Shown here piece after piece: positions 1 to 64,000 of a DNA stretch of 64,000 nt. The stretch is from Enterobacteria phage RB18. Numbering within the stretch: the stretch's first letter is position 1; the number at the start of each line of letters is the position of its first letter. A program made the position numbers and the translations under genes. The stretch lies in the sequence record NC_054906.1. One strand, written 5' to 3'. The notes beneath the pieces are model-generated. The model made no database searches, had not been told where the DNA came from, and saw nothing but the letters and a program-made list of their open reading frames with translations.

Positions 1-51
1 CTGAAATGCCATCATCCCCATCATCTAAATCATACCAGCGAGTTTTTAAAA

Positions 52-426
52 TCATTTAATTTTCCTACAATCACTCACAAACTCTTCCATTGATTCTTTT
101 TCAATATAAGACATGTAGTTATTATATTCTTTTAATTGTATTTTGTAATCTTTTTTTCTTTGCCAATTTATTTTAAAATTATCATAATGAAAATATAACA
201 TGGTACCAAAGAATGAAAATAATGAAATCGCTATAGTATAATGAAGTTCACTCCAAACTTCTATTATATCTATTATACCGCTGACGTTACTACGGATGTT
301 TAAAATAAAACAGTCAATTAACAATCCAATAAGACTACCTGCAAGAGCTGCAAATGCTGATACGGCAAGAATTAATAGTGCCTCTGGAAACGAATATTTA
401 ACTTTATTTAGTTTTGGCTTTTGCAT
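52..426 (-). CDS. hypothetical small membrane protein (two hydrophobic helices)
   Basis: 124-aa ORF with ATG start; hydrophobic stretches LLILAVSAFAALAGSLIGLLI and IAISLFSFFGTMLYF. Confidence 0.5.
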   Translation of the reverse strand: MQKPKLNKVKYSFPEALLILAVSAFAALAGSLIGLLIDCFILNIRSNVSGIIDIIEVWSELHYTIAISLFSFFGTMLYFHYDNFKINWQRKKDYKIQLKEYNNYMSYIEKESMEEFVSDCRKIK

Positions 427-800
427 CGTGATTCCTTAACAAATTTCATAATTTCATCAAATTCATACGCAGCAAGTTTAAGCTGGTGTTCATTTTTAAT
501 CTTTTTACACTGAGCTTTCCATTCGCGTACGCGTTTACGATAATGTCTTCCTTGATACCAGTATCCTACCCAATTTATAGGTACTAATAAAAATGGAACT
601 ACTAATGGAAGAATTAATACTAACAGAAATATTACGCCAGATTCAATATCAGTCATAAAGTCTATAATCATTCCAACAATCAATAGAATTACAAATGATA
701 TAGCTGTCACAGGACCTATTAATACATCAGTAGAAATTATCTGACGCTTTAATTCATACTTCAACGGTTTACTTGGAAGGTATAGTGATGGTTTTGACAT
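408..800 (-). CDS. hypothetical small membrane protein
   Basis: Track ORF 408..821 begins at a TTG; first ATG at 800; hydrophobic segments VLIGPVTAISFVILLIVGMII and VIFLLVLILPLVVPFLLVPI; short overlaps with both neighbours. Confidence 0.45.
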   Translation of the reverse strand: MSKPSLYLPSKPLKYELKRQIISTDVLIGPVTAISFVILLIVGMIIDFMTDIESGVIFLLVLILPLVVPFLLVPINWVGYWYQGRHYRKRVREWKAQCKKIKNEHQLKLAAYEFDEIMKFVKESRCKSQN

Positions 801-1377
801 ATTCTCTACATTCCTTAACAAATTTTTCTAATAATAAATCGCTTTCAAAATTGGGATTTTCTACGAATTTATCAAAAAGATCATCAACAATAGTTAAGAT
901 ATTCTTTTTACTAAGAATACGTTTATTTTCATGCTTCGTTTCAGAATCAACTATAAGAGTAAAGAAATATTTCTTGCCCTGAAATTTTACAGTAGTATCA
1001 ATATAGAATAAATTTGACTTTTGTAAATTACGTTTAAACCATGCATCACTTAAACTATAAACGCCAAGATAATCATAATCGTCGTTTAAATAACAGACCG
1101 TCCATTCAGGAGAAACAAAATCAGTAAATTCAACATCAAAATCACATGTCAATGAATGAATTGATTCAATACTGTTAATAAGTATTCCAGGACGTATTAA
1201 AGACTTTTTACCTCTAGAAAATCTTCCAGAAAGACTTTCATCAGTTTCATATGAAGAACCCCAATAATAATTACGTCCTTCTGCCATACGTTTAAGAGCA
1301 TTTAATAATTGGTCTGGAACATCAACTTGTCTTTGGAATTCTTCAAACATTGAATTGAAATCACTTTGCATTTTCAT
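769..1377 (-). CDS. hypothetical protein (202 aa)
   Basis: Long ORF with ATG start in a same-strand gene array; no recognisable motif. Confidence 0.5.
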   Translation of the reverse strand: MKMQSDFNSMFEEFQRQVDVPDQLLNALKRMAEGRNYYWGSSYETDESLSGRFSRGKKSLIRPGILINSIESIHSLTCDFDVEFTDFVSPEWTVCYLNDDYDYLGVYSLSDAWFKRNLQKSNLFYIDTTVKFQGKKYFFTLIVDSETKHENKRILSKKNILTIVDDLFDKFVENPNFESDLLLEKFVKECREYVKTITIPSK

Positions 1378-1398
1378 TCCTATTTACTCCAAGTAATA

Positions 1399-1412
1399 GG
1401 GGCCGAAGCCCC
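1399..1412 (-). terminator. GC hairpin GGGGCCGAAGCCCC between two minus-strand genes (terminator or RNA-stability stem-loop)
   Basis: Perfect 5-bp GC stem with 4-nt loop; identical 14-mer recurs at 43321 and 63836. Confidence 0.4.
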
Positions 1413-1418
1413 TTATCA

Positions 1419-2012
1419 TTATTTCAGAGAATTAATATATTCCTGAACATCGGCAGAGGTAGTTTCAACCCCAGAAATATTACCATTAAAGGTTTCAACT
1501 CGAGCAAGAGTATCTTCAATATCAACCTTAGTCAGTGCTGCAATTTCAACTACATCATCGGCAGTACTAATTCCGAGGTCATTCGCGGCGCGAGTTTCAC
1601 GGATATATTCCAATTTAACTGCAAGTTCTTGGCGAGCATCATCTAACTCAACTACTTTCTTGGCGATTTCAATTCGCATTTCAGCATAACCATCAGCTTT
1701 AGTAGTCAACTGCTCAGCTGTTCGACGATATAGTAAACCAAGTTTAGCATGCATTGTTACATCTTGACCTTCCGAAAGAAGCTTGCGAATTTCACGCTCT
1801 TTTGATTCGGCCTGCTTATTCTTTTCGACAATAAGTTCACGAATACGCTTTTCTTCATTAATAGATTTAACAGAAGCAGTTTTTAGATCTTTAATCTTAT
1901 CAAGTAGTTTTGCTGCTGCAGCAGTATACTGTTCTTCAACAGATAGATTTTTAGCCATAGCAGAACCAAGTTTAGTGCGAATAAACTCAACAATTTTCTT
2001 CAGTGTGTTCAT
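1419..2012 (-). CDS. coiled-coil protein (197 aa); PspA/IM30-like character is speculative
   Basis: ATG start with AAGGAAA Shine-Dalgarno; highly charged helical heptad-like sequence throughout. Confidence 0.5.
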
Positions 2013-2068
2013 AGTATTTCCTTAGGTTGGTATAATTAGATAATATCACGTTTTAATAGATTGTAAAC

Positions 2069-2404
2069 TTATTCTTCGTCTAGCTCGTCGATAAAGACGT
2101 TGATGGCCTCGATAACGGCATCATTGATAGCTAATAAAATAAAATCATCGTCAGTACCTTTAGAAGATTCTAAAGCATTGATATATGCTTGGTTGGCGAG
2201 TTCCCAAGCCTTTTTAAAATAAGGAGCTTCATCATCAGGACAAATATCCCGCACGCCTTCAAAGATACGTTTGGCATAATCTAACACCCATTGTACAGGC
2301 ATGTTTTGAGAACGTTCGTTAAACTCTTTAAAGTCCTTAGATTCAAAAAGCTCTTCAGGATAATTATTTCTATTACAAAAAGCTTTACTAAAGTTACGTT
2401 TCAT
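2069..2404 (-). CDS. hypothetical protein with acidic C-terminus (111 aa)
   Basis: ORF in same-strand array; C-terminal ...FIDELDEE. Confidence 0.5.
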   Translation of the reverse strand: MKRNFSKAFCNRNNYPEELFESKDFKEFNERSQNMPVQWVLDYAKRIFEGVRDICPDDEAPYFKKAWELANQAYINALESSKGTDDDFILLAINDAVIEAINVFIDELDEE

Positions 2405-2460
2405 AATGTTTTCCTCATTTGTATAGGCTCATAATATCTCAATCATGAGCCTATGTAAAC

Positions 2461-2736
2461 TTATTTCATATTATTGAAATATTCTTCTGCGATTTCGTCG
2501 TTATCATGGTAAACTTTAGAAGACAGTTTAACATAACTTTCAGCAGTGAACATGTTAATCACAACCTTTACAGTATACCACTGACCGTCTTCATTGCCCA
2601 TTACCGCATAAGTTTCAAACATCGGATGATCAGGACCGATAACTTTAATATCATTCACTGTACGACCGAAATCTTCTGAAACACATTTCATAAAGAAGTT
2701 GAACAGTTCGCCGTAATTATCCATTTCGTTCTCCAA
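2461..2736 (-). CDS. hypothetical protein (91 aa)
   Basis: ORF immediately downstream of an early-type promoter element. Confidence 0.5.
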   Translation of the reverse strand: MENEMDNYGELFNFFMKCVSEDFGRTVNDIKVIGPDHPMFETYAVMGNEDGQWYTVKVVINMFTAESYVKLSSKVYHDNDEIAEEYFNNMK

Positions 2737-2767
2737 GTTGTTTTCTGTATCAGTAGTTGATAGTTGT

Positions 2768-2797
2768 ATAGTACCATGGAAGAACAGGGATGTAAAC
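2768..2797 (-). promoter_or_regulatory. early-type sigma70-like promoter (minus strand: -35 GTTTACA, 17-nt spacer, -10 TACTAT) with A/T-rich upstream tract
   Basis: Minus-strand reading TTTAAAAATTTTTTCACAAAACTGTTTACA-N17-TACTAT; same architecture recurs at 7304 and 7604. Confidence 0.45.
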
Positions 2798-2927
2798 AGT
2801 TTTGTGAAAAAATTTTTAAAAAGTTTTAGGGAATTCTAGGGTCAGGAGGGGCAATTAAAAGATAGGATAATATATTATAAAGGGTAGAAACTAAATGATG
2901 CCTAGAGAGGCCCAGAAAGGCCTAGAT

Positions 2928-2958
2928 ACCAAAAAGCCCCAACCTTTTGGTCGGGGCT
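2928..2958 (-). terminator. rho-independent terminator (minus strand) downstream of ORF 2966..3439
   Basis: Minus-strand hairpin AGCCCCGACC-AAAA-GGTTGGGGCT followed by a T-run; near-identical copy at 3484..3513. Confidence 0.6.
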
Positions 2959-2965
2959 AAGAATG

Positions 2966-3439
2966 TTATTTGATTTGTTTAGCAGACCAAATGCGGTCTT
3001 TAATAATTTTTTGGATGTCTTCAACATACTCTAGGTCATGAGCATGTGGGTTATCTTTAAAACTATAAGCACGAGCTAACTTTTGACCTTCAGTTTTGAT
3101 TACTAAAAGCTCTTTAAGGATAGCTTCATATCTGGAGATAATTCCTTTAACAATATTTTTTTCTTGTGTAGCTTTAGGATCTGCTTTAGGAGCAGGTTTA
3201 CCCGAAGCCTTTGCAAAAGCAGCGCCAGTAGCAACTAAACTTTTCCAGGCCATACTAACTGCATTCCCTGTAAATCCTTCGGCTTTCATATCACGAGCAA
3301 ATTGGAATCGTGATTCATCGGAAGCATCTTTATAGGAATATTTACCCGCGGCAATGGCTGCTTTTGCGACAGCTTGAATTTCGGTGCTAGATGCTTCATT
3401 TAACACCGCTTCATTTAAAAATTGAGCATATGATTTCAT
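2966..3439 (-). CDS. capsid-targeted internal protein candidate (N-terminal CTS-like leader MKSYAQFLNE|A)
   Basis: N-terminus resembles the T4 internal-protein capsid targeting sequence with an L-x-E cleavage motif for prohead protease; own TATAAATA late promoter and AGGAAA Shine-Dalgarno; Ala/Lys-rich. Confidence 0.55.
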   Translation of the reverse strand: MKSYAQFLNEAVLNEASSTEIQAVAKAAIAAGKYSYKDASDESRFQFARDMKAEGFTGNAVSMAWKSLVATGAAFAKASGKPAPKADPKATQEKNIVKGIISRYEAILKELLVIKTEGQKLARAYSFKDNPHAHDLEYVEDIQKIIKDRIWSAKQIK

Positions 3440-3475
3440 CTTATTTCCTGTTTTAATTCGTGGTTTTAATATACT

Positions 3476-3483
3476 TATTTATA
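3476..3483 (-). promoter_or_regulatory. T4-type late promoter TATAAATA (minus strand) for ORF 2966..3439
   Basis: Exact TATAAATA on minus strand, about 37 nt upstream of the ATG, directly after a terminator. Confidence 0.5.
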
Positions 3484-3513
3484 CCAAAAAGCCCCAACCT
3501 TTCGGTCGGGGCT
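3484..3513 (-). terminator. rho-independent terminator (minus strand) after the tRNA-like RNA
   Basis: Minus-strand hairpin AGCCCCGACC-GAAA-GGTTGGGGCT followed by TTTTTGG; paralogous to 2928..2958. Confidence 0.6.
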
Positions 3514-3564
3514 AAGCCTTGCGGCAACCTTGTCGGGGTTCCACCTGCTAAGGCAAGTGTTTGT

Positions 3565-3656
3565 ACGAAACGCCGGGATTCGAACCCGGTTATTAAGCAG
3601 TTGACGCTACTTAATATTTTTAAAAGGCCATATCTCGACCATATCCGAACGTTCCG
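3565..3656 (-). ncRNA. tRNA-like small stable RNA (T-arm and acceptor stem present, no canonical anticodon arm)
   Basis: Minus strand has T-arm CCGGG-TTCGAAT-CCCGG and a 7-bp acceptor-like pairing CGGAACG/CGTTTCG, but the internal region does not fold as a standard cloverleaf; T4-type phages encode such stable RNAs next to the tRNA cluster. Confidence 0.4.
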
Positions 3657-3822
3657 TCAAAAACGCTACTCGGCTTACGGCAAAGATATTTCCTCGAATC
3701 GATAATTCGGTGCGCCGTTTCTGCTGTGATGTAAGAGGGCATCAATAAACGCAAAGATTATTAACGCAATTCCTTACTCAGGGAACATCAGTCCGACGAC
3801 TTACCGGTAGCGACCCGGTTTC

Positions 3823-4173
3823 TTAATATTCTTTTAAAGCATCAATCTGCTCACGGCGTTTACGCCACAAATCAATTGCTTCATACGCGGATTCAGCATT
3901 TCGAATTAGCCGGCATTTATGTAAAGACTTATGATTTTGATATTGTGTAGATAACGGAATTTTATCTAAAAGGTCTTTACGTTCAAAGTATTCGTAACCA
4001 TCTAAGCCAAATGAACGATTTTTAAGAAATTGCCAATGACCATATTCGTTTTCGATATAAACATAATCTGCGTGCTGATAAAGCAAATTAATTACGCGTT
4101 CAGAAATAACAGTGTCATTGTGATTAAAATAGAATGTTAAATCATGAACTACTAAATAAACATTACCTTTCAT
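3823..4173 (-). CDS. hypothetical protein (116 aa) within the tRNA region
   Basis: ORF with ATG start between the tRNA-like RNA and tRNA-Arg. Confidence 0.5.
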   Translation of the reverse strand: MKGNVYLVVHDLTFYFNHNDTVISERVINLLYQHADYVYIENEYGHWQFLKNRSFGLDGYEYFERKDLLDKIPLSTQYQNHKSLHKCRLIRNAESAYEAIDLWRKRREQIDALKEY

Positions 4174-4191
4174 ATTTTCCTCACTTATAAT

Positions 4192-4267
4192 TGGTCGAGG
4201 CAGTAGGGATCGAACCTACGACCCAGGACTTAGAAGGTCCTTGCTCTTCCTTCTGAGCTATGCCCCG
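4192..4267 (-). tRNA. tRNA-Arg (anticodon UCU)
   Basis: Hand-folded cloverleaf: acceptor CGGGGCA/TGCCTCG, D-stem GCTC/GAGC, anticodon loop CTTCTAA, T-loop GGTTCGATCC, encoded CCA. Confidence 0.8.
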
Positions 4268-4271
4268 TAAT

Positions 4272-4347
4272 TGGGGTGACCGATGGGAGTCGAACCCATG
4301 ACTACGAGAATCACAATCTCGAGTTCTACCAACTGAACTACGGCCAC
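4272..4347 (-). tRNA. tRNA-His (anticodon GUG)
   Basis: Hand-folded cloverleaf: acceptor GTGGCCG/CGGTCAC, anticodon loop TTGTGAT, T-loop GGGTTCGACTCCC, encoded CCA. Confidence 0.75.
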
Positions 4348-4461
4348 ATTAATACCTACTCCAACAATCAAGATGTCTTCACACGAAATTAAGAGAAGAG
4401 TGATCAGTTCAACCCTTATAATCGCGTCAAGTAGATATTAATGTGACAGTTGTCACAAATT

Positions 4462-4536
4462 TGGCGGACGTGATAGGATTCGAACCTATAACCAATCGCT
4501 TAACAGGCGATCGCTCTGCCATTGAGCTACACATCC
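4462..4536 (-). tRNA. tRNA-Asn (anticodon GUU)
   Basis: Hand-folded cloverleaf: acceptor GGATGTG/CACGTCC, anticodon loop CTGTTAA, T-loop AGGTTCGAATCCT, encoded CCA. Confidence 0.75.
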
Positions 4537-4540
4537 AAAT

Positions 4541-4627
4541 TGGTGGGGAGTGATGGAGTCGAACCACCCGAGTCGCAATGACAATGGATTTACAGTCCAC
4601 ACCGCTACCTCTACGGGATAACTCCCC
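4541..4627 (-). tRNA. tRNA-Tyr (anticodon GUA), class II with long variable arm
   Basis: Acceptor GGGGAGT/ACTCCCC, anticodon stem-loop GTGGA-CTGTAAA-TCCAT, 15-nt variable arm, T-loop GGTTCGACTCC, encoded CCA. Confidence 0.75.
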
Positions 4628-4633
4628 TTAATT

Positions 4634-4708
4634 TGGTGGCCCTGGGTGGAATTGAACCACCATCTGGCGATTATGAGTCGCTTGCTTGAACCTTCCAGCT
4701 ACAGGGCC
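4634..4708 (-). tRNA. tRNA-Ile (anticodon CAU, Ile2/lysidine type; Met not excluded)
   Basis: Acceptor GGCCCTG/CAGGGCC; anticodon stem-loop GCGACTCATAATCGC is the Ile2-type context; encoded CCA. Confidence 0.7.
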
Positions 4709-4709
4709 T

Positions 4710-4785
4710 TGGTGCTGATTGACGGAATCGAACCGCCGACCTTCTCATTACAAGTGAGTTGCTCTACCTATTGAGCTAAATCAGC
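4710..4785 (-). tRNA. tRNA-Thr (anticodon UGU)
   Basis: Acceptor GCTGATT/AATCAGC, D-stem GCTC/GAGC, anticodon loop CTTGTAA, T-loop GGTTCGATTCC, encoded CCA. Confidence 0.8.
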
Positions 4786-4790
4786 AAAAC

Positions 4791-4880
4791 TGGCGGAGGC
4801 GATAGGATTTGAACCTATGAGTCGCCGGAGCGACTGCCGGTTTTCAAGACCGGTGCATTAAACCACTCTGCCACGCCTCC
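4791..4880 (-). tRNA. tRNA-Ser (anticodon UGA), class II with long variable arm
   Basis: Acceptor GGAGGCG/CGCCTCC, anticodon loop CTTGAAA, long variable arm, T-loop GGTTCAAATCC, encoded CCA. Confidence 0.8.
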
Positions 4881-4886
4881 AAATAT

Positions 4887-5537
4887 TTATATATTGTTAA
4901 TTTGATTTAGAATTCTTTTTGCTTGAGTATGACTTACGCCAATATGCTTAGCATATTTAGACAATTCGCCACGTTTAGAAAAATCATATAATTTAGAAAT
5001 TTCTATTCTTCTTTTTCTTTCATCCGCAGAAACTTTTGCTTCGTTCGCTTTTGCTATTTTACGTTTAGCTTCTTGAGAATGAGTTTTACCAGCAAAGCCA
5101 TTCTTCATTAATCCATTTGAAGACCATCCTTTTAATTTTCCGTTAGAATGTGCCTTTTTAACACCCAATGAAATTAATTCGCGCTGCTGATCTGTCATAG
5201 GATAATTATTTATATGGTCCCATCCACCTTCACCTCCAAGTTTTAAATTATACACATCTGGTCTATTTAAAAACTCTTCTGTGACAATATTTTTCTCGGC
5301 TTCAAGCATAGATTCTTTATCGTCAAAATACTCTAATATTTCTTTAGAAAAATTTTCTATACCATATTTATCTTGGGCTCTTTTTAATAATTTACCAGAA
5401 CCCATATATCCATCATCTAAATTTTCGGTAGAATGCACACCAATATAAATTTTATTATTAATTTTATTTGTTATTTTATAAAGATAAAAATGCATATCAG
5501 TCCCTAATAAAGAACTGAGCGTCTCACGACGAGTCAT
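4887..5537 (-). CDS. segB: GIY-YIG homing endonuclease SegB-like, inserted within the tRNA cluster
   Basis: N-terminal GIY-YIG signature YLYKITNKINNKIYIGVHS...GYMGSG; basic C-terminal DNA-binding-like region; sits between tRNA-Gly and tRNA-Ser as segB does in T4-type phages; true start may be the internal ATG at 5495, which has a better Shine-Dalgarno. Confidence 0.8.
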   Translation of the reverse strand: MTRRETLSSLLGTDMHFYLYKITNKINNKIYIGVHSTENLDDGYMGSGKLLKRAQDKYGIENFSKEILEYFDDKESMLEAEKNIVTEEFLNRPDVYNLKLGGEGGWDHINNYPMTDQQRELISLGVKKAHSNGKLKGWSSNGLMKNGFAGKTHSQEAKRKIAKANEAKVSADERKRRIEISKLYDFSKRGELSKYAKHIGVSHTQAKRILNQINNI

Positions 5538-5541
5538 AAAT

Positions 5542-5615
<74 letters not shown>

Positions 5616-5620
5616 AAATT

Positions 5621-5707
5621 TGGTGCGAGAAGTGGGACTCGAACCCACAAGGAAATCATTCCGCAGCATTTTAAGTGCTGTGCCTTTACCAATTTGACCA
5701 TTCTCGC
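5621..5707 (-). tRNA. tRNA-Leu (anticodon UAA), class II
   Basis: Acceptor GCGAGAA/TTCTCGC, anticodon loop CTTAAAA, long variable arm, T-loop GGGTTCGAGTCCC, encoded CCA; abuts tRNA-Gln as a Gln-Leu dimer. Confidence 0.8.
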
Positions 5708-5708
5708 G

Positions 5709-5781
5709 CTGGGAATAAAGGACTCGAACCTTTGCATCCTGGAATCAAAATCCAGTGCCTTACCAACTTGGCTAATTCCCA
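5709..5781 (-). tRNA. tRNA-Gln (anticodon UUG)
   Basis: Acceptor TGGGAAT/ATTCCCA, anticodon stem-loop CTGGA-TTTTGAT-TCCAG, T-loop AGGTTCGAGTCCT; CCA not encoded. Confidence 0.8.
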
Positions 5782-5793
5782 ATTATTAACAAA

Positions 5794-5811
5794 GGCTCTC
5801 AAATAAGAGCC
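5794..5811 (-). terminator. hairpin plus T-run (minus strand) between ORF 5868..6392 and tRNA-Gln
   Basis: Minus strand GGCTCT-TATTTG-AGAGCC followed by TTTGTTAATAATT. Confidence 0.4.
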
Positions 5812-5867
5812 CTTGATGATAGAGGGTATTAATCAGTGCGGTATGAGTTAATAATAACAAATAATTC

Positions 5868-6392
5868 TTAAAGCAAATTAAACATTTTAACGGTCGGCAA
5901 AACAATTTCTTTTTCTATATAAGAGTATTTAACACTCTCAACTACGCGCAGAAAATCATAATCATAATATTCAGAAGCACTGCCTAAAATATTAATAAGT
6001 CCTTCAAGCACTTTATTACAATTCACAAAGAATAAGTCAAATACACGTTCTTCATCTTCTTCAGATTTATTACCAAGGTCAACTTCTATATCAAAGACCT
6101 TTTTAATGAATTCTGGATAAAGCTGGTCTGAGAACAGTCCTTCAACCAAGTATTCATAGATAAAAAGCGATTGCTCGCTGAACAAGCCATTACCACAATA
6201 ACGTTCAGCTTTAGTACTAGAATGTCTGCTTTTAAACTTCTTTAAAAGATATTGGAACTGTAAGATTTCATGCTCTTCTACGCCAAACAGTGTTTTAGTT
6301 TTATAGTTGTCACCATCATTTTCCCAGGTAGTGACATCAATTACGTAACCCTGCGGAATTGTAGTACCTAAACAAATATTCATTTTCACCAC
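5868..6392 (-). CDS. hypothetical protein (174 aa)
   Basis: ORF in minus-strand array upstream of the tRNA cluster. Confidence 0.5.
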   Translation of the reverse strand: MVKMNICLGTTIPQGYVIDVTTWENDGDNYKTKTLFGVEEHEILQFQYLLKKFKSRHSSTKAERYCGNGLFSEQSLFIYEYLVEGLFSDQLYPEFIKKVFDIEVDLGNKSEEDEERVFDLFFVNCNKVLEGLINILGSASEYYDYDFLRVVESVKYSYIEKEIVLPTVKMFNLL

Positions 6393-6682
6393 GCTGCATT
6401 AATATAAGTATATTTAATACATTCAAGACTTAAAGGATTCTTGAAAATATCATATTCAAGAGGACCTTTTTCTGTTTCAATAAAGAAATCAAAATTTACT
6501 GTATTAAATTTACGGTCTTCCTTCACTAATTTAACCTGAGAAGATGAACGGTCAATGTAAACCTTTTCAACTTCAAAACATGTTAAAATGCCATAATCAT
6601 CAATCAAGGCTTTAGCTGCTTCTTGATCATATTTATATCCATTTTCAATGGACGATACTTTCGCATAAAGTATCATTATCAA
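6386..6682 (-). CDS. hypothetical protein (98 aa)
   Basis: ORF with short start/stop overlaps to both neighbours. Confidence 0.5.
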   Translation of the reverse strand: MIMILYAKVSSIENGYKYDQEAAKALIDDYGILTCFEVEKVYIDRSSSQVKLVKEDRKFNTVNFDFFIETEKGPLEYDIFKNPLSLECIKYTYINAAW

Positions 6683-7089
6683 CCTCTATCAACAATAGCA
6701 TGAGTATGGGCATTTACGATTTGCCACCAGTCGAAACGATTGGAACCATAATCTGGTTTATTTTCATTTTCTTTAATGATATCACGCAGTTTATCTTCTG
6801 TTTCAGCATACGCAATTAAATCATCATATCCACCGCAAGGATAATAATTATCACCTGCGAATAAAAGAAAATTTACCTTAGATGGATTTACGTAATAATG
6901 GTCTTTAGGATATTTAGTTCCTCTCCAATCAGTTACTTCAACATAACGGTAAGAAAATCCATTTTTACTTTCAATCCAACTCCACGCTTCAAAAGGAGTA
7001 TTAAAAACTTTATCAGGTATTAAATTACCTTCAAAATGAGAAGGATTTGCATAATCCCCGGCATAAACATAATATTCGTTAATACTCAT
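6679..7089 (-). CDS. hypothetical protein (136 aa)
   Basis: ORF with ATGA-type overlap to the downstream gene. Confidence 0.5.
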   Translation of the reverse strand: MSINEYYVYAGDYANPSHFEGNLIPDKVFNTPFEAWSWIESKNGFSYRYVEVTDWRGTKYPKDHYYVNPSKVNFLLFAGDNYYPCGGYDDLIAYAETEDKLRDIIKENENKPDYGSNRFDWWQIVNAHTHAIVDRG

Positions 7090-7275
7090 TTATTCACCTT
7101 TAGAAATTTTATCCATAACGATAGCGATTAAACCAATTAAAAATGCTACTACAAGCGAAAACACATTTTCTGCTGTAGTTAATAATCCGCATATAAATCC
7201 AACAAACATTGAAAAACTAAAAGCGGAAGCAGAAATTGCAATAGCAACATTTCGAATTAATTCACAACGTTTCAT
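7090..7275 (-). CDS. hypothetical small hydrophobic protein (61 aa)
   Basis: Single long hydrophobic segment SAFSFSMFVGFICGLL...VVAFLIGLIAIV; early-type promoter element immediately upstream. Confidence 0.45.
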   Translation of the reverse strand: MKRCELIRNVAIAISASAFSFSMFVGFICGLLTTAENVFSLVVAFLIGLIAIVMDKISKGE

Positions 7276-7303
7276 TTTATTCTCCTCGGTAGTTGATAGG
7301 GTA

Positions 7304-7333
7304 ATAGTATCACTACCCTATCTAAAAGTAAAC
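7304..7333 (-). promoter_or_regulatory. early-type promoter element (minus strand: -35 GTTTAC, 18-nt spacer, -10 TACTAT)
   Basis: Minus strand GTTTACTTTTAGATAGGGTAGTGATACTATTACCCTATCAA; shares an identical 24-mer with the copy 300 bp upstream. Confidence 0.45.
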
Positions 7334-7567
7334 TTATTTTTTACGAAAAATTGATTTATATTTATCAGCCCATTTCTCAATGACTTTTGCCGGGCCATAG
7401 ATAACAAAGTAATCGCCAAACTCTTCACCACCGAGTTGACCGAAATCATCTAATGCATCACGAAGAACTCCATGAGGCATTTCACCCATTTTATCTTTCT
7501 TGCCAGTGTAAATAAACTCAACTTTTACATCAGCAGTTTCAGCAATAAATTCTTGATACGTTTTCAT
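7334..7567 (-). CDS. ipI: internal protein I-like capsid-targeted protein (CTS leader MKTYQEFIAE)
   Basis: ATG at 7567 with GGAG Shine-Dalgarno (track ORF starts at an upstream GTG); N-terminus is the internal-protein capsid targeting sequence with L/I-x-E cleavage motif; position between 57B and the tRNA region matches the ipI locus. Confidence 0.7.
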   Translation of the reverse strand: MKTYQEFIAETADVKVEFIYTGKKDKMGEMPHGVLRDALDDFGQLGGEEFGDYFVIYGPAKVIEKWADKYKSIFRKK

Positions 7568-7603
7568 TTTGTTCTCCAATTTCACATTTGTTTTGATAGG
7601 GTA

Positions 7604-7633
7604 ATAGTATCACTACTAAAACCCCATGTAAAC
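7604..7633 (-). promoter_or_regulatory. early-type promoter element upstream of the ipI-like gene (minus strand: -35 GTTTACA, 17-nt spacer, -10 TACTAT)
   Basis: Minus strand TTTAAAATAATTTCACAAAGTTGTTTACATGGGGTTTTAGTAGTGATACTATTACCCTATCAA. Confidence 0.45.
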
Positions 7634-7645
7634 AACTTTGTGAAA

Positions 7646-8330
<685 letters not shown>

Positions 8331-8331
<1 letters not shown>

Positions 8332-9056
8332 TATAGTACCTTTAGTGTATTTTTAATTTTAGAAAAAAGTTCTTCAAGAGAACCATCGTTTGTAATTACT
8401 AAATCGCCATCACGAATTGGCAATCCAGCTTCTGTAATATGAGTATCATTGGATTTTTGACCAGGACGAACTACATGAATTACTGTAGCACCCATCGCCC
8501 TAGCCGCATCCATTTCATGATCTTGACGAGTATCAGGAACGATATAATAATCATAACCTGAGTTAAATTTATCAAGATAATCTAAAGCAAATAATTTTAC
8601 CCAGTACATGCGGTCGAAGTTATTAACAATCAAATCCGTACCTAGGGCTTGCATCAGACGACGGACTGACCATTGATCTTCAATATTATTTATAACGTCA
8701 GTAATTTTGTTAAATGCTACGAAATTAACTGATTCTTTTCCTTCGTCATCAAAAACAAACACACCTTTAATTGGGCTTTTACCATTAAGATAGCAAAATG
8801 CTTGTTCCATAATCGTGATTACTTCTAATTTAGTCAGATTTAAATTAGTCTCACGATCATAGTCAATTCCTTCAAACTCTTTACGAGTTAAGCAAGGATA
8901 GTCAGTGTTTGCTGCAAATACTCCCCATGCATAAGCCAATGCATCCTTAATAGGACCAGCAAGTTGATATTTAACTGCAGAATAATTGCTCATGATAAAA
9001 TCAGCAGTAGTATCTTTTCCACTACGCTTTACACCGCTTAAAAAGATTAGTTTCAT
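8331..9056 (-). CDS. 1: gp1 deoxynucleoside monophosphate kinase (241 aa)
   Basis: P-loop GVKRSGKDT near N-terminus; start refined to the ATG at 9056 with GAGGAG Shine-Dalgarno; size equals T4 gp1. Confidence 0.9.
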
Positions 9057-9105
9057 GTGTTTCTCCTCAAATTTAATTAAAATTATAACACACAAAACTG
9101 AAGCA

Positions 9106-9636
9106 TTAAACTTCTGCTATAATTTTTCCATCTTTTTCTACTTGAAAATAGGTGTAAGGAATCGTTGCTGTACATACTAAAGCCGGGTCTGAATCTTCCG
9201 TATAGCTAAATTCTACTTCAGATAGGTCAGAAACCCAAGGCTTATAAAAATTTATTGACATCACGATTTCAGTTTTGCTATTATCTAAGATGTAAAGCGT
9301 AATGTACTCAGGACCTGTTTTTTGGGCAGTATTTTCACCTGTAAGATAGTTGCTAGTTCCTAGCATCCATTCATACATTCCTATCCATGACTTAAGTTCT
9401 TCATCAACTATAAATCTCACGATGAGTGGATCATACTCGAATGTAACACCAGGACGTTGTGCTCGGCCCAGTCCAAACGGCCCAGTCACGGTATCAGTAA
9501 CAGGTATTCTAATTCCTGGAATAGGAACTGACTGAGCATTTAAAGTAAAAGCAGATGTAGTATTACTGTGCGGTATTGATACTACAAAGTTAGTTGTATT
9601 TGCTTGGTTAAAAATTTGTTGCAGAGCTTGCGACAT
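9106..9636 (-). CDS. 3: gp3 tail tube terminator / sheath stabiliser (176 aa)
   Basis: Start refined to the ATG at 9636 (GAGGAA Shine-Dalgarno), giving the 176-aa size of T4 gp3; gene order 1-3-2-4. Confidence 0.85.
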   Translation of the reverse strand: MSQALQQIFNQANTTNFVVSIPHSNTTSAFTLNAQSVPIPGIRIPVTDTVTGPFGLGRAQRPGVTFEYDPLIVRFIVDEELKSWIGMYEWMLGTSNYLTGENTAQKTGPEYITLYILDNSKTEIVMSINFYKPWVSDLSEVEFSYTEDSDPALVCTATIPYTYFQVEKDGKIIAEV

Positions 9637-9742
9637 ATATTCCTCATAATGCTTTATAACTGTTGGTGGTATAATGGGTCTAAGTCCCTTCCATTCAATT
9701 CCATTTAGAACAAACAATAGAAAAGAATGGAAGATAATAGAA

Positions 9743-10567
9743 TTAGATATTTGACCAGACTTTGTTTGCAGAGAAACGTTTTCCTTTTGAAACGAACTGC
9801 TGAAGTGGCATTAACACAACGTTCGCCCAGTCTTTCGGGGCGATTTCAACAAGGCTACCCATAATATTACCAGGTATATATGCCTTAATCATTTGGTCTG
9901 CACCCCTAAATCCTTTCACTTGACTCCAATCAATTTTTAATTTCGTTTTATTAGTAATAGTAGGTGTATTTGCATATTGCTTTAAAAGCTCTTCTAGGAA
10001 TTGCTGACGAGCTTTAGGTGGAATATAGTGCAAGTTTAATCCGTACATTAAATTATGCTTACCTAAACCAAGGTAAATTACCAAAGGAAATTTATCCCAA
10101 TAAGGAAGAGTTTCCTTGTGTTTAGCATCATAAGCAAAAGCATATATTCGTCCCGGCTGCGGGCGAACAACTTTATGTCCTTTTACTTGCTTAATAGTTT
10201 CAGCAAACCATTTTCTGGTTTTATTATTAATTGCTGCGCCTTCATTACGAATTTTATCGCGCAATGTTTGTCTGAATGAATTTATCATAAGCAGTTGTCT
10301 TTCTTGCTTATTGAGCTTATTCATTGGTTTTGATTCAAGCTTTTGAATCTTTTCAGCCGTTTTAATTCCTGAAGCATATTTTGACATTGCCGAAGTAAAC
10401 GTAGAGTATTTGATTCCTCTTTCTTCAGCAAATTGTTTTCCTGTCATTCCTTTTGCTTTGGCCTTTTTATATTCAAGACCTATTTGAATCCATTTCTTTT
10501 CGTTTAATGATTGCTTAACCTTTGGAACTTGGGGAGTGCTTTCATTAATTATTTGAAAAATAGCCAT
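9743..10567 (-). CDS. 2: gp2 DNA end-protector protein (274 aa)
   Basis: Size and position match T4 gp2; basic protein; TAATG overlap with gene 4 stop. Confidence 0.9.
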
Positions 10568-11019
10568 TATGCCCCCTTAAAGCCAAGAGCTCGTAATCCA
10601 TCTTCTGTTAGAATTCTAAATTTTATTCCACGCTTTTCAGCTAAAGATTGTGCTGCTTTCCATTTATCAGTGTTCACAGACCAGGTATAAATTTCATTCA
10701 TAAATCTTTTCTTCGCTGCGGTTGTTAGATGTGCTGGTTTAACTGGTGGTTGTGTTTCTTTTTTAGGTTTTATTTCAATAAAAAATTCTTGTCCAGAAGA
10801 ATCTTTCATCCAAATATCCATGAAGTATCTACGTTTTTTCCCTTCTGCATTACAAAAATAAGGAATTACTGCTGTTTCACTACCCCATGCAATAATTTCT
10901 GGATTTTTATCTAACCATTCAAAAAAGAATTTTTCCCAATTTGATCTATACGTAATTTTTTTAGGGTCACCTCTATACTTTGATATATTTTTAGGAACCC
11001 ATTTTCCAGAATATGCCAT
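10567..11019 (-). CDS. 4: gp4 head completion protein (150 aa)
   Basis: Size and position match T4 gp4, divergent from gene 53. Confidence 0.9.
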
Positions 11020-11030
11020 TGGATTCTCCT

Positions 11031-11038
11031 TATAAATA
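11031..11038 (+). promoter_or_regulatory. late promoter TATAAATA for gene 53
   Basis: Exact T4 late-promoter core about 29 nt upstream of the gene 53 ATG. Confidence 0.6.
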
Positions 11039-11045
11039 GATAATA

Positions 11046-11053
11046 TATTTATA
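11046..11053 (-). promoter_or_regulatory. late promoter TATAAATA (minus strand) for gene 4
   Basis: Exact TATAAATA on the minus strand, divergent from and interleaved with the gene 53 promoter. Confidence 0.55.
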
Positions 11054-11066
11054 AACAGGAGGGCCC

Positions 11067-11657
11067 ATGCTCTTTACATTTTTTGATCCGATTGAATATG
11101 CGGCCAAAACGGTGAATAAAAACGCGCCGACTATTCCTATGACAGATATTTTTAGAAACTATAAAGACTATTTTAAACGCGCTCTTGCGGGATACCGCTT
11201 ACGTACTTATTATATTAAAGGTTCACCACGCCCGGAAGAATTAGCAAATACTATATATGGAAATCCACAGTTGTATTGGGTTTTATTGATGTGTAATGAT
11301 AATTATGATCCATATTATGGATGGATTACTTCACAAGAAGCTGCTTATCAAGCATCTATACAAAAATACAAAAATGTAGGTGGAGACCAAATAGTATATC
11401 ATGTGAATGAGAATGGTGAAAAATTTTATAATTTAATATCATACGATGATAATCCATATGTTTGGTATGATAAAGGCGATAAAGCTAGAAAATATCCTCA
11501 ATATGAAGGAGCACTTGCTGCGGTCGATACGTATGAAGCGGCTGTTCTTGAAAATGAAAAACTTCGTCAAATAAAAATAATAGCAAAATCAGACATTAAT
11601 TCATTTATGAACGACCTTATACGTATAATGGAGAAATCTTATGGAAATGATAAGTAA
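11067..11657 (+). CDS. 53: gp53 baseplate wedge protein (196 aa)
   Basis: Size and position match T4 gp53; overlaps gene 5 start by 17 nt. Confidence 0.9.
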   Translation: MLFTFFDPIEYAAKTVNKNAPTIPMTDIFRNYKDYFKRALAGYRLRTYYIKGSPRPEELANTIYGNPQLYWVLLMCNDNYDPYYGWITSQEAAYQASIQKYKNVGGDQIVYHVNENGEKFYNLISYDDNPYVWYDKGDKARKYPQYEGALAAVDTYEAAVLENEKLRQIKIIAKSDINSFMNDLIRIMEKSYGNDK

Positions 11658-13368
11658 TAACCTTAATTGGTTTGTTGGTGTTGTTGAAGATAGAATGGAC
11701 CCATTAAAATTAGGTCGTGTTCGTGTTCGTGTGGTTGGTCTACATCCACCTCAAAGAGCACAAGGTGATGTAATGGGTATTCCAACTGAAAAATTACCAT
11801 GGATGTCAGTTATTCAACCTATAACTTCTGCAGCGATGTCAGGAATTGGAGGTTCTGTTACAGGGCCAGTAGAAGGAACTAGAGTTTATGGTCATTTTTT
11901 AGACAAATGGAAAACTAATGGAATTGTCCTTGGCACGTATGGTGGAATAGTTCGCGAAAAACCGAATAGACTTGAAGGATTTTCTGATCCAACTGGGCAA
12001 TATCCTAGACGTTTAGGAAATGATACGAACGTATTAAACCAAGGCGGAGAAGTAGGATATGATTCCTCTTCTAACGTTATTCAAGATAGTAACTTAGACA
12101 CCGCAATAAATCCCGATGATAGACCACTATCAGAGATTCCAACCGATGATAATCCAAATATGTCAATGGCTGAAATGCTTCGCCGTGATGAAGGATTAAG
12201 ATTAAAAGTTTATTGGGATACCGAAGGATATCCGACAATTGGTATTGGTCATCTTATCATGAAGCAGCCAGTTCGTGATATGGCTCAAATTAATAAAGTT
12301 TTATCAAAACAAGTTGGTCGTGAAATTACAGGAAATCCAGGTTCTATTACAATGGAAGAGGCGACGACTTTATTTGAGCGTGATTTGGCTGATATGCAAC
12401 GTGACATTAAATCGCATTCTAAAGTAGGACCAGTCTGGCAAGCTGTTAACCGTTCTCGTCAAATGGCATTAGAAAATATGGCATTTCAGATGGGTGTTGG
12501 TGGTGTAGCTAAATTTAACACAATGTTAACTGCTATGTTAGCAGGAGACTGGGAAAAAGCATATAAAGCCGGTCGTGATTCATTGTGGTATCAACAAACA
12601 AAGGGTCGTGCATCCCGTGTTACCATGATTATTCTTACGGGAAATTTGGAATCATATGGTGTTGAAGTGAAAACACCAGCTAGGTCTTTATCTGCAATGG
12701 CTGCTACTGTAGCTAAATCTTCTGACCCTGCTGATCCTCCTATTCCAAATGACTCGAGAATTTTATTCAAAGAACCAGTTTCTTCATATAAAGGTGAGTA
12801 TCCTTATGTGCATACGATGGAAACTGAAAGTGGACATATCCAAGAATTTGATGATACCCCTGGGCAAGAACGATACAGATTAGTTCATCCAACTGGAACT
12901 TATGAAGAAGTATCACCGTCAGGAAGAAGAACAAGAAAAACTGTTGATAATTTGTATGATATAACAAATGCTGATGGTAATTTTTTGGTAGCCGGTGATA
13001 AAAAGACTAACGTCGGTGGATCAGAAATTTATTACAACATGGATAATCGTTTACATCAAATCGATGGAAGCAATACAATATTTGTACGTGGCGATGAAAC
13101 TAAGACGGTTGAAGGTAATGGAACTATCCTAGTTAAAGGTAATGTTACTATTGTAGTTGAAGGTAATGCTGACATTACAGTTAAAGGAGATGCTACCACT
13201 TTAGTTGAAGGTAATCAAACTAATACAGTAAATGGAAATCTTTCTTGGAAAGTTGCTGGGACAGTTGATTGGGACGTTGGTGGTGATTGGACAGAAAAAA
13301 TGGCATCTATGAGTTCTATTTCATCTGGTCAATACACAATTGATGGATCGAGGATTGACATTGGCTAA
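11641..13368 (+). CDS. 5: gp5 baseplate hub / cell-puncturing device with tail lysozyme domain (575 aa)
   Basis: Central lysozyme domain EGLRLKVYWDTEGYPTIGIGHL (T4 lysozyme-like); C-terminal VxGxxxxx beta-helix repeats (VEGNGTILVKGNVTIVVEGNADITVKGDATTLVEGN); size equals T4 gp5. Confidence 0.95.
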   Translation: MEMISNNLNWFVGVVEDRMDPLKLGRVRVRVVGLHPPQRAQGDVMGIPTEKLPWMSVIQPITSAAMSGIGGSVTGPVEGTRVYGHFLDKWKTNGIVLGTYGGIVREKPNRLEGFSDPTGQYPRRLGNDTNVLNQGGEVGYDSSSNVIQDSNLDTAINPDDRPLSEIPTDDNPNMSMAEMLRRDEGLRLKVYWDTEGYPTIGIGHLIMKQPVRDMAQINKVLSKQVGREITGNPGSITMEEATTLFERDLADMQRDIKSHSKVGPVWQAVNRSRQMALENMAFQMGVGGVAKFNTMLTAMLAGDWEKAYKAGRDSLWYQQTKGRASRVTMIILTGNLESYGVEVKTPARSLSAMAATVAKSSDPADPPIPNDSRILFKEPVSSYKGEYPYVHTMETESGHIQEFDDTPGQERYRLVHPTGTYEEVSPSGRRTRKTVDNLYDITNADGNFLVAGDKKTNVGGSEIYYNMDNRLHQIDGSNTIFVRGDETKTVEGNGTILVKGNVTIVVEGNADITVKGDATTLVEGNQTNTVNGNLSWKVAGTVDWDVGGDWTEKMASMSSISSGQYTIDGSRIDIG

Positions 13369-13402
13369 TATACTTCCAATGAGCGCTGATTTAGGAGAAT
13401 CC

Positions 13403-13897
13403 ATGGAAGGTTCTTCTATCGACGTCACCTTTACCGCTCAATTAGAAACAGGTGAAACGTTAGTATCTATAAATATAACTAGTTACGAAGAAACTCCTGG
13501 GGTTTTAGTAGAAGAAAATCGCTTATATGGAACATATGAATCTGTGTTTGGATTTGGAGATGACGCGTTGAAATATCGTTTAGGCGATGAATTTAAAACT
13601 GCTGCTTCATGGGAAGAACTTCCTACTGATTCTGATACTCAGTTGTATTTGTGGAAAGCTCCTCAAAATCTCCAGAAGACATTCACTTACGAAGTAACAT
13701 TAATATATGACTACCAAGAACAAAGTGAATCTGGAGGTTCTGGCAGTAATTCTAGGTCATCTTCTGATACTACTGAACCGACGGATCCTCCTGCTCCAGT
13801 AAGAAAAACTCTCGTTAAAAATTATACTAAAACTATAGTTGGAAATTGGAGTCGTTGGGCTAATAAATTGAGAAGCTATGTGTATGAGAGGCCATAA
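13403..13897 (+). CDS. 5.1: gp5.1-like hypothetical protein
   Basis: ORF between genes 5 and 5.4; start placed at the ATG with AGGAG Shine-Dalgarno (track ORF begins at 13340 inside gene 5; ATG at 13379 is an alternative). Confidence 0.55.
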
Positions 13898-14191
13898 ATG
13901 TCAGGATTAAGTTATGATAAGTGTGTTACTGCTGGCCATGAAGCGTGGCCTCCAACAGTTGTGAATGCTACACAAAGTAAAGTATTCACTGGAGGAATTG
14001 CTGTTCTAGTAGCAGGCGATCCAATTACAGAACATACAGAAATTAAAAAGCCATATGAAACACATGGCGGAGTGACACAACCCAGAACTTCTAAGGTATA
14101 TGTCACTGGAAAGAAAGCTGTTCAAATGGCTGATCCAATATCATGCGGTGATACTGTGGCTCAGGCATCATCTAAAGTATTCATTAAATAG
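13898..14191 (+). CDS. 5.4: gp5.4 PAAR-like spike tip protein (97 aa)
   Basis: 97-aa protein directly after 5.1 and before gene 6; size and position match T4 gp5.4. Confidence 0.8.
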
Positions 14192-14199
14192 GATTTAAA

Positions 14200-16182
14200 A
14201 TGGCAAATACCCCTGTAAATTATCAATTAACAAGAACAGCAAATGCTATTCCCGAGATATTCGTCGGGGGTACGTTTGCTGAAATAAAACAAAACCTCAT
14301 TGAATGGCTTAATGGCCAAAATGAATTTTTGGATTATGATTTTGAAGGCTCAAGATTAAACGTTCTGTGTGACCTTTTAGCTTATAATACATTATACATT
14401 CAGCAGTTTGGTAATGCTGCTGTGTATGAAAGCTTTATGCGTACTGCTAACTTACGAAGTTCAGTTGTTCAAGCTGCACAAGATAACGGATATTTACCTA
14501 CTTCAAAATCCGCTGCGCAGACCGAAATTATGTTAACATGCACCGACGCATTGAATAGGAATTACATTACAATTCCTCGCGGAACTCGCTTTTTAGCATA
14601 TGCAAAAGATACTTCTGTTAATCCATACAACTTCGTTTCTACCGAAGACGTTATTGCTATTCGTGATAAAAATAACCAATATTTTCCGCGTTTAAAATTG
14701 GCCCAGGGACGTATAGTAAGAACTGAAATCATTTATGATAAATTAACACCTATTATCATTTATGATAAAAATATTGATAGAAACCAGGTTAAATTATATG
14801 TTGATGGAGCGGAATGGATTAACTGGACGAGAAAGTCAATGGTTCATGCTGGTTCAACATCAACGATTTACTATATGCGTGAAACTATTGATGGAAACAC
14901 TGAATTCTATTTTGGCGAAGGTGAAATTTCTGTTAATGCTTCTGAAGGAGCTTTGACCGCTAATTATATCGGAGGTCTTAAACCTACCCAGAACTCTACG
15001 ATTGTTATTGAGTACATCAGTACTAACGGTGCAGATGCGAATGGCGCAGTCGGATTTTCATATGCAGATACATTAACAAATATAACTGTCATCAATATTA
15101 ATGAAAATCCAAACGACGACCCAGATTTTGTCGGAGCAGATGGCGGCGGTGATCCAGAAGATATTGAACGTATTCGTGAATTGGGTACTATTAAGCGTGA
15201 AACTCAGCAGCGATGTGTAACTGCGACAGATTATGATACATTTGTCTCAGAAAGATTTGGTTCTATTATTCAAGCCGTTCAGACTTTCACTGATTCTACT
15301 AAACCTGGTTATGCATTTATTGCTGCTAAACCTAAATCAGGATTGTATTTAACTACTGTGCAGCGTGAAGATATTAAAAATTATCTCAAAGATTATAATT
15401 TAGCACCTATTACGCCATCAATTATTTCTCCTAATTATCTTTTCATTAAGACTAATTTAAAAGTCACATATGCTTTAAATAAGCTGCAAGAATCTGAACA
15501 GTGGCTTGAAGGTCAAATAATTGATAAAATTGACCGCTATTATACTGAAGATGTAGAAATTTTTAACTCATCTTTCGCTAAGTCTAAGATGTTAACTTAT
15601 GTAGATGATGCAGATCATTCTATCATTGGTTCATCAGCGACTATTCAAATGGTTCGTGAAGTACAAAACTTCTATAAAACGCCTGAAGCGGGTATTAAAT
15701 ACAATAATCAAATAAAAGATCGTTCTATGGAATCTAATACGTTTTCATTTAATTCTGGACGAAAGGTTGTAAATCCTGATACTGGTTTAGAAGAAGATGT
15801 ATTATATGACGTTCGTATAGTATCAACAGACCGAGATTCTAAAGGAATTGGTAAAGTTATTATTGGTCCATTTGCTTCTGGCGATGTTACAGAAAATGAA
15901 AACATTCAGCCGTATACAGGCAACGATTTTAACAAATTAGCAAATTCTGATGGACGCGACAAATATTATGTTATCGGTGAAATAAATTATCCAGCTGACA
16001 TGATTTATTGGAATATCGCTAAAATTAATTTAACATCTGAAAAATTTGAAGTTCAGACTATTGAATTATATTCTGACCCAACCGATGATGTTATCTTTAC
16101 TCGCGATGGTTCACTGATTGTATTTGAAAATGACTTACGTCCACAATACTTAACTATCGATTTGGAGCCTATATCACAATGA
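14200..16182 (+). CDS. 6: gp6 baseplate wedge protein (660 aa)
   Basis: Size and order match T4 gp6; AGGA Shine-Dalgarno; ATGA overlap with gene 7. Confidence 0.95.
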   Translation: MANTPVNYQLTRTANAIPEIFVGGTFAEIKQNLIEWLNGQNEFLDYDFEGSRLNVLCDLLAYNTLYIQQFGNAAVYESFMRTANLRSSVVQAAQDNGYLPTSKSAAQTEIMLTCTDALNRNYITIPRGTRFLAYAKDTSVNPYNFVSTEDVIAIRDKNNQYFPRLKLAQGRIVRTEIIYDKLTPIIIYDKNIDRNQVKLYVDGAEWINWTRKSMVHAGSTSTIYYMRETIDGNTEFYFGEGEISVNASEGALTANYIGGLKPTQNSTIVIEYISTNGADANGAVGFSYADTLTNITVININENPNDDPDFVGADGGGDPEDIERIRELGTIKRETQQRCVTATDYDTFVSERFGSIIQAVQTFTDSTKPGYAFIAAKPKSGLYLTTVQREDIKNYLKDYNLAPITPSIISPNYLFIKTNLKVTYALNKLQESEQWLEGQIIDKIDRYYTEDVEIFNSSFAKSKMLTYVDDADHSIIGSSATIQMVREVQNFYKTPEAGIKYNNQIKDRSMESNTFSFNSGRKVVNPDTGLEEDVLYDVRIVSTDRDSKGIGKVIIGPFASGDVTENENIQPYTGNDFNKLANSDGRDKYYVIGEINYPADMIYWNIAKINLTSEKFEVQTIELYSDPTDDVIFTRDGSLIVFENDLRPQYLTIDLEPISQ

Positions 16183-19100
16183 CAGTAAAAGCACCTTCAG
16201 TCACTAGTCTCAGAATTTCCAAGTTATCCGCAAATCAGGTGCAAGTACGCTGGGATGACGTTGGTGCTAATTTCTACTATTTTGTAGAAATCGCTGAGAC
16301 AAAAACAGACTCGGGGGAAAAACTCCCGAGTAATCAATATCGTTGGATTAATTTAGGATATACTGCAAATAACAGCTTCTTTTTTGATGATGCTGATCCA
16401 TTAACAACATACATTATTAGAGTAGCCACAGCTGCGCAAGATTTTGAGCAGTCTGATTGGATTTATACCGAAGAGTTTGAAACTTTTGCTACAAATGCTT
16501 ATACATTTCAAAACATGATTGAAATGCAATTAGCCAATAAATTCATTCAGGAAAAATTTACTCTTAATAATTCTGATTATGTTAATTTTAATAATGACAC
16601 TATAATGGCTGCATTGATGAATGAATCGTTTCAATTCAGCCCATCATATGTTGATGTTTCATCAATAAGTAATTTTATTATTGGTGAAAATGAGTATCAT
16701 GAAATACAGGGCTCTATTCAGCAGGTATGTAAGGATATTAACCGAGTTTATTTGATGGAATCAGAAGGGATTCTATATCTTTTTGAGCGTTATCAACCTG
16801 TAGTTAAAGTATCTAATGATAAAGGACAAACCTGGAAAGCTGTGAAGCTCTTCAATGACCGTGTAGGATATCCTTTATCTAAGACAGTATATTACCAATC
16901 TGCGAACACAACATACGTTCTAGGATACGACAAGATTTTCTACGGCCGTAAATCAACTGATGTTAGATGGTCAGCTGATGATGTCAGATTTAGTTCTCAG
17001 GATATAACATTTGCTAAACTTGGCGACCAATTACATCTAGGATTTGATGTAGAAATTTTTGCCACTTACGCGACTTTGCCAGCGAATGTATACCGCATTG
17101 CAGAAGCTATTACTTGCACCGATGATTACATTTACGTTGTCGCCAGAGACAAAGTTAGATACATAAAAACGAGTAATGCACCTATAGATTCTGATCCATT
17201 ATCTCCAACATATTCGGAAAGACTTTTTGAACCTGACACAATGACTATAACCGGAAATCCTAAAGCAGTATGCTATAAAATGGATTCTGTTGGTGATAAA
17301 GTTTTTGCTCTTATTATTGGTGAAGTTGAAACATTAAATGCCAATCCGAGAACATCAAAAATAATTGATTCCGCTGATAAAGGAATATATGTTTTAAACC
17401 ATGATACGAAAACGTGGAAAAGAGTTTTTGGTAATACTGAAGAAGAAAGAAGACGTATTCAACCTGGATATGCGAATATGTCAACTGACGGTAAATTAGT
17501 TTCTCTGTCTTCGAGTAATTTTAAATTTTTAAGCGATAACGTTGTTAATGACCCTGAAACTGCAGCAAAATATCAGTTAATTGGTGCTGTCAAATATGAA
17601 TTTCCTCGTGAATGGTTAGCTGATAAGCATTATCATATGATGGCATTTATAGCGGATGAAAAATCTGATTGGGAGACTTTTACTCCTCAACCAATGAAAT
17701 ACTACGCAGAACCGTTCTTTAACTGGTCTAAAAAATCTAACACACGCTGTTGGATAAACAACTCTGATAGAGCTGTAGTAGTTTATGCGGATTTAAAATA
17801 CACCAAAGTTATAGAAAATATTCCGGAAACATCACCAGATAGATTAGTTCATGAATACTGGGATGATGGTGATTGCACTATAGTAATGCCAAATGTCAAA
17901 TTCACTGGATTTAAAAAATACGCATCAGGAATGCTTTTCTATAAAGCCTCTGGTGAAATAATTTCTTACTATGATTTTAACTATCGTGTGAGAGATACAG
18001 TAGAAATTATTTGGAAACCTACTGAAGTATTTTTAAAAGCGTTTTTACAAAACCAAGAGCATGAAACCCCTTGGTCGCCTGAAGAAGAGCGTGGATTAGC
18101 TGACCCTGATTTAAGACCATTAATTGGCACAATGATGCCTGATTCTTATTTGTTACAGGATTCGAATTTTGAGGCATTTTGCGAAGCATATATTCAATAT
18201 CTTTCTGATGGATATGGAACTCAGTATAATAATTTACGAAATTTAATTCGTAACCAATATCCACGAGAAGAGCATGCGTGGGAATATTTGTGGTCAGAGA
18301 TATATAAAAGAAACATTTATTTAAATGCTGATAAACGTGATGCTGTTGCAAGATTTTTTGAATCACGCAGCTATGATTTTTATTCTACTAAAGGAATTGA
18401 AGCATCATACAAATTTCTTTTTAAAGTTCTTTATAATGAAGAAGTTGAAATTGAAATTGAATCGGGAGCAGGTACTGAATATGATGTAATCATTCAATCT
18501 GATTCTCTTACAGAAGATTTAGTAGGACAGACTATCTATACTGCAACCGGAAGATGCAATGTTACTTATATAGAAAGAAGTTATTCTAACGGTAAATTGC
18601 AATGGACCGTGACTATACATAATCTTTTGGGGCGTTTAATAGCAGGACAAGAAGTTAAAGCAGAAAGACTTCCAGGCTTTGAAGGCGAAATTATTCGTGG
18701 GGTTAAAGGAAAGGATTTGCTTCAAAATAATATAGACTATATTAATAGAAGTCGGTCATATTATGTAATGAAAATTAAATCCAATTTACCTTCTTCCCGC
18801 TGGAAATCTGACGTTATTCGTTTTGTTCACCCAGTAGGATTTGGATTTATAGCAATTACACTTTTAACAATGTTTATTAATGTCGGTTTAACTCTTAAAC
18901 ACACAGAGACAATAATTAATAAATATAAAAACTACAAATGGGATTCTGGATTGCCTACTGAATATGCTGATAGAGTAGCTAAATTAACTCCTACCGGTGA
19001 AATTGAACACGATTCAGTAACAGGCGAAGCAATTTATGAACCTGGTCCAATGGCTGGTGTAAAATATCCTCTTTCTGATGACTATAATGCTGAAAATAAT

Positions 19101-19277
19101 AATTCAATGTTTCAAGGTCAATTGCCGTCTGAACGACGTAAATTAATGAGTCCTCTATTTGATGCATCTGGAACAACATTTGCGCAATTTAGAGATTTAG
19201 TTAATAAACGTCTAAAAGACAATATAGGAAATCCAAGAGACCCTGAAAATCCAACACAGGTTAAAATAGATGAATGA
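16179..19277 (+). CDS. 7: gp7 baseplate wedge initiator (1032 aa)
   Basis: Size and order match T4 gp7. Confidence 0.95.
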   Translation: MTVKAPSVTSLRISKLSANQVQVRWDDVGANFYYFVEIAETKTDSGEKLPSNQYRWINLGYTANNSFFFDDADPLTTYIIRVATAAQDFEQSDWIYTEEFETFATNAYTFQNMIEMQLANKFIQEKFTLNNSDYVNFNNDTIMAALMNESFQFSPSYVDVSSISNFIIGENEYHEIQGSIQQVCKDINRVYLMESEGILYLFERYQPVVKVSNDKGQTWKAVKLFNDRVGYPLSKTVYYQSANTTYVLGYDKIFYGRKSTDVRWSADDVRFSSQDITFAKLGDQLHLGFDVEIFATYATLPANVYRIAEAITCTDDYIYVVARDKVRYIKTSNAPIDSDPLSPTYSERLFEPDTMTITGNPKAVCYKMDSVGDKVFALIIGEVETLNANPRTSKIIDSADKGIYVLNHDTKTWKRVFGNTEEERRRIQPGYANMSTDGKLVSLSSSNFKFLSDNVVNDPETAAKYQLIGAVKYEFPREWLADKHYHMMAFIADEKSDWETFTPQPMKYYAEPFFNWSKKSNTRCWINNSDRAVVVYADLKYTKVIENIPETSPDRLVHEYWDDGDCTIVMPNVKFTGFKKYASGMLFYKASGEIISYYDFNYRVRDTVEIIWKPTEVFLKAFLQNQEHETPWSPEEERGLADPDLRPLIGTMMPDSYLLQDSNFEAFCEAYIQYLSDGYGTQYNNLRNLIRNQYPREEHAWEYLWSEIYKRNIYLNADKRDAVARFFESRSYDFYSTKGIEASYKFLFKVLYNEEVEIEIESGAGTEYDVIIQSDSLTEDLVGQTIYTATGRCNVTYIERSYSNGKLQWTVTIHNLLGRLIAGQEVKAERLPGFEGEIIRGVKGKDLLQNNIDYINRSRSYYVMKIKSNLPSSRWKSDVIRFVHPVGFGFIAITLLTMFINVGLTLKHTETIINKYKNYKWDSGLPTEYADRVAKLTPTGEIEHDSVTGEAIYEPGPMAGVKYPLSDDYNAENNNSMFQGQLPSERRKLMSPLFDASGTTFAQFRDLVNKRLKDNIGNPRDPENPTQVKIDE

Positions 19278-20274
19278 TTCAAGTGTTATCTATCGTGCGA
19301 TAGTTACTTCAAAATTTAGAACAGAAAAAATGTTGAATTTTTATAATTCAATTGGAAGTGGTCCGGATAAAAACACTATCTTTATCACATTTGGAAGATC
19401 AGAACCATGGTCATCAAATGAAAATGAGGCGGGCTTTGCCCCGCCTTATCCCACTGATTCTGTATTAGGTGTAACTGACATGTGGACGCATATGATGGGA
19501 ACAGTAAAGGTTCTTCCATCGATGCTCGATGCAGTTATTCCTCGTCGAGATTGGGGAGATACTAGATATCCGGATCCATACACGTTTAGAATTAATGATA
19601 TTGTAGTGTGTAACTCAGCTCCTTACAACGCTACTGAATCAGGCGCAGGCTGGTTAGTATATCGTTGTTTAGATGTTCCTGATACCGGAATGTGTTCAAT
19701 CGCATCTTTAACTGATAAGGATGAATGCCTTAAGTTAGGTGGAAAATGGACTCCTTCTGCTAGGTCAATGACTCCTCCTGAAGGTCGAGGAGATGCTGAA
19801 GGAACAATTGAACCTGGGGACGGATATGTTTGGGAATATCTATTTGAGATTCCGCCTGATGTATCTATAAATAGATGCACGAATGAATATATCGTGGTTC
19901 CTTGGCCTGAGGAATTAAAAGAAAATCCGACTAGATGGGGATATGAAGATAATCTCACTTGGCAACAAGATGATTTTGGATTAATTTACCGTGTTAAGGC
20001 AAATACTATCCGTTTTAAAGCATATTTAGATTCAGTTTATTTTCCTGAAGCTGCATTGCCGGGAAATAAAGGATTTAGACAAATATCAATAATCACGAAT
20101 CCTCTTGAAGCTAAAGCTCATCCAAATGACCCAAATGTTAAAGCTGAAAAGGATTATTATGATCCGGAAGATTTAATGAGGCATTCGGGCGAAATGATTT
20201 ATATGGAAAATAGGCCACCTATTATTATGGCAATGGATCAGACAGAAGAAATCAATATTCTGTTTACATTTTAA
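19270..20274 (+). CDS. 8: gp8 baseplate wedge protein (334 aa)
   Basis: Size and order match T4 gp8. Confidence 0.95.
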   Translation: MNDSSVIYRAIVTSKFRTEKMLNFYNSIGSGPDKNTIFITFGRSEPWSSNENEAGFAPPYPTDSVLGVTDMWTHMMGTVKVLPSMLDAVIPRRDWGDTRYPDPYTFRINDIVVCNSAPYNATESGAGWLVYRCLDVPDTGMCSIASLTDKDECLKLGGKWTPSARSMTPPEGRGDAEGTIEPGDGYVWEYLFEIPPDVSINRCTNEYIVVPWPEELKENPTRWGYEDNLTWQQDDFGLIYRVKANTIRFKAYLDSVYFPEAALPGNKGFRQISIITNPLEAKAHPNDPNVKAEKDYYDPEDLMRHSGEMIYMENRPPIIMAMDQTEEINILFTF

Positions 20275-20279
20275 ATTAA

Positions 20280-20305
20280 GGGAGCCCATGGGCTCCCTTT
20301 TTCTT
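20280..20305 (+). terminator. rho-independent terminator after gene 8
   Basis: Hairpin GGGAGCCCATGGGCTCCC followed by TTTTTCTT. Confidence 0.7.
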
Positions 20306-20313
20306 TATAAATA
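20306..20313 (+). promoter_or_regulatory. late promoter TATAAATA for gene 9
   Basis: Exact TATAAATA 25 nt upstream of the gene 9 ATG. Confidence 0.6.
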
Positions 20314-20337
20314 CTATAAACTCATAAGGAAACCGCT

Positions 20338-21204
20338 ATGTTCATTCAAGAACCAAAGAAATTGATTGATACCGGCGAAATTGGTAACGCTTCTACTGGT
20401 GATATCTTATTCGACGGTGGTAATAAAATTAATAGTGATTTTAACGCAATTTATAATGCGTTTGGCGATCAACGTAAAATGGCAGTAGCAAATGGCACTG
20501 GAGCAGATGGTCAAATTATCCATGCTACTGGATATTATCAAAAACACTCTATTACAGAGTACGCAACTCCAGTGAAAGTTGGCACTAGACATGATATTGA
20601 TACTTCTACCGTAGGCGTAAAAGTTATTATTGAAAGAGGAGAACTTGGTGATTGTGTTGAATTTATTAACTCTAATGGATCAATATCAGTTACTAATCCT
20701 TTAACTATTCAAGCCATTGATTCAATTAAAGGCGTTTCAGGTAATTTAGTAGTAACTAGCCCATATAGTAAAGTTACTTTACGCTGTATTTCATCTGATA
20801 ATTCTACGTCGGTTTGGAATTATTCTATTGAAAGCATGTTTGGACAAAAGGAATCACCAGCTGAAGGTACATGGAATATTTCTACATCTGGATCAGTTGA
20901 TATTCCACTATTTCATCGTACTGAATACAATATGGCTAAATTGCTAGTTACGTGCCAATCGGTAGATGGAAGAAAAATTAAAACAGCAGAAATAAATATT
21001 CTTGTGGATACTGTTAATTCAGAGGTAATTTCTTCTGAATATGCTGTCATGCGGGTTGGGAATGAAACCGAAGAAGACGAAATCGCTAATATTGCATTTA
21101 GTATTAAAGAAAATTATGTAACGGCGACTATAAGTTCTTCAACTGTCGGTATGAGAGCAGCAGTTAAAGTTATCGCTACGCAGAAAATCGGGGTGGCTCA
21201 ATAA
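20338..21204 (+). CDS. 9: gp9 baseplate wedge, long tail fibre attachment (288 aa)
   Basis: Size and order match T4 gp9. Confidence 0.95.
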   Translation: MFIQEPKKLIDTGEIGNASTGDILFDGGNKINSDFNAIYNAFGDQRKMAVANGTGADGQIIHATGYYQKHSITEYATPVKVGTRHDIDTSTVGVKVIIERGELGDCVEFINSNGSISVTNPLTIQAIDSIKGVSGNLVVTSPYSKVTLRCISSDNSTSVWNYSIESMFGQKESPAEGTWNISTSGSVDIPLFHRTEYNMAKLLVTCQSVDGRKIKTAEINILVDTVNSEVISSEYAVMRVGNETEEDEIANIAFSIKENYVTATISSSTVGMRAAVKVIATQKIGVAQ

Positions 21205-23012
21205 TGAAACAAAATATTAATATCGGTAATGTTGTAGATGATGGTACCGGTGACTACCTGCGTAAAGGTGGTATAAAAATAAATGAAAACTTTGATGAGC
21301 TTTATTATGAACTCGGTGATGGTGATGTTCCATATTCAGCCGGTGCCTGGAAAACTTATAATGCTTCATCAGGACAAACATTAAAAGCTGAATGGGGAAA
21401 ATCATACGCTATTAATACATCTTCTGGAAGAGTGACTATAAATCTTCCAAAGGGTACAGTTAATGATTACAACAAGGTAATTAGAGCTAGAGACGTATTT
21501 GCTACATGGAACGTCAACCCAGTTACACTAGTAGCTGCTTCCGGCGATACGATTAAAGGGTCTGCAGTACCAGTTGAAATTAATGTTCAATTCAGCGATT
21601 TAGAACTAGTGTATTGTGCCCCAGGACGTTGGGAATATGTCAAAAATAAACAAATTGACAAAATTACCAGTTCAGACATTAGTAATGTAGCTCGCAAAGA
21701 ATTTTTAGTTGAAGTTCAAGGACAAACGGACTTTTTAGATGTTTTCCGTGGAACTAGTTATAATGTAAATAACATCAGAGTAAAACATCGCGGTAACGAA
21801 TTGTATTACGGTGATGTGTTTAGCGAAAACAGCGATTTTGGCTCTCCGGGCGAAAATGAAGGAGAACTAGTTCCTCTTGATGGATTTAATATTCGATTAA
21901 GACAGCCTTGTAATATTGGTGACACTGTTCAAATTGAAACATTTATGGATGGTGTATCGCAGTGGAGAAGTTCATATACAAGACGTCAAATTAGATTGTT
22001 AGATTCAAAATTAACGTCAAAAACTTCTTTAGAAGGAAGCATTTACGTTACTGATTTATCAACAATGAAATCAATTCCATTTTCTGCTTTTGGATTAATT
22101 CCAGGAGAACCTATTAATCCTAACTCTCTTGAGGTTCGTTTTAACGGGATTTTGCAGGAATTGGCTGGCACAGTTGGAATGCCATTATTTCATTGTGTTG
22201 GTGCCGATTCAGACGATGAAGTAGAATGCTCTGTTTTAGGTGGAATTTGGGAACAATCTCATACCGATTATTCAGTTGAAACTGATGAAAACGGCATACC
22301 GGAAATTTTACATTTCGATAGAGTATTTGAGCATGGTGACATTATCAATATCACCTGGTTTAATAATGATTTGGGTACATTATTAACAAAAGATGAGATT
22401 ATTGATGAAACTGATAATCTCTATGTATCGCAAGGACCGGGAGTAGATATTTCTGGTGATGTAAATTTAACAGACTTCGATAAAATTGGTTGGCCAAATG
22501 TAGAAGCAGTTCAATCTTATCAACGCGAATTTAATGCTGTTTCAAATATTTTCGATACGATTTATCCTATTGGAACTATATATGAAAACGCTGTTAATCC
22601 AAACAACCCTGTTACATATATGGGATTCGGCTCATGGAAATTATTTGGGCAAGGAAAAGTTTTAGTTGGATGGAATGAAGATATTTCGGACCCTAACTTT
22701 GCTCTAAATAACAACGATTTAGATTCGGGTGGAAATCCTTCACATACTGCAGGTGGAACAGGTGGTTCTACTTCTGTTACATTGGAAAATGCTAATCTTC
22801 CTGCAACTGAAACAGATGAAGAAGTTCTAATAGTTGATGAAAATGGATCAGTCATTGTTGGTGGGTGTCAATACGATCCAGATGAATCCGGTCCAATCTA
22901 CACTAAATACCGTGAAGCTAAAGCATCTACTAACTCTACTCACACTCCGCCAACATCAATAACTAACATTCAACCATATATTACAGTTTATCGTTGGATA
23001 AGGATTGCATAA
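21204..23012 (+). CDS. 10: gp10 baseplate wedge / tail pin (602 aa)
   Basis: Size and order match T4 gp10; TAATG overlap with gene 11. Confidence 0.95.
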
Positions 23013-23667
23013 TGAGTTTACTTAATAATAAAGCGGGAGTTATTTCCCGCTTAGCCGATTTTCTTGGTTTTAGACCCAAAGCTGGTAATATAGACGTAAT
23101 GAATCGTCAATCAGTTGGGTCAGTGACAATTTCTCAATTAGCGAAAGGATTTTATGAACCAAACGTAGAATCAGCTATTAATGACGTTCATAATTTTTCT
23201 ATAAAAGACGTTGGTACAATTATTACTAATAAAACTGGTGTTTCTCCTGAGGGTGTTTCTCAAACTGATTATTGGGCATTTTCTGGAACTGTAACAGACG
23301 ATTCTCTTCCTCCGGGTTCTCCTGTTACGGTATTAGTATTTGGTCTTCCAGTTTCAGCAACAACTGGAATGACGGCAATTGAGTTTGTTGCAAAAGTTCG
23401 TGTTGCCCTTCAAGAAGCTATTGCGTCATTTACTGCTATCAACTCATATAAAGACCATCCAACAGATGGTAGTAAATTAGAAGTTACTTATTTAGATAAT
23501 CAAAAACATGTATTAAGCACATATTCTACATATGGAATAACTATTTCGCAGGAAATTATTTCTGAGTCTAAACCTGGCTACGGTACATGGAATTTATTAG
23601 GCGCACAAACTGTAACTTTAGATAATCAGCAGACTCCTACAGTATTTTATCATTTTGAGAGAACAGC

Positions 23668-23671
<4 letters not shown>
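23012..23671 (+). CDS. 11: gp11 baseplate wedge, short tail fibre attachment (219 aa)
   Basis: Start refined to ATG at 23012 ([20 protein letters not shown]...); track ORF begins upstream at a non-ATG codon. Confidence 0.9.
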
Positions 23672-26711
<3,040 letters not shown>

Positions 26712-26742
26712 CATGGGGCCGCAAGGCCCCAAAGGATTTTAA

Positions 26743-28444
<1,702 letters not shown>

Positions 28445-28485
28445 TAAATATTATAAACTAATTAAAGCCCAGATTAGGAGAAATC

Positions 28486-31626
<3,141 letters not shown>

Positions 31627-31654
31627 TATTAAAGCATATTAAAGAGGATTAAAA

Positions 31655-33634
31655 ATGACTTTATTATCTCCGGGCATTGAGCTCAAAGAAACTACGGTTC
31701 AAAGCACCGTGGTTAATAACTCTACTGGTACAGCAGCTTTGGCCGGTAAATTCCAGTGGGGTCCTGCTTTTCAGATTAAACAGGTTACAAATGAAGTAGA
31801 TTTAGTTAATACTTTTGGTCAACCAACCGCTGAAACTGCTGACTATTTTATGTCTGCGATGAATTTCTTGCAGTACGGAAATGATTTACGAGTAGTTCGT
31901 GCTGTTGATAGAGATACCGCTAAAAACTCATCACCAATTGCTGGTAATATTGAATACACAATTTCTACCCCAGGTAGTAACTATGCAGTTGGAGATAAAA
32001 TCACGGTCAAATATGTTTCAGATGATATTGAAACTGAAGGTAAAATTACTGAAGTAGACGCAGATGGAAAAATTAAGAAAATTAATATTCCTACTGCAAA
32101 AATTATCGCTAAAGCTAAAGAAGTCGGTGAATACCCAACATTAGGTTCTAACTGGACTGCAGAAATTTCTTCGTCTTCCTCTGGTTTAGCCGCAGTAATA
32201 ACTCTTGGAAAAATTATTACTGATTCTGGTATTTTATTAGCTGAAATTGAAAATGCTGAAGCTGCTATGACAGCGGTTGACTTTCAAGCAAATCTCGAAA
32301 AATACGGAATTCCAGGAGTAGTAGCTCTTTATCCAGGCGAATTAGGCGATAAAATTGAAATTGAAATCGTATCTAAAGCTGACTATGCAAAAGGAGCTTC
32401 TGCATTACTCCCAATTTATCCAGGTGGTGGTACTCGTGCATCTACTGCTAAAGCAGTGTTTGGATATGGACCACAAACTGATTCACAGTACGCTATTATA
32501 GTTCGTCGTAATGATGCTATTGTTCAGAGTGTTGTTCTTTCAACTAAGCGTGGTGAAAAAGATATTTACGATAGTAACATCTATATCGATGACTTTTTCG
32601 CAAAAGGTGGTTCAGAATATATTTTTGCAACTGCACAAAACTGGCCAGAAGGCTTCTCTGGAATTTTAACTCTGTCTGGTGGATTATCATCAAATGCTGA
32701 AGTAACAGCAGGAGATTTGATGGAAGCTTGGGACTTCTTTGCTGACCGCGAATCTGTTGACGTTCAACTGTTTATTGCGGGTTCTTGTGCCGGTGAATCT
32801 TTAGAAACAGCATCTACTGTCCAAAAACACGTCGTTTCAATTGGGGATGCTCGTCAAGATTGCTTAGTATTGTGCTCACCACCACGTGAAACTGTAGTTG
32901 GAATTCCTGTAACTCGTGCTGTTGATAACTTAGTCAATTGGAGAACTGCAGCAGGTTCATACACTGATAATAACTTTAATATCAGTTCAACCTATGCAGC
33001 AATCGATGGCAACTACAAATATCAGTATGACAAATATAATGATGTGAATCGTTGGGTTCCATTAGCAGCTGATATTGCTGGTTTATGCGCGAGAACCGAT
33101 AACGTTTCTCAGACTTGGATGTCTCCAGCTGGTTATAATCGTGGCCAGATTCTTAACGTTATTAAACTTGCTATTGAAACTCGCCAGGCTCAGCGCGACC
33201 GTTTATACCAAGAAGCTATCAACCCGGTAACTGGTACAGGTGGTGATGGTTACGTATTGTATGGTGATAAAACAGCTACTTCTGTTCCTTCTCCGTTTGA
33301 TCGTATTAACGTTCGTCGTCTGTTTAATATGTTGAAAACGAACATCGGACGTAGTTCAAAATATCGTTTGTTCGAATTAAACAATGCGTTTACTCGTTCA
33401 TCATTCCGCACAGAAACTGCCCAGTACTTGCAGGGAATTAAAGCTCTCGGTGGAATTTATGAATATCGTGTAGTTTGCGATACAACAAATAACACTCCGT
33501 CAGTAATTGATAGAAATGAGTTTGTTGCAACATTCTACATCCAACCTGCTAGAAGCATTAACTACATTACCTTAAACTTCGTAGCAACTGCTACTGGTGC
33601 AGACTTCGATGAGTTAACTGGTCTTGCAGGTTAA
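31655..33634 (+). CDS. 18: gp18 tail sheath protein (659 aa)
   Basis: Size and order match T4 gp18. Confidence 0.97.
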   Translation: MTLLSPGIELKETTVQSTVVNNSTGTAALAGKFQWGPAFQIKQVTNEVDLVNTFGQPTAETADYFMSAMNFLQYGNDLRVVRAVDRDTAKNSSPIAGNIEYTISTPGSNYAVGDKITVKYVSDDIETEGKITEVDADGKIKKINIPTAKIIAKAKEVGEYPTLGSNWTAEISSSSSGLAAVITLGKIITDSGILLAEIENAEAAMTAVDFQANLEKYGIPGVVALYPGELGDKIEIEIVSKADYAKGASALLPIYPGGGTRASTAKAVFGYGPQTDSQYAIIVRRNDAIVQSVVLSTKRGEKDIYDSNIYIDDFFAKGGSEYIFATAQNWPEGFSGILTLSGGLSSNAEVTAGDLMEAWDFFADRESVDVQLFIAGSCAGESLETASTVQKHVVSIGDARQDCLVLCSPPRETVVGIPVTRAVDNLVNWRTAAGSYTDNNFNISSTYAAIDGNYKYQYDKYNDVNRWVPLAADIAGLCARTDNVSQTWMSPAGYNRGQILNVIKLAIETRQAQRDRLYQEAINPVTGTGGDGYVLYGDKTATSVPSPFDRINVRRLFNMLKTNIGRSSKYRLFELNNAFTRSSFRTETAQYLQGIKALGGIYEYRVVCDTTNNTPSVIDRNEFVATFYIQPARSINYITLNFVATATGADFDELTGLAG

Positions 33635-33650
33635 TACGGTGCATTCTAAA

Positions 33651-33668
33651 GGCCTGTTTCGGCAGGCC
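33651..33668 (+). terminator. hairpin GGCCTGTTTCGGCAGGCC after gene 18 (attenuator/terminator)
   Basis: 6-bp GC stem with 6-nt loop directly abutting a TATAAATA element. Confidence 0.45.
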
Positions 33669-33669
33669 A

Positions 33670-33677
33670 TATAAATA
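33670..33677 (+). promoter_or_regulatory. late promoter TATAAATA (first of two upstream of gene 19)
   Basis: Exact TATAAATA. Confidence 0.5.
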
Positions 33678-33728
33678 CACTATATCCTTAATTCTTTAAT
33701 TCTATATGCCCTAGGTTAAACATAGGGA

Positions 33729-33736
33729 TATAAATA
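33729..33736 (+). promoter_or_regulatory. late promoter TATAAATA (second, proximal to gene 19)
   Basis: Exact TATAAATA 15 nt upstream of the gene 19 ATG, preceded by hairpin CCCTAGG-TTAAACA-TAGGG. Confidence 0.55.
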
Positions 33737-33750
33737 CTACAGAGGCTAAT

Positions 33751-34242
33751 ATGTTTGTAGATGATGTAACACGAGCGTTTGAATCTGGTGATTTTGCTCG
33801 ACCTAACTTATTCCAAGTAGAAATTTCTTATCTTGGACAAAATTTTACGTTTCAATGTAAAGCCACTGCTTTACCAGCTGGTATTGTAGAAAAAATTCCA
33901 GTCGGATTTATGAACCGTAAAATTAACGTAGCAGGCGATCGTACATTCGATGACTGGACTGTTACAGTAATGAACGATGAAGCTCATGATGCTCGCCAGA
34001 AGTTCGTTGATTGGCAAAGCATTGCTGCGGGACAAGGAAACGAAATTACTGGTGGAAAACCTGCAGAGTATAAAAAGAGCGCTATCGTTCGTCAATATGC
34101 TCGTGACGCTAAAACAGTAACAAAAGAAATTGAAATTAAAGGTCTGTGGCCTACTAACGTGGGTGAACTTCAATTAGATTGGGATTCAAACAATGAAATC
34201 CAAACATTTGAAGTAACTCTTGCTCTCGATTATTGGGAATAA
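33751..34242 (+). CDS. 19: gp19 tail tube protein (163 aa)
   Basis: Size and order match T4 gp19. Confidence 0.97.
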   Translation: MFVDDVTRAFESGDFARPNLFQVEISYLGQNFTFQCKATALPAGIVEKIPVGFMNRKINVAGDRTFDDWTVTVMNDEAHDARQKFVDWQSIAAGQGNEITGGKPAEYKKSAIVRQYARDAKTVTKEIEIKGLWPTNVGELQLDWDSNNEIQTFEVTLALDYWE

Positions 34243-34274
34243 AATGAATGGGGAGAAATCCCCATCCTGCTTAA

Positions 34275-35899
<1,625 letters not shown>

Positions 35900-35900
<1 letters not shown>

Positions 35901-36145
35901 TGGAAGGTTTAATTGAAGCTATTAAATCAAACGACCTCGTAGCCGCTCGTAAATTATTTGCTGAAGCCATGGCTGCAAGAACGATTGATTTAATTAAAGA
36001 AGAAAAAATCGCTATCGCTCGTAATTTCTTAATCGAAGGTGAAGAACCTGATGACGAGGATGATGACGAAGACGAAGACGAAGATAGTGATGATAAAGAC
36101 GACAAAAAAGACAAAGACTCTGACGAAGACGAGGATGATGAATAA
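35900..36145 (+). CDS. 67: gp67 prohead core protein with poly-acidic C-terminus (81 aa)
   Basis: Small protein ending in [34 protein letters not shown]; position between 20 and 68. Confidence 0.9.
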
Positions 36146-36570
36146 TGCTTCTGATCCCTGAAACTCATGAATTAGTTCTCGAGAATGTCGAAGCACTTAT
36201 TCCTGAAGCACAGGGTCGCTTTGACGAATTGTCTTCTGCTTTAAATAAAGACGATATAAATACAATTGTCGAGAATATGCTTGATGATGAAACTGATTTA
36301 GCGGTTGCATTAGCTTCTATTAATGAAAATATGCCGTTAAATGAATTTATCGTTAAACATGTTTCCGCCCGTGGTGAAATTACTCGCACTAAAGACCGCA
36401 AAACGCGTGAACGTAATGCATTTCAAACCACTGGGCTGTCTAAAGCAAAACGTAGACAAATTGCTCGTAAAGCTACCAAAACGAAGATTGCCAATCCAGC
36501 AGGTCAATCTCGTGCTCAGCGTAAGCGTAAAAAAGCTCTTAAACGCCGTAAAGCATTAGGATTAAGCTAA
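36145..36570 (+). CDS. 68: gp68 prohead core protein (141 aa)
   Basis: Size and order match T4 gp68; basic C-terminus. Confidence 0.9.
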
Positions 36571-37208
36571 TGAATGAACCCCAATTACTAATTGAAACTT
36601 GGGGTCAACCTGGCGAAATTATTGATGGCGTACCAATGCTTGAATCTCATGATGGAAAAGACTTAGGTTTAAAACCGGGTTTATACATCGAAGGAATATT
36701 CATGCAAGCGGAAGTTGTCAATAGAAATAAACGTCTTTATCCAAAACGTATATTAGAAAAAGCGGTAAAAGACTATATTAATGAGCAAGTTTTAACTAAA
36801 CAAGCTCTCGGAGAATTAAATCATCCTCCACGCGCTAATGTTGACCCGATGCAAGCCGCTATCATTATAGAAGATATGTGGTGGAAAGGAAATGACGTAT
36901 ACGGACGAGCTCGTGTTATTGAAGGTGACCATGGTCCTGGAGATAAATTAGCAGCTAATATTCGTGCCGGATGGATTCCAGGAGTTTCTTCTCGTGGATT
37001 AGGTTCATTGACTGACACAAATAAAGGTTATCGTATCGTAAACGAAGGATTCAAATTAACTGTAGGTGTTGATGCAGTATGGGGTCCAAGTGCTCCAGAT
37101 GCATGGGTAACTCCTAAGGAAATTACCGAATCACAGACGGCGGAAGCCGATACAAGTGCCGATGACGCCTATATGGCTCTCGCAGAGGCCATGAAAAAAG
37201 CGTTATAA
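36570..37208 (+). CDS. 21: gp21 prohead core scaffold and protease (212 aa)
   Basis: Size and order match T4 gp21. Confidence 0.95.
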   Translation: MNEPQLLIETWGQPGEIIDGVPMLESHDGKDLGLKPGLYIEGIFMQAEVVNRNKRLYPKRILEKAVKDYINEQVLTKQALGELNHPPRANVDPMQAAIIIEDMWWKGNDVYGRARVIEGDHGPGDKLAANIRAGWIPGVSSRGLGSLTDTNKGYRIVNEGFKLTVGVDAVWGPSAPDAWVTPKEITESQTAEADTSADDAYMALAEAMKKAL

Positions 37209-37211
37209 ATA
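37204..37211 (+). promoter_or_regulatory. late promoter TATAAATA for gene 22 (overlaps gene 21 stop)
   Basis: Exact TATAAATA 28 nt upstream of the gene 22 ATG. Confidence 0.6.
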
Positions 37212-37238
37212 TTATTATCTAAACAACAGGACTACAAA

Positions 37239-38048
37239 ATGCTTAAAGAACAACTGATTGCCGAAGCGCAGAAAATTGATGCTTCCGTTGCTCTTGATAG
37301 TATTTTCGAATCAGTTAATATTTCTCCGGAAGCAAAAGAAACTTTCGGCACTGTATTCGAAGCTACCGTCAAGCAGCACGCCGTTAAATTAGCTGAATCT
37401 CATATCGCTAAAATTGCTGAAAAAGCAGAAGAAGAAGTAGAAAAAAATAAAGAAGAAGCCGAAGAAAAAGCTGAGAAGAAAATCGCTGAGCAAGCTTCTA
37501 AATTCATTGACCATCTTGCGAAAGAATGGCTCGCTGAAAATAAATTAGCAGTTGATAAAGGCATCAAAGCCGAACTGTTTGAATCCATGCTTGGTGGATT
37601 AAAAGAGCTCTTTGTTGAACACAACGTTGTTGTTCCAGAAGAATCAGTTGATGTTGTAGCTGAAATGGAAGAAGAGCTGCAAGAACATAAAGAAGAATCA
37701 GCTCGTCTGTTCGAAGAACTCAATAAGCGTGACGCATATATCAATTATGTGCAGCGTGAAGTGGCATTGAGCGAAAGTACTAAAGATCTGACTGAGTCTC
37801 AAAAAGAAAAAGTCTCTGCTCTGGTCGAAGGTATGGATTATTCAGATGCATTCTCAAGTAAATTGAGTGCAATCGTAGAAATGGTGAAGAAATCTAATAA
37901 AGATGAAAGCACTATTACTGAGAGTATAAATACTCCTGATACTGAAGCAGCCGGACTGAATTTCGTCACTGAAGCTGTAGAAGATAAAGCTGCACAGGGT
38001 GCAGAAGATATTGTAAGTGTATATGCGAAAGTCGCATCTCGTTTCTAA
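37239..38048 (+). CDS. 22: gp22 major prohead scaffolding core protein (269 aa)
   Basis: Glu/Lys-rich helical protein; size equals T4 gp22. Confidence 0.95.
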   Translation: MLKEQLIAEAQKIDASVALDSIFESVNISPEAKETFGTVFEATVKQHAVKLAESHIAKIAEKAEEEVEKNKEEAEEKAEKKIAEQASKFIDHLAKEWLAENKLAVDKGIKAELFESMLGGLKELFVEHNVVVPEESVDVVAEMEEELQEHKEESARLFEELNKRDAYINYVQREVALSESTKDLTESQKEKVSALVEGMDYSDAFSSKLSAIVEMVKKSNKDESTITESINTPDTEAAGLNFVTEAVEDKAAQGAEDIVSVYAKVASRF

Positions 38049-38066
38049 TTTTAAAGGTTAACACAA

Positions 38067-39632
38067 ATGACTATCAAAACTAAAGCTGAACTTTTGAACA
38101 AATGGAAGCCATTACTGGAAGGTGAAGGTTTACCGGAAATTGCTAATAGCAAACAAGCGATTATCGCTAAAATCTTTGAAAACCAGGAAAAAGATTTCCA
38201 GACAGCTCCGGAATATAAAGACGAAAAAATTGCTCAGGCATTCGGTTCTTTCTTAACAGAAGCTGAAATCGGCGGTGACCACGGTTACAATGCTACTAAC
38301 ATCGCTGCAGGTCAGACTTCTGGCGCAGTAACTCAGATTGGCCCAGCTGTTATGGGTATGGTACGTCGTGCTATTCCTAACCTGATTGCTTTCGATATTT
38401 GTGGTGTTCAGCCGATGAACAGCCCGACTGGCCAGGTATTCGCACTGCGTGCAGTATATGGTAAAGATCCAATCGCTTCCGGTGCTAAAGAAGCATTCCA
38501 CCCAATGTATGGTCCAGATGCAATGTTCTCTGGTCAGGGTGCTGCTAAGAAATTCCCAGCTCTTGCTGCTAGCACACAAACCGTTGTAGGTGATATCTAT
38601 ACTCACTTCTTCCAGGAAACTGGTACTGTGTATCTGCAAGCTTCCGCTGTAGTAACAATCGATGCTGGTGCGACTGATGCTGCTAAATTAGATGCCGAAG
38701 TTAAGAAACAAATGGAAGCTGGTGTACTGGTAGAAATCGCTGAAGGCATGGCTACTTCTATCGCTGAACTTCAGGAAGGTTTCAACGGTTCTACCGATAA
38801 CCCATGGAATGAAATGGGCTTCCGTATCGATAAACAAGTTATCGAAGCTAAATCTCGTCAGCTGAAAGCTGCTTACTCTATCGAATTAGCACAGGACCTC
38901 CGCGCTGTTCACGGTATGGATGCTGATGCTGAACTGTCTGGTATTCTGGCTACAGAAATTATGCTGGAAATCAACCGCGAAGTTGTTGATTGGATTAACT
39001 ACTCAGCTCAGGTTGGTAAATCTGGTATGACCCTGACTCCGGGTTCTAAAGCTGGTGTATTTGACTTCCAGGATCCGATTGATATTCGTGGTGCTCGCTG
39101 GGCAGGTGAATCCTTTAAAGCTCTGTTGTTCCAGATTGACAAAGAAGCAGTTGAAATTGCTCGTCAGACCGGTCGTGGTGAAGGTAACTTCATTATCGCT
39201 TCCCGTAACGTAGTTAACGTTCTGGCTTCAGTTGATACCGGCATTTCTTATGCTGCACAGGGTCTGGCTACCGGCTTTAACACTGATACTACCAAGTCAG
39301 TATTTGCTGGTGTTCTGGGTGGTAAATACCGTGTATATATCGACCAGTATGCTAAACAGGATTATTTCACTGTAGGTTATAAAGGTCCGAACGAAATGGA
39401 TGCTGGTATTTACTATGCTCCATATGTAGCTCTGACTCCGCTGCGTGGTTCCGATCCGAAGAACTTCCAACCGGTAATGGGATTCAAAACTCGTTACGGT
39501 ATCGGTATCAACCCATTTGCAGAATCCGCTGCTCAGGCTCCGGCTTCTCGCATCCAGAGCGGTATGCCTTCTATTCTGAATAGCCTTGGTAAAAACGCTT
39601 ACTTTAGACGTGTATATGTTAAAGGTATCTAA
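38067..39632 (+). CDS. 23: gp23 major capsid protein (521 aa)
   Basis: Size and order match T4 gp23; strongly biased codon usage typical of a highly expressed gene. Confidence 0.97.
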   Translation: MTIKTKAELLNKWKPLLEGEGLPEIANSKQAIIAKIFENQEKDFQTAPEYKDEKIAQAFGSFLTEAEIGGDHGYNATNIAAGQTSGAVTQIGPAVMGMVRRAIPNLIAFDICGVQPMNSPTGQVFALRAVYGKDPIASGAKEAFHPMYGPDAMFSGQGAAKKFPALAASTQTVVGDIYTHFFQETGTVYLQASAVVTIDAGATDAAKLDAEVKKQMEAGVLVEIAEGMATSIAELQEGFNGSTDNPWNEMGFRIDKQVIEAKSRQLKAAYSIELAQDLRAVHGMDADAELSGILATEIMLEINREVVDWINYSAQVGKSGMTLTPGSKAGVFDFQDPIDIRGARWAGESFKALLFQIDKEAVEIARQTGRGEGNFIIASRNVVNVLASVDTGISYAAQGLATGFNTDTTKSVFAGVLGGKYRVYIDQYAKQDYFTVGYKGPNEMDAGIYYAPYVALTPLRGSDPKNFQPVMGFKTRYGIGINPFAESAAQAPASRIQSGMPSILNSLGKNAYFRRVYVKGI

Positions 39633-39658
39633 TCTCTAACGATAGAAACACAATTTTA

Positions 39659-39688
39659 GGGAACCTTCGGGTTCCCTTTTTCTATTTT
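39659..39688 (+). terminator. rho-independent terminator after gene 23
   Basis: Hairpin GGGAACCTTCGGGTTCCC followed by TTTTTCTATTTT; lies between convergent genes 23 and segD. Confidence 0.75.
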
Positions 39689-40353
39689 ATACGATAGCAA
39701 TCAGGCATATCATCCGCATTTATCCAATTGCGAATAGTTTTAGGACTAACTTTAAAATGCTCCGCTGCGTAATCAGGATTATCAAATTTAACGCCCTTTA
39801 TACATATTGGAATAAATTTTTTAATACCACCAAGTTTTTCAGAAATAGCTTTACGATGTGAAATCGATATAGGTTTATTTTTTCGTGGATGAACATGTGT
39901 TTTATAATATTCATTGCGCCCTTTAACTCGCTTCGCAATAGTTTCATCAGATTGCTTAACGCCTGTTTTTGCCTTTGATATTTTTCGTTTAGCTTCCACA
40001 GTCATTCCTTCTTTTGTTCGTATTGATAACATATTACGATATGAAGGATCTTGCAAATGAACTATAACTGGATTTCCTCTGCCACCAATAGCAGCATTAT
40101 AGGTATCAGTTCTCATAACGAATTCCTCATTGACTAGTAAAGCTTCCATTTTATACATCTCCTCAGATGAGGAGAAAGAATAAAGAATTTCTTTTTTAAA
40201 GTTATGAATACCATATTTTTTGATGGATTTTTTGATGTTTACGCCAGAACCCATATAACCATCGTTTTCGTCAAGAGTAGCATGAGCTCCGATGTAAATT
40301 TTTCCATTGATGATATTAGTAATTTGATATATTAAATATTTCATTTTAAACAT
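39682..40353 (-). CDS. segD: GIY-YIG homing endonuclease SegD-like (223 aa)
   Basis: GIY-YIG signature YLIYQITNIINGKIYIGAHA...GYMGSG; basic C-terminus; inserted on the opposite strand between genes 23 and 24; start set at the ATG with GGAG Shine-Dalgarno (track ORF extends to 40383). Confidence 0.85.
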   Translation of the reverse strand: MFKMKYLIYQITNIINGKIYIGAHATLDENDGYMGSGVNIKKSIKKYGIHNFKKEILYSFSSSEEMYKMEALLVNEEFVMRTDTYNAAIGGRGNPVIVHLQDPSYRNMLSIRTKEGMTVEAKRKISKAKTGVKQSDETIAKRVKGRNEYYKTHVHPRKNKPISISHRKAISEKLGGIKKFIPICIKGVKFDNPDYAAEHFKVSPKTIRNWINADDMPDCYRIK

Positions 40354-40408
40354 CGCTCCGTTTGTATATGAATATAATATCATATTACTTTGGTCTTGTA
40401 AATAACTT

Positions 40409-40416
40409 TATAAATA
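40409..40416 (+). promoter_or_regulatory. late promoter TATAAATA for gene 24
   Basis: Exact TATAAATA 28 nt upstream of the gene 24 ATG. Confidence 0.6.
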
Positions 40417-40443
40417 GTATTATATTTCAACAAGGAAAATACA

Positions 40444-41727
40444 ATGGCTAAAATCAACGAACTTCTGCGCGAATCAACCACAACGAATAGCAACTCAATC
40501 GGTCGCCCAAATCTCGTTGCTTTGACTCGCGCTACCACTAAATTAATATATTCTGACATTGTAGCAACGCAAAGAACTAATCAACCTGTTGCTGCTTTTT
40601 ATGGTATCAAATACCTTAACCCAGACAATGAATTTACATTTAAAACTGGTGCTACTTACGCTGGCGAAGCTGGATATGTAGACCGAGAACAAATCACAGA
40701 ATTAACAGAAGAGTCTAAATTAACTCTCAATAAAGGCGATTTATTCAAATATAATAATATCGTTTATAAAGTATTAGAAGATACTCCATTTGCTGATATT
40801 GAAGAAAGCGACTTAGAGTTAGCTCTTCAGATTGCAATTGTTCTTTTAAAGGTTCGTCTATTTTCTGACGCAGCGTCAACAAGCAAATTTGAAAGCTCTG
40901 ATAGTGAAATTGCGGATGCTAGATTCCAGATTAATAAATGGCAAACCGCAGTTAAATCTCGTAAACTTAAAACTGGCATCACAGTTGAATTAGCACAAGA
41001 TTTAGAAGCAAATGGATTCGATGCTCCTAATTTCTTGGAAGATTTGCTTGCAACTGAAATGGCAGATGAAATCAATAAAGATATTCTGCAGTCTTTGATT
41101 ACAGTGTCAAAACGCTATAAAGTTACAGGAATTACTGATAGTGGATTCATCGATTTGAGTTATGCATCTGCTCCTGAAGCTGGTCGTTCATTATACCGAA
41201 TGGTATGTGAAATGGTTTCGCATATCCAAAAAGAATCAACTTATACAGCAACGTTCTGTGTTGCTTCAGCTCGTGCTGCTGCGATTCTTGCTGCATCAGG
41301 TTGGTTAAAACATAAACCAGAAGATGACAAATATCTTTCACAAAATGCCTATGGGTTCTTAGCTAATGGTTTACCGCTTTATTGCGATACTAACAGCCCA
41401 TTAGATTATGTAATCGTTGGCGTAGTAGAAAATATCGGTGAAAAAGAAATTGTTGGATCAATTTTCTATGCTCCGTATACAGAAGGTCTCGACTTAGATG
41501 ACCCTGAACATGTGGGTGCATTTAAAGTTGTTGTTGATCCAGAAAGCTTACAACCGTCTATCGGTTTATTAGTTAGATATGCTTTATCAGCAAATCCTTA
41601 TACCGTAGCAAAAGATGAAAAAGAAGCAAGAATAATTGACGGTGGAGACATGGATAAAATGGCGGGTCGTTCAGATTTGTCTGTTTTATTAGGTGTTAAA
41701 TTACCAAAAATTATTATTGATGAATAA
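40444..41727 (+). CDS. 24: gp24 capsid vertex protein (427 aa)
   Basis: Size and order match T4 gp24. Confidence 0.95.
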   Translation: MAKINELLRESTTTNSNSIGRPNLVALTRATTKLIYSDIVATQRTNQPVAAFYGIKYLNPDNEFTFKTGATYAGEAGYVDREQITELTEESKLTLNKGDLFKYNNIVYKVLEDTPFADIEESDLELALQIAIVLLKVRLFSDAASTSKFESSDSEIADARFQINKWQTAVKSRKLKTGITVELAQDLEANGFDAPNFLEDLLATEMADEINKDILQSLITVSKRYKVTGITDSGFIDLSYASAPEAGRSLYRMVCEMVSHIQKESTYTATFCVASARAAAILAASGWLKHKPEDDKYLSQNAYGFLANGLPLYCDTNSPLDYVIVGVVENIGEKEIVGSIFYAPYTEGLDLDDPEHVGAFKVVVDPESLQPSIGLLVRYALSANPYTVAKDEKEARIIDGGDMDKMAGRSDLSVLLGVKLPKIIIDE

Positions 41728-41733
41728 AGCAAA

Positions 41734-41757
41734 GGGACCTTTCGGTCCCTTTTTATT
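41734..41757. terminator. bidirectional hairpin terminator between convergent genes 24 and rnlB
   Basis: Hairpin GGGACCTTTCGGTCCC followed by TTTTTATTT on plus and a T-rich tract on minus. Confidence 0.7.
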
Positions 41758-42761
41758 TAGCTCACCAACTCAATCCAAGCTGGACGAAGTACATCTTGTA
41801 CCATTTTAACTAATTCCTTCTTAATCAAAGAAGGATTATCCGCTTGAGTTAGAGTAATACCTTCACGAGAAGTTTCTTCCAAAATATCTTGAACAGTTAG
41901 CCCCATCACCTTTCCAAAATCCTTTGGACCAATTTCACCAATTTTAGAAATAACGTTATTTACTCGGTTTAGTGTAACGTAACAAGCTAAAATCCCCACC
42001 AATTTGTTATCAGCTTCTGACAGTTCAACTTTAGCTTTAATAGGCTTATCAGACTTTTTCTTTTCACTAAATTTGGAATTCTTGCATTTAATCGCTACAC
42101 GATTGCGATTAGGCAGCCAAGAAGGATAACAAGGTTTCAATACATATCCTTCAGCGGTAAATACTTCGCCTTTTGCTTCGGCATTCCAAACGCATTTATT
42201 TGCATCAACTAATCCAGCATGGTCTACTGTAAAATTATAATCTTGGACAACAGAATCTAAATCATTTGGCAATTTAATAAGCTCTTCAAATTTACCGCGA
42301 CCTAAAAGTGGAGCCATTTTAAATTTAAATGTATTGCAGAATGATTCCATCATATAATCGTCGACATAAGTCACATCGCCACTTTCTGTAGTGACAATAA
42401 TGTCAAATACATAAAAATCTTTATCACCATAATCGACATTCTTCTGAATGCCAGGTCCAGCGAATTCGCCAAAGACTTGATAAGATACAACCGCTGAGGT
42501 TTCCATAATATCTTGTACTGCTTTAATGGAATCAGCGTAATTCTTTAAAATAATTTCATACCCAAAGAAATCTTCAGCAGGAAGAATCGGTCCAGTACGT
42601 TTAGCGCAAGTTACTTTATCACGCTCAATAATCAATGAGAAATTTGTGCCGTGAATCTTTTCACGAGCTACCCATTCGCCGCCAGTCAATCCTAAGCTAT
42701 AAAGTTTTTCAATAAATTTAGAGTTGTAATGATTTTCAAGACTGCTATACTTTTTAAACAT
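41757..42761 (-). CDS. rnlB: RNA ligase 2 (Rnl2 family, 334 aa)
   Basis: Nucleotidyltransferase motif I KIHGTN near N-terminus; size equals T4 Rnl2. Confidence 0.95.
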
Positions 42762-42770
42762 AATTAATCC

Positions 42771-43049
42771 TCAAAATGTAATTTCTAACCAATCACCATC
42801 ACGCTGATCACTATTAACTTTAAAGCTGAATCCTTCTTTTCTCAGCCAATCACCAATTTCTTCAGTAATCAATTTATCACGAGCAATACAATAATAATTA
42901 AAATGTGTTTTACCTTGTTCAGCTGCTTTATTAGCAAGTTCCGAAAAATCTTTAATAAAACACTCTAGCTTAAACTGTTTACTTTTAAGTGCTTTTTCGC
43001 GCAATTGATTAGCAAAAGATTCATTTTCATAAAGATCATACTGTTCCAT
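42771..43049 (-). CDS. hypothetical protein (92 aa), T4 24.2 position
   Basis: ORF in the rnlB-hoc interval. Confidence 0.6.
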   Translation of the reverse strand: MEQYDLYENESFANQLREKALKSKQFKLECFIKDFSELANKAAEQGKTHFNYYCIARDKLITEEIGDWLRKEGFSFKVNSDQRDGDWLEITF

Positions 43050-43251
43050 TTTTCACCTTTTTATTGATATGTCTTTTTCTATAGACAACTTTTTCTCGAG
43101 TTTCAAATTTATTCTTAGCAGTCATAGCTCGAGCCCATAATACAGCCACTTCTTTTGCCTGTAAGTTTAATTCACGAGCAATTTCAATGAATGGCTTTCC
43201 AGACTCATGAAGAGTAAACACCACAACCTCAGTTCTCATAATCAATCTCAT
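43036..43251 (-). CDS. hypothetical protein (71 aa), T4 24.3 position
   Basis: ORF overlapping the downstream gene by 14 nt. Confidence 0.55.
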   Translation of the reverse strand: MRLIMRTEVVVFTLHESGKPFIEIARELNLQAKEVAVLWARAMTAKNKFETREKVVYRKRHINKKVKNGTV

Positions 43252-43308
43252 GTTATCGAGTTGGTGCCATTATATACATCATTTTCTGATTGTGTTTTGT
43301 GTGCTTTC

Positions 43309-43334
43309 AAAATGAAGAAAGGGGCCGAAGCCCC
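43309..43334 (-). terminator. rho-independent terminator (minus strand) after hoc
   Basis: Minus-strand GGGGCTTCGGCCCC followed by TTTCTTCATTTT. Confidence 0.65.
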
Positions 43335-43339
43335 TATGA

Positions 43340-44470
43340 TTATGGATAGGTATAGATGATACCAGTTTCTAAAGCAGTTTTATGAATGATGTATCCATTA
43401 CGCGATTCTTGGACATCAACTTCTGGATAGTCTTTCATCATCTTCTGAAGAGTGTAACGATGCAAGTAGTACTTACTATCTGGATCGTCAGTTTTCCAAT
43501 CTTTACCTTCTTCGGTCATTTTTTGGATTTCATCCATAACCCACCAACCGCACCAGATGTAAGCTGAAGTACGATGTGGAAGAGGATGAACATAAGGTAA
43601 TTCACCTTCTGGTTCTGGAGCAACTTTATCAGTTACCTGAACTTGACCTTCTGCTGTAATAGTTTTGCTATCATAATCAGTAGCAGTAACAATTGCAGTA
43701 ACTTCAATAGTTTGACTTCCAATAGATGAGGTATCAACGGTATATACATTAGTTGACCCTTCTACAGGAGAAGAATCTTTCTTCCATGAATACTCAATTT
43801 GCGCTTCTTCTGGAGCATCAGTGACATTAGCGGTAAATGTAGCCGAAGCATCTTGCTGAACGTTAATAGAAGGAGGAGTCAATGTAACCTGTGGATTCAT
43901 TGTCTTCTTATTAACTGTTAATGATACTTCATTAGAAGTAACTTCCTTTGCATCATAATCTGCCGCGGTTACTTGAGCCACACACTTAATTCTTTTTACT
44001 CCGCTTTCGGCAGGAGTGTAATTGAACGTAGCGTTAGTTGCTTCGCCCACAGGAGAATCATCTACATACCATTGATAAGTAGCGTTTGCGCCCGCTGGCT
44101 GCGAAGCTAAAGCGGCAGTAAATTCAACAGCTGTTCCGATTACTCCAGCAGCAGGGCTATCAGGAGTTACAGCCAATGTAGTCGTCTGTGTCTTATTTTG
44201 AACTGTGATAGTTGTAGTAGCTTCTGCTGTTTCAGCTTCAGCTTCTGGAACTGTATTTGTTGCAACTACTTTAATAGTCTTTTGTCCAGCAGGTCCTTTT
44301 AATACATAATCAAAAGTTTCTTCAGCTCCATCTTGTGGAACATTATCTACAGTCCAAGCATATGTAATAGGTCCATCTCCAGTTTGACCACTGGGTGTAG
44401 CAGTAAACTGCTTGGTTTCATCAATAACCCCTGTCGGTGTTTTAGGAGTTATATCAACTGTAAAAGCCAT
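43340..44470 (-). CDS. hoc: Hoc, highly immunogenic outer capsid protein with tandem Ig-like domains (376 aa)
   Basis: Repeated Thr/Val-rich beta-strand modules (internal repeats such as VTA.DYD.K); size equals T4 Hoc. Confidence 0.92.
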   Translation of the reverse strand: MAFTVDITPKTPTGVIDETKQFTATPSGQTGDGPITYAWTVDNVPQDGAEETFDYVLKGPAGQKTIKVVATNTVPEAEAETAEATTTITVQNKTQTTTLAVTPDSPAAGVIGTAVEFTAALASQPAGANATYQWYVDDSPVGEATNATFNYTPAESGVKRIKCVAQVTAADYDAKEVTSNEVSLTVNKKTMNPQVTLTPPSINVQQDASATFTANVTDAPEEAQIEYSWKKDSSPVEGSTNVYTVDTSSIGSQTIEVTAIVTATDYDSKTITAEGQVQVTDKVAPEPEGELPYVHPLPHRTSAYIWCGWWVMDEIQKMTEEGKDWKTDDPDSKYYLHRYTLQKMMKDYPEVDVQESRNGYIIHKTALETGIIYTYP

Positions 44471-44479
44471 AAGTTATCC

Positions 44480-45160
44480 TTATTTTAATGTTACGAAAGA
44501 AGAATTGCGTGTTTCACGAATTAAAACTGATCCGTCACGGTTAATGTAATAAATTAAGCTAAATAAAGTTTGGTGTGCTGACGCATGCTCAAAACTTGTT
44601 GGGTGAGATTTCCAATCCGGAGTTTCAGCAATCCATTGATAAATCCACCAAGGAACAGTACAGAATCCTGGATTTTTTCCAATCAACTGAAGATTCGGGC
44701 TAAAGTTTTCCGGAAGAGTAAATACAGACGGCTTTTCAGATTCAATAATCTCAGCTACAGCCTGTTCAAATTTTTCTTCAACAAAAGGAGTATCTTCAAT
44801 CAAAACATCGGTATTTTCAGGAATTTTATCCGTTTCTACTACTTCAATTTTAATGTCAGATTTAACCGGAGAATCAATCAAAAGTGCTGCTTCTGGATTG
44901 ACTTCTTCATCGTCATATTTTAATCCCTCTGCAGCATCAGCAGCATCAATTAAGTCTTTAATAGATAACCCATCAGTCTCTGGCATAGGTTCACTAGCGA
45001 GCTTCTGGAGGGCTTCTTCAATATCAACAACGATATTATCAAAAGATTTATTCTTTTTGACCTTTATACCAAACTGTTCAGCATATTCAGCTAATTTAGC
45101 TTTAGCTTCTTTGTTATCATCAAGAGCCTTCAGCTCTGCAATATAATCTTTATCTATCAT
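44480..45160 (-). CDS. inh: Inh-like protein, inhibitor of prohead protease (226 aa)
   Basis: Size and position match T4 inh between hoc and uvsW. Confidence 0.8.
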   Translation of the reverse strand: MIDKDYIAELKALDDNKEAKAKLAEYAEQFGIKVKKNKSFDNIVVDIEEALQKLASEPMPETDGLSIKDLIDAADAAEGLKYDDEEVNPEAALLIDSPVKSDIKIEVVETDKIPENTDVLIEDTPFVEEKFEQAVAEIIESEKPSVFTLPENFSPNLQLIGKNPGFCTVPWWIYQWIAETPDWKSHPTSFEHASAHQTLFSLIYYINRDGSVLIRETRNSSFVTLK

Positions 45161-45173
45161 AATATTTCCTCAG

Positions 45174-45181
45174 TATAAATA
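45174..45181 (+). promoter_or_regulatory. late promoter TATAAATA upstream of uvsW
   Basis: Exact TATAAATA 30 nt upstream of the uvsW ATG. Confidence 0.55.
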
Positions 45182-45210
45182 TAGATATATTTATTACATG
45201 GTATTTAGAC

Positions 45211-46722
45211 ATGACTGACATTAAAGTACATTTTTATGATTTTAGTCACGTGAGAATTGATTGTGAAGAAAGTACATTTCATGAACTCCGTGATTTCTTT
45301 AGCTTTGAAGCTGATGGGTATCGTTTTAATCCGAAATACAAATATGGCCACTGGGATGGACGAATCCGTCTTTTAGATTATAATCGTCTTCTTCCATTCG
45401 GCTTAGTCGGGCAAATTAAAAAGTTCTGTGATAACTTTGGCTATAAAGCCTGGATTGACCCACAAATTAACGAAAAAGAAGAATTATCAAGAAAAGATTT
45501 TGATGAATGGCTTTCTAAATTAGAAATCTATTCAGGAAATAAAAGAATTGAACCACACTGGTATCAAAAAGATGCAGTGTTCGAAGGATTAGTTAATCGT
45601 CGTAGAATTCTTAATCTTCCAACATCCGCTGGTAAATCGTTAATTCAAGCTTTGCTTGCGCGATATTATTTGGAAAATTATGAAGGTAAAATTCTTATCA
45701 TTGTTCCAACAACTGCTTTAACAACTCAGATGGCTGATGACTTCGTTGACTATCGTTTATTCAGTCATGCAATGATAAAGAAAATTGGTGGCGGAGCATC
45801 AAAAGATGATAAATATAAAAATGATGCACCAGTTGTTGTTGGTACATGGCAAACTGTAGTAAAACAACCAAAAGAATGGTTCTCACAGTTTGGAATGATG
45901 ATGAATGATGAATGCCATCTTGCTACAGGAAAAAGTATTTCATCTATCATATCAGGTTTAAATAACTGCATGTTCAAATTCGGTTTGTCTGGTTCATTAC
46001 GTGATGGCAAAGCCAATATCATGCAGTATGTTGGAATGTTTGGTGAAATATTTAAGCCAGTAACGACTTCTAAATTAATGGAAGATGGACAAGTAACTGA
46101 GCTAAAAATTAATAGTATTTTTCTTCGCTATCCCGATGAGTTCACTACTAAATTAAAGGGAAAAACTTATCAAGAAGAAATAAAAATTATTACTGGGCTT
46201 AGTAAAAGAAATAAATGGATCGCTAAATTAGCTATTAAGCTTGCGCAAAAAGATGAAAACGCTTTTGTCATGTTTAAACATGTATCACATGGTAAAGCTA
46301 TTTTCGATTTAATTAAAAATGAATACGATAAAGTTTATTACGTATCAGGGGAAGTTGATACCGAAACCCGCAATATAATGAAAACCTTAGCTGAAAATGG
46401 TAAAGGAATAATTATAGTAGCTAGTTATGGTGTATTTTCTACTGGTATTTCAGTTAAAAATCTGCATCACGTTGTTTTAGCGCACGGTGTTAAATCAAAA
46501 ATCATTGTATTACAAACAATCGGTCGTGTATTACGTAAGCATGGTTCTAAGACAATAGCAACCGTCTGGGACCTCATAGATGATTGTGGCGTTAAGCCAA
46601 AATCTGCTAATACGAAAAAGAAATATGTTCATTTGAACTATCTTTTAAAACACGGCATTGATCGTATTCAGCGCTACGCAGATGAAAAATTTAATTACGT
46701 AATGAAAACAGTTAATTTATAA
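45211..46722 (+). CDS. uvsW: UvsW, SF2 DNA/RNA helicase for recombination and repair (503 aa)
   Basis: Walker A PTSAGKS; DExH box MNDECH; size equals T4 UvsW. Confidence 0.95.
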   Translation: MTDIKVHFYDFSHVRIDCEESTFHELRDFFSFEADGYRFNPKYKYGHWDGRIRLLDYNRLLPFGLVGQIKKFCDNFGYKAWIDPQINEKEELSRKDFDEWLSKLEIYSGNKRIEPHWYQKDAVFEGLVNRRRILNLPTSAGKSLIQALLARYYLENYEGKILIIVPTTALTTQMADDFVDYRLFSHAMIKKIGGGASKDDKYKNDAPVVVGTWQTVVKQPKEWFSQFGMMMNDECHLATGKSISSIISGLNNCMFKFGLSGSLRDGKANIMQYVGMFGEIFKPVTTSKLMEDGQVTELKINSIFLRYPDEFTTKLKGKTYQEEIKIITGLSKRNKWIAKLAIKLAQKDENAFVMFKHVSHGKAIFDLIKNEYDKVYYVSGEVDTETRNIMKTLAENGKGIIIVASYGVFSTGISVKNLHHVVLAHGVKSKIIVLQTIGRVLRKHGSKTIATVWDLIDDCGVKPKSANTKKKYVHLNYLLKHGIDRIQRYADEKFNYVMKTVNL

Positions 46723-46747
46723 GGGCTTCGGCCCTTTGGAGAAAAAG

Positions 46748-46978
46748 ATGTTACTAGAATTTAAACAATTTCTTTATGAAGCTTCTATTGATGAATTTAT
46801 GGGTAAAATTGCCTCTTGTCAAACATTAGAAGGTCTAGAAGAACTTGAAGCTTATTATAAGAAAAGAGTCAAAGAAACTGAATTAAAAGATACTGATGAC
46901 ATCTCAGTCAGAGATGCTTTGGCAGGAAAAAGAGCTGAATTAGAAGATTCAGACGATGAAGTAGAAGAAAGCTTTTAA
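46748..46978 (+). CDS. uvsW.1: UvsW.1 small acidic protein (76 aa)
   Basis: ATG at 46748 with GGAG Shine-Dalgarno (track ORF begins at a TTG); stem-loop GGGCTTCGGCCC separates it from uvsW. Confidence 0.8.
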   Translation: MLLEFKQFLYEASIDEFMGKIASCQTLEGLEELEAYYKKRVKETELKDTDDISVRDALAGKRAELEDSDDEVEESF

Positions 46979-47033
46979 ATTAAAAAAGGCCCAACCAAAA
47001 AGGAAGGGCCAAAACTATAGACTAAAGGTCACA

Positions 47034-47201
47034 CTATAGCAAAAGTTGTGTTTCATTTAATTGTTCTTCCGAACTTTCTGAAACTGGTAGTTCTTTAATG
47101 TAATTATAGCAAGGCCCAGGATGTACAGGACCTTTGTCTGTTTCAACAACCAATGCAGAATCGATTGGAGTTTTACAGACAACACAAATCTTATCTGACA
47201 T
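47034..47201 (-). CDS. small hypothetical protein (55 aa; MSDKICVVCKTPIDS...), not in the ORF track
   Basis: ATG with GGAG Shine-Dalgarno on minus strand; CxxC pair near N-terminus; fills the uvsW.1-uvsY interval. Confidence 0.45.
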   Translation of the reverse strand: MSDKICVVCKTPIDSALVVETDKGPVHPGPCYNYIKELPVSESSEEQLNETQLLL

Positions 47202-47324
47202 GATTGTCTCCTCTGAATTATATATCTATTTATAACCCCATCTTAAAGCGCATTTCTTGTACACGCTTTAAACATGCTTCCATTTCTGCTAAAAGTCTAA
47301 ATACTTCTTTATAATTTGTCATAT

Positions 47325-47552
47325 TTACCCCATATCTCTCATATGCATATCAATGCCCATATCTTTAGAATAAAAATATTCATCAAGATATCCGGCAAAT
47401 TTTCCTTTAATATAAAGGACATCTTCACCACACGGGTGGTCGGCCAGAATACGAATATCCTGACGCTTAAGATTATGCTTTTTCATTAAGAATTGAATCT
47501 CAGTTTCAAATTCTTCTTCATAATTAAAAGCATCATCAATGCTATATCTCAT
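47325..47552 (-). CDS. hypothetical protein (75 aa) downstream of uvsY
   Basis: ORF with ATGA-type overlap with the uvsY stop. Confidence 0.6.
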   Translation of the reverse strand: MRYSIDDAFNYEEEFETEIQFLMKKHNLKRQDIRILADHPCGEDVLYIKGKFAGYLDEYFYSKDMGIDMHMRDMG

Positions 47553-47965
47553 TATTTTCCAGCCTCAAATGCTCGCATGTCTTGAATATGCTTAATAGCA
47601 AATCCGCGTGATTTGATAGCATCAAGAGCTCCGCTACAGAAATCTAATAAAATTCCCCAATATTGTAATGAAGTATCAACCTTTAAAACATCCTTATCAG
47701 CTGATAGAACTGTCTTCATTTCTGATTTCTCGTAACGATCCATACTAAATTCATCACCATCTCCTCGTCCCGAGTAGTAGTCTAATTTAGCTTTAAGAGC
47801 AACTTTTTTCTGTGCATCAATTCTAAGCATTTCCTTTTTAATACTTGAATGCTTATTAAGCCATTTACTATATAACATCACATTATTAGCTGCTTCATAC
47901 TGTAATTTAGTCGAATCTATAAACACATCTTTCTTCAATTCTTCTTGAAGATCTTCTAATCTCAT
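47552..47965 (-). CDS. uvsY: UvsY recombination mediator protein (137 aa)
   Basis: Size and position match T4 UvsY; MotA-box-type middle promoter upstream. Confidence 0.92.
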   Translation of the reverse strand: MRLEDLQEELKKDVFIDSTKLQYEAANNVMLYSKWLNKHSSIKKEMLRIDAQKKVALKAKLDYYSGRGDGDEFSMDRYEKSEMKTVLSADKDVLKVDTSLQYWGILLDFCSGALDAIKSRGFAIKHIQDMRAFEAGK

Positions 47966-48005
47966 ATTGTTCTCTATTCAATTGTTATTGGATGGACTTA
48001 GATTC

Positions 48006-48031
48006 ATTATACCACGTTTATACGTGAAGCA
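48006..48031 (-). promoter_or_regulatory. middle-type promoter for uvsY (minus strand: MotA-box-like TAATGCTTCA, 13-nt spacer, -10 TATAAT)
   Basis: Minus strand GTATAATGCTTCACGTATAAACGTGGTATAATG in the gp25-uvsY intergenic region. Confidence 0.5.
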
Positions 48032-48430
48032 TTATACTCTGTTACTGGAAGCCAGTTGTAGTTTTATCTGCTCAATATCATCAGGGTTATCGATGACCGA
48101 AAAGCGTATTTCTACTATCAGAGTATAATCATCATAAACCGGTATTACATTAACTGCTAATTTATCAATACGTGGCTCATAGTTTCTTACTGCGCTTTCG
48201 ATATTACGCTCAACCGTGTCAGCAGTAAGAGGAGTCATATTCTCAAAAAGTTGGTCAGATAAATCGCATCCAAATTCAGGGTCAAACGGTCTTGAACCTT
48301 TTCTTGTTGTAATAATTCCTAAAAGACTATTTTTAATTGACCTTAATCCAAGTGATCTTGAAACGTCTTTGTTCCAATCCATTTTCATTTCTGGGTCAAT
48401 ATCAGAATAAAGCTTATTAATATTTGCCAT
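48032..48430 (-). CDS. 25: gp25 baseplate wedge protein (132 aa)
   Basis: Size and order match T4 gp25. Confidence 0.93.
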   Translation of the reverse strand: MANINKLYSDIDPEMKMDWNKDVSRSLGLRSIKNSLLGIITTRKGSRPFDPEFGCDLSDQLFENMTPLTADTVERNIESAVRNYEPRIDKLAVNVIPVYDDYTLIVEIRFSVIDNPDDIEQIKLQLASSNRV

Positions 48431-49056
48431 TACAATAGCTCAAAGAATTCTTTGAGTCCTCTTATTACGTGAGCATGGGTTTTTCCACACTCTGGACACT
48501 TAATTGGAACAGCCAAATAAACAGTAGGCTTTAAAAGCATATCTTTTATAGCTACAATATCTGACTCTGTGATGATAGAATATAAATCTTCCAGTTCTTT
48601 TTCATTTAAGTCTTCAACTGGAATGCTTTCCCCGTTAGCATGAATCGTTTCTATGCATGATACTATCATGTGGGCTATATTTTTATCATCAAAAATTTTA
48701 GGGTAATGGAATTTAATTTTAATGTCATCCAGTGTATACCAGAGGTCTTCTGGTGCATCTATTTGTGTATGTAATAGATTTATATGGGTTGGTATTTCAG
48801 TTCCACAGGTGCACTTCCAGGAGTTTTCGTGATTAACTTCTCCAAGAGAATGCGCCCATAAATGAATCAGTAATAGTTCTGATTCTTGGCGGTTTAAATC
48901 TTTTGCATTTGTACAGTCTTTGATTAGCTTTTTAACAATCTCTTCTACTGAACCATTCTTTTTAGCAGTAATAAGTTCTAGATATTCTTTAAGAGTAAAT
49001 GCGCGACAGTTGATTATTTTAGAACCAACTCTCACATCAAATTTGTATTCATACAT
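48430..49056 (-). CDS. 26: gp26 baseplate hub protein (208 aa)
   Basis: Size and order match T4 gp26. Confidence 0.93.
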
Positions 49057-49077
49057 ATTTAGCTCCTTTATTTATCA

Positions 49078-49085
49078 TATTTATA
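49078..49085 (-). promoter_or_regulatory. late promoter TATAAATA (minus strand) for genes 26-25
   Basis: Exact TATAAATA on minus strand, interleaved with the divergent gene 51 promoter. Confidence 0.55.
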
Positions 49086-49089
49086 AATA
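49082..49089 (+). promoter_or_regulatory. late promoter TATAAATA for gene 51
   Basis: Exact TATAAATA 18 nt upstream of the gene 51 ATG. Confidence 0.55.
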
Positions 49090-49106
49090 GAATAAAAGGA
49101 GCATCT

Positions 49107-49859
49107 ATGGCAAACATTATTCGTTGTAAATTACCAGATGGTGTTCATCGTTTTAAACCATTTACGGTAGAAGATTATCGAGATTTTTTGTTAGTTCGAA
49201 ACGATATAGAACATCGGTCACCACAAGAACAAAAAGAAGTAATTGCTGATTTAATTGCTGATTATTTTGGAGATTATCCAAAGACTTGGCAACCATTTAT
49301 ATTTTTGCAGGTATTTGTAGGGTCAATAGGTAAAACTAAAGTACCAGTCACATTTGTATGTCCAAAATGTAAAAAAGAAAAGACAGTTCCATTTGAAATA
49401 TATCAAAAAGAATTAAAGGAACCTGTTTTTGATGTAGCTAATGTTAAAATTAAATTAAAGTTTCCTTCTGAGTTTTATGAAAATAAAGCAAAGATGATTA
49501 CTGAAAATATTCATTCTGTCCAAGTAGATGAAACGTGGTATGATTGGAAGGAAATTAGTGAATCAAGTCAAATAGAACTTGTTGACGCCATCGAGATAGA
49601 AACATTAGAAAAAATTCTCGATGCAATGAATCCTATTAATTTAACATTGCATATGTCATGTTGTAATAAGTATGTAAAAAAATACACTGATATAGTAGAT
49701 GTGTTTAAGCTATTAGTTAACCCAGATGAAATATTTACTTTTTATCAAATCAATCACACGCTTGTAAAAAGTAATTATAGCTTAAATTCAATAATGAAAA
49801 TGATTCCTGCCGAGCGCGGATTCGTATTAAAACTGATTGAGAAGGATAAACATCAATGA
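49107..49859 (+). CDS. 51: gp51 baseplate hub assembly catalyst (250 aa)
   Basis: Size and order match T4 gp51. Confidence 0.93.
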
Positions 49860-51031
49860 GTATGTTACAACGCCCTGGATATCCAAATCTCAGCGTTAAA
49901 TTATTTGAGAGTTATGACGCTTGGAGTAATAATAGATTTGTTGAATTAGCTGCTACTATTACCACATTAACTATGCGTGACTCTCTTTATGGTCGAAATG
50001 AAGGAATGCTACAATTTTATGATTCTAAAAACATTCATACAAAAATGGATGGAAATGAAATAATTCAGATTTCTGTAGCTAATGCAAACGATATTAATAA
50101 TGTTAAAACACGAATTTATGGATGCAAGCATTTTTCCGTGTCAGTAGATTCAAAAGGCGATAACATCATTGCTATTGAATTAGGAACTATTCATTCTATA
50201 GAAAATCTTAAATTTGGTAGACCATTTTTCCCTGATGCCGGTGAATCTATAAAGGAAATGCTTGGCGTAATTTATCAAGATCGTACATTATTAACTCCAG
50301 CGATAAATGCTATTAATGCTTATGTTCCTGATATTCCATGGACTAGCACATTTGAAAACTATTTGTCCTATGTAAGAGAAGTTGCTCTAGCTGTAGGAAG
50401 TGACAAATTTGTATTTGTGTGGCAAGACATCATGGGAGTTAACATGATGGACTATGATATGATGATAAATCAAGAACCATATCCAATGATTGTAGGTGAG
50501 CCAACTTTAATAGGTCAATTCGTCCAAGAATTGAAATATCCATTAGCATATGATTTTGTTTGGTTGACTAAATCAAACCCGCATAAACGTGATCCAATGA
50601 AAAATGCTACTATCTATGCTCATTCATTTTTAGATTCTTCATTACCAATGATTACTACAGGAAAGGGTGAAAACTCTATTGTAGTGTCAAGGTCAGGTGC
50701 TTATTCTGAAATGACTTATAGAAATGGATATGAAGAAGCTATTCGTCTTCAGACTATGGCGCAGTATGATGGTTACGCTAAATGTTCTACTGTCGGTAAT
50801 TTTAACTTGACTCCTGGCGTTAAAATTATTTTTAATGATAGTAAAAACCAATTTAAAACAGAATTTTATGTTGATGAAGTTATCCATGAATTATCAAATA
50901 ATAATTCAGTAACTCATCTTTATATGTTCACTAATGCAACGAAACTGGAAACAATAGACCCAGTTAAGGTTAAAAATGAATTTAAATCTGATACTACCAC
51001 TGAAGAAAGTAGTTCTTCCAATAAGCAATAA
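49856..51031 (+). CDS. 27: gp27 baseplate hub protein (391 aa)
   Basis: Size and order match T4 gp27. Confidence 0.95.
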
Positions 51032-51509
51032 AGAAGTTTCTATTCCTAAAATGGGTCTTAAACATTATAACATTTTAAAGGATGTTAAAGGTCCTGATGA
51101 AAATTTAAAACTTCTTATTGATTCTATTTGTCCGAATTTATCACCGGCAGAAGTTGATTTCGTTTCTATTCATTTATTGGAATTTAATGGAAAGATTAAA
51201 TCTCGTAAAGAAATAGATGGCTATACTTATGACATTAATGATGTCTATGTATGCCAAAGATTGGAATTTCAATACCAAGGAAATACATTTTATTTTAGAC
51301 CTCCTGGAAAATTTGAACAATTTTTAACGGTGAGCGATATGTTATCTAAATGCTTACTTAAGGTCAATGATGAAGTTAAAGAAATTAATTTTCTTGAGAT
51401 GCCAGCATTCGTTTTAAAATGGGCAAATGATATTTTTACAACTTTAGCAATTCCTGGCCCTAATGGTCCAATAACTGGAATTGGCAATATTATTGGATTA
51501 TTTGAATGA
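50976..51509 (+). CDS. 28: gp28 baseplate hub distal subunit (177 aa)
   Basis: ATG with AAGG Shine-Dalgarno; overlaps the 3' end of gene 27 by 56 nt in another frame; size equals T4 gp28. Confidence 0.85.
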
Positions 51510-53278
51510 AAAAGCCACAAGAAATGCAAACGATGCGTAGAAAAGTTATTTCAGATAATAAACCAACACAGGAAGCGGCTAAATCTGCTTCTAACACTTT
51601 ATCTGGACTTAATGATATATCTACGAAATTGGATGATACTCAAGCTGCTTCTGAATTAATAGCTCAGACTGTTGAAGAAAAATCAAATGAAATAGTTGGA
51701 GCAATTGATAACGTTGAAAGCGCAGTAAGTGATACTACTGCCGGTTCTGAGTTAATTGCTGAAACTGTTGAAATTGGAAACAATATTAATAAAGAAATCG
51801 GTGAATCGCTCGGAAGCAAATTAGATAAATTAACAAGTTTACTGGAACAAAAAATTCAGACAGCTGGAATTCAGCAAACTGGAACGAGTTTAGCAGTAGT
51901 CGAAAATGCTATTCCTGTTAAAGTCGTCGAGGATGATACAGCTGAATCTGTGGGTCCTTTATTACCGGCTCCTGAAGCAGTTAATAATGATCCTGATGCT
52001 GATTTTTTCCCTACTCCTCAGCCAATTGAACCAAAACAAGAGTCTCCAGAAGAGAAGCAAAAAAGAGACGCATTTAACTTAAAATTATCTCAAGCTTTAG
52101 ATAAATTAACAAAGACAGTTGATTTCGGATTTAAGAAATCTATTTCAATTACTGATAAAATATCTAGCATGCTATTTAAGTATACCGTCAGTGCTGCTAT
52201 TGAAGCTGCTAAAATGGTTGCATTGATAATGGCTGTTGTTATTGGAATAGACCTGCTGATGGTTCATTTTAAATACTGGTCAGATAAATTTTCAAAAGCC
52301 TGGGATTTATTTAGCACTGATTTTAAAACTTTCTCAAGCGAAACAGGAACTTGGGGCCCTTTATTACAAAGCATCTTTGAATCTATTGATGAAATTAAAA
52401 AGTTCTGGGAAGCTGGAGATTGGGGCGGATTAACAGTAGCTATTGTTGAAGGGCTTGGAAGTGTTCTTTATAATTTAGGAGAGCTTATTCAATTAGGTAT
52501 GGCTAAATTATCTGCAGCAATTCTTCGAGTTATTCCTGGCATGAAGGATACTGCTGATGAAGTAGAAGGAAGAGCATTAGAAAATTTTCAAAATTCTACT
52601 GGAGCATCTCTTAATAAAGAAGACCAAGAAAAAGTAGCAAATTATCAAGATAAACGAATGAATGATGATCTTGGCCCAATAGCAAAAGGATTAGACAAAA
52701 TTGCGAACTGGAAAACTCGTGCATCTAACTGGATTCGTGGTGTAGATAATAAAGAAGCATTGACTACTGACGAAGAACGTGCAGCAGAAGAAGAAAAATT
52801 AAAACAACTTTCACCGGAAGAAAGAAAAAATGCTTTAATGAAAGCTAATGAAGCTCGTGCTGCGATGATTCGTTTTGAAAAATACGCTGATTCAGCTGAT
52901 ATGAGCAAAGACTCGACAGTTAAATCAATTGAAGCTGCTCATGAAGACCTTAAAAAACGAATGAATGATCCGGATTTAAATAATTCACCAGCAGTTAAAA
53001 AAGAACTTGCTTCTAGATTTGCTAAAATTGATGCCACTTATCAAGAGCTCAAGAAAAATCAACCTGAAGCAAAACCTGAAACTTCTGCTAAATCACCAGA
53101 AGCAAAACAGGTCCAGGTGATTGAAAAGAACAAAGCACAACAAGCTCCTGTTCAACAAGCATCTCCTTCAATCAATAATACTAATAATGTTATTAAGAAA
53201 AATACTGTCGTTCATAATATGACACCTGTCACAAGCACAACTGCTCCTGGTGTATTTGGTGCGACGGGAGTTAATTAA
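51506..53278 (+). CDS. 29: gp29 tail tube tape-measure / baseplate hub protein (590 aa)
   Basis: Size and order match T4 gp29; Ala/Glu/Lys-rich extended protein. Confidence 0.95.
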   Translation: MKKPQEMQTMRRKVISDNKPTQEAAKSASNTLSGLNDISTKLDDTQAASELIAQTVEEKSNEIVGAIDNVESAVSDTTAGSELIAETVEIGNNINKEIGESLGSKLDKLTSLLEQKIQTAGIQQTGTSLAVVENAIPVKVVEDDTAESVGPLLPAPEAVNNDPDADFFPTPQPIEPKQESPEEKQKRDAFNLKLSQALDKLTKTVDFGFKKSISITDKISSMLFKYTVSAAIEAAKMVALIMAVVIGIDLLMVHFKYWSDKFSKAWDLFSTDFKTFSSETGTWGPLLQSIFESIDEIKKFWEAGDWGGLTVAIVEGLGSVLYNLGELIQLGMAKLSAAILRVIPGMKDTADEVEGRALENFQNSTGASLNKEDQEKVANYQDKRMNDDLGPIAKGLDKIANWKTRASNWIRGVDNKEALTTDEERAAEEEKLKQLSPEERKNALMKANEARAAMIRFEKYADSADMSKDSTVKSIEAAHEDLKKRMNDPDLNNSPAVKKELASRFAKIDATYQELKKNQPEAKPETSAKSPEAKQVQVIEKNKAQQAPVQQASPSINNTNNVIKKNTVVHNMTPVTSTTAPGVFGATGVN

Positions 53279-53286
53279 GGAATAAT

Positions 53287-54381
53287 ATGGCAATTGTTAA
53301 AGAAATAACTGCTGATTTAATTAAAAAGTCCGGTGAAACAATTTCAGCCGGACAGAGTACTAAATCAGAAGTAGGAACTAAAACATACACAGCCCAGTTT
53401 CCAACTGGGCGTGCTAGTGGTAATGACACTACAGGGGACTTCCAGGTAACAGATCTATATAAGAATGGATTATTATTTACTGCATACAATATGTCATCTA
53501 GGGATTCTGGAAGTCTTAGAACGATGAGATCTAACTACTCTTCTTCATCTTCGAGTATTTTACGTACAGCCAGAAACACTATCAGTAATACAGTATCAAA
53601 ACTATCAAATGGACTAATATCAGATAATAATTCAGGAACAATAAGTAAAGTTCCTGTTGCAAATATTCTTTTACCTAGATCTAAATCTGACGTCGATACG
53701 TCATCACATAGATTTAATGATGTTCAAGATAGTCTTATTACAAAAGGCGGAGGAACTGCTACGGGCGTATTAAGTAATATGGCTTCAACTGCAGTATTTG
53801 GCGCGCTTGAAAGTATAACACAAGGAATAATGGCTGATAATAATGAACAGATTTATACGACAGCCAGAAGTATGTATGGAGGTGCTGAAAATAGAACTAA
53901 AGTGTTTACATGGGATTTGACTCCACGTTCAACAGAAGATTTAATGGCTATTATTAATATCTATCAATATTTTAACTATTTTTCTTATGGTGAAACGGGT
54001 AAATCTCAATATGCTGCTGAAATAAAAGGATATTTAGATGAGTGGTATCGTTCTACATTTATTGAACCATTAACGCCAGAAGACGCGATTAAAAACAAGA
54101 CGTTATTTGAAAAAATGACATCGAGTTTAACGAACGTTCTTGTAGTTTCAAACCCGACAATTTGGATGGTGAAAAACTTTGGTGCAACTTCTAAATTTGA
54201 TGGAAAGACTGAAGTATTCGGTCCATGCCAAATACAGAGTATTAGATTTGATAAAACACCAAATGGTAACTTTAATGGATTAGCTATTGCTCCTAACCTT
54301 CCAAGTTCTTTTACACTCGAGATTACTATGAGAGAGATTATTACGTTAAACCGTGCTTCTTTATATACGGGGACTTTCTAA
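53287..54381 (+). CDS. 48: gp48 baseplate-tail tube junction protein (364 aa)
   Basis: Size and order match T4 gp48. Confidence 0.95.
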   Translation: MAIVKEITADLIKKSGETISAGQSTKSEVGTKTYTAQFPTGRASGNDTTGDFQVTDLYKNGLLFTAYNMSSRDSGSLRTMRSNYSSSSSSILRTARNTISNTVSKLSNGLISDNNSGTISKVPVANILLPRSKSDVDTSSHRFNDVQDSLITKGGGTATGVLSNMASTAVFGALESITQGIMADNNEQIYTTARSMYGGAENRTKVFTWDLTPRSTEDLMAIINIYQYFNYFSYGETGKSQYAAEIKGYLDEWYRSTFIEPLTPEDAIKNKTLFEKMTSSLTNVLVVSNPTIWMVKNFGATSKFDGKTEVFGPCQIQSIRFDKTPNGNFNGLAIAPNLPSSFTLEITMREIITLNRASLYTGTF

Positions 54382-55346
54382 TGTATTCTTTAGAGGAATT
54401 TAATAATCAAGCAATAAACGCAGACTTCCAACGTAATAATATGTTCAGCTGTGTTTTTGCTACAACTCCATCAACTAAAAGCTCATCGTTAATAAGCTCA
54501 ATTAGTAACTTTGCTTATAATAACTTGGGTCTAAATTCAGATTGGTTGGGATTAACTCAAGGTGATATTAATCAGGGAATTACCACGCTAATTACCGCTG
54601 GCACACAAAAACTAATAAGAAAATCGGGAGTCAGTAAATATCTTATTGGCGCTATGAGTCAGCGTACTGTCCAGAGTTTATTAGGCTCATTTACAGTTGG
54701 TACATATTTAATTGACTTCTTTAACATGGCATATAATTCATCTGGATTGATGATATATTCTGTAAAAATGCCAGAAAATAGATTATCTTATGAAACTGAC
54801 TGGAACTATAACTCTCCTAATATTCGTATAACTGGAAGAGAATTAGACCCTTTGGTTATTTCATTCAGAATGGATTCAGAAGCTTGTAACTATCGTGCAA
54901 TGCAAGACTGGGTTAACGCTGTTCAAGACCCAGTAACTGGATTGCGTGCTTTACCGCAAGATGTCGAGGCAGATATTCAGGTTAATCTTCATTCTCGCAA
55001 TGGATTACCACATACTGCGGTGATGTTCACTGGCTGTATTCCAATATCTGTGAGTGCTCCTGAGTTATCGTATGATGGAGATAACCAAATAACTACATTT
55101 GATGTTACTTTCGCTTATAGAGTCATGCAGGCTGGAGCAGTTGATAGACAAGCTGCCCTTGAATGGCTTGAATCTGCTACTATAAATGGTATTCAAAGCG
55201 TTCTCGGAAATAGTGGAGGTGTTACTGGACTATCTAATTCGCTTTCACGACTTAGTAGATTAGGAGGAACTGCAGGAAGCATTTCAAATATTAATACTAT
55301 GACAGGAATTATCAATTCGCAAAGTAAAATATTAGGAGCAATATAA
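54381..55346 (+). CDS. 54: gp54 baseplate-tail tube initiator (321 aa)
   Basis: Size and order match T4 gp54. Confidence 0.95.
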   Translation: MYSLEEFNNQAINADFQRNNMFSCVFATTPSTKSSSLISSISNFAYNNLGLNSDWLGLTQGDINQGITTLITAGTQKLIRKSGVSKYLIGAMSQRTVQSLLGSFTVGTYLIDFFNMAYNSSGLMIYSVKMPENRLSYETDWNYNSPNIRITGRELDPLVISFRMDSEACNYRAMQDWVNAVQDPVTGLRALPQDVEADIQVNLHSRNGLPHTAVMFTGCIPISVSAPELSYDGDNQITTFDVTFAYRVMQAGAVDRQAALEWLESATINGIQSVLGNSGGVTGLSNSLSRLSRLGGTAGSISNINTMTGIINSQSKILGAI

Positions 55347-55350
55347 CAAT

Positions 55351-55380
55351 GGGGACCGAAAGGTCCCCATATTTTTATTT
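55351..55380. terminator. bidirectional hairpin terminator between convergent gene 54 and the alt region
   Basis: Hairpin GGGGACCGAAAGGTCCCC followed by ATATTTTTATTT. Confidence 0.7.
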
Positions 55381-55665
55381 ACGGAATGAAATAAAAGCAG
55401 CAACTGAAGCAACAGAGGTTTCTTCAATATAAACTTCAATTTTTACCGGAGCTTCTGACTCAAATTTACCTGTTACTACACCCTGAAAAATACTTTCAGT
55501 CTGTTCTGGCTTTGAAAAATTTTCAGAAGGAAAAATTCCGAACTTTTTATCTGTTCCAAAAATTTTAATAAATTCATCGTAAACTGCTTCATTAAAAGCA
55601 TTATCAGCAGGAATAACGCCTTCAACTACAAGTTCTTGACCTAAAAAGCGCAAAGAAGATTTCAT
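55375..55665 (-). CDS. hypothetical protein (96 aa) downstream of the Alt paralogs
   Basis: ORF at the distal end of the alt transcription unit. Confidence 0.6.
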   Translation of the reverse strand: MKSSLRFLGQELVVEGVIPADNAFNEAVYDEFIKIFGTDKKFGIFPSENFSKPEQTESIFQGVVTGKFESEAPVKIEVYIEETSVASVAAFISFRK

Positions 55666-55725
55666 TTTGTGTTCCTCATGTTATGTCAGTAAGACTACTA
55701 TAACACAATATGAGGGACTTGTAAA

Positions 55726-57783
55726 CTACATTTTGAACTTTTTAGACATTCCGTTGATGTTAACCAAAGAAGCTAAGATTTGAGAAACTTCGTTTTCCTC
55801 TTCTTTTGATTCTTCTACAAGGAATTGATTAAATCCAGCCATTGGACGAACTTCTCCGGTTTCCATTAGATAGTCACCATCATATACTGATTCTTCTAAT
55901 TGTTCAGAAGGAGGAACGATTGTACCTTCGATTAGATACTTGTTATAAGCAGTTTCTTTCATAAAGTAAGTACTTACTTTATTAATCTTCAGTAAAATTC
56001 CACGCGGTAGAATAACTTCAGCTTCTGATGGAAATCCTGTTAAATGACCTGGAACGATAACTTTGATTCGCTCAGCTCCTTTAATTACCATACCCACGCT
56101 AGTTTCAGCATCTTCATTAGCATATGTAGAATGACTACCCATATGCATCAAATCTTCTGCATCAACAGAACCTTCTCCTTCACCAGAAAATACTGCGCCG
56201 GAATCATCTAGAGCCATATAGTTTTTACCATGCTCACCGAAGATATTTGGTTTAAGTGATGTCGATACGAAGTTCTTGAAATAGAACATTTTGTTTTCAA
56301 TGTTATGACGCAAAGTTTTAAAGGTAACTTCTTGTCCACGATAAAGCGTAGTTCCTGGAGGAAGAACTGAACCTTTAGCGAATGCAGAATCCAACGTCTC
56401 GATGTGCTTAATAGCTCGTTCCATATATTCTTCACGGGTAGAATCTGGTTTACCCAAAAGGAACGAGTTCATTTCAACATATGAATCTGCACAATAATCT
56501 TCAATTACATCAGATTCAGCTTGAGTTAATCCTTTTGGAGTTACTTCGGTGCTTGCGTATTCATATGCCTGAGCAGCAGATTCATTAATCAATTTATAAA
56601 TGCCATTCATGACAAATTGAATAATAGCTGTCTTTTCATCTGGCGTAGCTTTAGAACCTTTAACCAAATCATTGATAATTTTCTTAATAACATCAAAGCT
56701 ATTAGAAATATTAATATCAGCAAGATCGCTTAAAATTTTATCAGTTTTATAATCAAAGAATTCTTTATTCTTTAAATATTCTTGAGAACCTTGATATGTT
56801 ATATCGCTCTGCAACTTGATGGATGGATCACGTAAACGTGCATGGGCTAATGCAATATGATTTCGGAAGTTTTCTAGTTCATAATCGCTAGATTTAAAAC
56901 GAGAAGCACTCCTCATACCACCGATAGCTCCTTTGTTGAAGTTTGAACCAATCTGAATAACGCCAGAGTTCATTGGTCCTTCTGCTTTATATACCGGAAC
57001 TTTGGATTCAAACTCTTGATATTTCTTAGCAGCGAAGCTATCACCCTGAAGTGAAGCATCAACAGTAGAATATTGAGCTTGTGCTGCTAATCGACGACTA
57101 ATTTTAGTTTTCTGAATAACAGCTTGGTCAGTGCGCTTATCATTTTCTAAAGCAATAGAAGCAGCAACTGCGACAGCTTTAGGAACAGCATTACCTGTTT
57201 TAACGTCTACATAAACATCACCAACCTTTGATTCAACTTTTGTGAATAACTCAGCTGAAATAGGAGGTACACCTGGAATGTCTTCTAAATTGGCATTTTT
57301 ACGGTAAACCATAATATATGCATATTTCTTATCATAGTCCCAGATTTCCTTTAAAAGAACATATCGGCCTGCTCCTTTAGTACGTACTAAACGGTCAGCA
57401 ATAACTTGCATTTGACGAGCAGCGCCATTTGTTTTACTCTTTAGTACGCGGAATAAGCATGCATCAATTTTATACTGTTTCATTGTTTGAAGAGCAGTAT
57501 CAAAAACAGCATTAATGACGCCAATTGGATTTCCACCCAAGTTTTTAAGCTTAACTAATGATAGTTTCTCATTAACACCTATCATTACGATATGCATCAT
57601 TTTGTCGCCTGGCTTAACGTTTTTATTCGTATCACCGCCAGAGGTGTATGTACAAAATCTAAATCCGGGGAGAACGCTTTCTTCACCGGCTTGAATAGCA
57701 AAAATTTGTGGTATTTTATGCTTAGGATTTAAGTTAACAACCGGCGCCGAAGCGCCGTCAAATAATTCTGTAATAAGTTCCAT
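55726..57783 (-). CDS. Alt-like ADP-ribosyltransferase paralog (685 aa)
   Basis: Paralogous to the upstream alt gene along its length (N-terminus MELITELFD..., shared blocks KYAYI..., NFVSTSL); ART motifs R (YRGQ), S-T-S (FVSTSL), E-x-E (SEAEVILPRG). Confidence 0.85.
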   Translation of the reverse strand: MELITELFDGASAPVVNLNPKHKIPQIFAIQAGEESVLPGFRFCTYTSGGDTNKNVKPGDKMMHIVMIGVNEKLSLVKLKNLGGNPIGVINAVFDTALQTMKQYKIDACLFRVLKSKTNGAARQMQVIADRLVRTKGAGRYVLLKEIWDYDKKYAYIMVYRKNANLEDIPGVPPISAELFTKVESKVGDVYVDVKTGNAVPKAVAVAASIALENDKRTDQAVIQKTKISRRLAAQAQYSTVDASLQGDSFAAKKYQEFESKVPVYKAEGPMNSGVIQIGSNFNKGAIGGMRSASRFKSSDYELENFRNHIALAHARLRDPSIKLQSDITYQGSQEYLKNKEFFDYKTDKILSDLADINISNSFDVIKKIINDLVKGSKATPDEKTAIIQFVMNGIYKLINESAAQAYEYASTEVTPKGLTQAESDVIEDYCADSYVEMNSFLLGKPDSTREEYMERAIKHIETLDSAFAKGSVLPPGTTLYRGQEVTFKTLRHNIENKMFYFKNFVSTSLKPNIFGEHGKNYMALDDSGAVFSGEGEGSVDAEDLMHMGSHSTYANEDAETSVGMVIKGAERIKVIVPGHLTGFPSEAEVILPRGILLKINKVSTYFMKETAYNKYLIEGTIVPPSEQLEESVYDGDYLMETGEVRPMAGFNQFLVEESKEEENEVSQILASLVNINGMSKKFKM

Positions 57784-57786
57784 GAT

Positions 57787-59880
57787 TTATCCTTGAACGA
57801 ACTTGTAAGGCATGTTTGTAATATCTATGCAAGACGCAATAATTCCAAGAGATGATTCTACTTTCTGTTTAACATTTGATGAAACAAATGATGCAAAGTC
57901 AACTCTGTCTTCTATTTCAATATCACCTGTCATTGCAACCAATTCACCAGTTTCCATTAAATGGTCTCCGTCATAGATTACCGATTCGGTGAGTTCTTCG
58001 GTGGTCATAACTTCAGCTTGAATGAGTTTTGTATTATTAGACGTGGTTCCGTCATTATTAGAAGCATCAGTTATTTTATTAACTTTGACCATCAATCCGC
58101 GCGGTAGAATAACTTCAGCTTCTGTTGCTATTCCGAGATTTCCTGGATATACAACATTAACTTTATGAGCTCCATCAATTGCCCATCCTATTTGAACTTT
58201 AACGTATTCAGGATTTTCTTTATACGCTCTTATTTCGCTTGGATTAATAGTTATTCCTTCTTCATTTTTATCAACTGTCAATTCATTACGAGCTTCTGGT
58301 TCTAAAAGACCAATACCAGCATGTGTAATTCCAAAACGTCCAAAAATGATAGGAGTTAAAGAAGTAGATACAAAATTTCTGAAATAGAACACTTTATTTT
58401 TAACTAGTGCTTCGTATATAGGAGCAGTCATACTTTGAGCACGATAAACTGTGATGCCTTCCGGTATGCGGTCACCATTTTCAAAAGCTGAATCTAAGTT
58501 ATTTATAGCAGATTCAATTTCTTTTTCACTCATTACATCATATCGTTCTGGATTGTAACGACCTAAAAGAAGATTATTGATGTCAGTATATCCTGAACCG
58601 CAATATTCTCTAATGCCACGCTTTTGTGATGGAGTATATTTAGAACCATCGCGGGCAATAGTAATATCAATCATTGGACCAGCACCAATTCCAGAAAAAC
58701 TGTAAATCATTCGTTTGAGGAATTTAGTTTTTGCTGCGTTCCAGGAATTTTTAGTTATTTCTTCCCAGACTTCATCTGGTTGTCCTTTACGATTTTTATT
58801 ATGATTAGCAAGCCATTTATCTTTATAATCTTCAAAGAATTGATTTACAGCTGCTGCGTATTTCTCTAAACATTTTATTGAAGTAGTTGGTTCATTTTTA
58901 ATTGCATTAAAAATTACTTCTTTAATTTTTTCTGAAACTTCACCGACTTGACTCATTGGAAAGAATTTATAATCATAGTGAAGTTCATCTGCCGTTCCTT
59001 CAGCAATAATTTTTGCTGCCTTTGTTTTAGAAGCTAATGAATTAATTCCAATTTTCATTTCTTCTGCTTCGGGAATTAAAGGTGCAGTAGCTGGTTTATT
59101 AAAATTAGCTGCTGTAGATTCATACTTCTGGAATAATTCACTTTCAAATCTAGAAGATTCCAATGACTGACTTTGTGCAATTGCTCTACGGGAAATTTTA
59201 ACTTTAACGATTACAGCTTGGTCAGAACGTTTATCATTTTCTTGCGCAATAGATGCTGCAATTGCCTCATTTTTAGTTACTTGGGCTCCAGTATCTTTAT
59301 TGATATAAACATCACCGACTTTCGATTCAACTTTAGTAAAGAGCTCGGTACTAATTTCCGGAACTCCTGGAATGTCTTCTAGTGATACATTTTTGCGATG
59401 TATAAGAATATATGCATACTTTTTATCGTAATCCCAGAGTTCCTTAAGAAGGACGTATCTACCACCTGAACGACTACGGATAAGTCTATCAGCAATAACT
59501 TGAATTTGTCGAGCTTGGCCAGCAGTTTTAGACTTAAGAATACGAAGCATACAAGCATCAATTTTATATTGACGCATTGTTTGCATTGCAACAGTAAAAA
59601 CTGAATTGATATAATTAATCGGGCTTGGACCAAGACCTTTTAATTTGGCAATTGAACCTTTAGCAGTTAATGTAAAAGGAACAATATGCATCATTTTATC
59701 GCCCATCTTTAAATCGCGATTAGTATCACCTCCAGATGTATAGGTACATAAACGAAAGCCTGGTTGTTCAATTGCATCATCAACATGAACTGAAAAAATT
59801 TGTGGTATTTTCTTCTTTGGATTTAAGTTTGTAATCGGAAGAGTAGTATCTTCGTCAAATAATTCTGTAATAAGTTCCAT
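57787..59880 (-). CDS. alt: Alt ADP-ribosyltransferase, virion-packaged (697 aa from second ATG)
   Basis: ART motifs R (YRAQ), S-T-S (FVSTSL), E-x-E (TEAEVILPRG); own TATAAATA late promoter; N-terminus MELITELFDE. Confidence 0.9.
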   Translation of the reverse strand: MELITELFDEDTTLPITNLNPKKKIPQIFSVHVDDAIEQPGFRLCTYTSGGDTNRDLKMGDKMMHIVPFTLTAKGSIAKLKGLGPSPINYINSVFTVAMQTMRQYKIDACMLRILKSKTAGQARQIQVIADRLIRSRSGGRYVLLKELWDYDKKYAYILIHRKNVSLEDIPGVPEISTELFTKVESKVGDVYINKDTGAQVTKNEAIAASIAQENDKRSDQAVIVKVKISRRAIAQSQSLESSRFESELFQKYESTAANFNKPATAPLIPEAEEMKIGINSLASKTKAAKIIAEGTADELHYDYKFFPMSQVGEVSEKIKEVIFNAIKNEPTTSIKCLEKYAAAVNQFFEDYKDKWLANHNKNRKGQPDEVWEEITKNSWNAAKTKFLKRMIYSFSGIGAGPMIDITIARDGSKYTPSQKRGIREYCGSGYTDINNLLLGRYNPERYDVMSEKEIESAINNLDSAFENGDRIPEGITVYRAQSMTAPIYEALVKNKVFYFRNFVSTSLTPIIFGRFGITHAGIGLLEPEARNELTVDKNEEGITINPSEIRAYKENPEYVKVQIGWAIDGAHKVNVVYPGNLGIATEAEVILPRGLMVKVNKITDASNNDGTTSNNTKLIQAEVMTTEELTESVIYDGDHLMETGELVAMTGDIEIEDRVDFASFVSSNVKQKVESSLGIIASCIDITNMPYKFVQG

Positions 59881-59903
59881 CATAGCCTCTCTAGTGTTTA
59901 TTC

Positions 59904-59911
59904 TATTTATA
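59904..59911 (-). promoter_or_regulatory. late promoter TATAAATA (minus strand) for alt
   Basis: Exact TATAAATA on minus strand 24 nt upstream of the alt ATG. Confidence 0.55.
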
Positions 59912-59919
59912 AAATTAAA

Positions 59920-59931
59920 GGCCCGAAGGCC
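59920..59931 (-). terminator. hairpin terminator (minus strand) after the gene 30 / alt.1 unit
   Basis: Minus strand GGCCTTCGGGCC followed by TTTAATTTT. Confidence 0.5.
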
Positions 59932-59932
59932 T

Positions 59933-60121
59933 TTAATAATCTAGTGGTAAGAGAGTACGGTATATTTCAAACTTTGGACCTTTTTCATAGGCATCAAATG
60001 TTTCTGTGAATTTATTATAAGCATATGCATCTACAAATTCGAGAATGACTTGTGATACAGAAGTAGAAACATCTCCACCTTCTTTTTGAGCAATGACAAT
60101 TGTTTCTAAGTAAGCTTTCAT
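59933..60121 (-). CDS. hypothetical protein (62 aa) between gene 30 and alt
   Basis: Small ORF overlapping the gene 30 stop by 4 nt. Confidence 0.55.
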   Translation of the reverse strand: MKAYLETIVIAQKEGGDVSTSVSQVILEFVDAYAYNKFTETFDAYEKGPKFEIYRTLLPLDY

Positions 60122-61581
60122 AAACCAGTTACCTCATGAAAATCACCAAATACATCCTCGAATGTATTAGCTTTAGTTTTATCTTCACGTAAACGAATCG
60201 CAATCGGAAGAAATAATTTAACGTAATCAGTGCGGCCATCAGATTTTAACCAACCGTTACATTCGCACTCTAGAATTTTTCCAATATAATAATTTTGGTT
60301 TTCCATAATGCGAGTACGGTCAAGTTCATGTGATTTTACGCCGGCTTTATCTTTTAAGCCTGAACCAGCATTTACCTTAATTTTTCCACACTCTGACTCA
60401 AGAATAAATCCACCCGCTTTAGTAGGGTCTTTACGGTGAGGATAAATTCCTACAATTTTTAAATCAACATCAATTACTTCTTTAAATTTATAGAGATTTT
60501 TTGAACGAGCATTTTCCCATAATCCATCGATATTTTTGAGAATAATACCTTCAAGACCTTGGTCAATATACTTTTTATAAATTACCTTAGCTTCATCTAG
60601 GTTATTTACTACTTGGTTTTCAATTAAAATTACTTTATCATATCCTGATGTCATTTGTTCTAGTTTAGAAAAACGTACATCATATTTTAAACGAAACACC
60701 GGAAGACCATATATTTCTACTAATGGAACATAGTCCCAGACCTGAAACTTCATGCATTGAGCTTCTTTTTCTGAAATAGTTCCCTTTAAAGATTTATTGG
60801 CGATGCCATTAGATGCAGTACGTGATTCAGCTACTTCGGCGAATTCTTTAGCTTTACTAATTTCAGGATAAGCATCAAAAAGAAAATCTAGGCCTTCTGG
60901 CTCCTTTTTAACTTGCTCATGGTATACCAATTCGCCATCAATTAACACACCTTCTGGATGAATCTGGCGGGCTTCAGCGGTCATTTTAATTAACTCTTCC
61001 TTAAGAAGATCTAATCCTAGATATTCATTACCAGCTCGTGATAAAAGACGAACATCATCTAATTCATCACCTCTGACTTCAGCAAAGCACCGAGCTCCAT
61101 CAGCTTTTAACTGGGCAAAAGCTGGAAATTTGATATTCTTATTAATGCCTTTTTCATCATAAGAACTTGCAAGCATTTGAGGTTGTTCAGGAATTAAACC
61201 TGGCCAAACTTTGTTTGCAATAGATACTGAAGCACCGCATTCAAGGTCTCGCATCATCACACGACGCAAAACTTCAACATCATCTTTTTTACCGTCAGTA
61301 ATATATCCAGTTAATTCCTCAATTGCCGCATTTCCAGTCAATTTCCGAGTAGCTAACGTTAATTCAATGAAGTCAAGCATATCGGTAAGAGTCAACATTC
61401 CAAAACTCTGGGTAGCAATACCCGGTTTAGGCCATTTCTTGATATAATACTGTAACCCGCGAGAATAAGTCAGACGATATACTCGTTTAAGCAATTCATT
61501 ATCTTTGTTCTTTTCAAGAATTGCTTGCTTCTGCTTAGTTGAACCAATAGATGCTATTTCGTTCAGAATTTTAAGAATCAT
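60118..61581 (-). CDS. 30: gp30 ATP-dependent DNA ligase (487 aa)
   Basis: Adenylation motif KADGARC; N-terminus MILKILNEIASIGSTKQKQAIL; size equals T4 DNA ligase. Confidence 0.97.
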   Translation of the reverse strand: MILKILNEIASIGSTKQKQAILEKNKDNELLKRVYRLTYSRGLQYYIKKWPKPGIATQSFGMLTLTDMLDFIELTLATRKLTGNAAIEELTGYITDGKKDDVEVLRRVMMRDLECGASVSIANKVWPGLIPEQPQMLASSYDEKGINKNIKFPAFAQLKADGARCFAEVRGDELDDVRLLSRAGNEYLGLDLLKEELIKMTAEARQIHPEGVLIDGELVYHEQVKKEPEGLDFLFDAYPEISKAKEFAEVAESRTASNGIANKSLKGTISEKEAQCMKFQVWDYVPLVEIYGLPVFRLKYDVRFSKLEQMTSGYDKVILIENQVVNNLDEAKVIYKKYIDQGLEGIILKNIDGLWENARSKNLYKFKEVIDVDLKIVGIYPHRKDPTKAGGFILESECGKIKVNAGSGLKDKAGVKSHELDRTRIMENQNYYIGKILECECNGWLKSDGRTDYVKLFLPIAIRLREDKTKANTFEDVFGDFHEVTGL

Positions 61582-61847
61582 TGTTCATCCTTTAGAGTTT
61601 GGTTTACAGCTCTATTATAAATCAATTCATCATTAAGCTCAGTCAAAGACCTGTGGTACGTGGTTCTAACTTTATTTCCTTGCATCCAGTGCTTGACGTA
61701 AATGAAACCTTGCTCTACACATTTTTTAAAAATTCGTTCGTCTTTTTGAGCTCGGAATTCTGGATTGCATCTAAAAAATTGATTTACGTGACCGTAATCA
61801 CGTGTAGTATTACCTTCATTTTCATAAATAGTGTGAACGACAAACAT
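61578..61847 (-). CDS. hypothetical protein (89 aa), 30.1 position
   Basis: ORF with ATGA-type overlaps on both sides. Confidence 0.6.
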   Translation of the reverse strand: MFVVHTIYENEGNTTRDYGHVNQFFRCNPEFRAQKDERIFKKCVEQGFIYVKHWMQGNKVRTTYHRSLTELNDELIYNRAVNQTLKDEQ

Positions 61848-62683
61848 TAGAATGCTCCTTGGAAAATATTATCACCACTAGTAGGTCTATTATACAAATA
61901 CTCTATGCCACCAGGTTTAATATAGTTCCATGTCTGAAACGGATGTGTCTGATATGGATGATATAGATTATAAGGATTAAATCCAGGAGTTCTCCAGGTA
62001 GTGTTCCAAGGAAAAGAATCATTTTTAATCATCTTTTCAATTACATCTTTTATAACTTTTTCACTATCAAAACTTTCTTTATTTTCCTTCGATGGAAAAA
62101 GCTTATTCTCTACATCATTCCATGTATAAACTCGCTGAGCGGTTTTTGGAATACTGTCACGCTCCCCTCGAGCCATCCAATAAACAGGAACATTTAATAT
62201 TTCACTCGCGTGATCGCAATGGTGAGCGAGATCGTCAATATAACAAATTACGTTATATTTCTCTTTTGCCTTTTTGAACAACTCTTCTTTTGAAGAATCA
62301 TGACCACACATCAATACTTCTGAGAAGGCACCAGGAAAAAGAGCATTCAAATTAAATTGACGATTCAGCAGAGCGTCAATAGAATCACCCAATGCTGTAA
62401 CAGCTACAAAATTATAATCTTCTTTTAATTTGTTAATTACACACAGGGCATCTTTATATGGAGACAAGTAACGAATAAAATCTGAACGATTATACTTTTC
62501 GATTAATTTAACACCGAGTTCTTCATCGCAATTAAAGAGCTTACCAGGAGAAATAAATTTTTCGTCCTGAATCATTTTTAAAATATGTTCCAACGGAAGA
62601 TTATATTTTTGGGCAAAATAAGGAAGGCCCGATTGCCAGCTTAAACATACCCCGTCAATATCAGTCAAAATAGTAGGCTTCAT
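61847..62683 (-). CDS. HAD-superfamily phosphatase-like protein (278 aa), 30.2 position
   Basis: HAD motif I LTDIDGV near N-terminus and a later IDDL acid motif. Confidence 0.6.
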   Translation of the reverse strand: MKPTILTDIDGVCLSWQSGLPYFAQKYNLPLEHILKMIQDEKFISPGKLFNCDEELGVKLIEKYNRSDFIRYLSPYKDALCVINKLKEDYNFVAVTALGDSIDALLNRQFNLNALFPGAFSEVLMCGHDSSKEELFKKAKEKYNVICYIDDLAHHCDHASEILNVPVYWMARGERDSIPKTAQRVYTWNDVENKLFPSKENKESFDSEKVIKDVIEKMIKNDSFPWNTTWRTPGFNPYNLYHPYQTHPFQTWNYIKPGGIEYLYNRPTSGDNIFQGAF

Positions 62684-63144
62684 AGAGAGTCTCTTAATAG
62701 GTTTAACACATCAATAAATTCAGCTTCGGTTAGTATTGTATCATCTTTTGTTAGACCGCTGGCCATGCTGTGCTTCAAAATTTTTCCTTTAGAGGCTTGT
62801 AAGGCATCACGAAACCCCTTGTTTTGAATCGCTGCTTCAAAATATGCATTTGTGTACAACTCTTTCCACGCTGGTGAGTATCTTGAAAACGGAACTCCAA
62901 GCCAGAAGAGGGTCCCACGGTCCTGAGCTCTAGCATAAGACCTTCCAGCTTGTTGGGCGGCAAGCCCGGATAACCCAAATATACGTCTTTGCTGCTCAAC
63001 ATTTTTCACCTTGCATCCTTGGAGGAATCCTTCGAGACCTCCAAATTGAATACCATCCATGACGAAAGGCCATTGGGCGAAATTACTTAATGCGCATGAT
63101 GGCCATCTAAAATTGCTTCTAATCTCTAACTCAGACATTTTCAA
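62680..63144 (-). CDS. NADAR / YbiA-like (DUF1768) domain protein (154 aa), 30.3 position
   Basis: Block LSNFAQWPFVMDGIQF...EGFLQGCK matches the YbiA/NADAR signature FSNFAxWP..VDG...E.YFQ..K as recalled. Confidence 0.55.
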   Translation of the reverse strand: MKMSELEIRSNFRWPSCALSNFAQWPFVMDGIQFGGLEGFLQGCKVKNVEQQRRIFGLSGLAAQQAGRSYARAQDRGTLFWLGVPFSRYSPAWKELYTNAYFEAAIQNKGFRDALQASKGKILKHSMASGLTKDDTILTEAEFIDVLNLLRDSL

Positions 63145-63337
63145 TACTTATAATTTCAACATCAGCCCAATGACCATAACAAGGAAGACGAAATTCAACT
63201 GGCCAGTTAGGGTCCTTTTCTAATATAATAGACTTAACTTGTGGTTCTTCATGTTCATCAGTATATGGATTTTTATCTGTTACTTTATATGTGACCTTAA
63301 TGTACTGAATTCCAAAAATCTTATTAATTATATTCAT
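63131..63337 (-). CDS. hypothetical protein (68 aa)
   Basis: Small ORF in the 30.x array with overlapping start/stop. Confidence 0.5.
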   Translation of the reverse strand: MNIINKIFGIQYIKVTYKVTDKNPYTDEHEEPQVKSIILEKDPNWPVEFRLPCYGHWADVEIISIENV

Positions 63338-63531
63338 GCTAATTCCTTTAATCCGTAAATAGGAGATAATTCATCACCCATACGAAGGTCTTCATTTCCA
63401 TCTACCCAGGAAACAATATAAGCCTCTTTTATTTGAACACCACTCCATTTAAATGGAGGTAGAACCTTAGAAATTAATCCAGGTATACCAACTCCCTTTA
63501 ATTCAACAGTTTGACCTAAAAAGAATTTCAT
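63334..63531 (-). CDS. hypothetical protein (65 aa)
   Basis: Small ORF in the 30.x array with overlapping start/stop. Confidence 0.5.
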   Translation of the reverse strand: MKFFLGQTVELKGVGIPGLISKVLPPFKWSGVQIKEAYIVSWVDGNEDLRMGDELSPIYGLKELA

Positions 63532-63818
63532 TAGAACCTCATCTGAAAACCGTGCGATTTAACATTACCACCGCCAATATCAGAAATGTTAATTTCACTC
63601 GCAATTGAAGGGTCAATGTCAATTTCACGATTAAGTTTAGTGATAGCTAAAGTATCGCGCCCATTTACAGTACGGAACTCTAAAGGGCAGACTACATTAA
63701 CGTAGTTTTTAATCGATTCACTGGTAGGCTGCAAATGAGCAGGAAGGTCTTTGGGCGCCTTTGAGAAAACAACTTCACAGAAATTTTTGCGGGTGTCAAA
63801 ATAAGTAGTCATAAACAT
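63531..63818 (-). CDS. hypothetical protein (95 aa from the ATG at 63818)
   Basis: Track ORF extends to 63854 but that start lies inside the GGGGCCGAAGCCCC hairpin; the ATG at 63818 has a GAGGA Shine-Dalgarno. Confidence 0.5.
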   Translation of the reverse strand: MFMTTYFDTRKNFCEVVFSKAPKDLPAHLQPTSESIKNYVNVVCPLEFRTVNGRDTLAITKLNREIDIDPSIASEINISDIGGGNVKSHGFQMRF

Positions 63819-63835
63819 AATATTTTCCTCAGTAA

Positions 63836-63849
63836 GGGGCCGAAGCCCC
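63836..63849 (-). terminator. GC hairpin GGGGCCGAAGCCCC (third identical copy), terminator or RNA-stability element
   Basis: Identical 14-mer to 1399..1412 and 43321..43334. Confidence 0.45.
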
Positions 63850-64000
63850 CTCATTCATTTTAAATATCAAATTCGTTAAGAACTACATCAAAGATTGCTT
63901 CAAGATGCTCAGGTTTAGCTCTGTTACTCAGAATATGACGAATCCAAGTTTTAACCAAAAGCTTGCGATTAACGCCATTCCAGCAAGGATGAGTCCCTAA

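Follow-up and report, generated by a model that had tools for sequence, protein, structure and literature searches.

The internal proteins of T-even phages are a class defined by an N-terminal signal, of which at least ten members have been reported (Repoila et al. 1994, as cited in PMC12373910). Mutagenesis of IPIII by the Black laboratory placed capsid targeting at residues 4 and 7 and processing at residues 8 and 10, and in T4 ten such residues are enough to direct a foreign protein to the head interior (PMC9026906). On ECOR17, IPIII is required. Ip1, Ip2 and Ip3 inhibit GmrSD-type enzymes, a different one in each case (PMC12373910), and Bas37_0260, encoded at the ipI locus, inhibits McrBC (bioRxiv 10.1101/2025.11.20.689424). 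Ip1, Ip2, Ip3 and Bas37_0260 are unrelated to each other beyond the packaging signal, and they set the precedent for disarming type IV restriction on entry. A second relevant system is the promoter-early stem-loop (PeSL) cassette of RB49 and phi1 (Arbiol et al. 2010; PMC2839356). There, one accessory gene with its own promoter and terminator stands between repeats of a regulatory element that includes a G/C-rich stem-loop, and a close relative cleanly lacks the gene and keeps one copy of the element. Here we describe a gene that shares traits with both systems; its product is probably an internal protein, packaged in the capsid and injected, that has so far gone unnamed in T4-like phages.

The gene, its locus and its N-terminal tag

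The stretch of DNA analysed (64,000 nucleotides; the window) belongs to Tequatrovirus, as the region of interest is 96–99% identical to several hundred genomes of that genus. An ATG-initiated open reading frame on its minus strand (2966..3439, 157 codons plus stop) encodes a protein that begins MKSYAQFLNEAVLNEASS and contains 17.2% Ala and 12.7% Lys, which bears out the 157-residue Ala/Lys-rich product described in an initial annotation. The protein is identical to RB18 gp136, has the orthologues RB32ORF133c and RB33_134, and falls into PHROG 2280 (function unknown; E = 7.5e-60). Of RB32ORF133c, the RB32 annotation says only ‘flanked by 34 bp imperfect direct repeat’. Among the family members whose public names we read, all are called hypothetical, uncharacterized or ‘Phage protein’, with the single exception of a UniRef entry for the homologue from Klebsiella phage KPKp, named ‘Internal head protein’. 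We found no paper in the searchable literature that mentions RB32ORF133c or its equivalents, and nothing on the gene family.

The gene lies between e.8 and the small RNAs rnaC/rnaD, downstream of a tRNA cluster (4192-5781). It therefore shares the neighbourhood of the tRNA genes, as had been proposed, without adjoining them directly: a stretch homologous to rnaC/rnaD (3520-3790, identified by homology to annotated features of T4 and RB33, Rfam having no model) and a 116-residue open reading frame separate it from tRNA-Arg (4192). The initial annotation was also right that the position differs from the T4 ipII/ipIII locus (denV-e). It differs from the T4 ipI locus (tRNA.4-57B) as well, and in T4 the spot holds no gene. 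The interval between e.8 and rnaC is thus likely to be a third locus for internal proteins in T4-like phages.

The surroundings vary among relatives. The 116-residue open reading frame (3823-4173, minus strand; PHROG 3355, function unknown), which sits between the rnaD-homologous region and tRNA-Arg, has a counterpart of equal length at the same place in T2 and none in T4 or RB33. The tRNA cluster comprises ten genes (Arg, His, Asn, Tyr, Met, Thr, Ser, Gly, Leu and Gln); compared with the eight of T4, Pro is missing and His, Asn and Tyr are extra. Between tRNA-Ser and tRNA-Gly lies a 216-residue open reading frame (4887-5537) with a GIY-YIG-like N-terminus, placed differently from segB of T4 and RB33.

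Codons 1-10 of the gene, MKSYAQFLNE (3410..3439, minus strand), form a putative capsid targeting sequence that ends in the first of two L-x-E motifs of the kind cut by the gp21 prohead protease. All critical positions are satisfied (Y4, F7, L8 and E10), and the Tequatrovirus version departs from the canonical tag in having Q instead of E at position 6 and S instead of T at position 3. The initial annotation had read this N-terminus as a mimic of the targeting and cleavage signals, and it does match annotated internal proteins at the critical residues: it is of the same kind as the N-termini of 14 annotated internal proteins or internal protein-like open reading frames from six phages (T4, T6, T2, RB33, mogra and phiR1-RT), the consensus of which is MKT[YF]x[EK]EF[IL]xE[AST]. 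The same kind of packaging signal is reported for Bas37_0260 and is found in Ip1, Ip2 and Ip3. Codons 11-15, AVLNE (3395..3409, minus strand), are an insertion of five residues, confined to the Tequatrovirus clade, that creates a second, tandem copy of the cleavage motif (LNE/AVLNE/A, with slashes at the expected cuts). As L-N-E/A thus occurs twice (L8-N9-E10/A11 and L13-N14-E15/A16), the mature N-terminus could be A11 or A16.

We scanned all Met-initiated open reading frames of at least 40 residues in the six frames of the window with the pattern MK.[YF]..F[ILVM].{1,2}E. Two matched: the present gene and an Ip6 gene at 7334..7567. A looser pattern also picks up gp24 (N-terminus LRE/S), a known gp21 substrate that serves as a control. 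Across the family, the tag M-x-x-[YF]-x-x-F-[LV]-x-E-[AGSQ] is kept in relatives that are only 24–37% identical and that belong to at least six T4-like genera. When 12 sequences with identities as low as 24% are aligned, M1 and F7 never vary, L8 hardly does, and position 4 is Y or F; the last tag residue is E in all 12, and A, G, S or Q comes next. The Mosigvirus version reads MKSYAEFLTEQ, and that of one further family member (P0003), MKTYNEFLNES, is nearly the same as MKTYNEFITEA of phiR1-RT IpII. The tag is the best-conserved stretch of the family, which makes a chance or relic motif unlikely, and we judge that the resemblance to a capsid targeting sequence is not a matter of chance. The enzyme expected to remove the tag, gp21 (Peptidase_S77; 36570..37208, plus strand), is encoded in the same window, as are the gp22 scaffold (37239-38048) and the gp67 core protein (35900-36145).

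The Ip6 gene (7334..7567, minus strand) is the only gene at the ipI locus of the window. Its product begins MKTYQEFIAE/T, is identical to T6 Ip6 over the first 28 residues and belongs to PHROG 8111 (internal virion protein). The gene has a sigma-70-like promoter and no TATAAATA late box directly upstream, and late promoters are therefore no defining feature of internal protein genes. It is flanked by an exact 24-nt direct repeat, GTAGTGATACTATTACCCTATCAA (7293-7316 and 7593-7616, minus strand), embedded in sigma-70-like promoter sequence (GTTTAC...TACTAT); judged by these motifs, the Ip6 cassette is bounded by promoters instead of terminators. In phiR1-RT (L013), a 52-residue ‘hypothetical protein’ encoded between tRNA-Gly and tRNA-Trp (g134, 10421-10579) starts MKTYIEFINE and may be another unannotated, miniature internal protein beside tRNA genes.

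Promoter, terminators and distribution

The gene had been credited with a late promoter of its own and with two paralogous terminators that bracket it; the terminators are present, and so is the motif of a late promoter. A late-promoter box, TATAAATA (3476..3483, minus strand), lies 36 nt upstream of the ATG, and a Shine–Dalgarno sequence, AGGAA (3445..3449, minus strand), can be read directly 5 nt before it. One TATAAATA match is not proof in itself, because about ten occurrences are expected by chance in the window (24 observed versus 9.9 ± 3.0 expected). The box at 3476..3483 is intergenic, and its position is conserved in several genera. An identical box occurs at the same distance in RB33 and in the Klebsiella phage KpV477, a Jiaodavirus in which the order of elements is also the same (hairpin, T-run, TATAAATA, about 36 nt, ATG). 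Variants are AATAAATA in mogra, 29 nt upstream, and GATAAATA and CATAAATA at similar distances in two metagenomic lineages (L009 and L011/12, respectively). Overall, an xATAAATA box 29–38 nt upstream of the gene, often right after a terminator hairpin, is present in Tequatrovirus, Mosigvirus, Jiaodavirus and the two metagenomic lineages; the Mosigvirus and metagenomic boxes deviate from TATAAATA at the first base. The homologue in a Cronobacter phage has no late box upstream and overlaps the preceding open reading frame.

On either side of the gene lies a copy of a 36-nt direct repeat (2926..2961 and 3481..3516, minus strand; 97% identical), and each copy holds an intrinsic terminator with a 10-bp stem (7 G-C pairs), a 4-nt loop and a TTTTT tail. 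The upstream hairpin (3513..3490; −20.3 kcal/mol, z-score −3.5) would end transcription arriving from the tRNA/rnaC region, and the downstream hairpin (2958..2935; −19.5 kcal/mol, z-score −4.5) is the terminator of the gene itself. The first bases (TAT) of the TATAAATA box overlap the end of the upstream repeat. No sigma-70-like site was found upstream of the gene on the coding strand, which, together with the strong terminator directly upstream, predicts late-only transcription. A late-only protein can act early in infection solely if it is carried in the particle, which fits the tag.

The gene is widespread. A tblastn search found it in 510 phage records, 468 of which have at least 80% coverage, and family members within Tequatrovirus are 95–99% identical. 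It occupies the same position downstream of tRNA genes in Mosigvirus, Jiaodavirus and Muldoonvirus, and occurs also in Marfavirus, Tegunavirus fHe-Yen9-01 and Serratia phage PS2. The carriers include phages of E. coli, Shigella, Klebsiella, Yersinia and Cronobacter, among them RB18, RB32, RB33 and AR1, and members of the BASEL collection such as Bas42 (bas42_0248). The ratio dN/dS is 0.077 relative to RB33 and 0.069 relative to Mosigvirus mogra at a dS of about 2; we conclude from these comparisons that the gene is real and under strong purifying selection.

The gene is nevertheless polymorphic in presence among close relatives, a non-essential accessory pattern seen for other internal proteins. 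T4 lacks it and has one terminator copy between e.8 and rnaC, equivalent to the upstream repeat. Aligned with T4, the window carries a clean 555-bp extra segment, made up of the gene with its late box and of a second copy of the terminator, between near-identical flanks. Recombination between the two terminator copies would explain the clean absence from T4. T2 and T6 also lack the gene, and its absence from these three phages explains why classical work on T-even phages missed it. The simplest history would be that of an old gene lost from the T2, T4 and T6 lineages through such recombination; a recent insertion into an RB32-type lineage is less likely, as the locus is occupied in Mosigvirus, Jiaodavirus and Muldoonvirus.

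In its sequence arrangement, the cassette thus resembles the PeSL cassettes in each of the traits named above: a single accessory gene between repeated elements with a G/C-rich stem-loop, its own promoter and terminator, and a close relative that cleanly lacks the gene and retains one element. It differs from them in that the repeated element is an intrinsic terminator and that a late TATAAATA box, instead of a sigma-70 early promoter, straddles the boundary of the repeat.

Architecture of the protein

An AlphaFold2 model built on a shallow alignment of 8 sequences (mean pLDDT 74.5) predicts a disordered N-terminus (residues 1-15), a helical N-domain (about 18-75), a linker (about 76-87) and a helical hairpin (88-155). 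The N-domain, which we delimit at residues 16-78 (3206..3394, minus strand), is conserved, contains the motifs GKYSYKD...RFQF...AWKS and is modelled with a pLDDT of 85–91. The disordered linker, SGKPAPKAD (residues 79-87; 3179..3205, minus strand), is rich in Pro, Lys and Ala. Residues 88-157 (2969..3178, minus strand) make up a C-terminal hairpin that we term class A (...DRIWSAKQIK); phages of Klebsiella, Yersinia and Cronobacter have a class B hairpin instead (...VGDVGRHYKKL). The mature protein has a pI of 9.4 and contains 17.7% Ala and 12.9% Lys, a composition like that of T4 IPII and IPIII.

Beyond the tag, the family stands by itself. BLASTP against the T4 proteins compared, including Ip1-3, found similarity in residues 1-16 only and none in the mature region. 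Pfam and NCBIfam recognize no domain in the 157-residue protein, Foldseek found no match in the PDB below E = 1, and a PDB profile search gave no match. A fold search of BFVD returned only the family itself, including the member from Serratia phage PS2, and a profile search of 1.8 billion representative proteins yielded only 13 relatives, of which those that could be placed come from T4-like phages. Structure prediction, proposed in the initial annotation as a check, therefore delivered a helical model and no informative fold match. Clear homology to a non-packaged protein, which had been named as an observation that would speak against an internal protein, did not appear in the domain, fold and profile searches.

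A homopolymer run, A7 (3156..3162, minus strand; codons 93-95), lies at the boundary between the linker and the C-terminal domain. Public genomes contain A6 variants that give 111- and 108-residue forms (P0006 and P0009) and A8 variants that give 97- and 93-residue forms (P0026, P0040, P0008 and P0042), and these truncated forms are found in both the Tequatrovirus and Mosigvirus clades. They could stem from homopolymer sequencing errors, or from a true hot spot of mutation at which the C-terminal module is lost. The in-frame A AAA AAT, with a stop 4 codons into the −1 frame, resembles a slippery site; we dropped the idea of programmed −1 frameshifting to the 97-residue form, as no stimulatory element is visible. 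The KpV477 record (L005) has an in-frame TAA at about 3229-3231, where relatives have Lys, and annotates a 78-residue fragment only; the copy is either a pseudogene or the product of a sequencing error.

Possible functions and alternatives

The reading of the gene product as an internal protein, put forward in the initial annotation, is well supported by independent lines of comparative sequence evidence, namely the tag, the late box and the presence of gp21 with gp22 and gp67 in the genome. The protein shares with T4 IPII and IPIII and with the Ip4-Ip10+ series a tag of about 10 residues, MK[ST][YF]x[EQ]F[IL]xE, followed by a small residue, and with IPII and IPIII a small, basic, Ala/Lys-rich mature protein. 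Like the internal protein genes of T-even phages, the gene is non-essential, polymorphic in presence and absence, flanked by short regulatory direct repeats and located in the e-tRNA-57B part of the genome. It departs from the T4 examples in several respects: the protein has no similarity to IPII or IPIII beyond the tag, carries a tandem duplicated cleavage motif and is predicted to consist of two domains with an exchangeable C-terminal hairpin; the gene lies at the e.8-rnaC locus instead of denV-e or tRNA.4-57B; and the family, known from sequence alone, spans at least six genera instead of T-even phages only. Ip1, Ip2, Ip3 and Bas37_0260 are encoded at the ipI or ipII/III loci; the present protein has no homology to Ip1-3, and we liken it to Bas37_0260 by description, not by sequence. 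In the literature we found no virion mass-spectrometry data for any carrier phage, including in the RB69 arabinosylation and fPS-65 papers; LC–MS/MS virion data exist for phiR1-RT, but the region of phiR1-RT that we compared contains no homologue of the gene.

These features suggest a course of events for an injected internal protein. As judged from the motifs and their conservation, the upstream terminator would keep early and middle transcripts of the tRNA/rnaC region from running into the gene, and TATAAATA would drive its late transcription. During prohead assembly, MKSYAQFLNE would bind the protein to the gp22/gp67 scaffolding core, as the match at Y4 and F7 suggests. Cleavage of the 17.3-kDa precursor by gp21 after E10 and/or E15 would release a basic mature protein of about 15.5–16 kDa (pI about 9.4), and the expected new N-terminal peptide is AVLNEASSTEIQAVAK for a cut after E10 or ASSTEIQAVAK for a cut after E15. 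By analogy with known internal proteins, the mature protein would then stay in the head with the DNA and enter the next host alongside it. Inside that host it would most likely neutralize a first-line defence, possibly a type IV restriction enzyme with glycosylated hmC DNA as its substrate. This last step is the weakest of the mechanism and draws purely on analogy; precedent makes it our best guess for the role, and we offer an anti-defence function against type IV restriction as a tentative proposal, possible rather than probable. The family is conserved to an unusual degree (95–99% identity within Tequatrovirus) and holds its locus from genus to genus, which is less typical of an arms-race effector; a role in structure or in handling DNA would fit this too.

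A role in head morphogenesis has been suggested for IPIII. A packaged and processed protein might accordingly have a structural or physical task, as a basic DNA- or core-associated protein that aids head assembly, DNA condensation or ejection. Its basic, Ala/Lys-rich composition, like that of IPII and IPIII, which bind DNA at low salt, points this way, as do the strong purifying selection (dN/dS 0.07), the predicted simple architecture of a helical hairpin and flexible linker, and the retention of one locus in at least six genera, unlike the rapidly exchanged internal proteins of the ipI locus. We nevertheless consider such a task unlikely: the gene is dispensable in nature, given that T2, T4 and T6 are cleanly without it and frameshifted copies circulate, the internal proteins with a function known to date are all restriction inhibitors, and the way lineages have exchanged the C-terminal module suggests adaptation to targets of their own. 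Were the product instead a late protein that stays out of the particle, its tag would be a recombination relic or serve another use, and its role would be cytoplasmic (in the timing of lysis, in superinfection exclusion or as an assembly chaperone, for instance). The departures from the canonical tag at positions 3 (S) and 6 (Q) would agree with this, as would several T4 late genes, such as e, t, 57A and rI, that encode non-virion proteins, but a relic would not stay the most conserved segment, with F7 invariant, in relatives at 24–37% identity, and, as ten such residues suffice in T4 (PMC9026906), a tagged protein made during prohead assembly should be packaged whatever its purpose; a product kept out of the particle is therefore quite improbable.

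That there is no functional gene, only a chance open reading frame or a decaying remnant in a duplicated terminator region, is barely credible. The databases do contain copies that are truncated or frameshifted, and one interrupted by an in-frame stop; set against these are a dN/dS of 0.07–0.08 at dS values up to about 2, the 468 phage records with at least 80% of the protein, the PHROG match (E = 7.5e-60), the confident helical model of the N-domain, and a Shine–Dalgarno sequence, promoter box and terminator that are all in place. The selection and conservation data refute this reading in practice. There is finally a bolder form of the internal protein reading, which we regard as very improbable, in which this would be the sole internal protein ancestral to T4-like enterobacterial phages, with a conserved N-domain, an exchangeable C-terminal hairpin, a target other than type IV enzymes and a real switch at the A7 run. 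The gene, kept at one spot downstream of the tRNA cluster in at least six genera, would have been lost by T2, T4 and T6. This form would also imply, and here too we give it a very small chance, that the A7 switch removes the C-terminal module in part of the population and is not a sequencing artefact.

Returning to the preferred reading, what is new is most likely a further member of the known class of internal proteins, encoded at a third locus and absent from T2, T4 and T6. Among phage proteins, injected internal proteins are the first that host immunity encounters, and every one with a function found since 2022 (Ip1, Ip2, Ip3 and Bas37_0260) has turned out to inhibit a restriction system specifically. 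The family described here is present in about 500 sequenced phages, including phages of the therapeutic type, and nearly all copies seen are annotated as hypothetical. Naming them as internal protein candidates could reveal a new pair of inhibitor and defence system and a determinant of host range, and the gene would add to the biology of T4-like phages a third internal protein locus and a late-promoter/terminator version of cassette shuffling.

Follow-up and report, generated by a model that had tools for sequence, protein, structure and literature searches.

The rnaC ortholog of Enterobacteria phage RB18: comparative evidence for a tRNA-like four-way junction with complementary arm loops

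Results

Identification of an rnaC ortholog at the end of the tRNA cluster

The window analyzed in this work is a stretch of 64,000 nucleotides from Enterobacteria phage RB18 (NC_054906.1). On its minus strand, behind the tRNA genes, it carries an element which, in identity and architecture taken together, is very probably an ortholog of bacteriophage T4 rnaC with a four-way-junction fold. The alignment of T4 rnaC (species 1 RNA; NC_000866 70908-71046) with window positions 3702->3564 revealed 136 identical bases out of 139 and no gaps. Three substitutions distinguish the two sequences, and two of them preserve the pairing within the second arm of the RNA (G.U to A-U and U-A to U.G). The limits used here are the T4 GenBank coordinates transferred by alignment, and RNA position p corresponds to window position 3703-p. 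A sequence-only reading of the same DNA had delimited 92 nt (3565-3656) as a tRNA-like small stable RNA of the kind known from T4-type phages and had suggested a comparison with T4 rnaC and rnaD. The kind of RNA was recognized correctly, as the element is the very rnaC suggested for comparison, with rnaD just upstream of it. The limits were drawn too narrowly, however, and enclose the 3' two-thirds of a gene of 139 nt.

The T4 record (NC_000866) lists two misc_RNA genes directly after the tRNA cluster, namely rnaD (species 2 RNA, 119 nt) and rnaC (species 1 RNA, 139 nt). The same order is found on the minus strand of the window, where ten tRNA genes identified by ARAGORN and Rfam (5781->4192, all on this strand) are followed by rnaD (3826->3709) and rnaC (3702->3564). 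Aligned as a whole, the block comprising rnaD, rnaC and the terminator is about 97% identical between T4 and the window. Over the region 3440-3830, Escherichia phage AR1 (Tequatrovirus) has the same sequence (100% identity), and approximately 800 other T4-like phage records are 80-99% identical. Due to the near-identity and the synteny with T4 rnaC, the finding concerns an already known gene: judged by its sequence, it is the same gene as T4 rnaC in a sister phage.

T4 rnaC was mapped as early as the 1970s, and T4 strains in which the tRNA region is deleted grow on laboratory hosts. For the RNA itself, RNAC, a late accumulation during T4 infection was confirmed by Northern blot in a 2022 study (PMC9697503), which classed both RNAC and RNAD as late RNAs. 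The function of the two RNAs was still described as unknown in publications of 2010, 2022 and 2025. In the literature searched, no recent paper giving rnaC a function was found. The coordinates of rnaC, its parts and the flanking features are compiled in Table 1.

Table 1. Features of the rnaC region in the window (p, position in the RNA).
Feature	Window coordinates	Strand	Remarks
rnaC (species 1 RNA) ortholog, 139 nt	3564..3702	-	136/139 to T4 rnaC; R1 model 166 bits, one copy in the window
Acceptor stem, 5' strand CGAUUCG (p2-8)	3695..3701	-	pairs with 3572-3566
Acceptor stem, 3' strand CGUUUCG (p131-137)	3566..3572	-	abuts the T-stem directly, like tRNA positions 66-72
Arm 1 (p9-78), 70 nt	3625..3694	-	19/26 pairs with compensatory change
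Arm-1 apical loop UUGACG (p43-48)	3655..3660	-	complementary to 3606-3601 in 31/31 sequences
Linker UUUAAAAA (p79-86), single-stranded	3617..3624	-	AAAAU at the 3' end of the linker near-invariant
Arm 2 (p87-112), 10-bp stem and 6-nt loop	3591..3616	-	9/10 pairs with compensatory change
Arm-2 loop CGUCAA (p97-102)	3601..3606	-	other partner of the putative kissing contact
Single A (p113) between arm 2 and T-arm	RNA coordinate only	-	conserved fold
T-arm (p114-130), 5-bp stem CCGGG/CCCGG, 7-nt loop UUCGAAU	3573..3589	-	stem 100% paired
3' tail UACAA (p138-142)	3561..3565	-	G-U-x-C-A-A invariant in 31 sequences
A/U-rich spacer GAAUUA, rnaD/rnaC boundary	3703..3708	-	from the T4 alignment; candidate processing site
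Internal strand ACGGAACG (p46-53)	3650..3657	-	half in the putative kissing loop, half in the 3' strand of the arm-1 apical stem
rnaD (species 2 RNA) ortholog	3709..3826	-	aligns to T4 rnaD 3-119 with one 1-nt deletion
Intrinsic terminator of the tRNA-rnaD-rnaC unit, 10-bp stem and UUUUU	3490..3513	-	terminator scan; identical in T4
3' trailer, 47 nt, with extra hairpins, from rnaC to the terminator	3514..3560	-	conserved in T4; presumably removed from the mature RNA
TATAAATA, match to the T4 late-promoter consensus, candidate promoter of the distal tRNA-rnaD-rnaC unit	4884..4891	-	4 nt upstream of tRNA-Ser; motif match only

Conserved secondary structure and covariation

For the comparative analysis a covariance model (R1) was built, and 31 distinct homologues from a phage genome collection, IMG/VR and one metagenome contig were aligned to it. 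These homologues represent at least eight genera or lineages: Tequatrovirus, Mosigvirus (RB69), Karamvirus, Kanagawavirus, Moonvirus, Tegunavirus, the Klebsiella phage Marfa lineage and PG7-like Enterobacter phages. The fold common to them is a four-way junction made up of a 7-bp acceptor stem, an arm of 70 nt (arm 1), an arm of 26 nt (arm 2) and a T-arm. Its topology is that of a cloverleaf, with larger and different arms in place of the D-arm and the anticodon arm, and the T-arm adjoins the 3' strand of the acceptor without a gap, as it does in a tRNA. Beyond its invariant base helix (AGG/CCU), arm 1 has about 26 bp, interspersed with small internal loops, and a loop of 6 nt as its cap. The final U of the AAAAU in the linker UUUAAAAA is base number one of arm 2.

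Within the alignment, 93.2% of the cells form a standard pair, compared with only 37-46% in slid controls for which the 3' partners had been moved by one to three columns. Compensatory changes occur in 34 of the 54 pairs, and none of 500 shuffles reached the observed values. With these compensatory changes and 136 of 139 positions shared with T4 rnaC, the conservation of the element is far above chance. The sequence-only reading had named the lack of a conserved structure in related phages among the observations that would speak against its proposal, and such a structure is present. RNAalifold, working on the alignment alone, arrived at the same full-length fold with compensatory changes in 25 of 44 pairs. 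The full 139-nt RNA folds with -50.1 kcal/mol (z = -4.1), and not one of 200 shuffles folded as well; in this fold the interior is paired with the first 45 nt, and the true 5' end with the 3' strand CGUUUCG.

Covariation in the acceptor stem includes the replacement of A4-U135 by G-C in 19 of the 31 sequences and the change of G3-C136 to A-U or G.U. The stem is weak, because 28 of the 31 sequences, including that of the window phage, contain two U.U mismatches. In Tegunavirus this tandem U.U is converted to U-A and C-G, and a perfect 7-bp acceptor results (CAGUCCG/CGGACUG). The T-arm CCGGG-UUCGAAU-CCCGG, which had been noticed from the letters alone, is indeed present on the minus strand (3589->3573); its stem, formed by p114-118 and p126-130, is 100% paired throughout the homologues, with G-C pairs swapped to U-A or A-U. 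All 31 homologues have arms of constant length (70-71 nt for arm 1 and 26 nt for arm 2), although the identity of arm 1 between lineages drops to about 0.4. The base helix AGG/CCU of arm 1 never varies and is therefore without covariation support.

Complementary loops of arm 1 and arm 2

The interior of the element had been described as forming neither a D-arm nor an anticodon arm. Neither of them was found, as claimed, but the interior is by no means devoid of structure and holds two conserved arms with complementary loops. The loop sequences UUGACG and CGUCAA are exact complements, and none of the six pairs is broken in any of the 31 sequences. Two independent double changes were detected, UUGAUG together with CAUCAA in Tegunavirus and UUGGCG together with CGCCAA in the Marfa lineage; single-sided changes are lacking among the 31 homologues, and the helix between the loops is 100% paired. 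In phage PG7 the stem of arm 2 is rewritten and its loop is unchanged. The complementarity in all 31 sequences and the two independent compensatory changes point to a 6-bp kissing contact between the loops of arm 1 and arm 2. According to a rough estimate of the helix lengths, closure of the ring within one molecule would require sharp bends in arm 1. The contact could also be formed between molecules rather than within one.

The 3' tail and the T-loop

In a tRNA-like register U138 takes the discriminator position, and p139-141 read A-C-A, compared with C-C-A in a tRNA. The earlier observation that CCA is not encoded in the genome was borne out, the 3' tail being GUACAA, i.e., U-ACA-A. The consensus of the homologous tails is U-x-C-A-A with an invariant C-A-A. 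The Klebsiella phage Marfa lineage encodes a CCA at this place (U-CCA-A); its loci (L025 9221-9372, L023, L030 and L032) are the most divergent homologues, with R1 scores of 95-103 bits. Among the tRNAs of the window, nine out of ten have an encoded CCA. The sole tRNA without it is tRNA-Gln (5708-5781, minus strand), which is followed by tRNA-Leu with a spacer of 0 nt. The 5' end of rnaC differs with the basis chosen: the T4 record extends from U1 to A139, and the geometry of RNase P cleavage predicts C2 as the first base.

Phages of the Kanagawavirus CIP9 type (L003 594-745, L010, L017) have UGCAUGC instead of the T-loop UUCGAAU, and the remaining rnaC is intact. The rnaC family can thus do without a canonical T-loop, and the constraint on the T-loop is lower than that on the two complementary loops.

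Genomic context

Like its T4 counterpart, rnaC of the window closes the tRNA cluster: it follows rnaD on the strand of the tRNAs and has a terminator downstream. The two phages differ upstream of rnaD: in T4 rnaD directly follows tRNA-Arg with a 1-nt spacer only, whereas in the window phage a 116-aa ORF (3823-4173, minus strand) intervenes. The 5' end of rnaD is uncertain in the window phage because the stop codon of this ORF overlaps the aligned 5' end. The 3' end of rnaD reads ...GCACCG in the window, compared with ...GCACCA in T4, and the CCA-like end of T4 rnaD is therefore not conserved. In distant phages which keep rnaC, rnaD is lost or unalignable.

The element had further been placed between two near-identical terminators. 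This could not be reproduced: a terminator scan combined with a repeat search gave no second similar terminator around the element, and the only one on the minus strand lies downstream (3513->3490). Another terminator-like match (3803-3819, plus strand) is the 5' hairpin of rnaD and unrelated in sequence. The trailer in front of the terminator (3514-3560, minus strand) contains hairpins, e.g., CACUUGC-CUUA-GCAGGUG and GCC-GCAA-GGC, and is near-identical in T4. On the upstream side, the TATAAATA late-promoter match at 4891->4884 fits the reported late accumulation of RNAC.

Two neighboring ORFs are worth recording. The interval between tRNA-Gly and tRNA-Ser is occupied by an ORF for a 216-aa homing endonuclease of the GIY-YIG seg type (4887-5537, minus strand; segD in AR1), and T4 carries segB at a place similar to that of AR1 segD. 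Just past the terminator an ORF at 2966-3439 (minus strand) begins with MKSYAQFLNEA, a start which we take to resemble the capsid-targeting N-terminus of T4 internal proteins; upstream of it there is a further TATAAATA late-promoter match (3476-3483, minus strand).

Detection, annotation and distribution

ARAGORN called neither a tRNA nor a tmRNA at 3560-3710. The sequence-only reading had also suggested a covariance search against Rfam. At gathering thresholds this search returned the ten tRNAs only and nothing on the element; at E <= 10 the region 3400-4200 gave sub-threshold noise, the best match being tRNA-Sec with 17.3 bits against a cut-off of 47. Rfam contains no family for rnaC. With R1, members of the rnaC family score 95-168 bits compared with 13-26 bits for true tRNAs.

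A loose pattern applied to viral contigs yielded 56 loci, 47 of which were new; 13 passed the model, and the others were chance matches. The metagenome pattern scan gave a single locus, a Marfa-like variant, and the three pattern matches in bacterial and archaeal genomes all failed the model. In these scans of viral contigs, metagenomes and bacterial and archaeal genomes, members were found only in T4-like phages of Enterobacterales, and the scans give no evidence for the rnaC family outside Tevenvirinae.

In many phage records rnaC is either unannotated or entered as 'hypothetical protein' or 'tRNA-Lys(ttt)'. Examples are AR1_138, a 'hypothetical protein' spanning rnaD and rnaC (window 3620-3742, minus strand) with the note 'no match to nr' in its own record, and the internal 94 nt of phages G4500 and G4507, which are annotated as 'tRNA-Lys(ttt)' (L022 640-733).

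Discussion

Comparison with known RNAs

Like a canonical tRNA (RF00005), rnaC has a 7-bp acceptor, two positions of which are U.U here, and a T-stem of 5 bp that continues it without a break and carries the 7-nt loop UUCGAAU. It likewise forms a four-way junction, lies within a tRNA operon and has x-C-A after the discriminator. The differences concern the two remaining arms, since rnaC has neither a D-arm nor an anticodon arm with a 7-nt loop and possesses arms of 70 and 26 nt with 6-nt loops instead. The junction linkers are 0/8/1/0 nt in rnaC compared with 2/1/4+/0 in canonical tRNA, ACA replaces CCA, and neither RF00005 nor the tRNA detectors make a call.

Transfer-messenger RNA (tmRNA) is a stable RNA which is matured by tRNA-processing enzymes, and its tRNA-like domain resembles rnaC in setting the acceptor/T-arm half of a tRNA on a non-tRNA body. 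Unlike tmRNA, rnaC has no reading frame for a tag, no G3.U70 alanine pair in its covarying stem, no encoded CCA and no match with ARAGORN or Rfam. Among the bacterial Y-like RNAs, YrlA reportedly does not decode and contains a module resembling the T-arm and acceptor of a tRNA. This module is internal in YrlA, the ends of which form a Ro/Rsr-binding stem, whereas the ends of rnaC form the acceptor, and rnaC has no match in Rfam. As to the arm loops, fully paired kissing complexes of 6-nt loops can form. The loops of HIV TAR-TAR* and ColE1 RNA I/RNA II are comparable to those of rnaC in that all six loop bases are complementary. They belong to two molecules and serve antisense control, whereas both loops of rnaC are part of one RNA and presumably have an architectural role.

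Alternative readings of the region

The limits of the sequence-only reading were based on an acceptor-like helix enclosing about 60 nt. An 8-bp helix of ACGGAACG and CGUUUCGU (3657-3650 with 3572-3565) does exist, and the 3' strand of the acceptor was assigned correctly, but the helix is not conserved and the true 5' partner lies 45 nt further upstream at 3701-3695. A 93-nt armless tRNA-like RNA (3657->3565) with this internal helix and an unstructured interior, either as the main form or as an alternative conformer in Tequatrovirus, would be in accordance with the 8/8 pairs in the window, T4, RB69 and PG7, and the helix could compete in Tequatrovirus and PG7. It would also agree with the folding of the segment at -30 kcal/mol (z = -2.5; two of 200 shuffles were as good) and with the weak tRNA-Sec-like alignment mentioned above. 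Across the homologues, however, the helix shows no compensatory change and 82.8% of cells paired. Its G.U pair turns into A/C in Karamvirus, Moonvirus and Kanagawavirus, 5/8 pairs are left in the Tegunavirus, KaAlpha and Kosakonia-305 types, and the small hairpin inside the helix is only 73% paired. Part of the apparent pairing is obtained for free: the ACG of the helix belongs to a conserved loop motif, and a GCGUUU in arm 1 resembles the 3' strand of the acceptor. Moreover, the apical stem of arm 1, the kissing loop and the covarying terminal acceptor would all have to be melted, and the T4 RNA is annotated with 139 nt as opposed to about 94 nt. As a conserved fold the internal helix was rejected on the alignments, which show no covariation and a loss of pairs, and we consider the 93-nt RNA very unlikely. 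The same helix is needed if the region is read as a degenerate or pseudo tRNA-Lys(UUU) with a long variable arm, or as a decoy presenting a CUUUUAA anticodon loop to an anticodon nuclease. Anticodon-loop mimicry was an idea prompted by ARAGORN, which calls tRNA-Lys(ttt) on the 94-nt equivalent in G4500, a variant with a 1-nt deletion in an A-run whose record is annotated likewise, and CUUUUAA is also present in the window at p77-83. In the window neither ARAGORN nor Rfam makes such a call, though, and the implied anticodon stem has 3/5 pairs only. The mimicry was rejected because CUUUUAA varies among the homologues (CUUUGAA, CUUAUCU, CUUACAA, CUCUUAA, CUUCUAA), and the tRNA-Lys reading in either form is scarcely credible. 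Finally, a protein-coding region, as implied by the hypothetical proteins annotated here in AR1 (AR1_138) and other records and by two ORFs overlapping rnaC (3620-3754, minus strand, 44 aa; 3460-3705, plus strand, 81 aa), is almost certainly a wrong assignment. Substitutions fall as paired compensatory changes in the stems, 1-nt indels occur in the linker, the record of AR1_138 itself notes the missing match, T4 annotates a misc_RNA, and Northern blots show the T4 RNA.

At the level of function, rnaC might have no trans-acting role and be a mere structured 3' cap or processing module, by which the transcript of the tRNA operon is stabilized and punctuated. This would be in line with its place as the last structured unit ahead of the terminator in T4 and AR1 and with the growth of T4 strains deleted for the tRNA region. 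But in phages Moon, KaAlpha and phiR1-RT and at locus L012, rnaC is situated directly between tRNA genes and is thus internal to the array; its loops, arm lengths and x-C-A tail are conserved far more tightly than a generic cap needs, and in T4-infected cells the RNA accumulates as a discrete stable species of about 140 nt. A cap without any further role therefore appears quite unlikely to us.

Proposed processing and function

Our own reading is that of a tRNA mimic. As rnaC has no anticodon arm, it cannot decode, and we tentatively suggest, as possible rather than probable, that it is a non-decoding mimic which occupies or titrates a factor for the acceptor/T half of tRNA. Processing of the rnaD-rnaC precursor by RNase E and RNase P is part of the T4 literature of the 1980s. 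In the pathway we propose, rnaC would be transcribed together with the tRNAs and rnaD, starting at upstream promoters, the late-promoter match at 4891 possibly among them, and it would be released by the host tRNA machinery. RNase E would probably cut the A/U-rich spacer; the leader of rnaC resembles the A/U-rich spacers of the tRNA cluster in the window. RNase P would probably cleave between U1 and C2 (U1|C2), guided by the stack of acceptor and T-stem (7 + 5 bp, 12 bp in total). The geometry of an RNase P substrate is given by the predicted 12-bp coaxial acceptor/T stack with U1 at position -1 before C2; most homologues likewise have U at this position, and the CIP9 type has A. The 3' end would subsequently be trimmed to or near the x-C-A tail, and the kissing arms may produce a compact and nuclease-resistant body. 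An RNA of this shape could then occupy or titrate a factor which recognizes the acceptor/T half of a tRNA; the variation of the T-loop in CIP9-type phages weakens the idea that the T-loop itself has to be recognized.

Significance

The combination of a four-way junction, kissing loops and an x-C-A tail is absent from Rfam and from the literature searched, and these features may represent new detail on a known gene. The comparative fold corrects a misreading which is common to the sequence-only reading and ARAGORN, and the R1 model is useful for annotation, as it cleanly separates rnaC from tRNAs. For the function of rnaC, the fold, the kissing loops and the x-C-A tail provide precise handles. 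A more far-reaching view, namely that the architecture was undescribed before and belongs to a dedicated tRNA-mimic effector, e.g., a decoy or inhibitor of a host factor or of a defence nuclease reading the top half of tRNA, appears rather doubtful at present; if it were true, an RNA which has been an orphan for 50 years would become directly testable.

Follow-up and report, generated by a model that had tools for sequence, protein, structure and literature searches.

The species 1 and 2 RNAs of coliphage T4 (rnaC, rnaD) are small, stable molecules that are co-transcribed with the tRNA genes of the phage. The function of these tRNA-region RNAs has been unknown for decades, and no trans-acting RNA of a T4-type phage has been characterised (PMC3014915). 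At the DNA level, the endonuclease SegB acts in clusters of this kind: it recognises 27 bp that fall wholly within the tRNA-Asn gene, with the T-arm motif GGTTCRANTCC as their basis (PMC2330249), the motif described for SegB of T6 being RAWTSGAAC (PMC13096335). The window, i.e., the whole stretch of 64,000 nucleotides from Enterobacteria phage RB18 analysed here (NC_054906.1), belongs to Tequatrovirus, and its tRNA region is 98–99% identical to those of PBM-1, TadeuszReichstein, AR1 and others. The cluster has 10 tRNA genes, all on the minus strand and separated by spacers of a few nucleotides, in the order Gln, Leu, Gly, a seg ORF, Ser, Thr, Ile(CAU), Tyr, Asn, a 114-nt gap, His and Arg. The seg ORF codes for a GIY-YIG protein of 216 aa (4887–5537, minus strand) and carries the annotation of a homing endonuclease (in AR1, a segD-like one); its place between tRNA-Gly and tRNA-Ser differs from that of T4 segB, which sits between tRNA-Ile and tRNA-Arg. 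Homologues of T4 rnaC (97.8%, 3564–3702) and rnaD (99.1%, 3709–3823) are also found on the minus strand, downstream of a 116-aa ORF (3823–4173) that parts them from tRNA-Arg, and they are without an RNA-gene annotation in AR1 and TadeuszReichstein.

The 114-nt gap is flanked upstream by tRNA-Asn (GUU; 4462–4536, minus strand, called with both ARAGORN and Rfam, with an encoded CCA end at 4462) and downstream by tRNA-His (GUG; 4272–4347, minus strand), and it bears no annotation in the relatives inspected. Read from tRNA-Asn on the minus strand, it comprises the tetranucleotide AAUU (4458–4461), which is predicted to be single-stranded, an imperfect inverted repeat with a predicted hairpin (4442–4457; RNA UGUGAC-AACU-GUCACA), and an unannotated three-way-junction RNA of about 94 nt (4348–4441) that is defined by its fold and covariation. 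A scan of the spacer on the minus strand predicted neither a promoter nor a terminator; thus, the repeat would be transcribed within the tRNA precursor. A promoter-like match over the repeat on the plus strand (TTGTCA at 4450) is at chance level, with 9 such matches found against 9.3 expected. An intrinsic terminator was rejected as an identity for the repeat, as no terminator-like site was called at 4442–4457 on either strand and the stem is followed by UUAAUAUC.

Folded in isolation, the 114-nt spacer forms the hairpin followed by the three-way junction at −33 kcal/mol (z = −4.55). The junction is closed by a 14-bp helix, P1 (4429–4442 with 4348–4361), from which extend an interrupted P2, with a basal (4423–4427 with 4381–4385) and a distal part (4409–4416 with 4392–4399), and a 4-bp P3 (4374–4377 with 4363–4366) capped by the 7-nt loop UCUUGAU, all on the minus strand. 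RNAalifold recovered the same three helices from nine sequences, including the interruption of P2, with compensatory changes at 9 pairs. When aligned with MAFFT, 14 distinct sequences show pairing in 90.9% of the cells, as against 33–49% in slid registers of the same alignment, and 8 of the 31 pairs change on both sides; in a model-fitted alignment, which adds one Winklervirus and one further Jiaodavirus member, this holds for 13 of the 29 pairs, and in both cases none of 500 shuffles came up to the observed values. Taken over these analyses, P1, P2 and P3 all have compensatory changes. A covariance model recovers members from six genera at 45–119 bits. Backed by this covariation, the junction RNA is to be regarded as a real RNA of Tequatrovirus, Karamvirus, Jiaodavirus, Gelderlandvirus, Winklervirus and a few Vequintavirinae.

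Several known identities were tried for this RNA and set aside. Rfam 15 offers no family for the element, the matches being to eukaryotic families at chance level (E of 1.5 and 3.7). A degenerate tRNA or pseudogene was rejected since neither ARAGORN nor the Rfam tRNA model calls a tRNA in 4348–4461, even at E up to 10; homology to T4 rnaC or rnaD fell with the lack of any BLAST or covariance-model match between the element and the T4 locus; and a hammerhead-like core noticed by eye (CUGAUCA...GAAG) has C in place of the conserved G8 and no Rfam match. Given the rnaC and rnaD homologues elsewhere in the window, the junction element would be a third, separate RNA. The literature search brought up neither an account of the element or its hairpin nor expression or end-mapping data for them, and we are apparently dealing with an unannotated and undescribed RNA family in the tRNA clusters of many T4-like phages. 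The apical loop of P2 (4392–4416; columns 41–50 of alignment A3) occurs in two forms, each with a 6-nt palindrome: UGAUCA in most genera and UCAUGA in Melville, ABTNLPp2, Ra_O-1, L031 and L180. The loop of P3 (4367–4373; columns 76–82 of alignment A3) reads UCAUGAU outside Tequatrovirus. The palindromes in the P2 and P3 loops hint at loop–loop pairing, which might be intra- or intermolecular, and the two P2 forms would need different registers for it. A search of the window for an antisense target of the P2 loop returned only the locus itself.

A BLAST search with the spacer found 354 phage records, and the tRNA genes on either side of the element differ among phages. It lies between Asn and His in most Tequatrovirus, between Asn and Arg in teqskov, REP2 and BCH953P2, between Gln and His in Karamvirus, Jiaodavirus and Winklervirus, and between Gly and Gln in the Vequintavirinae W70 and A7_1; in Gelderlandvirus (Melville, ABTNLPp2), Gln is followed by a further 113–216 nt, then by the element and His. 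This extra stretch, which has no annotation and separates tRNA-Gln from the junction RNA, is seen in Melville (L007, 1605–1721), L025 and L375, its carriers being Gelderlandvirus and a single phage contig of about 173 kb; L007 and L025 are near-identical over the 45 nt that immediately precede UGUCACA. The spacer matches phages of Klebsiella, Enterobacter and Salmonella at 78–89% similarity over the junction part, the match ending at the repeat. Among Vequintavirinae, four records carry the element between tRNA-Gly and tRNA-Gln (1036–1133 of L006 in Escherichia phage W70), with 86–88% identity to the Tequatrovirus version over about 76 aligned nt; such identity in an unrelated subfamily suggests a recent horizontal transfer of the RNA module. 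A tRNA-His-less subgroup of Tequatrovirus (teqskov, L009; REP2, L155; L156 and L250) has both the hairpin and the junction RNA, and there the 3' flank starts with UGUGAA, keeping 5 of the 6 leader pairs described below, with a different tRNA-Arg allele next. T4 lacks the element in a covariance-model search, and the primer coordinates in PMC2330249 suggest that T2L is also without it. A host origin was rejected, as none of 5,426 E. coli genomes matched the element. When metagenomes and GTDB genomes were scanned with patterns of the junction RNA, the matches were mostly due to chance, and an nhmmer filter kept seven metagenome contigs matching phage variants and no bacterial genome locus.

This is the setting of the repeat at 4442–4457, TGTGACAGTTGTCACA, that had first drawn attention to the locus. 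The first-pass annotation had described it as a perfect 16-bp palindrome with the half-sites, the 6-bp spacing and the A/T flanks of the E. coli CRP consensus, beginning 5 nt past the 3' end of tRNA-Asn inside the tRNA precursor. The CRP-like core TGTGA-N6-TCACA is indeed exact (10/10 core positions), with A/T flanks (TAA...AAT), and the location is right, in that four nucleotides (AAUU) intervene and the repeat starts at the fifth. It is not a perfect palindrome: its reverse complement, TGTGACAACTGTCACA, differs from it, as the two 7-nt arms enclose a non-symmetric GT centre. Nor does the argument that it is unlikely by chance survive, since inverted repeats of the same type are common in the window, where 13 with 7-nt arms and a 2-nt spacer are found against about 7.2 expected under a first-order Markov model. 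The 5-bp stem of the original description becomes 6 bp in the predicted fold (−7.2 kcal/mol), the 4-nt loop (AACU) being upheld, and among the three readings then offered, the RNA processing hairpin fits best, given that the repeat is on the transcribed strand, folds at this energy and varies mainly in its loop; the processing cut itself would be a step of the mechanism proposed below. As a palindrome, the repeat is unremarkable. There are seven truly perfect palindromic 16-mers in the window (at 20281, 23766, 34511, 48440, 55964, 57376 and 63443; about 1.8 expected), none of which is 4442–4457. A T run comes after the 16-mer at 20281, GGAGCCCATGGGCTCC, which has the look of a terminator. A pattern scan of viral contigs with TGTGACANNTGTCACA returned unrelated, scattered matches only.

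The hairpin has a much narrower distribution than the RNA that it precedes. Its 3' arm, UGUCACA (4442–4448, minus strand), stands directly before P1 in Tequatrovirus, Karamvirus and Gelderlandvirus, and the 5' arm, UGUGACA (4451–4457, minus strand), is found only in Tequatrovirus; thus, the dyad is a Tequatrovirus-specific 5' arm added to an older leader. Jiaodavirus, Winklervirus and W70 have P1 immediately after the CCA of the preceding tRNA. A 44-nt query spanning the repeat matched 196 phage records, all Tequatrovirus-like, with 176 of these identical over its length. Among the variants, which were sampled from GenBank phage records (a flank-anchored contig scan gave one Tequatrovirus contig), there are three loop alleles, AACU, AAUU and AGUU, as against a single stem change. 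The AAUU loop of VIPECOOM03 makes the repeat a true perfect 16-mer, and AGUU is shared by G157lw, teqskov, REP2 and BCH953P2. The stem change is a U-to-C in KarlGJung and L14, which leaves an A·C mismatch and weakens the hairpin to −2.7 kcal/mol; since these phages tolerate it, the hairpin is not essential. The sampled variants show no compensatory change in the stem, and as the carriers are close relatives (93–100% identical in the region), retention of the hairpin says little on selection. The pattern of a varying loop and a mostly unchanging stem fits a hairpin and, equally, a dyad protein site with a free centre.

What sets the older leader apart is its relation to the tRNA downstream. The GUCACA of the 3' arm is complementary to U(−1), G1, U2, G3, G4 and C5 of tRNA-His, so that in the unprocessed precursor six further pairs could bring P1 from 14 bp to 20 bp if the acceptor stem gave way. 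In the predicted free minimum-energy fold of the whole Asn-to-His precursor, this extended P1 is preferred, with the leader paired to positions −1 to 5 of tRNA-His and the hairpin not formed. In the alignment, Melville has A at position 4 of the tRNA and keeps the pairing, with U–A in place of U–G. In the distant Aeromonas phage Aeh1, a P1-like hairpin alone abuts tRNA-His, with a leader GUUACA opposite UGUGAC, although the match is weak (14 bits, E of about 0.01). When the cloverleaf of tRNA-His is imposed on the model, the native sequence takes up the correct fold at 2.6 kcal/mol above its free minimum; the gap is 6.2 kcal/mol with the 5' arm destroyed and 0.8 kcal/mol with the leader destroyed, these being model energies whose score does not take in tRNA tertiary structure.

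The tRNA-His concerned has peculiarities of its own. Bacterial HisRS normally needs G−1. The phage tRNA has U, not G, at this position (4346–4348, minus strand) and is hence without an encoded G−1, with C73 kept. A tRNA-His with U(−1) is seen in Tevenvirinae, Aeromonas phage Aeh1 and mycobacteriophage Bxz1, with such 5' ends at L004, L005, L007, L379, L381 and L382. In the sampled Tevenvirinae genera, U(−1) marks the end of the helix that closes the junction RNA.

In light of the above, a small hairpin within the RNA precursor of the tRNAs is the most probable identity of the "CRP-like palindrome", rather than a host-factor site on DNA. The more specific proposal that the repeat acts at the RNA level, by insulating the leader, holding a cut site open and capping the 5' end of the spacer RNA, is one that we place at about an even chance. 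On this proposal, the hairpin would form during transcription of the minus-strand precursor, directly 5' of the junction RNA. The older leader could otherwise engage the 5' strand of tRNA-His in the extended P1, and the Tequatrovirus 5' arm would provide it with a local partner that keeps it off that strand. The AAUU after tRNA-Asn would be left single-stranded for a cut of the RNase E type. The consensus for such cuts is RN↓WUU; thus, CCAA↓AUUU is a candidate site. The hairpin might then cap the 5' end of a released spacer RNA of about 110 nt, the 3' end of which would be made by RNase P at tRNA-His. The likeness to a CRP site would also find an explanation here, with the CACA and UGUG motifs going back to a leader that complements the GUGG at which tRNA-His starts and to the mirror image of this leader in the second arm, and the CRP look being a by-product.

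The alternative that survives best, and which we regard as a genuine possibility if a somewhat doubtful one, is that the repeat is a neutral scar: a single inverted duplication of UGUCACA in the ancestor of Tequatrovirus, for example through template switching or snap-back repair near a SegB break in tRNA-Asn, would have left a hairpin that may form and yet does nothing, persisting through the close kinship of its carriers. The confinement of the 5' arm to one clade, when the rest of the spacer RNA is wider, is as expected under such an origin, as are the absence of stem covariation, the two phages that tolerate a stem-breaking change and the abundance of inverted repeats of similar size in the window. 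The preferred break site of T4 SegB is in the 3' part of the adjacent tRNA-Asn (PMC2330249), and the position of the repeat at an inter-genus homology breakpoint, about 25–35 bp from the SegB cut, makes a repair-scar origin possible. Two observations weigh on the other side, neither of them strongly: the sampled variation falls mainly in the loop, and the modelled effect of the 5' arm on correct folding is about 3.6 kcal/mol.

A broader reading, which we consider unlikely, takes the hairpin and the 94-nt junction as one new non-coding RNA of phages, a module that would move from one tRNA gene to another. By pairing with the start of tRNA-His, its leader and closing helix might control the folding or cutting of the U(−1) tRNA, or the released RNA might be a stable effector, e.g., an anti-defence decoy; the Tequatrovirus 5' arm would then act as a switch that releases tRNA-His.

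Much less probable again is that the repeat serves as a DNA target or recombination boundary, i.e., a homing-endonuclease site or a module junction in phage exchange. It sits exactly where homology between genera breaks, with a different upstream tRNA and the same downstream RNA, and the cluster holds a GIY-YIG seg gene. We know of no enzyme for the repeat sequence. SegB-type enzymes cut at tRNA 3' ends, with tRNA-Asn preferred in T2L, and the T2L site resembles the present locus in belonging to the same tRNA cluster and in adjoining the same tRNA gene; however, its recognition rests wholly on the tRNA gene and its T-arm motif, and the repeat lies outside (PMC2330249). The repeat at 4442–4457 contains neither GGTTCRANTCC nor RAWTSGAAC, so that the homing-endonuclease site offered as one of the first readings goes unsupported as far as SegB is concerned.

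The weakest of the alternatives, a host CRP–cAMP site on phage DNA that would act as a class II activator of an internal promoter or as a roadblock, is improbable in the extreme, as its dyad belongs to one clade and no conserved promoter accompanies it. Its attraction lies in the exact core with A/T-rich flanks and in a −10-like TATAAG (4415–4420, minus strand), the only such hexamer at this spacing, which gives the dyad in this genome a centre at −41.5 and thereby the geometry of a class II site. Yet this hexamer does not end in the important T, near relatives have TATAGG or TATCGG in its place, and AR1 shows a 1-nt deletion there. The promoter scan called no minus-strand promoter at this spot, and transcription beginning near 4408 would start within the conserved junction RNA; unlike an E. 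coli CRP–cAMP operator, the site lies within a conserved RNA transcription unit and matches only 13 of the 22 positions of the extended consensus AAATGTGATCTAGATCACATTT. When conservation was checked, the dyad proved to be absent in five other genera with the same spacer RNA (Karamvirus, Jiaodavirus, Gelderlandvirus and Winklervirus among those keeping the locus), and one half-site has become TGTGG in KarlGJung and L14. T4-type phages also modify the alpha subunit of RNA polymerase early in infection, a further point against activation by CRP. The DNA itself would be heavily modified: T-even DNA carries glucosyl-hydroxymethylcytosine, as stated for T6 (PMC13096335), and four modified C in the two half-sites would probably hinder CRP. 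Judged by counts of consensus matches, CRP-like sites are not enriched in the window: cores with at most one mismatch occur twice against 2.43 expected. The exact core is rarer by chance than the palindrome, with one found against 0.09 expected and at least one in 9 of 100 shuffles. The second CRP-like dyad, with one mismatch, is TATGACACCTGTCACA at 53218–53233. The host-factor site of the first-pass annotation is thus not borne out, and the resemblance to CRP is in all likelihood coincidental.

As a CRP site, the repeat would have been ordinary; its value is in pointing to the adjacent RNA. The observation is useful in that it flags an RNA family inside the tRNA clusters of T4-like phages: about 350 sequenced members, many of them candidates for therapy, carry the junction RNA, nearly always joined directly to tRNA-His at its 5' end. 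The natural variants with and without the hairpin, with and without tRNA-His and with either P2 form offer a tractable system for studying the role of such an RNA in tRNA maturation. The same system also suits the study of the contest with tRNA-targeting host defences.

Among described systems, the junction RNA is closest by position to the T4 species 1 and 2 RNAs, to which, as far as the comparison of sequences and models goes, it is not homologous. Like these, it would be a structured non-tRNA RNA lying by tRNA genes on the same strand, and the likeness to rnaD extends to a short hairpin near the 5' end and to a start a few nucleotides past the CCA of a tRNA. The differences are that the two share no sequence or model similarity, that T4 itself is without the junction element, and that the junction RNA is a species predicted from sequence. 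A second parallel might be struck with the RNase E-type cuts in tRNA spacers and with 5' stem-loops, as in E. coli tRNA operons and the ompA leader, where an AU-rich stretch is followed by a stem-loop at the 5' edge of an RNA; the hairpin here is short in comparison and absent in related genera in which P1 abuts CCA, and its cut is a putative one. Finally, the leader UGUCACA has two mutually exclusive partners, the 5' arm and the acceptor strand of tRNA-His, and in this it recalls the competing helices of terminator/antiterminator switches, a likeness of logic only.

Follow-up and report, generated by a model that had tools for sequence, protein, structure and literature searches.

A SegB-family GIY-YIG gene in the tRNA array of Enterobacteria phage RB18 as an apparent natural recombinant of two endonuclease lineages

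GIY-YIG nucleases share a fold made of a three-stranded sheet with flanking helices, and their catalytic residues are two tyrosines, the glycine of the YIG motif, an arginine, a glutamate, and an asparagine (Y6, Y17, G19, R27, E75, and N90 in I-TevI, the endonuclease of the T4 td intron). I-TevI is the structural paradigm of the modular enzymes of this family, while SegB belongs to the small set of free-standing homing endonucleases for which a site has been mapped and homing demonstrated; it recognizes GGTTCRANTCC...CCAR, from the T-psi-C arm to the 3' end of a tRNA gene. The SegB enzymes are well characterized (PMC2330249, PMC13096335), and SegB homologues have been reported to be associated with tRNA genes (PMC13096335). 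At the 3' ends of tRNA genes, T4 SegB cleaves immediately 3' of CCAR; its preferred site was mapped within the tRNA-Asn gene of T2L, and preferential inheritance of flanking markers has been demonstrated by experiment for this enzyme only (PMC2330249). For T6 SegB, the nuclease activity and its dependence on Y17 and G19 have been shown by experiment (PMC13096335). The segB gene occupies the slot between tRNA-Ile and tRNA-Arg in T4 and that between tRNA-Tyr and tRNA-Arg in T6; NC_000866 (71253-71918) and AP018814 (65756-66421), respectively, served as our references. In the T5orf172 homing endonuclease genes, nuclease and DNA-binding modules are exchanged in a homology-driven manner (Barth et al. 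2023, PMC10448857).

The stretch of DNA analyzed here, hereafter the window, comprises 64,000 nucleotides of the RB18 record NC_054906.1. It is a Tequatrovirus (T4-like) segment, and its positions 4100-6000 are 98-99% identical to TadeuszReichstein, AR1, KIT03, and others. On the minus strand it carries a co-oriented array of 10 tRNA genes, read as Gln, Leu, Gly, the endonuclease gene, Ser, Thr, Met(CAU), Tyr, Asn, His, and Arg. A preliminary description of this DNA had proposed that an endonuclease gene splits the array between tRNA-Gly and tRNA-Ser, and the ARAGORN placements agreed: tRNA-Gly(UCC) lies at 5542-5615 (anticodon tcc, CCA encoded, also detected as a tRNA by Rfam), and tRNA-Ser(UGA) at 4791-4880 (anticodon tga), 6 nt past the endonuclease stop codon. 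Between them, the open reading frame spans 4887-5537 (minus strand) and encodes 216 aa when counted from its first ATG. As argued below, the true start is almost certainly the internal ATG at 5495, giving a proposed coding sequence at 4887-5495 for a SegB-family GIY-YIG protein of 202 aa plus stop, and residues are numbered on this form unless otherwise stated. The tRNA-Asn(GUU) gene (4462-4536, minus strand) is identical to that of T2 at 75/75 positions, the tRNA-Arg gene is preceded by tRNA-His, and the tRNA-Pro found between Gly and Ser in T4 and T2 is absent here, as judged by ARAGORN and by alignment with T2, T4, and Mineola. The Rfam scan returned tRNAs only, plus sub-threshold noise. 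The tRNA repertoire had been described as mosaic, and indeed the arrays of T4, T6, T2, RB51, and CM8 are all different. Downstream of the endonuclease gene come the remaining tRNAs, then a 116-aa open reading frame, and then rnaD/rnaC homologues (97% to T4), with a terminator-like hairpin near 3510-3540 at the likely end of the tRNA transcription unit. The T4 tRNA cluster, including segB, is reported to be transcribed as a whole from a middle promoter that directly precedes it (PMC2330249). The stretch upstream of tRNA-Gln in the window is identical to T4, and by this analogy a T4-type middle promoter for the tRNA operon probably lies at 5851-5877 (minus strand), composed of a MotA-box-like TTTGCTTTA (5877-5869), 12 nt, and TATTAT (5856-5851). 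A sigma-70 promoter scan gave 8 sites against 7.1 expected, which was uninformative, and identified no endonuclease-specific promoter.

The assignment as a GIY-YIG homing endonuclease gene was borne out by family matches and by similarity to T4 SegB. The protein matched Pfam GIY-YIG (PF01541; 26.8 bits, cut-off 22.6), Pfam SegE_GIY-YIG (PF19835; 25.8 bits, cut-off 25), and PHROG 314 'homing endonuclease' (E=1.5e-55), and BLASTP aligned 117 aa of it (residues 15-131 in the longer, 216-aa numbering) with T4 SegB at 83% identity, the alignment ending at T4 residue 117. Judged by these matches, the coding call is no chance open reading frame. The GIY-YIG catalytic domain, of T4/T6 segB type, covers aa 1-93 (5217-5495, minus strand). 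At the DNA level, leader plus catalytic domain (5541-5217) were 97-100% identical to T6, and identity to T4 was 100% from 5478 onward; at the protein level, aa 1-93 differed from T6 SegB in one residue, K43, which is R in T6. The AF2 model had a mean pLDDT of 84, rising to 95-98 over the catalytic domain (residues 1-90), and the top three Foldseek matches in the PDB were the I-TevI catalytic domain (1MK0/1LN0; prob 1.0, TM(target) 0.63-0.65). In the family profile, residues Y6, Y17, G19, E67, and N83 aligned with I-TevI Y6, Y17, G19, E75, and N90, and all five were invariant in 120 homologues. For the equivalent of I-TevI Arg27, the candidates are K35 and R39, and the placement is ambiguous. 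The likeness to I-TevI extends to the architecture, i.e., an N-terminal GIY-YIG domain, a flexible linker, and a C-terminal NUMOD3-type element followed by a terminal helix-turn-helix. Unlike I-TevI, the gene studied here is free-standing rather than intron-encoded, and its product shows no zinc finger, presumably targets tRNA genes, and shares only about 22-26% identity with I-TevI in the catalytic domain. A phmmer search of the protein against PDB sequences gave no match, and I-TevI was reached only by the profile search and Foldseek, for the catalytic domain only. Considering sequence, model, and analogy with characterized relatives, the product is most likely an active homing endonuclease.

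The preliminary description had called this product SegB-like, which stood for the catalytic half, essentially that of T4/T6 SegB, but not for the C-terminal half or the slot within the tRNA array, both of which differ. Beyond about residue 96, T4 and T6 SegB could be aligned at only one place, a NUMOD3-like motif common to T4/T6 SegB and this protein (FAGKTHSQEAKRKIAK vs FLNKHHTPETINKMKE), and DNA identity to their segB genes dropped to 30-60% past a crossover zone. In a sliding-window comparison, identity flipped from T6/T4-like to that of Jiaodavirus-type genes (L015/L017) at 5216-5208, within the 9-nt sequence CATATAAAT (5208-5216, minus strand), which is common to T4/T6-type segB and to the second lineage. 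We refer to this lineage, defined here as the SegB-like endonucleases associated with tRNA-Gly/tRNA-Pro, as class B. The class-B DNA-binding half (4890-5207, minus strand; aa 97-202) comprises a linker, the NUMOD3-like motif (nt 5049-5096, minus strand; aa 134-149; Pfam NUMOD3 at 20.1 bits, cut-off 20.4), and a C-terminal helix-turn-helix (nt 4893-4970, minus strand; aa ~176-201). The latter assignment draws on the AF2 helices of the C-terminal half (141-154, 157-174, 178-184, and 189-201), a weak Pfam HTH_10 match, and the conservation of a tail motif across class-B relatives, DFSKRGxLSKxAKxIGVSHTQARRI, whose end also takes the forms IGVSHTQ(A/V)RR and IGVSHTQA(K/R)RI. A Foldseek search of the C-terminal half against the PDB gave nothing significant, with weak Fis-like HTH matches at prob <=0.15. 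This half was 76-96% identical in nucleotide sequence to L015/L017, about 85% overall, and 87-97% over the HTH tail. These comparisons indicate that the gene is a natural recombinant, in which a T4/T6 SegB catalytic module is joined to a class-B DNA-binding module and sits in the class-B slot. It could have arisen by either of two routes: segB replaced the 5' half of a class-B gene by conversion, or a segB gene gained a class-B 3' half. The motif TATAAATA at the crossover (5214-5207) resembles a late promoter and was treated as a coincidence, since it is absent in T4 (CATGTAAAT) and no usable start lies downstream.

Class-B carriers included Klebsiella phage Mineola (YP_010096117), KP13MC5-5, and three Jiaodavirus-like metagenomic contigs, and the layout was always tRNA-Gly(UCC), a leader of ~47 nt, the gene, and tRNA-Pro(UGG), with the reading frames ending inside the 5' end of tRNA-Pro. 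Full-length relatives found in the database search (metagenomic P0002-P0006 and others) matched the C-terminal half, with N-terminal halves only about 65% identical, and the class-B catalytic domains were ~57-80% identical in DNA to that of the hybrid over most of the domain. The hybrid thus has the NUMOD3 motif plus HTH tail, the slot 3' of tRNA-Gly(UCC), and a hairpin leader (~46 nt) of the class-B type, and departs from class B in carrying a T4/T6 segB catalytic domain instead of the native one and in lacking the downstream tRNA-Pro. More distant class-B relatives were found directly after a tRNA 3' end (tRNA-Pro or tRNA-Met). An IMG/VR scan with the protein yielded 8 distant loci only, none in a useful tRNA context. 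Compared with T4/T6 SegB, the hybrid has one NUMOD3 motif as they do, is likewise nested within the tRNA array in the same orientation, starts right after a tRNA CCA end, and has a hairpin that occludes the Shine-Dalgarno sequence. In contrast, its linker is ~19-37 aa shorter, its tail is a helix-turn-helix (…IGVSHTQAKRILNQ…) where the T4/T6 tail reads …NSQFGMMWIH…IPEGWFKGRKMKF, and it follows tRNA-Gly in replacement of tRNA-Pro, whereas segB lies between tRNA-Ile/Tyr and tRNA-Arg. We therefore weighed whether this is a plain T4/T6 SegB orthologue with the same recognition site, merely shifted within the array by rearrangements of tRNA genes. The virtually identical catalytic domain (and, for T6, leader), the shared NUMOD3 motif, the position against a tRNA CCA end as in T6, and the tRNA association of all class-B relatives would fit such an orthologue. 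Nevertheless, about 105 C-terminal residues cannot be aligned with T4/T6 SegB outside the NUMOD3 motif, and this half has homologues of its own with a conserved Gly/Pro slot. Moreover, T4 and T6, the carriers of canonical segB, are without tRNA-Asn, whereas the hybrid's genome keeps an intact tRNA-Asn identical to that of T2, the preferred target of T4 SegB. We consider a plain orthologue improbable and a recombinant the better account of the gene. Because the window genome keeps tRNA-Asn with the preferred T4 SegB site, the site preference of the hybrid is suggested to differ from that of canonical SegB, and the window genome itself looks like a would-be recipient for canonical segB.

The first ATG had been described as lying 5 nt from the tRNA-Gly 3' end, which fits its position at 5537-5535, 4 bases after the CCA end at 5542, and the true start had been suspected to be the internal ATG at 5495. 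Several observations bore this out. The internal ATG (5495-5493) is codon 15 of the 216-aa open reading frame, and its methionine aligned with Met1 of both T4 SegB and T6 SegB. It is preceded by a Shine-Dalgarno sequence of its own, AGGGA (5505-5501), 5 nt before the AUG. The closest non-identical homologues (P0002-P0004) were called at 202 aa, and a 609-nt coding sequence is annotated in both RB51 and CM8. The possibility that the 216-aa form made from ATG 5537 is the real product has in its favor that this ATG is in frame and that the reading frame is open in the Tequatrovirus copies and in T6. However, ATG 5537 has no Shine-Dalgarno sequence and abuts tRNA-Gly so closely that hardly any leader would remain once the tRNA 3' end is processed, and the 42-nt "extension" is out of frame in the Jiaodavirus relatives, although its DNA is conserved. 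In addition, T4 SegB has another leader and starts at the aligned methionine, and the catalytic-dead T6 SegB mutant Y17A/G19A is numbered from the aligned downstream methionine (PMC13096335). We give the longer product hardly any credence, and the 46-nt stretch at 5496-5541 (minus strand) is best regarded as a non-coding leader, with the in-frame ATG 5537 probably unused. This leader was invariant among 4 Tequatrovirus copies, differed by a single base from that between tRNA-Tyr and segB in T6, and was 85-88% identical to the Jiaodavirus leaders, which in the alignment have one extra T that shifts the upstream GTG out of frame, so that it ends at a TGA just before the ATG; the T4 segB leader differed from it. 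The upstream 42 nt were also considered as a remnant of the tRNA-Pro 5' end, an idea dropped since this leader also occurs between tRNA-Tyr and segB in T6 and behind tRNA-Gly in Jiaodavirus, where tRNA-Pro is intact. Within the leader, a 9-bp hairpin (UCAGUUCUU/AGGGACUGA; 5497-5518, minus strand) has the Shine-Dalgarno sequence AGGGA in its 3' arm. Its MFE was -14.5 kcal/mol, with z = -2.07 (ViennaRNA), and the leaders of T6, Mineola, and L015 form the same hairpin, with three one-sided changes that all preserve pairing. The hairpin also scored as a weak terminator-like site. The peptide specific to the 216-aa form is MTRRETLSSLLGTD.

The insertion point and its flanks were compared with phages without the gene, as the preliminary description had suggested, and this revealed precise boundaries and an empty Gly-Pro-Ser site. 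In T4/T2, the empty site consists of tRNA-Gly, 10 nt, tRNA-Pro, 2 nt, and tRNA-Ser. Homology of the window to it breaks 5 nt past tRNA-Gly (ATTTA) and picks up again about 1 nt before the 5' end of tRNA-Ser, so that a cassette of ~655 nt stands in place of an 81-nt interval that contains tRNA-Pro. In the phage collection, 54 Tequatrovirus records with the class-B half were occupied (97.5-99.4% identity), the junction between gene and tRNA-Ser was the same in 53/54 of them, and 448 records had the intact Gly-Pro-Ser empty site. Presence in a minority, with exact boundaries, is typical of a mobile endonuclease gene. Many phage homing endonuclease genes degenerate, and this one could be an inactive relic, a decaying gene kept only through its position inside the tRNA transcription unit; T2 does carry a nuclease-less relative of the DNA-binding half, and the RB51 copy is labeled 'truncated SegB-like' in GenBank. 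Yet this label merely reflects 202 vs 221 aa, the open reading frame is intact with its catalytic residues Y6, Y17, G19, E67, and N83 conserved, and the RB51 and CM8 proteins are identical to that of the window. Moreover, the four copies in the window, TadeuszReichstein, RB51, and CM8 differ at 12 codons, 11 of them synonymously and 1 non-synonymously, and therefore the protein is maintained. This pattern argues strongly for purifying selection, and we see only a very slim chance that the gene is a relic. The C terminus of CM8-type copies seemed to differ (tblastn coverage 1-208), which was an alignment-trimming artefact.

Collectively, our preferred reading, to which we assign a probability of roughly 0.7, is that the gene encodes a functional free-standing 202-aa GIY-YIG homing endonuclease, translated from ATG 5495, that is a natural SegB/class-B recombinant. 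The sequences show directly that the gene is intact and mosaic, where it is inserted, how it is distributed among phages, and that it is under purifying selection; the nuclease activity, target, and expression control of this hybrid we infer by analogy. The gene would be transcribed together with the tRNAs, starting at the promoter that precedes tRNA-Gln, its mRNA would be freed by tRNA processing, and the hairpin burying the Shine-Dalgarno sequence would keep translation low. In T4 segB, an analogous hairpin occludes the SD/AUG region, and low expression has been proposed as a safeguard (PMC2330249). In a mixed infection, the enzyme would cut related genomes with the empty Gly-Pro-Ser site, at or near a tRNA 3' end there, and repair off the endonuclease-carrying genome would copy the gene in and co-convert adjacent tRNA genes; in this case, tRNA-Pro would have been replaced. 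The preliminary expectation of preferential inheritance of flanking markers would hold for the hybrid by the same analogy with T4 SegB. The cassette starts right after tRNA CCA-A in the window, T6, and Jiaodavirus, and, given that T4 SegB cuts 3' of CCAR and that the cassettes and class-B relatives lie directly after tRNA 3' ends, the predicted cleavage is at or near the tRNA 3' end in the Gly-Pro interval. Since class-B relatives are found after different tRNAs (Gly, Pro, and Met), the DNA-binding half may, like T4 SegB, recognize some generic feature of tRNAs, and the swap may then alter only site preference, or nothing. The Jiaodavirus carriers retain tRNA-Pro, indicating that its loss is not needed for self-immunity.

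A main role other than homing was also weighed, namely, that by breaking the tRNA region the enzyme promotes segmental amplification of tRNA or anti-defence genes to the phage's advantage, as T6 SegB does against Septu, OLD, and ToxIN (PMC13096335). The catalytic module is nearly identical to that of T6 SegB, strong purifying selection suits a useful function, and tRNA genes lie on both sides, with tRNA-Tyr among the array members. On the other hand, such a role does not exclude homing, the 54 vs 448 pattern and the precise cassette boundaries look mobile, and the gene is in single copy in the window, with no tandem repeat seen in the alignments. Amplification as the main role is thus unlikely, and homing remains the preferred function.

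A broader proposal, which we advance tentatively and hold to be possible rather than probable, is that this is natural retargeting: one SegB catalytic module with two DNA-binding modules would serve two slots (Gly/Pro and X/Arg) of one tRNA operon, the carriers of either type lacking a tRNA gene that is present in those of the other (tRNA-Pro for the hybrid, tRNA-Asn for T4/T6). In mixed infections, both endonucleases would attack each other's carriers and reciprocally replace tRNA genes, and this would be the main cause of T-even tRNA mosaicism. Statements on the co-occurrence of endonuclease type with tRNA-Asn or tRNA-Pro are based on five fully inspected array types plus the junction counts. 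The same catalytic module (about 99% DNA identity) with another DNA-binding module and slot offers a natural test of which half of a GIY-YIG enzyme sets the target, and the locus offers a concrete mechanism for the differing tRNA sets of otherwise near-identical T-even phages.

In the paper library searched, neither this hybrid nor the class-B Gly/Pro lineage turned up. The hybrid is a new, uncharacterized member of the SegB family, and domain swapping itself is already documented in another family: the T5orf172 exchanges involve a different nuclease family and other phages, whereas here both partners of the swap belong to the SegB family and the 9-nt crossover can be identified. GenBank already contains the gene from about 50 phages, under inconsistent names: 'SegB-like', 'truncated SegB-like', 'segD', and 'group I intron endonuclease', and our analysis provides a database correction for the start codon and for the misleading labels 'segD' and 'truncated SegB'.

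The tRNA-Asn gene of RB18 (window 4462-4536, minus strand) was identical to that of phage T2 at 75 of 75 positions, and T2 tRNA-Asn is the site at which the canonical SegB of T4 cleaves by preference (PMC2330249). Since canonical segB was absent from the RB18 genome and this T2-identical tRNA-Asn was present, the genome should, judging from sequence, be a susceptible recipient for canonical segB.

The tRNA cluster is a hotspot shared by several endonuclease families. In Shigella phage CM8, an HNH endonuclease gene (L019:2028-2636, corresponding to MK962750 68983-69591) was located at the tRNA-Gln position at the head of the array, and both tRNA-Tyr and tRNA-Asn were absent from this array. Another insertion, of about 550 nt, was found within the tRNA region of PBM-1. 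In phage T2, the 133-aa ORF T2_137 (L006:2429-2830, corresponding to LC348380 67720-68121) lay between tRNA-Ser and tRNA-Met. The region homologous to this product was restricted to the class-B DNA-binding half of the endonuclease (33% identity, E=8e-16) and took in the VSHTQARKFLNK tail. No GIY-YIG domain was present in the 133 aa of T2_137, which from its sequence appears to be either what remains of a tRNA-cluster endonuclease after loss of the nuclease part, or a stand-alone derivative of such an enzyme that kept the DNA-binding part.

Inside the RB18 endonuclease gene, the T4 late-promoter consensus TATAAATA was located at window 5207-5214 (minus strand), exactly at the recombination crossover. 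T6 has the same motif and T4 has GTAAATA instead; this match is probably coincidental in AT-rich DNA. In the leader, the SD-sequestering hairpin (window 5497-5518, minus strand) was followed by the U-rich tract UAUGCAUUUUU, and the combination gave an intrinsic-terminator-like score. Such a site could dampen transcription that runs on from the preceding tRNA genes into the endonuclease gene.

Between tRNA-Asn and tRNA-His, a 114-nt non-tRNA spacer (window 4348-4461, minus strand) contained the inverted repeat TGTGACAACTGTCACA and a promoter-like pair, TTGACG...TATAAG. RB51 lacked both this spacer and tRNA-His, and its tRNA-Asn was directly followed by tRNA-Arg. Downstream of the array, homologues of two small, stable RNAs of T4, rnaD (species 2) and rnaC (species 1), were found at window ~3565-3822 (minus strand) with 97% identity to the T4 sequence; no Rfam family picked them up, and a 116-aa ORF (3823-4173), missing from T4 at the same position, was located upstream of them. 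Finally, ARAGORN called window 4634-4708 (minus strand) as tRNA-Met(CAU), whereas its counterpart in RB51 and TadeuszReichstein was annotated as a tRNA-Ile reading AUA, comparable to the tRNA-Ile of T4, in which the CAU anticodon is modified.

What the first reader, a model, noticed from the sequence alone, without database searches (positions are those of the whole stretch)
7293..7616. Identical 24-bp direct repeats, exactly 300 bp apart, flanking the ipI-like gene
TTGATAGGGTAATAGTATCACTAC occurs at 7293..7316 and 7593..7616, immediately downstream and upstream of the ipI-like ORF. Each copy overlaps the -10 region of an early-type promoter. A partial third copy (GTAGTTGATAG) sits in the promoter at 2753..2763. 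Identical repeats bracketing a hypervariable gene look like a recombination cassette boundary that allows allele swapping between co-infecting phages, as well as being promoter cores.
Basis: seen in the sequence. Interest (0 to 1): 0.5.

Follow-up and report, generated by a model that had tools for sequence, protein, structure and literature searches.

The report
Repeated promoter cores bounding internal-protein cassette
The two identical 24-bp repeats are the -10 cores of two T4-type early promoters that flank an injected "internal protein" gene in a T4-like phage. Related phages show the same core at every junction of this variable locus with clear traces of recombination inside it, a real but already published way of swapping anti-defence gene cassettes.

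Summary
TTGATAGGGTAATAGTATCACTAC occurs exactly twice in the window, at 7293-7316 and 7593-7616, where chance expects none.

The window is a Tequatrovirus (T4-like phage) with its genes on the minus strand. On that strand the repeat reads GTAGTGATACTATTACCCTATCAA. It covers the extended -10 (TGaTACTAT) and about 11 nt downstream in two T4-type early promoters (GTTTAC -35). One promoter precedes an Ip6/IpVI-class internal-protein gene (7334-7567). The other precedes the tRNA.4 homologue.

In 17 Tequatrovirus ip loci, all 45 junctions between 57B/Acb1, one to four ip cassettes of six unrelated types, and tRNA.4 carry the same core. The sequence blocks to the left and right of the core occur in nearly every combination. 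This shows crossovers inside the core. Crossovers also occur in a 31-nt stop-codon/UP/-35 block and at the ribosome-site/ATG/targeting-signal block.

Each junction also forms a hairpin centred on the -10.

Novelty: already known.

The parts
7293..7316 (-). Repeat copy 1. The coding strand reads GTAGTGATACTATTACCCTATCAA. It covers the extended -10 (TGa + TACTAT at 7304-7309) and about 11 nt downstream, up to the predicted start site of the promoter for the tRNA.4 homologue.
7593..7616 (-). Repeat copy 2, with the same 24 nt. It covers the extended -10 (TACTAT at 7604-7609) of the promoter for the internal-protein gene.
7276..7333 (-). Junction between IP-A and tRNA.4. It has the -35 GTTTAC at 7328-7333, a C-type spacer (TTTTAGATAGGG), the core, and a c-type leader (CTACCGAGGAG, which includes the ribosome-binding site). 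A 12-bp hairpin at 7295-7322 has the -10 in its loop and 3' arm.
   Evidence: fold (-16.4 kcal/mol; z -3.2 for the 61-nt junction, -5.0 for the 37-nt core)
7568..7645 (-). Junction between 57B and IP-A. It has an UP-like TTTCACAAAGTT, the -35 GTTTAC at 7628-7633, an A-type spacer (ATGGGGTTTTAG), the core, and an a-type leader (AAAACAAATGTGAAATTGGAG). Nearly the whole junction is an imperfect 72-nt palindrome (7577-7648).
   Evidence: fold (-29.1 kcal/mol, z -6.0)
7627..7657 (-). 31-nt block GATTTAAAATAATTTCACAAAGTTGTTTACA. It spans the last three codons and stop of 57B, the UP region and the -35. The identical block follows the IP-D gene in PST, QOTSP, AV120 and RB15. Gain or loss of a whole IP-D or IP-B cassette relative to this window maps here.
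   Evidence: alignment gaps of +331 and +367 nt placed at 7626
7334..7567 (-). Internal-protein gene of 77 aa, class IP-A (Ip6/IpVI). It has the capsid-targeting signal MKTYQEFIAE. The mechanical ORF call starts at a GTG at 7585; the ATG at 7567 follows GGAG.
7090..7275 (-). tRNA.4 homologue (61 aa, annotated in T4 as a predicted membrane protein). It is the conserved downstream anchor of the ip locus.
7646..8101 (-). 57B, which is Acb1 (anti-CBASS phosphodiesterase). It is the conserved upstream anchor of the ip locus.
2753..2763 (-). Partial third copy (CTATCAACTAC on the coding strand), downstream of the -10 of another early-type promoter (2768-2796). This promoter belongs to a different subfamily and is not part of the ip locus.

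Best explanation
The two 24-mers are the shared cores of two T4-type early promoters, covering the extended -10 and the predicted start-site region. These promoters form the intergenic junctions of the internal-protein (ip) locus between 57B/Acb1 and tRNA.4 in a Tequatrovirus.

Each ip gene sits in a self-contained cassette made of leader, ribosome-binding site, capsid-targeting signal, a variable body, and then the -35 and spacer of the next promoter. The junction sequences are conserved while the gene bodies are unrelated. Ordinary T4 homologous recombination can therefore cross over in register within the junctions, either during mixed infection or between direct repeats in one genome. It uses three short homology blocks: the core, the 31-nt stop/UP/-35 block, and the ribosome-site/ATG/targeting-signal block. 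The outcome is replacement, gain, loss or reordering of ip cassettes without disturbing their expression. ip genes encode injected inhibitors of host GmrSD-type restriction, so this reshuffles the phage's counter-defence set.

Shown here: the anatomy, the presence of the core at all 45 junctions examined, mosaic junctions, and the breakpoint positions.

Inferred: promoter activity (from the match to T4 early-promoter-like sites), that recombination is passive and homology-driven, and that the hairpin acts on read-through RNA.
For: - The repeat is exact and far beyond chance.
- The window is 98% identical to phage JK1 and is collinear with T4 across 57A-57B-ip-tRNA.4-tRNA.3.
- Every junction in JK1, PST, QOTSP, PaulHMueller, T4, RB15, KAW1E185, teqdroes, OES_C-2, AV120, ZN18, KMB40 and four IMG/VR contigs has the core: 45 of 45.
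- Six unrelated IP classes occur in seven different orders: A; B; C; D-A; B-A; E-C; D-E-C-F.
- Junction block combinations are A-a 7, A-a2 6, A-b 1, A-c 3, B-b 10, C-a 1, C-a2 1, C-b 2, C-c 13. A and C each occur with a, b and c, which indicates crossovers within the roughly 24-nt core.
- Leaders also reassort relative to the downstream gene. The a-leader precedes tRNA.4 in teqdroes and RB15, and the c-leader precedes IP-A in KMB40 and IP-E in RB15.
- In PST, junction 3 carries the TATCTCATC variant found in PST junction 1, which suggests conversion within one genome.
- Against PaulHMueller, the flanks and both repeats are 99-100% identical but the ip ORF is only 88.5% identical. There are 27 mismatches within 7335-7431, ending at the junction, and none from 7432 to 7924.
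- The IP-D or IP-B cassette indel relative to the window sits at the 31-nt block.
- Literature: Arbiol 2010 (PMC2839356) states that Repoila 1994 saw PeSL-like elements, based on T4 early promoters with AT-rich stem-loops, at the IP loci. T4 recombines between very short homologies (PMC9391042). Ip1, Ip2 and Ip3 each block a distinct GmrSD enzyme (PMC12373910).
Against: - No transcription start or promoter activity was measured for this phage.
- Conservation of the core could be explained entirely by promoter and hairpin function, with recombination as a by-product.
- The only whole-cassette indel involving this window maps to the neighbouring 31-nt block, not the 24-mer.
- One edge of the divergent allele patch lies inside the ORF.
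- Similar cores occur at four other T4 early promoters: before frd.1, ndd.4, cd.2 and denV. Other candidate T4 early promoters share even longer identities, up to 51 nt. A 24-nt identity between two early promoters is therefore not special to ip genes.
- The sample is 16 distinct genomes chosen from BLAST hits, not a systematic survey.
Confidence: 0.8

Rival explanations
1. The repeats are only conserved regulatory sequence. They are identical because both are strong early promoters embedded in a selected hairpin. They play no meaningful part in generating ip diversity, which instead arises by illegitimate recombination or by exchange within the flanking genes.
For: Candidate T4 early promoters across the genome form a family of long near-identical sequences. 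The hairpin is strongly non-random: z < -2 in 41 of 52 distinct ip-locus promoters. A fixed-register stem is paired in 71% of cells against 28-61% when the partner is slid. Purifying selection alone could keep 24 nt identical.
Against: Mosaic junctions in which A and C left blocks each occur with a, b and c right blocks require exchange within the core. Indel and allele-patch edges coincide with junction blocks. Every cassette of six unrelated gene classes is bounded by the same core.
Confidence: 0.12
2. The element is an active mobile cassette of the PeSL type. The hairpin or palindrome would be extruded as a cruciform, or recognised by a specific protein such as endonuclease VII. This would start targeted recombination and release circular ip cassettes (a 300-bp circle here) that can insert at any other junction.
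For: The -10-centred inverted repeats are strong (-16.4 and -29.1 kcal/mol). PeSL mini-circles have been demonstrated in RB49 and phi1 (PMC2839356). ip cassettes appear in different orders in different phages.
Against: There is no evidence here for circles or for a dedicated enzyme. According to Arbiol 2010 the T-even elements are analogues, not homologues, of PeSLs and lack the polyG/polyC stems. T4's general recombination system already acts on much shorter homologies. Recombinant junctions such as C-b break the stem complementarity, so the hairpin is not strictly needed for exchange.
Confidence: 0.08
3. The repeats are relics of a tandem duplication. ip genes would have arisen by duplication and divergence, and the junction repeats would simply be the slowest-diverging part of the duplicated unit.
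For: All ip genes share the N-terminal targeting signal and similar junctions, as expected for an ancient duplication.
Against: The gene bodies of the six classes show no detectable similarity beyond the signal, while the non-coding junctions are nearly identical. Junction blocks reassort. The same cassette has different neighbours in different phages.
Confidence: 0.05

Closest known systems
IP-locus promoter/stem-loop elements of T-even phages (Repoila, Tetart, Bouet and Krisch 1994, EMBO J 13:4181, as described in Arbiol 2010, PMC2839356, and Comeau 2014, PMC4122927)
   Same: It is the same locus (57B to tRNA.4) and the same kind of element: a T4 early promoter plus an AT-rich stem-loop between variable ip genes. 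The proposed role in shuffling ip genes and changing host range is also the same. The RB15 sequence from that study (Z35082: ip5-ip9-ip7-ip8) carries the same core at all five junctions.
   Different: Nothing essential differs. This window is another genome with a single Ip6-type cassette. I could not read the 1994 paper itself, so I cannot say how much of the block-by-block mosaic analysis was already in it.
PeSLs (promoter-early stem-loops) of RB49, phi1, PST/T4 and nt-1/KVP40 (Arbiol 2010; Comeau 2014)
   Same: Both are short, repeated, composite regulatory elements in intergenic DNA of hyperplastic regions. Both flank small non-essential genes and mark insertions, deletions and replacements between close relatives. 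Both act as linkers for homologous recombination.
   Different: PeSLs have a sigma-70-like promoter next to a GC-rich (GGGG...CCCC) stem-loop that was shown to terminate transcription. Here the stem-loop lies over the promoter, with the -10 in the loop and 3' arm. It is AT-richer and has no following U-run, so termination is doubtful. Arbiol 2010 calls the T-even IP elements analogues, not homologues. Mini-circles were not tested.
T4 early promoters (consensus of Liebig and Ruger 1989, cited)
   Same: The -35 is GTTTAC, the spacing to TAnnnT is 18 nt, the -10 is extended with TGn, and an A/T-rich TTTCACAAA lies upstream. The positions match T4 sites before ipI (-10 at about 73.91 kb) and tRNA.4 (73.54 kb).
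   Different: The ip-locus promoters are a subfamily. They have a fixed GTGATACTATTACC(C/T)(T/C)ATCAA core and a -10-centred inverted repeat. That repeat is strong in only about 8 of 34 candidate T4 early promoters genome-wide but in most ip-locus promoters.
T4 genes whose ribosome site is sequestered in read-through transcripts (e, soc, I-TevI; recalled from memory, not tested)
   Same: In several distant relatives the promoter spacer pairs with the downstream GGAG (for example CTCCATTTGG...CCAAATGGAG). Only transcripts that start at the internal promoter would then be open for translation.
   Different: In this window the hairpins end at or before the first G of GGAG, so sequestration would be weak at best.

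Membership tests
T4-type early promoter | -35 GTTTAC, then 17-18 nt, then an extended -10 TGnTAnnnT, with an A/T-rich upstream region | tested here: met
   Both copies have GTTTAC + 18 nt + TACTAT preceded by TGa. They align with T4 sites at 73.91 and 73.54 kb.
T4-type early promoter | Transcription starts there early in infection | not testable with these tools
   No transcript data are available for this phage. The T4 promoter catalogue (Miller 2003) was not held.
IP-locus shuffling elements / PeSL-like linkers | Near-identical copies in the intergenic spaces of a variable locus, bounding each variable gene | tested here: met
   45 of 45 junctions in 17 loci carry the core.
IP-locus shuffling elements / PeSL-like linkers | Differences between close relatives (insertion, deletion, replacement) have their end points in the elements | tested here: met
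   Junction blocks are mosaic. Cassette indels of +331 and +367 nt sit at the 31-nt block, and one edge of the allele patch lies at the junction.
PeSL (strict sense, RB49/phi1) | A GC-rich stem-loop next to the promoter that terminates upstream transcription | tested here: not met
   A stem-loop is present but lies over the -10, is AT-richer, and has no U-run. The terminator scan found none at either junction. Termination itself was not assayed.
PeSL (strict sense, RB49/phi1) | Formation of encapsidated mini-circles by recombination between flanking elements | not testable with these tools
   This needs inverse PCR or long-read data (method in PMC2839356).
T-even internal protein (IP) gene | N-terminal capsid-targeting signal MK(T/S)(Y/F)x(E/Q)F..E followed by a variable body | tested here: met
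   The protein starts MKTYQEFIAE. It matches PHROG 8111 'internal virion protein' at E=3.9e-51 and is annotated Ip6/IpVI in JK1, PST and VR7.
ipI (T4 IPI, GmrSD inhibitor) orthologue | Sequence similarity to T4 IPI beyond the targeting signal | tested here: not met
   BLASTP aligns only residues 1-16. The gene clusters as a separate class, IP-A against IP-B.
Structured RNA family (Rfam) | A match to a curated covariance model | tested here: not met
   No match with E <= 1 in 7000-7900.

The most novel reading that the evidence does not exclude
The hairpin or palindrome laid over the promoter may be a functional part of the cassette system rather than a passive linker. In the 57B-to-ip junction it spans 72 nt, from the 57B stop codon to the ribosome-binding site.

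One possibility is that it is extruded in DNA and cut, for example by endonuclease VII. That would make the junction a recombination hot spot and release a 300-bp circular ip cassette. Another is that it folds in read-through RNA and insulates each cassette, so that only transcripts started at the cassette's own promoter are stable or translated.

Either would make the ip locus a dedicated gene-cassette array, loosely comparable to an integron but driven by homology.
Probability: 0.12. Interest if true: 0.55.

Novelty: already known. Interest (0 to 1): 0.27.

Why it matters
Internal proteins are injected with the DNA. Ip1, Ip2 and Ip3 of T4 each disarm a different GmrSD-type restriction enzyme (PMC12373910). 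A locus where such genes can be swapped, added or dropped in register, each with its own promoter, gives T4-like phages a quick way to change which hosts they can infect. This is relevant to predicting host range and to engineering therapeutic phages.

The conserved core also gives a practical handle. A primer pair or search pattern on the junction would enumerate ip cassettes in any Tequatrovirus genome.

The principle is already published, so this window adds one more example and a clearer block-by-block picture of where the crossovers fall. It does not add a new concept.

Tried and rejected
- I tried to read Repoila 1994 (PMC395341), Miller 2003 (PMC150520) and Bair 2007 (PMC1868451). None is held, so the earlier work is cited through Arbiol 2010 and Comeau 2014.
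- An exact-pattern scan of IMG/VR for the degenerate core gave only 13 stretches, because few Tequatroviruses are present there. It was not used for statistics.
- I tested whether the hairpin acts in RNA rather than DNA. In a fixed register, G.U cells (27) do not outnumber A.C cells (57). The coding strand folds better in 40 of 52 cases, but that is largely forced by the conserved TGn/TAnnnT letters. The result is inconclusive.
- The fixed-register covariation count gives only moderate support: 71.3% of cells paired against 67.6% in shuffles, and covariation score 0.210 against 0.171, with 0 of 500 shuffles reaching either value. The number of pairs with double changes is not above the shuffles. 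At least two hairpin geometries exist, so one register fits poorly.
- Rfam gave no match and Pfam gave nothing for the ip or tRNA.4 proteins.
- I rejected any special meaning for the "exactly 300 bp" spacing. It is simply the length of the IP-A cassette. It is also 300 in JK1, QOTSP and PaulHMueller, 298 in PST, and 367 for the ipI cassette in T4.
- I rejected the intrinsic-terminator reading of the hairpins because there is no U-run and the scan found no terminator there.

Full report
**1. Observation**

The 24-mer TTGATAGGGTAATAGTATCACTAC is present at 7293-7316 and 7593-7616 and nowhere else in the 64-kb window. This holds with up to 3 mismatches (0 expected in 100 dinucleotide-preserving shuffles) and with up to 5. 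The similarity continues to 41 nt at 80% identity and takes in the hexamer GTTTAC (family D13). The 11-mer GTAGTTGATAG, the "third copy", occurs only at 2753-2763 and 7289-7299.

**2. Context**

The window is a Tequatrovirus. The region 6600-8200 is 98.3% identical to Escherichia phage JK1, and 760 phage records match it. Gene order on the minus strand is:
- 57A (8101-8331)
- 57B (7646-8101), which is Acb1, Pfam PF23474, E=2.6e-60
- a 77-aa gene (7334-7567)
- the tRNA.4 homologue (7090-7275)
- tRNA.3 (6679-7089)

The 77-aa protein begins MKTYQEFIAE, the capsid-targeting signal of T-even internal proteins. It matches PHROG 8111 "internal virion protein" and is annotated Ip6/IpVI in relatives. 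It is not an ipI orthologue, because BLASTP against T4 IPI aligns only residues 1-16.

**3. What the repeat is**

On the coding strand the repeat reads GTAGTGATACTATTACCCTATCAA. In both copies it lies 11 nt after GTTTAC, which gives GTTTAC + 18 nt + TACTAT with a TGn extension. The consensus scan picked up the upstream one. The downstream one has the GTTTACTTT form that many candidate T4 early promoters show.

T4 has matching sites at the same two positions, with the 24-mer starting at 73,922 (before ipI) and 73,555 (before tRNA.4). Each differs from the 24-mer at 2 positions. The repeat therefore spans the extended -10 and the predicted start-site region of two early promoters. Promoter activity itself is inferred, not measured.

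**4. Test of the cassette-boundary idea**

I collected the 57B-to-tRNA.4 interval from 17 Tequatrovirus loci:
- the window, JK1, PaulHMueller, OES_C-2, ZN18, T4, PST, QOTSP, AV120, KAW1E185, teqdroes and KMB40
- RB15, record Z35082, from the 1994 study
- four IMG/VR contigs

One IMG/VR contig (L038) has the same length as ZN18 and is probably that genome, so there are 16 distinct genomes.

The interval holds one to four ip genes that fall into six classes unrelated beyond the signal. The orders seen are A; B; C; D-A; B-A; E-C; and D-E-C-F. In more distant T4-like phages it holds none to three. All 45 junctions contain GTGATACTATTACC with at most 3 mismatches, and 44 of them have at most 2.

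*Mosaic junctions.* The 12 nt to the left of the core fall into three types:
- A: ATGGGGTTTTAG
- B: ATACTGATGAGG
- C: TTTTAGATAGGG

The leader to the right falls into types a/a2, b and c. The observed combinations are A-a 7, A-a2 6, A-b 1, A-c 3, B-b 10, C-a 1, C-a2 1, C-b 2 and C-c 13. The types differ at many positions, so recurrent mutation cannot explain why both A and C occur with each of a, b and c. Crossovers must have occurred between the two blocks, that is, inside the roughly 24-nt core. For example, T4's junction before tRNA.4 is A-c, whereas the window's is C-c.

*Other crossover sites.* Leaders also reassort relative to the gene they precede. The a-leader precedes tRNA.4 in teqdroes and RB15, and the c-leader precedes IP-A in KMB40. 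This points to a further crossover site at the shared ribosome-site/ATG/targeting-signal sequence.

A third block is the 31-nt GATTTAAAATAATTTCACAAAGTTGTTTACA. It is identical after 57B and after IP-D, and both proteins end in DLK. The IP-D cassette (+331 nt in QOTSP) and the IP-B cassette (+367 nt in teqdroes) that this window lacks are placed by the alignment exactly at the end of that block, at position 7626.

*Other signs of exchange.* PST's third junction carries the TATCTCATC variant of its first junction, which suggests conversion within one genome.

Against PaulHMueller the flanks, both repeats and both junctions are 94-100% identical, but the ip ORF is only 88.5% identical. There are 27 mismatches within 7335-7431, and then none from 7432 to 7924. 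One edge of the exchanged patch therefore lies at the junction and the other lies inside the gene.

**5. Hairpin**

Both junctions fold strongly on the coding strand.
- The IP-A-to-tRNA.4 junction has a 12-bp stem at 7295-7322 with the -10 in the loop and 3' arm. The energy is -16.4 kcal/mol, with z -3.2 for the 61-nt junction and -5.0 for the 37-nt core.
- The 57B-to-IP-A junction is an imperfect palindrome of 72 nt (7577-7648), at -29.1 kcal/mol and z -6.0. It pairs the UP/-35 region with the a-type leader.

Among 52 distinct ip-locus promoter windows from Tequatrovirus and more distant T4-like phages, 41 have z < -2, with a mean of -4.2. The stems use different sequences in different lineages, for example GATGAGGTA/TACCTCATC, GGTAGGACTAT/GTAGTCCTACC and GAGGGCTAT/ATAGCCCT.

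A fixed-register count gives 71.3% of cells paired, against 28-61% when the partner is slid. There are 35 doubly changed cells against 21 in shuffles, a value reached in 0 of 500 shuffles. This is moderate support, because more than one geometry exists.

Genome-wide in T4 only about 8 of 34 candidate early promoters have such a hairpin, and the median z is -1.0. It is therefore a subclass feature. Neither hairpin is followed by a U-run, and the terminator scan found nothing there. Whether the stem acts in RNA or DNA could not be decided. No Rfam family matches.

**6. Specificity**

In the complete T4 genome (assembled), sequences within 6 mismatches of the 24-mer occur at six places, all on the minus strand and all at candidate early promoters:
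- before ipI
- before tRNA.4
- before frd.1
- before ndd.4
- before cd.2
- before denV, directly after ipII

The core is therefore concentrated at, but not exclusive to, the ip locus. Other early-promoter subfamilies share even longer identities: the promoter-like sites whose -10 lies at 55,355 and 146,846 have 51 identical nt. The window's partial third copy belongs to one of those subfamilies.

**7. Comparison with what is known**

Arbiol et al. 2010 (PMC2839356) state that Repoila et al. [quoted passage not shown] They describe these as based on T4 early promoters with weaker, AT-rich stem-loops. They regard them as analogues rather than homologues of PeSLs, and as possibly responsible for IP plasticity. 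Comeau et al. 2014 (PMC4122927) repeat this.

PeSLs proper have a GC-rich terminator stem-loop next to the promoter and form mini-circles. Here the stem lies over the promoter and has no terminator features, so strict PeSL membership is not met, although the proposed way of working is the same.

T4 recombination between very short homologies has been shown experimentally (PMC9391042). Ip1, Ip2 and Ip3 each inhibit a different GmrSD enzyme (PMC12373910), which explains why shuffling these genes matters.

**8. Verdict**

The phenomenon is already described for exactly this locus, so novelty is "already known" and interest is modest.

This analysis adds three things:
- a base-level picture of three crossover blocks per junction
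- a four-gamete argument that places crossovers inside the core
- the finding that the -10-centred hairpin is a consistent feature of ip-locus promoters across T4-like phages

Noticed in passing
window 2926-2961 and 3481-3516 (repeat); ORF 2966-3439 (-): This looks like a second repeat-bounded cassette. A 36-nt direct repeat (97% identical, 555 nt apart) is an intrinsic-terminator hairpin, AGCCCCGACC..GGTTGGGGCT followed by a T-run. It flanks a 157-aa ORF that starts MKSYAQFLNEA, which resembles an internal-protein targeting signal, and is preceded by a late-promoter-like TATAAATA. The cassette varies among relatives. Of 768 matching records, 448 cover at least 80% of the region. T2, Lv5cm and phage 132 lack about 555 nt. 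ime09, U115 and fPS-65 have about 680 nt extra.
   Followed up: partly
window 7646-8101 (-): 57B is Acb1, the anti-CBASS phosphodiesterase (Pfam PF23474, E=2.6e-60). The variable internal-protein locus therefore sits directly beside another counter-defence gene.
   Followed up: partly
window 4887-5537 (-), within the tRNA cluster 4192-5781: A 216-aa ORF lies between tRNA-Ser and tRNA-Gly, at the position where JK1 and T4 have tRNA-Pro. By its sequence motifs it looks like a SegB-type GIY-YIG homing endonuclease, though I did not run it against any family library. No tRNA-Pro or tRNA-Ile was found in the window. QOTSP has an annotated homing endonuclease directly before tRNA-Gly in the same way. 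The window has 10 tRNAs, including His, Asn, Tyr and Met, which T4 lacks.
   Followed up: partly
window 7577-7648 (-): The whole 57B-to-ip promoter region is an imperfect 72-nt palindrome. TAATTTCACA pairs with TGTGAAATTG and TTGTTT pairs with AAACAA, giving -29.1 kcal/mol and z -6.0. It mirrors a weak promoter-like site on the opposite strand (TTCACA-18-TAGTAT). Its function is unknown.
   Followed up: partly
window 7335-7431: This is a patch of allelic divergence in the C-terminal third of the ip gene. There are 27 mismatches to PaulHMueller and QOTSP within about 97 nt, next to a stretch of about 490 nt with none against PaulHMueller. Ip6 alleles in the phage collection range from 77% to 100% amino-acid identity, and 244 records hold the gene.
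   Followed up: partly
T4 genome (AF158101): promoter-like sites with the -10 at 55,355 and 146,846; also 27,051, 70,667, 163,644 and 167,057: Candidate T4 early promoters at distant loci share very long identical stretches (51 nt for the first pair) and a common downstream motif, TACTATACAACTATCAACTACTGATAC. They are potential substrates for large deletions, duplications or inversions.
   Followed up: no
window 55974-59883: There are several direct-repeat families with a constant spacing of about 2094-2103 nt and 70-78% identity (D1, D4, D5, D9, D10, D19). This suggests two tandem paralogous genes of about 2.1 kb each.
   Followed up: no
loci L008, L013, L024, L039, L036, L040 (distant T4-like phages), promoter before the tRNA.4 homologue: In these phages the promoter spacer is complementary to the downstream ribosome-binding site, for example CTCCATTTGG...CCAAATGGAG. 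Read-through transcripts would hide the ribosome site, while transcripts started at the promoter would not.
   Followed up: no

Follow-up and report, generated by a model that had tools for sequence, protein, structure and literature searches.

The open reading frame located on the minus strand at positions 7334–7567 of the analyzed DNA (a stretch of 64,000 nt from Enterobacteria phage RB18, NC_054906.1, hereafter called the window) is almost certainly ip6, a named internal-protein gene of the T-even phages. The explanation that best accounts for our observations, and that we regard as likely, is that ip6 is an anti-defense cassette gene whose product is packaged by means of a capsid targeting sequence (CTS), processed by the prohead protease gp21, and injected into the host. 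Gene, name and leader have all been described before, as has the variability of the locus, and public databases already contain the exact protein; the window sequence itself adds little, and its remaining value is as a pointer to the question of the Ip6 target.

Identity and distribution of Ip6

The window comes from a Tequatrovirus genome, and its first 25 kb are ~97% identical to the BASEL phage TadeuszReichstein and to several other phages. The product of the open reading frame, a protein of 77 residues (MKTYQEFIAETADVKVEFIYTGKKDKMGEMPHGVLRDALDDFGQLGGEEFGDYFVIYGPAKVIEKWADKYKSIFRKK), matched the PHROG 8111 family, "internal virion protein", over 77 of the 77 profile positions (E = 3.9e-51). 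In phage JK1, whose DNA is 99.5% identical in this region, the corresponding CDS is annotated as Ip6 and encodes a 100% identical protein; annotated proteins of KIT03, slur07, PhiZZ23, JLBYU22 and A2 are also 100% identical, and the exact Ip6 sequence was found on 33 public contigs with several accessions. A tblastn search with Ip6 returned 249 phage records, 17 of them with at least 99% identity, and the matches labeled ip6 or ipVI include those of VR7, VR25, PST, GiZh and JK08. The Ip6 protein of VR7 (UniProt E5FII6) is 87% identical to the window protein. In the classical phage T6, ip5 is followed by a CDS annotated as 'Ip6', whose product shares 63 of 77 residues (82%) with the window protein; both have the same length, the same leader and the same cassette position next to trna.4, and their residues 1–40 are identical.

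The full-length open reading frame is conserved across Tequatrovirus and Gaprivervirus (the 249 records), and some genomes of Gaprivervirus and Karamvirus have distant copies (35–46% identity) in the same position. Judging by the sequence collections searched, the Ip6 family is very small and restricted to Tevenvirinae: searching 5.8 billion clustered proteins yielded 11 clusters, and a search with a profile over 1.84 billion representatives gave six matches, one of them spurious, with four to five genuine ones at E ≤ 0.001. In both searches, the relatives came only from T-even phages. The spurious match, a repeat protein of 419 aa, came from profile positions 6–22. A Pfam search with the Ip6 protein found no family, and a phmmer search against all PDB sequences found only chance fragments of DyP peroxidases (E of at least 0.067).

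Expression signals and start codon of ip6

The gene and the signals that precede it are the following:

7334–7567, minus strand: ip6 coding sequence, 77-residue precursor plus stop codon (ORF listing, PHROG 8111, annotated identical proteins)
7574–7577, minus strand: Shine–Dalgarno sequence GGAG, 6 nt 5′ of the ip6 ATG (read from the sequence)
7593–7633, minus strand: early-promoter module of ip6, repeat copy 2, with a −35 element GTTTACA and an extended −10 element TGATACTAT (promoter scan, direct repeat D1)

The ATG corresponds to positions 7567–7565 and the TAA stop codon to positions 7336–7334. An earlier note on this DNA, made from its sequence alone, had given the coordinates of the reading frame exactly, but not its strand. 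The promoter scan revealed a T4-type early promoter (TTTACA-17-TACTAT with TG, positions 7632–7604), and the GGAG aligns with the Shine–Dalgarno sequence of every other gene at the 57B–trna.4 locus. ip6 is a real, constrained and conserved gene, equipped with a promoter and a Shine–Dalgarno sequence. The T4 late-promoter box TATAAATA was not found within positions 7300–8400 (~800 nt upstream of ip6), and T4 ipI likewise has no TATAAATA box upstream. The early promoter is the only one visible for ip6, which we count against the explanation that we favor.

In some GenBank records, the gene starts at a GTG codon located at position 7585, 18 nt 5′ of the ATG, which yields a form of 83 aa. We rejected this start because it lacks a Shine–Dalgarno sequence, whereas the ATG at 7567 is preceded by GGAG at the right spacing, and also because the leader must be N-terminal, as it is in all the other ip genes; for these reasons, the 77-aa form was taken as correct. 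In the upstream alignment, the homologous ATG is the start codon of every other gene of the locus.

The leader of Ip6 and its predicted processing

The features related to the packaging and maturation of Ip6 are listed below:

7538–7567, minus strand: capsid targeting sequence MKTYQEFIAE, codons 1–10, ending in the gp21 motif I-A-E (identity to T4 IPII and IPIII)
7334–7537, minus strand: predicted mature Ip6*, residues 11–77 (67 aa, 7.7 kDa, pI 6.5), plus stop codon (computed from the sequence)
36570–37208, plus strand: gp21 prohead protease, trans-acting, expected to remove the Ip6 leader (Pfam Peptidase_S77, E = 1.5e-111)
37239–38048, plus strand: gp22 scaffolding core protein, which takes in CTS-bearing proteins during assembly (Pfam T4_CASP, E = 1.7e-89)

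The first ten residues of Ip6, MKTYQEFIAE, are exactly those of both T4 IPII and T4 IPIII, and belong to the MKT(Y/F)(Q/K)EF... type by which internal-protein leaders are recognized; the N-terminus of T4 IPI reads instead MKTFKEFTSTTTPVSTITE (MKTFKEFTST...ITE). When a degenerate DNA pattern representing this leader was searched for, the 64 kb window had a single match, and 100 shuffled sequences had none. The identity with the IPII and IPIII leaders bears out the earlier proposal of an internal-protein gene with a canonical CTS; the accompanying statement that the leader equals the T4 internal-protein CTS is right for IPII and IPIII and wrong for IPI. Apart from gp21 and gp22, the portal protein gp20 and the capsid protein gp23 are also encoded in the window.

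In established T4 biology, gp21 recognizes the site L/I-x-E and cuts after the Glu residue, and a leader of 10 residues is sufficient for targeting to the head, as reported by Mullaney and Black. The sole [L/I]-x-E site of Ip6 is I8-A9-E10, and we infer that the leader would be cleaved after Glu10; with this cut, the mature part has the 67 aa that had been assigned to it previously. That foreign proteins can be encapsidated by means of the CTS is confirmed in a review (PMC3012670). The mature protein would carry 12 K+R versus 12 D+E residues and would be near neutral, with a pI of 6.5 versus 9.0, 9.6 and 9.65 for the basic IPI*, IPII* and IPIII*, respectively; hence, Ip6 may not behave like those three proteins. 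IPII and IPIII share the 10-residue leader with Ip6, but they are encoded at the other internal-protein (IP) locus, denV–e, their mature parts are unrelated to that of Ip6, and they are larger, basic proteins of 90 and 183 aa.

Predicted structure of Ip6

The AlphaFold2 model of Ip6, obtained from a shallow family alignment, had a pLDDT of 82.9. It comprises the leader helix (residues 4–11) followed by a β-strand (13–20), an α-helix (34–40), two β-strands (46–49 and 54–59), an α-helix (60–69) and a last β-strand (74–76), and it includes a long loop formed by residues 21–33 (GKKDKMGEMPHG) that is invariant in the family. The predicted order of the mature protein, β-α-β-β-α-β, corresponds to a generic ferredoxin-like arrangement. 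When a BFVD model of VR7 Ip6, produced independently, was superposed on this model, the TM score was 0.97; a Foldseek search of the model against the PDB gave nothing below E = 0.02. The fold of IPI* has been described as two β-sheets with N- and C-terminal helices flanking them (PMC3012670), and comparison of the predicted model with this description makes a moderately strong case that Ip6 does not have the IPI* fold.

Cassette organization of the 57B–trna.4 locus

ip6 is located between 57B and trna.4, which is one of the two IP loci and the slot occupied by ipI in T4. The borders of this locus in the window are as follows:

7646–8101, minus strand: 57B, the anti-CBASS phosphodiesterase Acb1, upstream neighbor and conserved left border (Pfam PF23474, E = 2.6e-60)
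7293–7333, minus strand: second copy of the promoter module, which serves trna.4 and forms the downstream border of the ip6 cassette (direct repeat D1)
7090–7275, minus strand: trna.4, a predicted membrane protein of 61 aa, downstream neighbor and conserved right border (PHROG 1692, E = 6e-35; T4 annotation)

The direct repeat D1 has 41 nt, and its two copies (7293–7333 and 7593–7633) are 300 nt apart. We aligned the 95 nt upstream of each gene of the locus from T4, T2, T6, teqskov, 303Ecol101PP and the window, and observed that the same promoter/Shine–Dalgarno module of ~75 nt is present 5′ of ipI, ip5, ip6, ip7 and trna.4; it reads ATTTCACAAAGTTGTTTACA, ~10 nt, GTAGTGATACTATTACC, a short spacer, GGAG or GGAA, and AAAATG. 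In the pairwise DNA alignment with T4, near-identity continued up to and including the promoter that follows 57B and resumed from the next promoter into trna.4, while the coding body between the two promoters was unalignable to T4 DNA. The gene content of the locus in the phages compared was the following:

T4: 57B–ipI–trna.4
Window, JK1 and PaulHMueller: ip6 alone between 57B and trna.4
T6, GiZh, teqskov and Killian: ip5–ip6 between 57B and trna.4
T2: ip5–ip7 between 57B and trna.4
303Ecol101PP: ipI–ip6 between 57B and trna.4
VR25: gp156–ip9–gp154–ip6, four CTS-bearing ORFs between 57B and trna.4
ECML-359: five tandem CTS-bearing ORFs between 57B and trna.4

These differences in content between phages agree with the earlier description of this site as the hypervariable ipI locus. 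In every multi-cassette locus examined, the cassette adjoining trna.4 is ip6 or a distant homologue of it (in T2, the order is ip5–ip7). The figure of five tandem ORFs in ECML-359 is reached because two ORFs that lack annotation were counted in. In the sequence of this locus (L004, Escherichia phage ECML-359), one of them occupies positions 857–1156 (+) and encodes a CTS-bearing product of 99 aa, MQTFHEFLVE..., without annotation in GenBank, and the other, at positions 1501–1755 (+), encodes a distant Ip6-like product of 84 aa that begins with MKTYQEFINEAADAKVEF.

ip6 is a self-contained cassette formed by an early promoter, a Shine–Dalgarno sequence, a CTS and a variable body. Arbiol et al. 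(2010) attributed the plasticity of both IP loci to promoter elements that mediate shuffling (PMC2839356), and cited more than 30 known IP variants; promoter/stem-loop elements at both IP loci were reported by Repoila et al. (1994), as related by Arbiol et al. (PMC2839356). The borders of similarity between the window and T4 fall within the modules, which fits this shuffling proposal, and from the arrangement of the sequences we infer that recombination between the repeated promoter modules could add, remove or swap a cassette. The PeSL-type cassettes of the hyperplastic regions of T4-type phages resemble ip6 in that each small accessory gene lies between copies of an intergenic module that contains a promoter, and in that these copies mark the limits of the insertions or replacements by which phages differ. 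However, the elements of RB49 and phi1 consist of a sigma-70-like promoter and a G/C stem-loop, whereas the ip6 module has a promoter of the T4 early type and at most a weak AT-rich stem.

An Ip6-like gene with 36% identity and the leader MKTYQEFMAE was found in Enterobacter phage vB_EhoP_ZX13, a Karamvirus (locus sequence L005, positions 1501–1737, +). This gene and the end of 57B overlap by 4 nt, without an intervening promoter module, which suggests that Ip6 was already at the locus before the cassette arrangement of Tequatrovirus arose. As a separate observation, Acb1 is a known counter-defense gene that directly abuts the ip cassette array, and 57B is called 'RNA ligase' in many records.

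Two C-terminal types of Ip6

Nine loci were included in the evolutionary comparison, and the medians for ip6 were obtained from 36 pairs. The median dN of ip6 was 0.095 and its median dS 0.38, with a dN/dS of 0.25; positive selection in ip6 was sought by means of dN/dS, and none was demonstrable. Within Tequatrovirus, the proteins encoded by 57B and trna.4 hardly vary (median dN of 0.003 and 0.000, respectively, and dS of ~0.08–0.10): that of 57B is identical in eight phages of differing ip content, and that of trna.4 in the Tequatrovirus loci compared.

When the window protein was compared with T6 Ip6, 14 of the 14 differences were located within residues 41–70, which in the Ip6 model map to the β2–β3 hairpin and helix 2. 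Two C-terminal types can be distinguished, one represented by the window (GGEEFGDYFVIYGPAKVIEKWADKYK, ...GGEEFGDYFVIYGP...) and the other by T6 (AAEDYGDKIVVTGPAAIIEKWAAENK, ...AAEDYGDKIVVTGP...). Judging by the tblastn identity bands, the type present in the window appears to be the minority one, the T6 type being commoner. The variable C-terminal block has a dS of ~1 and a dN/dS of ~0.24, values that point to an old allelic divergence together with recombination, and not to recent positive selection. In phage PaulHMueller (locus sequence L009, positions 1301–1534), residues 1–45 are of the window type, including D41, and residues 46–77 are of the T6 type; this mosaic indicates that the two allele types recombine inside ip6.

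Possible function of Ip6

In the mechanism that we favor, the 77-aa precursor would be directed by its 10-residue leader into the scaffolding core formed by gp22, gp21 would cut after Glu10 (I-A-E/T), and the resulting compact α/β protein of 67 aa would stay in the head with the DNA and be injected at the start of infection, as can be expected from established T4 biology. By analogy with Ip1, Ip2 and Ip3, the injected Ip6 would then bind and inactivate a host defense acting on the incoming glucosyl-hmC DNA. We consider the packaging and processing of Ip6 very likely, even though our search of the literature with phage terms found no proteomic or experimental record of Ip6 in virions, which counts against packaging; a role as an anti-defense factor is the function towards which we lean, and it is possible, although doubtful, that its target is an enzyme of the GmrSD family.

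Each of the proteins Ip1, Ip2 and Ip3 blocks a different GmrSD enzyme, without cross-protection (Silas et al. 2025, PMC12373910); in these comparison systems, IPI inhibits GmrSD-CT596, IPII inhibits GmrSD-ECOR21, and IPIII inhibits GmrSD-ECOR17. It has also been argued that the two IP loci as a whole are devoted to countering the very diverse GmrSD family (PMC12373910). When ip4–10 were assayed against GmrSD variants, no reproducible inhibition was observed (Silas et al. 2025, PMC12373910, Supplementary Fig. 9, where the Ip6 variant used is not stated), so the GmrSD enzyme recognized by Ip6, if any, would be a variant outside that panel. The panel consisted of 8 active systems from 15 groups (PMC12373910), and thus most of the GmrSD diversity lies outside the screen. 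Despite having Ip6, T6 remains subject to restriction by GmrSD-ECOR21 and GmrSD-ECOR17 (PMC12373910); this restriction and the negative result for ip4–10 both count against the mechanism that we favor.

A serious alternative, to which we grant a chance well short of even, is that Ip6 is packaged and injected but has a target outside the GmrSD family, either another defense that acts early or a host factor. This possibility is consistent with the negative result of the published GmrSD panel for ip4–10, with the near-neutral charge of Ip6, unlike the three characterized inhibitors, and with the presence of the neighboring Acb1, which indicates that this stretch of the genome holds counter-defense genes directed against unrelated systems. 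On the other hand, the three internal proteins whose target is known (3/3) hit GmrSD enzymes, the authors of the screen assigned both IP loci to that family (PMC12373910), and the screen itself covered only the 8 active systems from 15 groups mentioned above. In a more specific and slightly more tentative version, the injected Ip6 would inhibit either a non-GmrSD defense or an unsampled GmrSD clade, and its two C-terminal types (residues 41–70) would recognize different variants of the target. If such two-type recognition is true, Ip6 represents a natural specificity-swap pair.

Several characteristics of Ip6 bear on the search for its target. It is among the commonest internal proteins of T4-like coliphages (249 records, including T6), and such phages are present in therapy collections. 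Its N-terminal half is invariant, and it has two old C-terminal types that recombine. In addition, ip6 stacks with other ip cassettes and does not replace them.

It seems unlikely that Ip6 is merely a structural component that fills the head or condenses the DNA and has no role after injection. T4 heads do hold ~1000 molecules of internal proteins within the DNA, with lysines touching the phosphates (PMC3012670), and Ip6 has 10 lysines; however, the mature protein has approximately no net charge (12 K+R vs 12 D+E), which is poor for DNA neutralization. Moreover, ip6 is present in about one-third of the related genomes (249 records vs 725 that match the DNA of the locus) and is freely swapped with unrelated proteins, a pattern of patchy presence and exchange that is typical of accessory counter-defense genes and not of a structural necessity.

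Relation of Ip6 to T4 IPI

T4 IPI and Ip6 occupy the same chromosomal slot, are preceded by the same promoter/Shine–Dalgarno module, are small, and have related leaders that end in I-x-E; the delivery of IPI is presumably the same as that of Ip6. These similarities could be taken to mean that Ip6 is a specificity variant of IPI, with shared ancestry and fold, whose target is a GmrSD similar to that of CT596. The sequence comparisons make this very improbable and already refute it at the level of homology. A BLASTP alignment of Ip6 with T4 IPI covered only residues 1–16, and when the first 12 residues of Ip6 were removed, no match to IPI, IPII, IPIII, Ip5, Ip7 or Ip9 was obtained, the only matches being to Ip6-type proteins. 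IPI has a 19-residue leader and a mature part of 76 aa with a pI of 9.0, versus the 10-residue leader and the 67 aa with a pI of 6.5 of Ip6. The strand and helix order predicted for Ip6 also differs from the description of IPI* (PMC3012670); no phage internal protein was among the matches listed in either of the two PDB fold searches, and no T4 internal protein was among the BFVD matches.

Phage 303Ecol101PP encodes an IPI identical to that of T4 (96 of 96 positions), and ip6 is located immediately after it. Since both genes coexist in tandem in this phage, they are not alleles of each other in genetic terms. The earlier note had treated the gene as an ipI allele, and this part of it must be replaced by a non-homologous, separately named gene, ip6. 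Its suspicion that the mature part differs from IPI proved correct, as no match remained without the leader, and identity to T4 IPI over the mature region, which it had named as the observation that would go against it, was looked for by BLASTP and not found. IPI is also larger, as the note stated, with a precursor of 95 aa and a mature form of 76 aa. The assay against GmrSD-type restriction that the note suggested corresponds in practice to the published screen of ip4–10 (PMC12373910), and the different type IV specificity that it envisaged is a conjecture.

The idea that the ORF is a chance reading frame or a decaying remnant, to which the lack of a Pfam family and the tiny size of the family (only four to five genuine matches at E ≤ 0.001 in the profile search) could lend some credit, is practically negligible and already refuted by conservation, given the full-length ORF in 249 genomes of Tequatrovirus and Gaprivervirus and the distant copies in Karamvirus, the dN/dS of 0.25, the promoter and Shine–Dalgarno sequence of its own, and the confident fold prediction.

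Other features of the window

An ORF of 157 aa located at positions 2966–3439 on the minus strand, between e.8 and the tRNA cluster and outside both recognized IP loci, starts with MKSYAQFLNEAVLNE, a CTS-like sequence with two protease-type L-x-E sites (Glu10 and Glu15). The region upstream of it, up to position ~3545, includes a GC hairpin with a run of T and the T4 late-promoter box TATAAATA. The product matches PHROG 2280, a family of unknown function, and was found in 510 phage records; among the 25 matches listed, all the annotated ones are described as hypothetical or 'Phage protein'. Homologues that keep the leader-like N-terminus are present in the Mosigvirus SF (MKSYAEFLTE) and the Jiaodavirus Nispero (MKFKEFLAE). 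Both have a hairpin upstream, accompanied by the exact TATAAATA box in Nispero and by a near match, AATAAATA, in SF. These sequence features suggest that this ORF may represent an unrecognized family of head-packaged proteins.

The tRNA genes of the window, identified with ARAGORN at positions 4192–5781 (minus strand), correspond to Arg, His, Asn, Tyr, Met, Thr, Ser, Gly, Leu and Gln, in contrast with the Arg, Ile, Thr, Ser, Pro, Gly, Leu and Gln tRNAs of T4. No tRNA-Pro was detected by ARAGORN within positions 3000–8000 of the window. A GIY-YIG homing endonuclease (4887–5537, minus strand; PHROG 314, E = 1.5e-55) lies inside the cluster, between tRNA-Ser and tRNA-Gly, at the place where T4, T2 and JK1 have tRNA-Pro; this position differs from that of T4 segB, which is located between tRNA-Arg and tRNA-Ile.
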